Positions 1 through 15,223 of a stretch of 15,223 bases of DNA are shown here, one piece after another. The position numbers and the translations under genes were made by a program. The notes beneath the pieces were generated by a model. The model had not been told where the DNA came from and made no database searches. It saw only the letters and a program-made list of their open reading frames with translations. The stretch's first letter is position 1. Each line of letters opens with the position of its first letter. The stretch lies in NCBI GenBank assembly GCA_030668875.1, contig DAOVER010000061.1, positions 1-15,223 of the forward strand, in the 5' to 3' direction. Origin of the DNA: Candidatus Heimdallarchaeota archaeon. GTDB lineage: Archaea > Asgardarchaeota > Heimdallarchaeia > Heimdallarchaeales > Heimdallarchaeaceae.

Positions 1-2
1 TT

Positions 3-314
3 GAAAGAGCTGAAGCAATTTTTAAATTGATAGAAAAAGAAGATGATGATTTTCCAAAATCAAAACTACAAGATATAGGTTTCAACCCTTCTACTGCTGA
101 AAAATGGTTGGATTTAATTATTTTTATACAACGAAAGCCTAGAATAAGAAAGAAAAAAATAGGTTCTAGTACAATAATTGAAAGAACGGAAACAGGGTAT
201 CATGTAATGAGTAGAGAAACATTCATGGATACAAAAAGAAGTTACAAAGATAGATTTCACGCTTTACAAAGTTATCTTAGTGCTCTTATAACTTCAGAAA
301 GATTAAACGAATAA
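3..314 (+). CDS. Hypothetical protein, 5'-partial (possibly small helix-turn-helix-like protein)
   Basis: The ORF track starts at TTG 27, but the frame is open from position 3 (ERAEAIFKLIEKE...), so the start probably lies outside the window. Segment 'LQDIGFNPSTAEKWLDLI' is HTH-like by eye; no family recognised. Confidence 0.6.
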   Translation, partial: ERAEAIFKLIEKEDDDFPKSKLQDIGFNPSTAEKWLDLIIFIQRKPRIRKKKIGSSTIIERTETGYHVMSRETFMDTKRSYKDRFHALQSYLSALITSERLNE

Positions 315-456
315 CCTATATTCATTTATAAAAACTTCAAGATGATATAACACTCTGAAAACAAAACCCTGAAACAAGTTAATCAGGATTTATTCTAGGA
401 GACTATTTTAAAATTACATGTTACCTTTTTTCTGAAATCCTTTTAGAAATATGAAC

Positions 457-468
457 AAAATTATATAG
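457..468 (+). promoter_or_regulatory. Putative archaeal BRE/TATA box for the 489 gene
   Basis: AAAA-TTATATAG, with the TATA beginning 28 nt before ATG 489; spacing fits a leaderless transcript. Confidence 0.4.
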
Positions 469-488
469 ATGATAGAAAATGACGAAAC

Positions 489-1172
489 ATGATTTTTAAG
501 TGGAATAGAAAATCTACCTTTAATTTGCTGCTAATTGGTTTAATGGTTTCATCACTTTTTACAATGTTTAATTCAGGAGTATCGGTATCAGCTGAAGATA
601 TCTCTTATGATCCTTGGAATTTTATTGCTATGGGGGATGGACGGAATTGGGAAGAAAACTCAACTAACCCTATCAGGAAAAGTATAATTGAAAACATTGT
701 TACAAATAATCCAAATATAGAATTTATACTCTATTCAGGTGATATGGTACAAAGTGGTGGAGAGCAAGATGATTGGAATAGATATTATGAGGATATCGAA
801 TTAGCAACTCAGAATAATGTTAACTTTTATTACGCCATAGGAAACCATGAAACCTACACTTACAAATTGGAAGATGGGTCTTGGGGTCCTCAGGAACTTA
901 ACTTTTCCACGTGTATGGCAAATGTTGAAATGCCTGGTAATGAAAAATATTATAGTTTTGATCACAATCAAGTTCATTTTATGGTTATCAATACGGAAGA
1001 ATTTTGGGGTGGTGATTCTCTAGACTTAACCACAGAACAAGAAGATTGGATAATTGATGATCTTTCAATGGAGGGAAATTACTGGTCTAATTATCTTGGA
1101 GGTAATTACTCAATCGATGGACCAAGTGGTTCACAAGACCTATATCCTTTACTAGTTAACCCTCTATCTTAA
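489..1172 (+). pseudogene. Secreted calcineurin-like metallophosphoesterase (purple-acid-phosphatase-like), C-terminally truncated and fused to a foreign tail
   Basis: Signal peptide (basic N-terminus, hydrophobic core, VSA-E). Motifs I 'MGDGR', II 'SGDMV' and III 'GNHE' are present. The later His motifs (H, GHxH) are absent. After WIIDDLS the sequence becomes 'MEGNYWSNY...IDG...DLYPL'. Confidence 0.65.
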
Positions 1173-1322
1173 AACAATCTTGCCTTTCTTTGAATAATTT
1201 TCCTTTTTTCTATTTCCATTTTGTTAGAAATAACAATTTCAGACTTACAGAATCTGTTTCAGTAAATTTTTTATATCACTATAAACCAGATAGTTTTACA
1301 TTCAATCTATAGTATCTATAAG

Positions 1323-4300
1323 GTGTTTATTATCAATCAGAGTTACGTAGGAATCAATATCGGATCAGTATCTGTTAATTTTGTAAATATTGATGATGAA
1401 AGCAACATTAACATAATTAAAAGACCGCATCTAGGTAAACCTAGCGAAGTTTTAGATGAAATTCTAGCTGAGAACCAATCTCTAAAAGAATGCTTCTATA
1501 ACGTTAGTGGTTCATTTGGTGACGTCTCAGAGGTTGTAGCAGTTGAACGAGGTGTCCATTCGTTTGAAGAAAAATTCGATGTTATTATTTCTCTAGGAGG
1601 AGAAGCTTTTGTTCTATATGTTTTGGATGAAGAAGGACACATCGTTAATGTTCTTTCTCACGACAAATGTGCAGCGGGTAGTGGTGAGTTTTTCATCCAA
1701 CAAATTGATAGGCTAAATATTTCTCTTCCAGAAGCGATTTCTTTGGCTAAAAAAGGAAATAAAATAGAAATAGCTTCTCGATGTTCAGTGCATTGTAAAT
1801 CGGATATTACTCATAAATTGAATCGAGGAGAAGCTTCCGTTGAAGATGTTCTAGCATCTGTTCTAGCAAGTATGGCAAATAAAATCAAAGGGTTGATATT
1901 CCAATCCAGAGTAGATGTAAAACGTGTATTACTCATAGGTGGAGTTGCGCTTAATGATGCTTTTGTGAGAACTCTAAGAGAACAATTAGAAGATGTAGAA
2001 GTCGTAGTTAAAGATGTTAGCCCGGTTTTTGAAGCTTATGGGTCTGCGCTTTTAGAGAAAGATTCCCCTAAACAAACAGAGCTGAAATTGAAAATAAGCA
2101 AGAGTTTTTCCACATTACCTTCTCTGGAGCAATTCAGCGAACAGGTAAAAATAATACCTTCTGTGGAAAATAAAAAAGACTTTGCTGAAAATACCTCTTT
2201 CATTTTAGGTGTTGATGTAGGTTCAACCACAACAAAAGCTGTTCTTTTAGATCCAGCTGATATGGCGATCGTAGCATCTCACTATGGTAGGACAAGTGGA
2301 AATCCAGTAGAAGCTACAAGGAAATGTATCCAAGAAGTTATATCACAAGTTGGAAATCAAAAGATAAAATTACTTGGAGTCACAGGGTCTGGAAGACAGT
2401 TAGTCGGTGCTTATCTAGGTACATCAGCTGTTTATAATGAAATATCTGCACATTCCGAAGGAGCAGTTTACTATGATGAAGATGTTGATACCATCTTTGA
2501 AATTGGAGGCCAAGATTCAAAGTACATGTTTCTCCAAAATGGCGTTCCTGTAGATTATGCTATGAATGCAAGTTGTTCAGCAGGAACAGGTTCTTTTCTG
2601 GAAGAAAGTGCTAAAGGTGACCTAGGAGTTACAGTCTATGACATAGCTGATGTAGCTATGAAAGCAAGTAATCCTGTTAGATTCCAAGCTGATTGTGCTG
2701 CGTTCATCAATACTGATGTTCGAACAGCTATGCAAGAAAATTATGGTCGGGATAATATCATCGGAGGTTTAGTATTTTCTATAGCTGTAAATTATTTGAA
2801 TAAAGTTAAAGGTTCCAGAGCAGTTGGTAAGAAAATATTTTTCCAAGGTGGTGTAGCAAAAAATAATGCTGTTGGTTATGCTTTTGCTCAATCTACAGGT
2901 AAGGAAATTGTTATCCCACCAAATCCTGAGCTTATAGGGGCTTTTGGTATTGCTTTAATTGCAAATAAAAAATACATTAACCATGAAATCGAAGGAATGT
3001 CTGAAAAAACAGACCTTCAGTCTTTAATCAGTGAAGAGTTAAAACAGATGAGTAGTTTTACTTGTAAAGCATGCAAGAATTACTGTCAAATTGAGAGATA
3101 TGAAGTAGGGGGTCGCAAGTTTCCTTTTGGTGGAAGTTGTTCTAGATATGAACACCAGTGGAGAGGTTTAGAAAAGACTGAAGAAAAGGAAAATCTTGTT
3201 GATCTTCGAAATGATTTGGTTTTTGAAAATAATCTTAAAAAGAAGAAAATAATCGAAAATTCCAAAGGAAAAATTGGTATAACTAGAGCATTACTCACTC
3301 ACACACTTTACCCTCTTTTCTCCACATTTTTTGAGGAAATGGGCTTTGAAGTAGTATTATCTGATATTGATGAAGATAAAGAAGTTCTTACAAATGCTCC
3401 ATTTTGTTATCCAATACAAGTGCTACATGGAGCAGTAAACGATTTAGTAAAGAGAGATATACCTCGAATTTTTCTGCCACAAGTTCATACATTAGAGAAG
3501 GGAGAAGAGTGGTTTGATGCCACATTCTGTCCAGTTACTCAATCCAGTCCATATTTCATAGCTGCTGCATTCAGAGAAACTAATTTTATTAGTCCTATCC
3601 TTAACTTTTCAGAAGGTTATGAAAAGGATGAAGCTTTAATTAAAATGGCTATTAAGGAATTAGAAATACCTAAAAAACTAGCTTTTGATGCTTACGAAAA
3701 AGCAGTGAAAAAACAAAAAGCTGTAGAAAAGCAATTTTTGGAATGGGGAAGAGAAACAATAAGAAAATTGAAGGAAAATAATGAAACTGGTATTTTGCTA
3801 CTTGGAAGAAGCTATAACGCTTTCCCACCAGAGACTTCGCAATTAATACCTAAAAAAATGGCTAGTATGGGTGTAACTGTCATTCCTTTTGATTTTCTCG
3901 AGAAAGAAAAGGTAAATGATATCCCTTGGTATTTTTCAAATTATGTGAAAATAGCTATAGATTTAGCAAAAGAAAATGACAATTTATTCATACTTTATAT
4001 TAACAGTTATAGTTGTACAATTGATGCGTTTGTGCAGAATTTTGTTCGTTCTGAGATGCGTTCAAAACCATTTTTAATTTTAGAACTTGACTCTCATACA
4101 GCTGATGCAGGAACACAAACTCGACTTGAAGCTTTTCTAGAAATAATTTCAAATTTCACAAAAAGTAAAAAGAAAGAAGATGAGAAACCATTCCAAGTAA
4201 CTAAAGTTAAGAAGCGAGATGGAAAAATTGTTGTTATAACTTCAGATAATAAGAGAGTTGATATTAAAGATCCAAGAATAAAATTATACTTCCCAAGTTT

Positions 4301-5507
4301 CTCTGACTTTCATGTTACTGCAATTGCTAAGTTAATGGAACTCTATGGTTTTCATCTAGGTGAAGTAGAACCTCTAAAACTTGATTATGCGGTGAGGGGA
4401 TTAAGACATACTACGGGAAAAGAATGTGTCCCATTACCAATTGTAATTGGACATATGCTTGAAGTAATTGAAAAAAGAAAACCAGGAGAGCTAATCGGAT
4501 TTTATATGATTCGAGGTGGAGCTCCTTGTGCTGTTTATAGTTACTTCCATTATTTAGAGCAATTCATAAAACAAAATAAATTGGAAAATGTTTTTATCTT
4601 TAGATTTGATCAATTAACTGGTTTTTTGGGAACTCCCTTCATACACATTGCCAGATTCGGTCCAAAAGTTACACTCTTAGGAGATCTTGTAGCTGAAGTT
4701 GATAGTGCTCTAGAAGTTGTAGGTGAAAAAGGTAGTCAAGTATTATTGTTACAACACTGGAATCAGTTCTTAGACGAGACTACAAGTCTAAATAATTTTA
4801 ACAAGAATTACAGACGTTTAATTAAAAATATTGCAAAAATACCTAAAAATAGCTCCCCAAAGGATCATCCAAAAGTTCTCGTAAGTGGTGACTTCTTTGT
4901 CCGTTTTAGTCCTTTCTTCCTTAAGGAACTAAAAGAAATATATTCTCAACATGGTATTATAGTCAAATCCACAGACCTGTTTGAACTTCTACTATATGGT
5001 AATTATCATCTCGCAGATACTACTTCACGAAGAATGAATGCTGATGCATTTAAACTTACAACCTATGTCAAGGCTTTTGCAACAATTTGGAAACACAATT
5101 CGCGATTATTTATTATTAGTAAACTTGGTCCTATTCTTTTACAATTTCTAGAGAGAATACACAGAAGGAAATTCAGTAAAACAGGTCTTCTTTATGCTGG
5201 ACCAAACGATTTGCGTGAAATTTACAAACAATCAAAACCTTGGATCTCCTCAACCATTTTTTGCGAAGCAATCCCCACTATTGGTAAAGGGCTGGAAACA
5301 CTAGAAAATTCTACTTTTGATTCCTTAGTTCTAACTGGTCCTTTGAACTGTTTACCTTACAAAATCTCTCAAGCAATTCTCAAACCTATCTATCTTGAAA
5401 ATCACACTCCTTTTTTGGTTTTTGATGTTGATATATCAGCTATTTCACCCAACACTAGAAGGTTAATTAACGCAAATATCGAACAAATAAAGAGAAGACG
5501 GAAGTAG
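1323..5507 (+). CDS. Multidomain acyl-CoA dehydratase-activase-family protein (2x BadF/BadG/BcrA/BcrD ATPase + CxxCxxxC..C linker + DUF2229-like + dehydratase-like); PlsA/Ger-like architecture
   Basis: Domain 1: GINIGS, SLGGEA, KCAAGSG, RCSVHC. Domain 2: GVDVGSTT, EIGGQDSK, SCSAGTGSFLE, DCAAF. Linker: CKACKNYC...GGSC. Then KIGITRAL, CYPIQVLHG, FCPVTQ, GRSYN, SCTIDA, ELDSHTADAGTQTRLEAF. C-terminal: GKECVPL, GAPC, GDFFVR, GPLNCLP. GTG start at 1323. Confidence 0.9.
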   Translation: MFIINQSYVGINIGSVSVNFVNIDDESNINIIKRPHLGKPSEVLDEILAENQSLKECFYNVSGSFGDVSEVVAVERGVHSFEEKFDVIISLGGEAFVLYVLDEEGHIVNVLSHDKCAAGSGEFFIQQIDRLNISLPEAISLAKKGNKIEIASRCSVHCKSDITHKLNRGEASVEDVLASVLASMANKIKGLIFQSRVDVKRVLLIGGVALNDAFVRTLREQLEDVEVVVKDVSPVFEAYGSALLEKDSPKQTELKLKISKSFSTLPSLEQFSEQVKIIPSVENKKDFAENTSFILGVDVGSTTTKAVLLDPADMAIVASHYGRTSGNPVEATRKCIQEVISQVGNQKIKLLGVTGSGRQLVGAYLGTSAVYNEISAHSEGAVYYDEDVDTIFEIGGQDSKYMFLQNGVPVDYAMNASCSAGTGSFLEESAKGDLGVTVYDIADVAMKASNPVRFQADCAAFINTDVRTAMQENYGRDNIIGGLVFSIAVNYLNKVKGSRAVGKKIFFQGGVAKNNAVGYAFAQSTGKEIVIPPNPELIGAFGIALIANKKYINHEIEGMSEKTDLQSLISEELKQMSSFTCKACKNYCQIERYEVGGRKFPFGGSCSRYEHQWRGLEKTEEKENLVDLRNDLVFENNLKKKKIIENSKGKIGITRALLTHTLYPLFSTFFEEMGFEVVLSDIDEDKEVLTNAPFCYPIQVLHGAVNDLVKRDIPRIFLPQVHTLEKGEEWFDATFCPVTQSSPYFIAAAFRETNFISPILNFSEGYEKDEALIKMAIKELEIPKKLAFDAYEKAVKKQKAVEKQFLEWGRETIRKLKENNETGILLLGRSYNAFPPETSQLIPKKMASMGVTVIPFDFLEKEKVNDIPWYFSNYVKIAIDLAKENDNLFILYINSYSCTIDAFVQNFVRSEMRSKPFLILELDSHTADAGTQTRLEAFLEIISNFTKSKKKEDEKPFQVTKVKKRDGKIVVITSDNKRVDIKDPRIKLYFPSFSDFHVTAIAKLMELYGFHLGEVEPLKLDYAVRGLRHTTGKECVPLPIVIGHMLEVIEKRKPGELIGFYMIRGGAPCAVYSYFHYLEQFIKQNKLENVFIFRFDQLTGFLGTPFIHIARFGPKVTLLGDLVAEVDSALEVVGEKGSQVLLLQHWNQFLDETTSLNNFNKNYRRLIKNIAKIPKNSSPKDHPKVLVSGDFFVRFSPFFLKELKEIYSQHGIIVKSTDLFELLLYGNYHLADTTSRRMNADAFKLTTYVKAFATIWKHNSRLFIISKLGPILLQFLERIHRRKFSKTGLLYAGPNDLREIYKQSKPWISSTIFCEAIPTIGKGLETLENSTFDSLVLTGPLNCLPYKISQAILKPIYLENHTPFLVFDVDISAISPNTRRLINANIEQIKRRRK

Positions 5508-5607
5508 AGAGTTTTAGATTCTTTCTGAAAATAAGAAAATTTAATAAGTTTTACGAACAAATAATGAGGAAGACCTTAAAAATGTGCATTTCTAGAATGA
5601 GGATATT

Positions 5608-6678
5608 ATGTCTAAACCAATCAATTCTTTCAAACATATTGAAATGCCTGAGTTACTTTCCCTTGGACAAGGTATGCTCAAATATCTACCAGAGATTATT
5701 GATAAAGTTGCTTTAAGAGGGAAGGGTTTGCTCATTACAGATGCTTTTCTTAGAGATAAATATGCCAAGGAAATTGAAGCAATAATGGAAGCAGAAAAAC
5801 GTGAGATTGTTGTCTCTGTTATTGAAGATAGTACACTTGCTGAAGTAGACAAACAGCTGCAATTTTTCAAAGAAATAGATGCTGGATATGCTATTGGTCT
5901 AGGCGGTGGAAGACCTATTGATGTTGCAAAACTTACTTCTTTCAAAGCTGACAAGCGATTCATATCTGTTCCTACAATTGCAAGTCACGATGGTTTAGCC
6001 AGTTCAAGAGCTTCACTAAAAGGTGTAGACAAACGACATTCTATAGAAGCTCGTCCACCGATAGCAGTTGTTGGTGATACTGACATTTTAGACAATGCGC
6101 CTTATAGATTTACTGTAGCAGGATGTGGAGATGTTATTGCTAAAAAAACAGCGGTAAAGGATTGGTTACTAGCTCATAGATTAAAGAATGAGTTAATCTC
6201 ACCTACCTCAATTTCTCTATCAGAAATGACTGTGAAACTCATTACAGATAATGCAAAACTGATTAGAAGTCAAGCAGAAGGATTCAGCAGAGTTGTTATG
6301 AATTGTTTGATCGCTAGTTCGTTAGCAATGTGCACTGCAGGCTCATCCAGACCTGGAAGCGGATCTGAACATATGTTCAGTCATGCATTAGATTCTATTG
6401 CAAAAACTCCTGCACTACATGGAGAACAAACAGCTTTTGGAACTATCATGATGGCGTATTTACATGATGGTATGGAAGGATCAGATGGAGTAAAAGAATT
6501 AATGCATACATTAGGTCTTCCTATTACTGCAAAAGAATTAGGTGTAACAGCAGAAGAAGTTATCACAGCATTAGAAATGGCTCACACTATTAGAAAACGA
6601 TTCACAATTCTAGGATCCGAAGGTTTAAGTCATGAAGCAGCTACAAATGTAGCTCTTAAAACTGGAGTAATAAATTAA
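5608..6678 (+). CDS. egsA: NAD(P)-dependent sn-glycerol-1-phosphate dehydrogenase
   Basis: GGGRPIDVAK, VPTIASHDGLASSRAS, GCGDVIAK, SSRPGSGSEHMFSHALD and HGEQ (Zn ligands); 356 aa; GAGGA Shine-Dalgarno-like motif just upstream of the ATG. Confidence 0.95.
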   Translation: MSKPINSFKHIEMPELLSLGQGMLKYLPEIIDKVALRGKGLLITDAFLRDKYAKEIEAIMEAEKREIVVSVIEDSTLAEVDKQLQFFKEIDAGYAIGLGGGRPIDVAKLTSFKADKRFISVPTIASHDGLASSRASLKGVDKRHSIEARPPIAVVGDTDILDNAPYRFTVAGCGDVIAKKTAVKDWLLAHRLKNELISPTSISLSEMTVKLITDNAKLIRSQAEGFSRVVMNCLIASSLAMCTAGSSRPGSGSEHMFSHALDSIAKTPALHGEQTAFGTIMMAYLHDGMEGSDGVKELMHTLGLPITAKELGVTAEEVITALEMAHTIRKRFTILGSEGLSHEAATNVALKTGVIN

Positions 6679-6683
6679 CCCCA

Positions 6684-6696
6684 CTTTTTCTTTATT
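6684..6696 (+). terminator. Putative T-rich archaeal terminator after egsA
   Basis: CTTTTTCTTTATT directly after the stop codon, in the convergent gap with the VOC gene. Confidence 0.4.
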
Positions 6697-6796
6697 CTAT
6701 CAAACATTATCTGTAATGAACTGAGCTATTCTACTGAAATAATCTTGGAATAGGTTCATTCTTAATCATTAATCAAACACAGTCAATAATACTGCT

Positions 6797-7195
6797 TCAG
6801 AATCTGTATCTATCCAATCCTTCAACGAATGAAATGGGATTCTTATCAGGATCAAATGTAGTTACGATTTTTAATACCCCTGGTATAGTCCTTATTTCTG
6901 TTACTTGGATTCCTCTTTTTTCTAGATATTCTTTAGCTGATTCAACATTTTTCACAGCGATATTAATTCTAGAATTTTCTCTTTCTAACTCTTCTTCTTT
7001 AACTAGATTCAAGCCAATAATAAAACCTTTCACTGGAGTATCAATCTCAAGCCATCCATCATCTAGTCCTTTATCCCATCCTCTTTTAAATCCCAAATCC
7101 TCAACCCAAAATTTTTCTGCCTTTTTCAAATTAGTAACATTAATTGATACAAGAATGTCTGCTGGTTGTTGATATTCCATTTGTTTCTTCATCAT
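6797..7195 (-). CDS. VOC (glyoxalase/bleomycin-resistance) family protein
   Basis: 'INVTNLKKAEKFWVEDLGF', 'INIAVKNVESAKEYLEKRGI' and 'FDPDKNPISF' match the paired beta-alpha-beta-beta-beta VOC pattern. Confidence 0.88.
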   Translation of the reverse strand: MMKKQMEYQQPADILVSINVTNLKKAEKFWVEDLGFKRGWDKGLDDGWLEIDTPVKGFIIGLNLVKEEELERENSRINIAVKNVESAKEYLEKRGIQVTEIRTIPGVLKIVTTFDPDKNPISFVEGLDRYRF

Positions 7196-7361
7196 TTAAC
7201 ATTATACTTGTTATTTAAATAAATTTGGTTGACTTCTATTCTTTTTCCTCCTATATTCGATGAAAAGCTAGATAAAAACTTGTTGAATTTTTAAGAAACG
7301 CAAAAGTGCAAAAACCAAAGAAACAAGAAAAACTTATTAATTGATAATTGATTTAGAATGT

Positions 7362-8249
7362 ATGTACGAAGATAAAAAATTAAATCAAACATTAGAACTT
7401 AAGGATGGTCGAAAGCTAGGCTTTGCTGAATTTGGAGATTTAAATGGTAAGCCTTTTTTTCATTTTCATGGTCATCCAGGATCTCGATATGAAATTCTTC
7501 TACATGGTGACAAACCAACCAAACTAGGTCTTCATGTAATAGCTGTTGAACGACCAGGTATTGGACTTTCTGATTTCAAACCTAGACGTAAGCTTCTAGA
7601 TTGGCCTGATGATATCATTGAATTAGCTGATCATCTAGGCATAGATAAATTTGTTGTTGAGGGAATATCTGGAGGTGGTCCTTATGCTGCAGCTTGTGCA
7701 TATAAAATACCTCAGAGGATAGAATGTTGTGCTATCGTTGGAGGAATGGGGCCCATAAATATGCGTAAAAAAGATATGATGAGATCAAATCGTGTTGGTC
7801 TCTTTATCGCTCGTTGGTTTCCATTTCTTGTGAAGTCAATGGTCAAAAAAACAATGAATGAAATTAATGATCCAGAGAAGAGTAAAGATTTTATGTTAAA
7901 GATTTTTGAAAAAATGGCTGAACCAGATAGGGTATTGTTACAAGATCCTAAAATATTAGATATCTTTGTAACAGAATTTAAGGAAGCTTTCAGATCTGGA
8001 CCAAACGGAGTCACATATGAAGAAAAAATATATGCAAAACCTTGGGGTTTTAAATTAAGTGACATATCACCTGAACTTCAAGTTTATCTCTGGCATGGTG
8101 GGTTGGATGTAAATGTGCCAATTTCTATAGGGCGTAAGGTGTGTGAATTAATCCCAAATTGTAAAGGATTTTTCTTTCCTGATGAAGCTCATCTTTCTGT
8201 TATCTTTAAAAACTTCGAAAAAATGGCTGAAACACTAAAAAATCATTGA
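7362..8249 (+). CDS. Alpha/beta-hydrolase
   Basis: HGHPGSR oxyanion region, GISGGG nucleophile elbow, WHGGLDVNVP (Asp) and EAHLS (His). ATG 7362 is preferred over the ORF-track TTG 7341. Confidence 0.9.
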   Translation: MYEDKKLNQTLELKDGRKLGFAEFGDLNGKPFFHFHGHPGSRYEILLHGDKPTKLGLHVIAVERPGIGLSDFKPRRKLLDWPDDIIELADHLGIDKFVVEGISGGGPYAAACAYKIPQRIECCAIVGGMGPINMRKKDMMRSNRVGLFIARWFPFLVKSMVKKTMNEINDPEKSKDFMLKIFEKMAEPDRVLLQDPKILDIFVTEFKEAFRSGPNGVTYEEKIYAKPWGFKLSDISPELQVYLWHGGLDVNVPISIGRKVCELIPNCKGFFFPDEAHLSVIFKNFEKMAETLKNH

Positions 8250-8250
8250 A

Positions 8251-8280
8251 CCTTTTCTTTATTTTATCTTCTTTTTTTCC
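8251..8280 (+). terminator. Putative T-rich terminator after the alpha/beta-hydrolase
   Basis: CCTTTTCTTATTTTATCTTCTTTTTTTCC directly after the TGA; its end overlaps direct repeat copy 1. Confidence 0.45.
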
Positions 8281-8309
8281 ACTCGAAGTAAACCCTGCTC
8301 CATAGGAAG
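8275..8309. repeat. Direct repeat, copy 1 (left of HEPN-MNT)
   Basis: TTTTCCACTCGAAGTAAACCC TGCTCCATAGGAAG; first 21 nt identical to copy 2, 32/35 overall. Confidence 0.9.
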
Positions 8310-8358
8310 CAAAAGTAGTTACTTCATTATTGTGCGATGTGGGATGAAATTAACCATA

Positions 8359-8366
8359 TTTATATA
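8359..8366 (+). promoter_or_regulatory. Putative TATA box for HEPN-MNT
   Basis: TTTATATA ending 30 nt before ATG 8396, located inside the repeat-bounded unit. Confidence 0.5.
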
Positions 8367-8395
8367 CGATTAGTTGCTCTATATTATGAATACTA

Positions 8396-8746
8396 ATGGA
8401 TAGAACAAAAGATTGGTTTTCTCAAGCTGAACATCTACTAAATCAAGCAAAATGGGATCTTCAAGGTAGTTTCTTTGATGGAGTTTGCTTCTTAACTCAA
8501 CAATCATCTGAAATGGCAATAAAGGCTTTATGCCTTCATTTCAAACTCGAATGTTGGGGTCATGCAATAAGCAGATTCCTAGTTACTCTTGATGAAGATG
8601 TTGTAGTTCCTGAAGAAATAGTTGTTTTAGCAAAAAAGCTTGATAAATACTATATCCCTGCTCGATATCCTAATGGTTTTGAATCAGGTGCTCCGAAGGA
8701 TTATTTCACAAAACAAGAAGCAGAAGAGGCGATTGAAAATGCATAA
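8396..8746 (+). CDS. HEPN domain protein (apparently missing its last helix because of a premature TAA)
   Basis: W..QA, CFLTQQSSEMAIKA, WGH and LDKYYIPARYP are typical of MNT-associated HEPN proteins. No Rx4-6H RNase motif. The frame continues past the TAA as EIIEFCRKNLQE* to 8785. Confidence 0.85.
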   Translation: MDRTKDWFSQAEHLLNQAKWDLQGSFFDGVCFLTQQSSEMAIKALCLHFKLECWGHAISRFLVTLDEDVVVPEEIVVLAKKLDKYYIPARYPNGFESGAPKDYFTKQEAEEAIENA

Positions 8747-9101
8747 GAAATTATTGAGTTCTGCAGAAAAAATTTACAGGAATAGAGATAGAATAATAGA
8801 AGATTTGAAAATAATTGCAAAGAATATTGAAAGAGAGTTGTCTGCTAGAGAAGTTATTCTTTTTGGTTCGATTGCAAGAGGTGATTATGGGCTTTACAGT
8901 GACGCAGACATTCTTATTATTCTGGAAAAAAGTGAAAAAAGAAGATATTTTGATCGTATTCCTGAGCTTATAGGTTTTTTTGTTGAATCTCCCATACATG
9001 TGGATATTTTTCCATATACTCTAGATGAAATTGATCGTATGAAAGATAATAGTTTGTTTATTAAACGAGCTTTACAAGAAGGAATAAATCTTTTAGGATA
9101 G
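8739..9101 (+). CDS. Minimal nucleotidyltransferase (MNT) domain protein
   Basis: LFGSIARGDYGLYSDAD matches GS-x10-DxD; also VDIFPYT..E. ATG 8739 is preferred because the ORF-track start at 8640 lies deep inside HEPN. Confidence 0.9.
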   Translation: MHKKLLSSAEKIYRNRDRIIEDLKIIAKNIERELSAREVILFGSIARGDYGLYSDADILIILEKSEKRRYFDRIPELIGFFVESPIHVDIFPYTLDEIDRMKDNSLFIKRALQEGINLLG

Positions 9102-9148
9102 AAACAAATTTTATGTTCTTTTTATGGATTTAAAAGCTACAGTATTAC

Positions 9149-9183
9149 TTTTCCACTCGAAGTAAACCCCGTTCCATCGGAAG
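9149..9183. repeat. Direct repeat, copy 2 (right of HEPN-MNT)
   Basis: TTTTCCACTCGAAGTAAACCC CGTTCCATCGGAAG; weaker gapped similarity continues to about 9200 versus about 8325. Confidence 0.9.
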
Positions 9184-9328
9184 TCAAGGTAAGTTCTTCC
9201 AATATAGTCTCATATCTAATAAAGGGGGTTCTTGGACACGTTACTTGCAAAATAATGCAAAATATTTCTGTATGAAAAATAATATAAAGAAGCTCATTAC
9301 TTGAATGAACATAATAGGAGTATTCTAA

Positions 9329-10519
9329 ATGGGATTCATTGCTGAAACTGTATATATCTCTATAGTTTTCGTTTGTCTTATTTATTTAATCTCTCTATTC
9401 AAGAACAGTATCACAGAATGGGTAATTTTGGAGATTGACGAAAAGGATTATCCTTTAGTCAGTATTATTGTTCCTACTTTGAATGAAGAATACAACATAA
9501 GTAATTGCTTAAACAGTCTAATGAATCTAGATTATCCAAATAAAGAAATCATAGTTGTGGATGGAGGATCAATAGATAAAACTTCAGAATACGTTTCGAA
9601 TTATCCTGTCACATTTATATGCGAACCTTACTTACCTGATGAATGGATTGGAAAATCTTATGGTTGCCACTTAGGCTACCTTGAGTCAAAGGGAGAAATC
9701 TTACTGTTTACAGATGCAGATACACAACATTCTCCTCAATCTTTGAAAATAGCTGTAAGTCATATTTTAGGAACAGAAGCTGATTTGTTCTCAATGCAAC
9801 CCTATCAACAATGCAAAAGATGGTATGAATATCTGGTTAGCTATTTCTATTTCTTAGGTTTCATAATAGGTGGGCCTACAAATGATATTAATAATCCATA
9901 TGACAAAGAATCTTATTTGGCGATTGGACAATACATGATGTTTACTCGGAAGGGGTATGAGAATCTTGGTGGTCATCTAGCAGTTAGAAAATCACTAGTA
10001 GACGATTTGTCCCTTGCTAAACTATGTAAAGAGAAAGAAATGAAATTAAATTTTATTAACTCTTCTGATTTAGTCTCAACTAGAATGTATCCTAACAGTT
10101 TTTTGGATTTTTACAATGGTTTCAAAAAAAGTATTGCTGGCGGAATACTTACAGTGACATTCTTGAGATTTCTGTTTGCAATGTTCTGGTTAATTTATTA
10201 TTTGTTAGCTCCTTATTTCTTGATACTCTATTTTATCACAAAACCAGACTGGTATGTGTGGGATTATGGTATAGGCATAGTTGTGAATGTGGGCCTGTAC
10301 TTAGCATTTGCAGTCAGTGTTTGGTTGTACTGGAGGAAAAAAGGAGATTGGAAATGGTATTTTTTCCTATTTTTCCCTATTACAATGTCAATAGATTTCA
10401 TTCTGATTGTAACCGCCATCTATTCAGGTTTCCGTGGAAAGAAAGTTGTATGGAAAACAAGATACTACTCCACTAAACAAAGCTCATCGAAACCATTAAG
10501 TAGTGAAATAGAGCAGTGA
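9329..10519 (+). CDS. Membrane-bound GT2 glycosyltransferase (CrtQ/CruC/HpnB-like, lipid-acceptor type)
   Basis: N-terminal TM; VSIIVPTLNEE, EIIVVDGGS.D.T, W.GK..GC, FTDADT, GQYMMF.R..YE..GGH.AV, DDL.LA, RMY; about 3 C-terminal TM helices. Confidence 0.88.
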   Translation: MGFIAETVYISIVFVCLIYLISLFKNSITEWVILEIDEKDYPLVSIIVPTLNEEYNISNCLNSLMNLDYPNKEIIVVDGGSIDKTSEYVSNYPVTFICEPYLPDEWIGKSYGCHLGYLESKGEILLFTDADTQHSPQSLKIAVSHILGTEADLFSMQPYQQCKRWYEYLVSYFYFLGFIIGGPTNDINNPYDKESYLAIGQYMMFTRKGYENLGGHLAVRKSLVDDLSLAKLCKEKEMKLNFINSSDLVSTRMYPNSFLDFYNGFKKSIAGGILTVTFLRFLFAMFWLIYYLLAPYFLILYFITKPDWYVWDYGIGIVVNVGLYLAFAVSVWLYWRKKGDWKWYFFLFFPITMSIDFILIVTAIYSGFRGKKVVWKTRYYSTKQSSSKPLSSEIEQ

Positions 10520-10738
10520 GTCTCTGTGTTGATGTTGAATGTGATCGGTTGCAAATGTGTGATAATAACGATTGAAATAAAGTGAAGGAAAACTAGTCGC
10601 ACTCTTAAATTTGTAAACATCTTTTATATATCATCATTCACCTTGAAATCAAGGGAAATATGGTTATCTAGGTATTTAAGACTATACTTTTCAGAATTAA
10701 CAAACAAATTTTATTAATGATAATACTTAGTGTATAGT

Positions 10739-11299
10739 ATGTCCAAAGTATTGATTTTCAATGGCAGCCCTAGGAAAAAAGGCAATACTGTTGTTTTAAT
10801 TAATGAATTCACAAAAGCTCTTACTGAATCAGATGTTGAATTCGAAATCTTTCATCTGAATGAGATGAACATCAAACCCTGCCAATACTGTAATTGGTGT
10901 GTCAATAACAATTCACTCTCTTGTGTGCAAAAGGATGATATGAATGATTTGTATCCCAAGTTACTTAACTCAGAAAAAATAGTTCTAGCTTCTCCCATTT
11001 TTTGGTTTAATATATCTGCTCAGATGAAATTGTTCATAGATCGTCTCTATGCTCTTCAAGGTGAAAAGGAATACACCTTAACAAAGAAGAAGTTTGCGAA
11101 TATTCTAGTGTATGGAGCTAATAATCCTGAAAGCTCTGGAGTGTTTAATGCAATAGGATTTCTAGAAGACATGCTGAGATTTATGAACAATGAGATAGTA
11201 GGTACTGTTCATGGTACGGCACATAAAATAGGTGATGCTGCAAAAAATCTAAAACTTCTAGAAAAGGTTTATGACCTTGGAAAGAAATTTGCAAGTTAA
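10739..11299 (+). CDS. Iron-sulfur flavoprotein / flavodoxin-fold NADPH-dependent FMN reductase family
   Basis: NGSPRKKGNT FMN loop; CQYCNWC-x7-C matches the Isf CX2CX2CX4-7C motif; also ASPIFWF and QMKLFIDR. Start is ATG 10739 or GTG 10730. Confidence 0.88.
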   Translation: MSKVLIFNGSPRKKGNTVVLINEFTKALTESDVEFEIFHLNEMNIKPCQYCNWCVNNNSLSCVQKDDMNDLYPKLLNSEKIVLASPIFWFNISAQMKLFIDRLYALQGEKEYTLTKKKFANILVYGANNPESSGVFNAIGFLEDMLRFMNNEIVGTVHGTAHKIGDAAKNLKLLEKVYDLGKKFAS

Positions 11300-11343
11300 A
11301 ATAAAAAAAAAGAAAAGCGAAGTTTGTTAGATCTTAGACTTCA

Positions 11344-11862
11344 TTAGAGATATACTCTTATGAACCCAGCCATCAATGGAGGGCCACCAGGATAAATACT
11401 TGCAAATTCCCCTTTAACAAATATCTTATAGTCTCCAAGTGTTCCATGAGATGTAAATTTTCCTGAAGTGATTCCATGATCAAATCCTAAAACAGTTACA
11501 CCTGCCCATTCTAGAGCTAATCCTCTATAACCCCCTGCTTGATTCCAAACACCTACAAAGCAATTGGTTCCTTTCCCACCACCTAACTTTGTGATTAGAT
11601 CAATTCTGAAAACTTCTGCTGTTGCATAAACTAAGCCTGTCATCATATCCTCACTATCTATAGAGAATATCCACGAATTGTCCTTCTGGTGAAGAACCAT
11701 GTCTTCATCAATCCATTGAACAGCCGGACCTGTTGTGGAAACTAGGTATTCCATAACGGAGAAATTAAGTGTGGTTGTTTTGGCTTGTGTTGGTAAACTG
11801 CCAGAGGCTATAAATCCAGCAAGAACTAACAAGCTGATTATTGCTATTTTTTTGTTCTTCAT
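11344..11862 (-). CDS. Secreted hypothetical protein, beta-strand-rich
   Basis: Signal peptide MKNKK + hydrophobic core + TQA-K; AGAAGG upstream of the start; the A-tract at about 11300-11316 would read as a U-tract terminator on this strand. Confidence 0.75.
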   Translation of the reverse strand: MKNKKIAIISLLVLAGFIASGSLPTQAKTTTLNFSVMEYLVSTTGPAVQWIDEDMVLHQKDNSWIFSIDSEDMMTGLVYATAEVFRIDLITKLGGGKGTNCFVGVWNQAGGYRGLALEWAGVTVLGFDHGITSGKFTSHGTLGDYKIFVKGEFASIYPGGPPLMAGFIRVYL

Positions 11863-12072
11863 ATTTTTCGCCTTCTTTAAGTAAGATCTCAGTTTATAAT
11901 TTCTGAAGTCTTAAGCTAGACAATTAACTGTTCACAAGATAAATATACCTCATGTGGGTTCTTGGATTACATACGTGAACCGTTGTACTGCGGTCTGATG
12001 TTTGGTTCTTTTTAATAATCACTAACTATTTGTGAATTTCGTATGTAATGCAAGGGACAACAAGCATATTTT

Positions 12073-12930
12073 TTATTCCTTGTCAAAAATAAATGAAAAA
12101 TCTTCAGGAGGTTCTTTTTTCTTTATTTTCCTTATCTTCTTAACATATTTCAAAAAGATTGAATATCTTTCAATAGTTTGTTTATCAGTTTGGTTTTCCC
12201 AGTCAGTTTCTGTCATAATCTCTCTGATTTGATTGACTAGAATGTTCAATTCTTCTGCAGGTAGATCATATGCTAACTTTTTAGCCAGAGTTATATTTGC
12301 TGTATCAACATCTGGTAAATCGTATCTTTGAATATCTTTCTCCCATGCTTCAAAAGATGGAGCAATCTCATCAGTAGAGAGTAAGTCGATAATTCTATCT
12401 ACAATGAAGGGTTCAAGTTCTTTGAATTTAGAATACGCCAAAGCATATTTTTTTGAGTATTCAATGTTAATCTCATAATAATCATCAGTTGGGAAGAGCT
12501 GATGGATACTTCTTATGATGAAAATTCCACTTGGGAAAGAGATTTGTAAATATCTTGCTCTATATGGATTATCTTCATAAGGTATTAACCTGATATCCTC
12601 TACTGACTCTTTTATTGATAATTTCCAAATTTTTGAAATAAATTTGAATAGAAAAGCTCCTGTGACTTCATCATCTTTATTCTTCAAAGGAAGAACAGGT
12701 AACCTTCTTCTGGACAAACCACTATATATCTTTCTAAAATCTGTTGTATTTATCTCGCTCCCTTTCAATTTGTAGTTTTTGGATTGAAACCTGATTTCAT
12801 CATCAATGTCTTGAATTTTCCAATCAGGTTTCTCAGTAGCATTTATTTGAAATACAGCTATTCTACTACTATCCTCTATATCTAGGATTTTTTCGAGTAT
12901 GAACCGTAGATTATTCGATTCATTATCCAT
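12073..12930 (-). CDS. Hypothetical soluble protein
   Basis: 285-aa ORF with coding-like composition, starting 24 nt after the GGR-family stop; no family recognised. Confidence 0.75.
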   Translation of the reverse strand: MDNESNNLRFILEKILDIEDSSRIAVFQINATEKPDWKIQDIDDEIRFQSKNYKLKGSEINTTDFRKIYSGLSRRRLPVLPLKNKDDEVTGAFLFKFISKIWKLSIKESVEDIRLIPYEDNPYRARYLQISFPSGIFIIRSIHQLFPTDDYYEINIEYSKKYALAYSKFKELEPFIVDRIIDLLSTDEIAPSFEAWEKDIQRYDLPDVDTANITLAKKLAYDLPAEELNILVNQIREIMTETDWENQTDKQTIERYSIFLKYVKKIRKIKKKEPPEDFSFIFDKE

Positions 12931-12954
12931 ATATAAAGTAAAATTACACTTTTT

Positions 12955-14331
12955 TTAAGTATTACCTAAAAAATTAGGCTCTAAGTCTTCAATTTCTTTG
13001 AATAGTTGCATAGACCTTAGTAACCATTCATGATATTTTCTAGTGTTATATTCTTTTGGTAATCTCTTATAGTGCTTGAAAATTTTATTGGCTTGCATAG
13101 TGAGTTTTCTGATATAGAGCATTAGCTTAATTCTTTTTATTCCCTTAAATGCTGTAAATACTGTTCTAAGTAAAGTTATTTTTCTGAATTTAGCATGAAT
13201 CATGTTTTCTAAATCTGTTCTAGTGACTATTTTTTTTCTCATAAGAAACGACGTGTCATCTTCACTCAGTTTCTGTAACCCCAACCTTAGGATATCAATT
13301 GCTGCTAAATATCTTCCTCTCTCCTTTGTAAATCGGACTTGATACTCCCACAAACTATCTATTGAAACTTCCTTTCTTCTAACAGCTGGTACGATTACTT
13401 CTGCTGCAATCTTTGCTGCAATCATAGCAGACCCTATCCCACAACCAGTGGTCGGGATTGTTTGGCAAGCAGCTTGCCCTACAAGCATGAACCCATACCA
13501 AGCCAAAGTAATCGGTCTTCTGATGACTATTTTATCTCCACCACCTCTAAGTTTCTTATTTTCAATTGATGCATTTGAATTGACAAAATCGTTTACCATA
13601 CCTTTTGGTGATTTATTTGTAATAGATTTTCCTACCCCAGCACCGATATCTAGCTCGTTCTCTTTCTCGAAATTTAACCAACTGAAGCCTCCATGATACC
13701 CATATCTATAATATAACGTGTCATGTTTTATTTCATGTTCTCCCCAATGAAGATTTTTTGAATTTATTTTATGTAACTCTCTATGAGCCTCAATAATATC
13801 TGATTTGTTAAGTTTAAGATTCAAATCTAAGATCTCAATATTCATGCCTAAAATACGCTCTCTTCCTGAACAGTCTACAATCATTCTTGCATTGTGAATA
13901 ATCTCATCTTTTGTTTTCACTCCTACTACCCACATTCCCTTCCCCATCGGTTCAACAACCTCTGTTTCAAATACAAATTCACAACCTGCTTTTTCAGCAT
14001 TTGATAACAATCTTTTTTGAAAGAGTTTTCTATCAACTATCCAATAATCGTAATAACCTAAATGAATTATAGTTTGTAAGTCGGGGGTAAGAATCGCAAG
14101 ATGATCGCGTTCATCTCTTATTTCCTCTCCTTTAGGAGGTTGAATTCCAGCAAATGTAAAGGCTTTTTTTTCTATTGAATCGCACCAATCTTCTGTTAGG
14201 TTGTCTCTTGATTTTTTCTCAATAACTTTCACTTTGATTTTTGCATTAGCTAGGTGAAAACCTAAAACACAACCAGCTATTCCAGCACCTACGATGATTA
14301 CATCATAGTTTTTCTCTTTCTTTTTAGACAT
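12955..14331 (-). CDS. FAD-dependent oxidoreductase, geranylgeranyl reductase family (divergent paralogue)
   Basis: YDVIIVGAGIAG Rossmann motif, VDRK.F...L...A...G, IVDCSG, and GQAACQTIPTTGCGIGSAM (GD-motif variant). The PxxYxWxFP motif is degenerate (GGFSWLNF). Confidence 0.82.
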   Translation of the reverse strand: MSKKKEKNYDVIIVGAGIAGCVLGFHLANAKIKVKVIEKKSRDNLTEDWCDSIEKKAFTFAGIQPPKGEEIRDERDHLAILTPDLQTIIHLGYYDYWIVDRKLFQKRLLSNAEKAGCEFVFETEVVEPMGKGMWVVGVKTKDEIIHNARMIVDCSGRERILGMNIEILDLNLKLNKSDIIEAHRELHKINSKNLHWGEHEIKHDTLYYRYGYHGGFSWLNFEKENELDIGAGVGKSITNKSPKGMVNDFVNSNASIENKKLRGGGDKIVIRRPITLAWYGFMLVGQAACQTIPTTGCGIGSAMIAAKIAAEVIVPAVRRKEVSIDSLWEYQVRFTKERGRYLAAIDILRLGLQKLSEDDTSFLMRKKIVTRTDLENMIHAKFRKITLLRTVFTAFKGIKRIKLMLYIRKLTMQANKIFKHYKRLPKEYNTRKYHEWLLRSMQLFKEIEDLEPNFLGNT

Positions 14332-14399
14332 TAGAAAACTGTAAGTTATTACTATTCTTTAGTTTTGTGCCAAAATACATAATAAAGGGAGATTTCCCT

Positions 14400-15005
14400 T
14401 CAATCAACACGTACTATAACTTCTAGTAAAAAGGTTAATCCTGCAAGTATAATAGCTGCTGGTAGTATCTTTAATGCATAAAGTATCTTGTTTTTTCCAG
14501 ATACAGCTCCTAGAAACATGCCTAAAGTTACAACTTCAATTACAACAAGACAGGTGGAAATTATATATGCTATAGTCATGGAACTTTCTATATCTGCAGC
14601 TCCTAAAACAAATAGAAATGGTATAATTGCAATTAACGAAAATATTAGGGGTGAAATACCATCTACGAATGCAGTTATTAATGATACCCATTTGTTAGCT
14701 TTCGAGATTTTTGTGTTGTCAAGATCTATTACCATTGCTTTTTCTAGTTCTTTTTGTTCTTTTGTTCTTTCAGCACTTTCTGTTAGATAAGCAATCCAGA
14801 AACCTGAAATTCCCATAGCAAAACTTGCACTCATTCCTGCGATAATTAGAATTGTAGGATCTGTTGCACCTGCAATCCATGAACCAAGAATAATTCCAAA
14901 CGCAGTTAAAGCTCCATCAAATCCATTCATCACAAAATATCTGCGTAAAATATTTTCTCCCTCAACCATAGACAAGTATTGTCTAAGATTATCAATTATT
15001 GTCAA
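14400..15005 (-). CDS. VIT1/CCC1-family (TIGR00267-like) membrane protein, possible Fe/Mn transporter
   Basis: RRYFVMNGFDGALT..GII.G, G...S.AMGISG..AYLTE.AER; about 5 TM helices; TTG start. Confidence 0.85.
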   Translation of the reverse strand: MTIIDNLRQYLSMVEGENILRRYFVMNGFDGALTAFGIILGSWIAGATDPTILIIAGMSASFAMGISGFWIAYLTESAERTKEQKELEKAMVIDLDNTKISKANKWVSLITAFVDGISPLIFSLIAIIPFLFVLGAADIESSMTIAYIISTCLVVIEVVTLGMFLGAVSGKNKILYALKILPAAIILAGLTFLLEVIVRVD

Positions 15006-15083
15006 TTTATGAATCCCTGACTTTTTTTCGTTATTAACGCTTCTTAAGAGTTTATTTTAAATGTTATGCTATTGATTATTAAC

Positions 15084-15223
15084 TGTTAACTCAACAGACA
15101 TGGGTTACACTTGAGGGTATAGAGAGAGTCAAGGGCACATTCATAAACCTTTCACCAGGAGTTTGAAGGTTTATTCCTTGATGAGGGCGGGAGAAGTTGT
15201 AATAGTCACGATAACGACGGAGG
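15084..15223 (-). mobile_element. Right end of an IS481-like insertion sequence (runs off the window)
   Basis: The minus strand ends ...GTGTAACCCATGTCTGTTGAGTTAACA-3' (TGT...ACA-type terminus), and the transposase stop codon lies inside this terminal segment. Confidence 0.75.
15091..15222 (-). CDS. C-terminus of a DDE integrase-core (rve) transposase, partial; not in the ORF track
   Basis: My translation: LRRYRDYYNFSRPHQGINLQTPGERFMNVPLTLSIPSSVTHVC*. 'YN..RPH.GI...TP.E' is the IS3/IS481 integrase-core signature. Confidence 0.85.
   Translation of the reverse strand, partial: LRRYRDYYNFSRPHQGINLQTPGERFMNVPLTLSIPSSVTHVC

Follow-up and report, generated by a model that had tools for sequence, protein, structure and literature searches.

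The closest described systems are bacterial enzymes that reduce glycerolipid esters, so that an alk-1-enyl or alkyl ether takes the place of the acyl ester. In the plasmalogen system PlsA/PlsR of Clostridium perfringens (CPE1194/1195) and the single-chain PlsA of Enterococcus faecalis and Lactococcus cremoris, the domains are arranged as Act1-Act2-Red1-Red2 with [4Fe-4S] cysteines, and the characterised single-chain genes span 4248-4920 bp (PMC12838417). Ger, described from Thermotoga maritima (Tmari_0479) and Desulfatibacillum alkenivorans (SHJ90043), is a protein of ~1400 aa with two PF01869, PF09989 and HGD-D-like regions (Sahonero-Canavesi et al. 2022). Its architecture was written as 'BBD...' and its occurrence is reportedly confined to anaerobes; the Ger paper of 2022 also counted homologs from Lokiarchaeota (including MK-D1) and Heimdallarchaeota as Ger homologs and put forward the idea of bacterial-type ether lipids in them (PMC13159169). 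The 2-hydroxyacyl-CoA dehydratases and class I benzoyl-CoA reductases (HAD/BCR enzymes), among them HadBC/HadI, HgdAB/HgdC, BzdNOPQ and MbdONPQ, use CoA thioesters.

We analysed a stretch of 15,223 nucleotides from a Heimdallarchaeota archaeon (contig DAOVER010000061.1), hereafter the window, in which a Ger-like gene is followed on the same strand by egsA. The features discussed below are as follows.

489 to 1172, forward strand: calcineurin-like phosphoesterase (Metallophos), assigned by Pfam.
1323 to 5507, forward strand: PlsA/Ger-like fused enzyme with activase-activase-Cys4-DUF2229-BCR/HAD-like modules, assigned by ORF, Pfam, NCBIfam, alignment, tree and fold match.
1344 to 2060, forward strand: first HgdC/BcrAD-type activase domain (about residues 8-245, limits approximate), hit by Pfam and TIGR00241 in two stretches each.
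2205 to 2963, forward strand: second activase domain (residues 295-547), assigned by Pfam, TIGR00241 and the match to solved HadI and HgdC.
3063 to 3140, forward strand: Cys4 motif C581/C584/C588/C606.
3270 to 3896, forward strand: DUF2229 (PF09989) domain, assigned by Pfam.
3942 to 5504, forward strand: C-terminal BCR/HAD-like catalytic region, assigned by fold match and, at residues 874-942 only, by Pfam HGD-D.
5508 to 5607, forward strand: spacer of 100 bp between the Ger-like gene and egsA, with TTTAATAA at 5540-5547 and a conserved block ending in CCTTAAAAAT at 5574-5583.
5608 to 6678, forward strand: egsA, NAD(P)-dependent glycerol-1-phosphate (G1P) dehydrogenase of 356 aa, moved from its ancestral site, assigned by Pfam, NCBIfam, tree and synteny.
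12955 to 14331, reverse strand: FAD protein of the geranylgeranyl-reductase family, one of the genome's four paralogs, assigned by Pfam and NCBIfam below equivalog cut-offs.

The Ger-like gene starts with GTG and encodes a protein of 1394 aa. Pfam found BcrAD_BadFG (PF01869) twice (202 bits), DUF2229 at residues 650-858 directly after the activases (176 bits) and a marginal HGD-D (28.7 bits against a cut-off of 28.4), and the acyl-CoA dehydratase activase model TIGR00241 scored 246 bits. In an alignment of 12 Asgard and bacterial homologs, the motif C581-x2-C584-x3-C588-x17-C606 was unchanged, probably as a binder of a metal or Fe-S cluster, and cysteines of the cluster-ligand type were invariant in the first (C116, C154) and the second activase (C418, C458). 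Sequence search against solved structures matched only the activase part of the protein, to HadI, HgdC and MbdQ (E 1e-36 to 1e-42 against the HAD/BCR systems), with the second activase domain matching 4eht at E 9e-42 and 1hux at E 6e-36. For residues 560-1394, the C-terminal 835 aa, we used an AF2 model (pLDDT 81.5), whose top PDB fold matches were BzdNO, DCCP, HadBC and MbdON at a probability of 1.00, which supports a predicted fold shared with the catalytic subunits of BCR/HAD radical enzymes. However, this region is only 10-13% identical to those enzymes with target-normalised TM-scores of only 0.37-0.47, and the window protein instead fuses all parts in one chain with DUF2229 and the Cys4 insert. 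The preliminary description of this DNA had claimed a 1394-aa activator-activator-Cys4-DUF2229-dehydratase protein with egsA 100 bp further on the same strand, and a domain order and size like those of PlsA and Ger; ORFs, Pfam and NCBIfam confirmed the former, and the latter is borne out by the lengths of the PlsA genes and by the Ger architecture. NCBI labels the protein merely 'acyl-CoA dehydratase activase'.

Orthologs of the Ger-like protein were found in 53 Asgard genomes including MK-D1, at 43-93% identity, and full-length alignments to homologs from Thermotogaceae, Clostridiaceae and Desulfobacterales gave 33-36% identity. In the tree, PlsA and Ger were represented by named stand-ins in place of Tmari_0479, SHJ90043, CPE1194/1195 and E. 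faecalis PlsA. The Asgard proteins formed their own clade with sisters from Nitrospirota, Verrucomicrobiota and Acidobacteriaceae, the nearest bacterial relatives being MAGs of Nitrospira, Opitutaceae and Acidobacteriaceae, and a long branch parted this group from the subfamily that holds the Thermotogaceae, Clostridiaceae and Desulfobacterales stand-ins. The window protein is colinear over its full length with homologs of these lineages and lies in a subfamily other than that of the stand-ins, with uncharacterised sisters, being 34% identical to the stand-in for Ger (Pseudothermotoga, L148) and ~34% identical to the one for PlsA/PlsR (Clostridiaceae, L154). Unlike Ger, the window protein is found in an archaeon with EgsA, archaeal CarS and DGGGPS-like genes. 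We further compared the neighbourhoods of 20 Asgard loci (about ±8 kb) and 20 bacterial sister loci (±3 kb); no conserved lipid-gene neighbour of the Ger-like gene was found in them, and the only recurrent neighbour was the Metallophos gene, within the genus only. Linkage of the geranylgeranyl-reductase-like gene to the Ger-like gene was rejected, as its block was common only to G019 and the neighbour in Lokiarchaeal loci is a 25%-identical paralog.

The toolkit for acyl lipids was then sought in the whole window genome, which is 92% complete. It holds three copies of PlsY (one above the TIGR00023 equivalog cut-off), two AMP-binding ligases, a ketosynthase (megasynthase) in a 3376-aa frame, GlpK and 15 copies of DegV, which ranges from 9 to 19 copies per genome throughout the 30 genomes of family f1 and often lies 2-4 kb from the best PlsY. 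CarS and a single DGGGPS-like (UbiA) gene are retained, while PlsC, PlsX and GpsA were not found in this genome, and its PlsY neighbourhoods held nothing lipid-specific except an alpha/beta hydrolase. Two Dak2-domain proteins, which may act as a FakA-type fatty-acid kinase, are encoded in frames of 221 and 261 aa. PlsY was present in every Heimdallarchaeia genome searched and was not found in MK-D1. Of the genes that the preliminary description listed for a genome search, PlsY, AMP-binding ligases and a DGGGPS-like gene were thus present, and PlsC and a geranylgeranylglyceryl phosphate synthase (GGGPS) were not found. The genome holds part of a bacterial acyl-lipid toolkit, and its PlsY, DegV, ketosynthase megasynthase and GlpK make acyl or alkyl glycerolipids plausible.

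Based on these features, we consider it somewhat probable, a little beyond an even chance, that the Ger-like protein is an Asgard-clade PlsA/Ger-family BCR/HAD-type radical enzyme which converts glycerolipid esters to ethers, and that its adjacency to egsA stems from a recent move of the latter. By analogy with bacterial PlsA and Ger, the ester bond of an acyl chain on a glycerolipid would become an alk-1-enyl or alkyl ether, the vinyl or saturated nature of the product not being readable from sequence, and the reduction would be powered by ATP-driven injection of low-potential electrons. The ester substrate would likely come from PlsY-type acyltransferases and DegV fatty-acid-binding proteins, carried family-wide. 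The hybrid lipid route was called undescribed in the preliminary description; the idea for Asgard Ger homologs has been in print since 2022 (PMC13159169), and so this label does not hold.

The position of egsA bears on another reading, in which the two genes work together as a unit or operon and G1P-based acyl lipids are the specific substrates of the enzyme, giving fatty-alkyl or vinyl ethers on an archaeal backbone. The genes share a strand, the 100-bp spacer holds no clear terminator, in line with the lack of a strong U-tract claimed earlier, and GpsA was not found in the genome; in addition, bacterial PlsY takes G1P as substrate (PMC13400652), and in the two closed Heimdallarchaeum genomes the Ger ortholog has egsA ~11.5 kb upstream of it. 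The Ger-then-egsA order recurs at ≥90% identity in G030 and G031, and probably also in G035; since G030 and G031 are relatives assembled independently of the window genome, the adjacency is not an assembly artefact. However, more than 25 further Asgard loci, among them most of those from this genus, do not show it, and the pair whose synteny the preliminary description proposed to check is not conserved. In eight other genomes of the genus (g1) or its sister genus (g2), egsA sits in a conserved e12-e11-e10-egsA-e2-e1 block, and in the window genome nothing occupies this ancestral slot on C38, where e10 and e2 stand 77 bp apart, which indicates that egsA moved recently to its present place. Judged from these gene orders, the pairing is a recent rearrangement within one species group; it is no demonstration of a dedicated G1P pathway, and it carries little weight as a clue. 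Along its entire length (model positions 4-350 of 350), the product of the moved gene fits the G1P dehydrogenase model NF002022, and in the tree it falls with the other EgsA of its family, as a canonical archaeal EgsA would; it differs in its longer branch, its place outside the ancestral block and its score of 405 bits, below the equivalog cut-off of 413 and the 435-460 bits of other genus members. Within the spacer, the sequence noted earlier near 5540 was located, and about 28 bp are absent from G030 and G031. An AT-rich, TATA-like conserved block, whose end lies 25-34 nt before the ATG, travels with egsA and is likely a promoter element, so that egsA probably has its own promoter. Moreover, GlpK makes G3P available as well, and a G1P backbone is thus not forced; the interpretation in the preliminary description is supported in part only. 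In family f7 the Ger ortholog occurs in 12 of 12 genomes without EgsA. We regard the operon reading as decidedly improbable.

Other explanations concern the substrate itself. The protein could belong to the BCR/HAD-type radical enzymes and reduce or dehydrate a substrate other than a lipid, sharing only its architecture with PlsA and Ger, and the distance of its uncharacterised subfamily from the stand-ins for characterised enzymes, its NCBI name and the missing lipid-gene context at the loci compared are in keeping with this. The Nitrospira, Opitutaceae and Acidobacteriaceae relatives include aerobes, unlike the anaerobe-only Ger, and a Ger ortholog is present in MK-D1, for which isoprenoid ether lipids were reported and in which ester-lipid genes are reportedly absent. 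On the other hand, the full-length colinearity with proteins of ether-lipid and plasmalogen lineages extends to DUF2229 and the Cys4 motif, the gene co-occurs with PlsY within Heimdallarchaeia and with DegV in family f1, and the Acidobacteriaceae of the sister clade include ether-lipid producers that are said to have Ger homologs (PMC13159169); a non-lipid substrate seems to us rather unlikely. Conversely, the enzyme might be tied still more closely to lipids and help to form the first ether bond in Asgard archaea that lack a canonical GGGPS, with an ester made by PlsY or another transferase being reduced before a DGGGPS-like UbiA adds the second chain. Canonical GGGPS was undetectable in the window genome and across related Heimdall families, and its PcrB-family form (E<1e-30) was found in 2 of 53 genomes with a Ger ortholog versus ~280 of 346 without. 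Searches of three closed genomes (G015, G016, MK-D1) with two models gave no GGGPS, whose absence from MK-D1 was also reported (Imachi 2020); CarS and a single DGGGPS-like gene remain. As candidates for a cryptic GGGPS, the weak PcrB hits of G018, G011 and G042 were rejected, for they and their orthologs in the window genome are OMP-decarboxylase/HUMPS-family proteins. Nevertheless, the pattern rests on two or three independent lineages only, g3, g4, g9, g10, g12, g13 and f25 lack GGGPS without having a Ger ortholog, and G130 carries both. The lipids of MK-D1 are isoprenoid and no PlsY was found in it, nor is a route to isoprenoid acyl esters known. It is simpler to assume a cryptic GGGPS or some other prenyltransferase, and we hold this role in the first ether bond to be very unlikely.

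The conversion of glycerolipid esters to ethers, our preferred reading, touches on the nature of Asgard membrane lipids and on how an archaeal host may have shifted to bacterial-type lipids in eukaryogenesis; according to a 2026 review, Asgard lipids remain to be determined. The Ger-like gene is an expressible target for the E. coli assay that was successful with Thermotoga Ger. Non-canonical lipids are predicted for Heimdallarchaeia from the presence of PlsY throughout the genomes searched, the many DegV in f1, the common Ger ortholog and the undetectable GGGPS. As a long shot, Heimdall archaea without detectable GGGPS may attach the first chain to glycerol phosphate as bacteria do, with an acyl chain supplied by a DegV-type system for handling fatty acids and transferred by PlsY, convert the ester to an ether by the Ger-like enzyme and add an isoprenoid at the second position by the single DGGGPS-like enzyme. 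If true, the archaea most closely related to eukaryotes would have a membrane lipid with mixed alkyl/isoprenoid ethers.

Contig C42, which forms the window, comes from a Heimdall-group Asgard MAG (G000) of 3.23 Mb that is 92% complete. The genes at issue are as follows.

1323-5507, + strand: ORF encoding the Ger-like protein, 1394 aa
5608-6678, + strand: egsA, full-length match to the G1P dehydrogenase model (405 bits vs. a cut-off of 413)

Family-model search of the Ger-like protein identified two BcrAD_BadFG/HgdC-type activase domains, DUF2229 (residues 650-858) and a marginal HGD-D match (residues 874-942). The Cys motif C581-x2-C584-x3-C588-x17-C606 was invariant across 12 aligned homologs from Asgard archaea and bacteria, as were the activase cysteines C116, C154, C418 and C458. 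The solved proteins HadI, HgdC and MbdQ were sequence matches of the activase part, and the best PDB matches of an AlphaFold2 model of residues 560-1394 (mean pLDDT 81.5) were the catalytic subunits of BzdNO, DCCP, HadBC and MbdON, each with a probability of 1.00. Family models, alignment and fold thus confirmed the preliminary description, in which an activase-activase-Cys4-DUF2229-dehydratase protein precedes egsA; its interpretation was partly supported.

Orthologs with 43-93% identity were present in 53 of 399 Asgard genomes, including the lokiarchaeon Prometheoarchaeum syntrophicum MK-D1 (56%). In a tree of 55 full-length homologs, the main Asgard sequences formed one clade with 100% support, nested in a subfamily with proteins from Nitrospirota, Verrucomicrobiota, Acidobacteriaceae and Planctomycetota (42-49% identity). 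The stand-ins used for the characterised enzymes, from Pseudothermotoga, Clostridiaceae and Desulfatitalea/Desulfobacterales, fell in a different subfamily across a long internal branch (33-36% identity). By architecture the protein belongs to the broad PlsA/Ger family, as proposed, but on the tree it would lie outside the portion with known activity, a placement that rests on stand-ins for characterised sequences. The gene thus adds an uncharacterised member to an enzyme kind that is already known, and homologs from Asgard archaea have been noted in print before. Sahonero-Canavesi et al. (2022; PMC13159169) found, using anaerobic E. coli, that Ger, a 'modified PlsA', from T. maritima and D. 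alkenivorans turns sn-1 esters into ethers. They also recorded homologs of Ger in Heimdallarchaeota and in Lokiarchaeota (P. syntrophicum among them) and proposed bacterial-type ether lipids in Asgard archaea as possible. The idea of a hybrid ether-lipid route can accordingly no longer be called undescribed, as had been suggested.

Adjacency to egsA, initially taken as a pathway clue, was not conserved across Asgard genomes. Among the 30 best Asgard loci, egsA followed the Ger-like gene only in G000 and two other genomes (G030 and G031), all with at least 90% identity. The wider flanks of 20 loci contained neither egsA nor another conserved lipid neighbour, and the sole recurrent neighbour, an upstream calcineurin-like phosphoesterase, recurred only within the genus. 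Eight genomes, from this genus and a sister genus, carry egsA in the strongly conserved block e12-e11-e10-egsA-e2-e1-e9 (e-numbers denote flanking genes). The G000 counterpart is on another contig (C38:58490-59957), where just 77 bp separate e10 from e2 and the ancestral slot between them is empty, and the G000 EgsA groups with those of its own family on a longer branch, which together indicate that egsA moved recently to the Ger-like gene. The adjacency is a recent local rearrangement in one species group and should not be taken to support a dedicated pathway. In a further genome, G035, egsA and the Ger gene each sit at the end of a contig, and the two ends share an inverted repeat of ~70 bp (G035:C82:1-142 and G035:C29:4240-4966; loci L006 and L174), located on the 3' side of the Ger gene and the 5' side of egsA in opposite orientation, which suggests a small repeat-flanked insertion or repeat element between the two genes. 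G000, G030 and G031 share a conserved block whose end, CCTTAAAAAT, lies 25-34 nt ahead of the egsA start codon, so egsA likely has its own promoter as proposed. The candidate originally named, TTTAATAA, is not strictly conserved among them.

Elsewhere in the window, a GT2 glycosyltransferase (9329-10519, + strand) was most like the hopanoid/carotenoid glycosyltransferases HpnB and CruG, far below their cut-offs, and may be a lipid glycosyltransferase; a paralog with 54% identity lies on C83. The block at 10730-15005 (FMN reductase, a 285-aa protein, a GGR-family FAD protein and VIT1) has a syntenic counterpart in G019, which likewise lies downstream of the Ger ortholog. The 285-aa protein and a 172-aa protein of the window had no family match.

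Among lipid-related genes, G000 has three for PlsY, of which one exceeds the TIGR00023 equivalog cut-off, and encodes two AMP-binding ligases, 15 fatty-acid-binding, FakB-like DegV proteins (e.g., C34:20032-21824 and C90:15672-16499), three CarS copies, four GGR-family paralogs, and one DGGGPS-like UbiA enzyme besides heme O synthase and MenA. Two ketoacyl-synthase domains (G000:C39:9534-13124) lie inside one 3376-aa open frame, giving this archaeon a megasynthase of the type I FAS/PKS-like sort. A second, PlsA-like DUF2229/HGD-D system (G000:C92:1759-4103; L075) is split into separate genes for DUF2229 (248 aa), HGD-D-like (149 aa) and HGD-D/DUF2229-like (385 aa) proteins. PlsC, PlsX, the GpsA C-terminal domain and the GlpD-type DAO_C domain were not found in this 92% complete genome, and canonical GGGPS (PcrB family) was undetected with two models. 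The presence of glycerol kinase (GlpK) makes G3P available alongside G1P, so any acyl or alkyl lipid could have a G1P backbone but need not. PlsY and PlsC homologs of Asgard archaea are already in the literature, and bacterial PlsY was shown to accept G1P (PMC13400652).

Across the 399 genomes, two groups stood out as lacking GGGPS, which was present in almost all other Asgard families: f1-f4 and f7 (f1 being that of G000), with 1 strong hit in 57 genomes that include the two closed Heimdallarchaeum genomes, and a portion of the lokiarchaeal family f19 to which MK-D1 belongs. The weak PcrB hits of G011, G018 and G042 were rejected as OMP-decarboxylase-family proteins; weak hits also occurred in G052 and G054. 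Every one of the 57 f1-f4 and f7 genomes had a high-scoring PlsY, which was absent from most other families. The f7 genomes (G079-G090) had EgsA in 0/12, a Ger ortholog in 12/12, 4-8 PlsY copies each and no GGGPS, and the single one examined for CarS had it; in this family the first two canonical steps toward archaeal lipids appear to be missing. DegV is strongly expanded in f1 (9-19 genes in 30/30 genomes), and in many relatives the best-scoring PlsY gene has a DegV copy 2-4 kb away. This distribution, drawn from few independent lineages, hints that lipid assembly may begin with a non-canonical step. That Ger itself replaces GGGPS has a low probability and is an idea rather than a finding: few independent lineages underlie the pattern, several GGGPS-less genera have no Ger ortholog, and MK-D1 has no PlsY. 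Imachi et al. (2020) reported that MK-D1 lacks GGGPS, yet contains phytane and biphytane ether lipids. For G000, the bacterial-type fatty-acid and acyltransferase genes are enough to make the predicted ether-lipid function worth testing.
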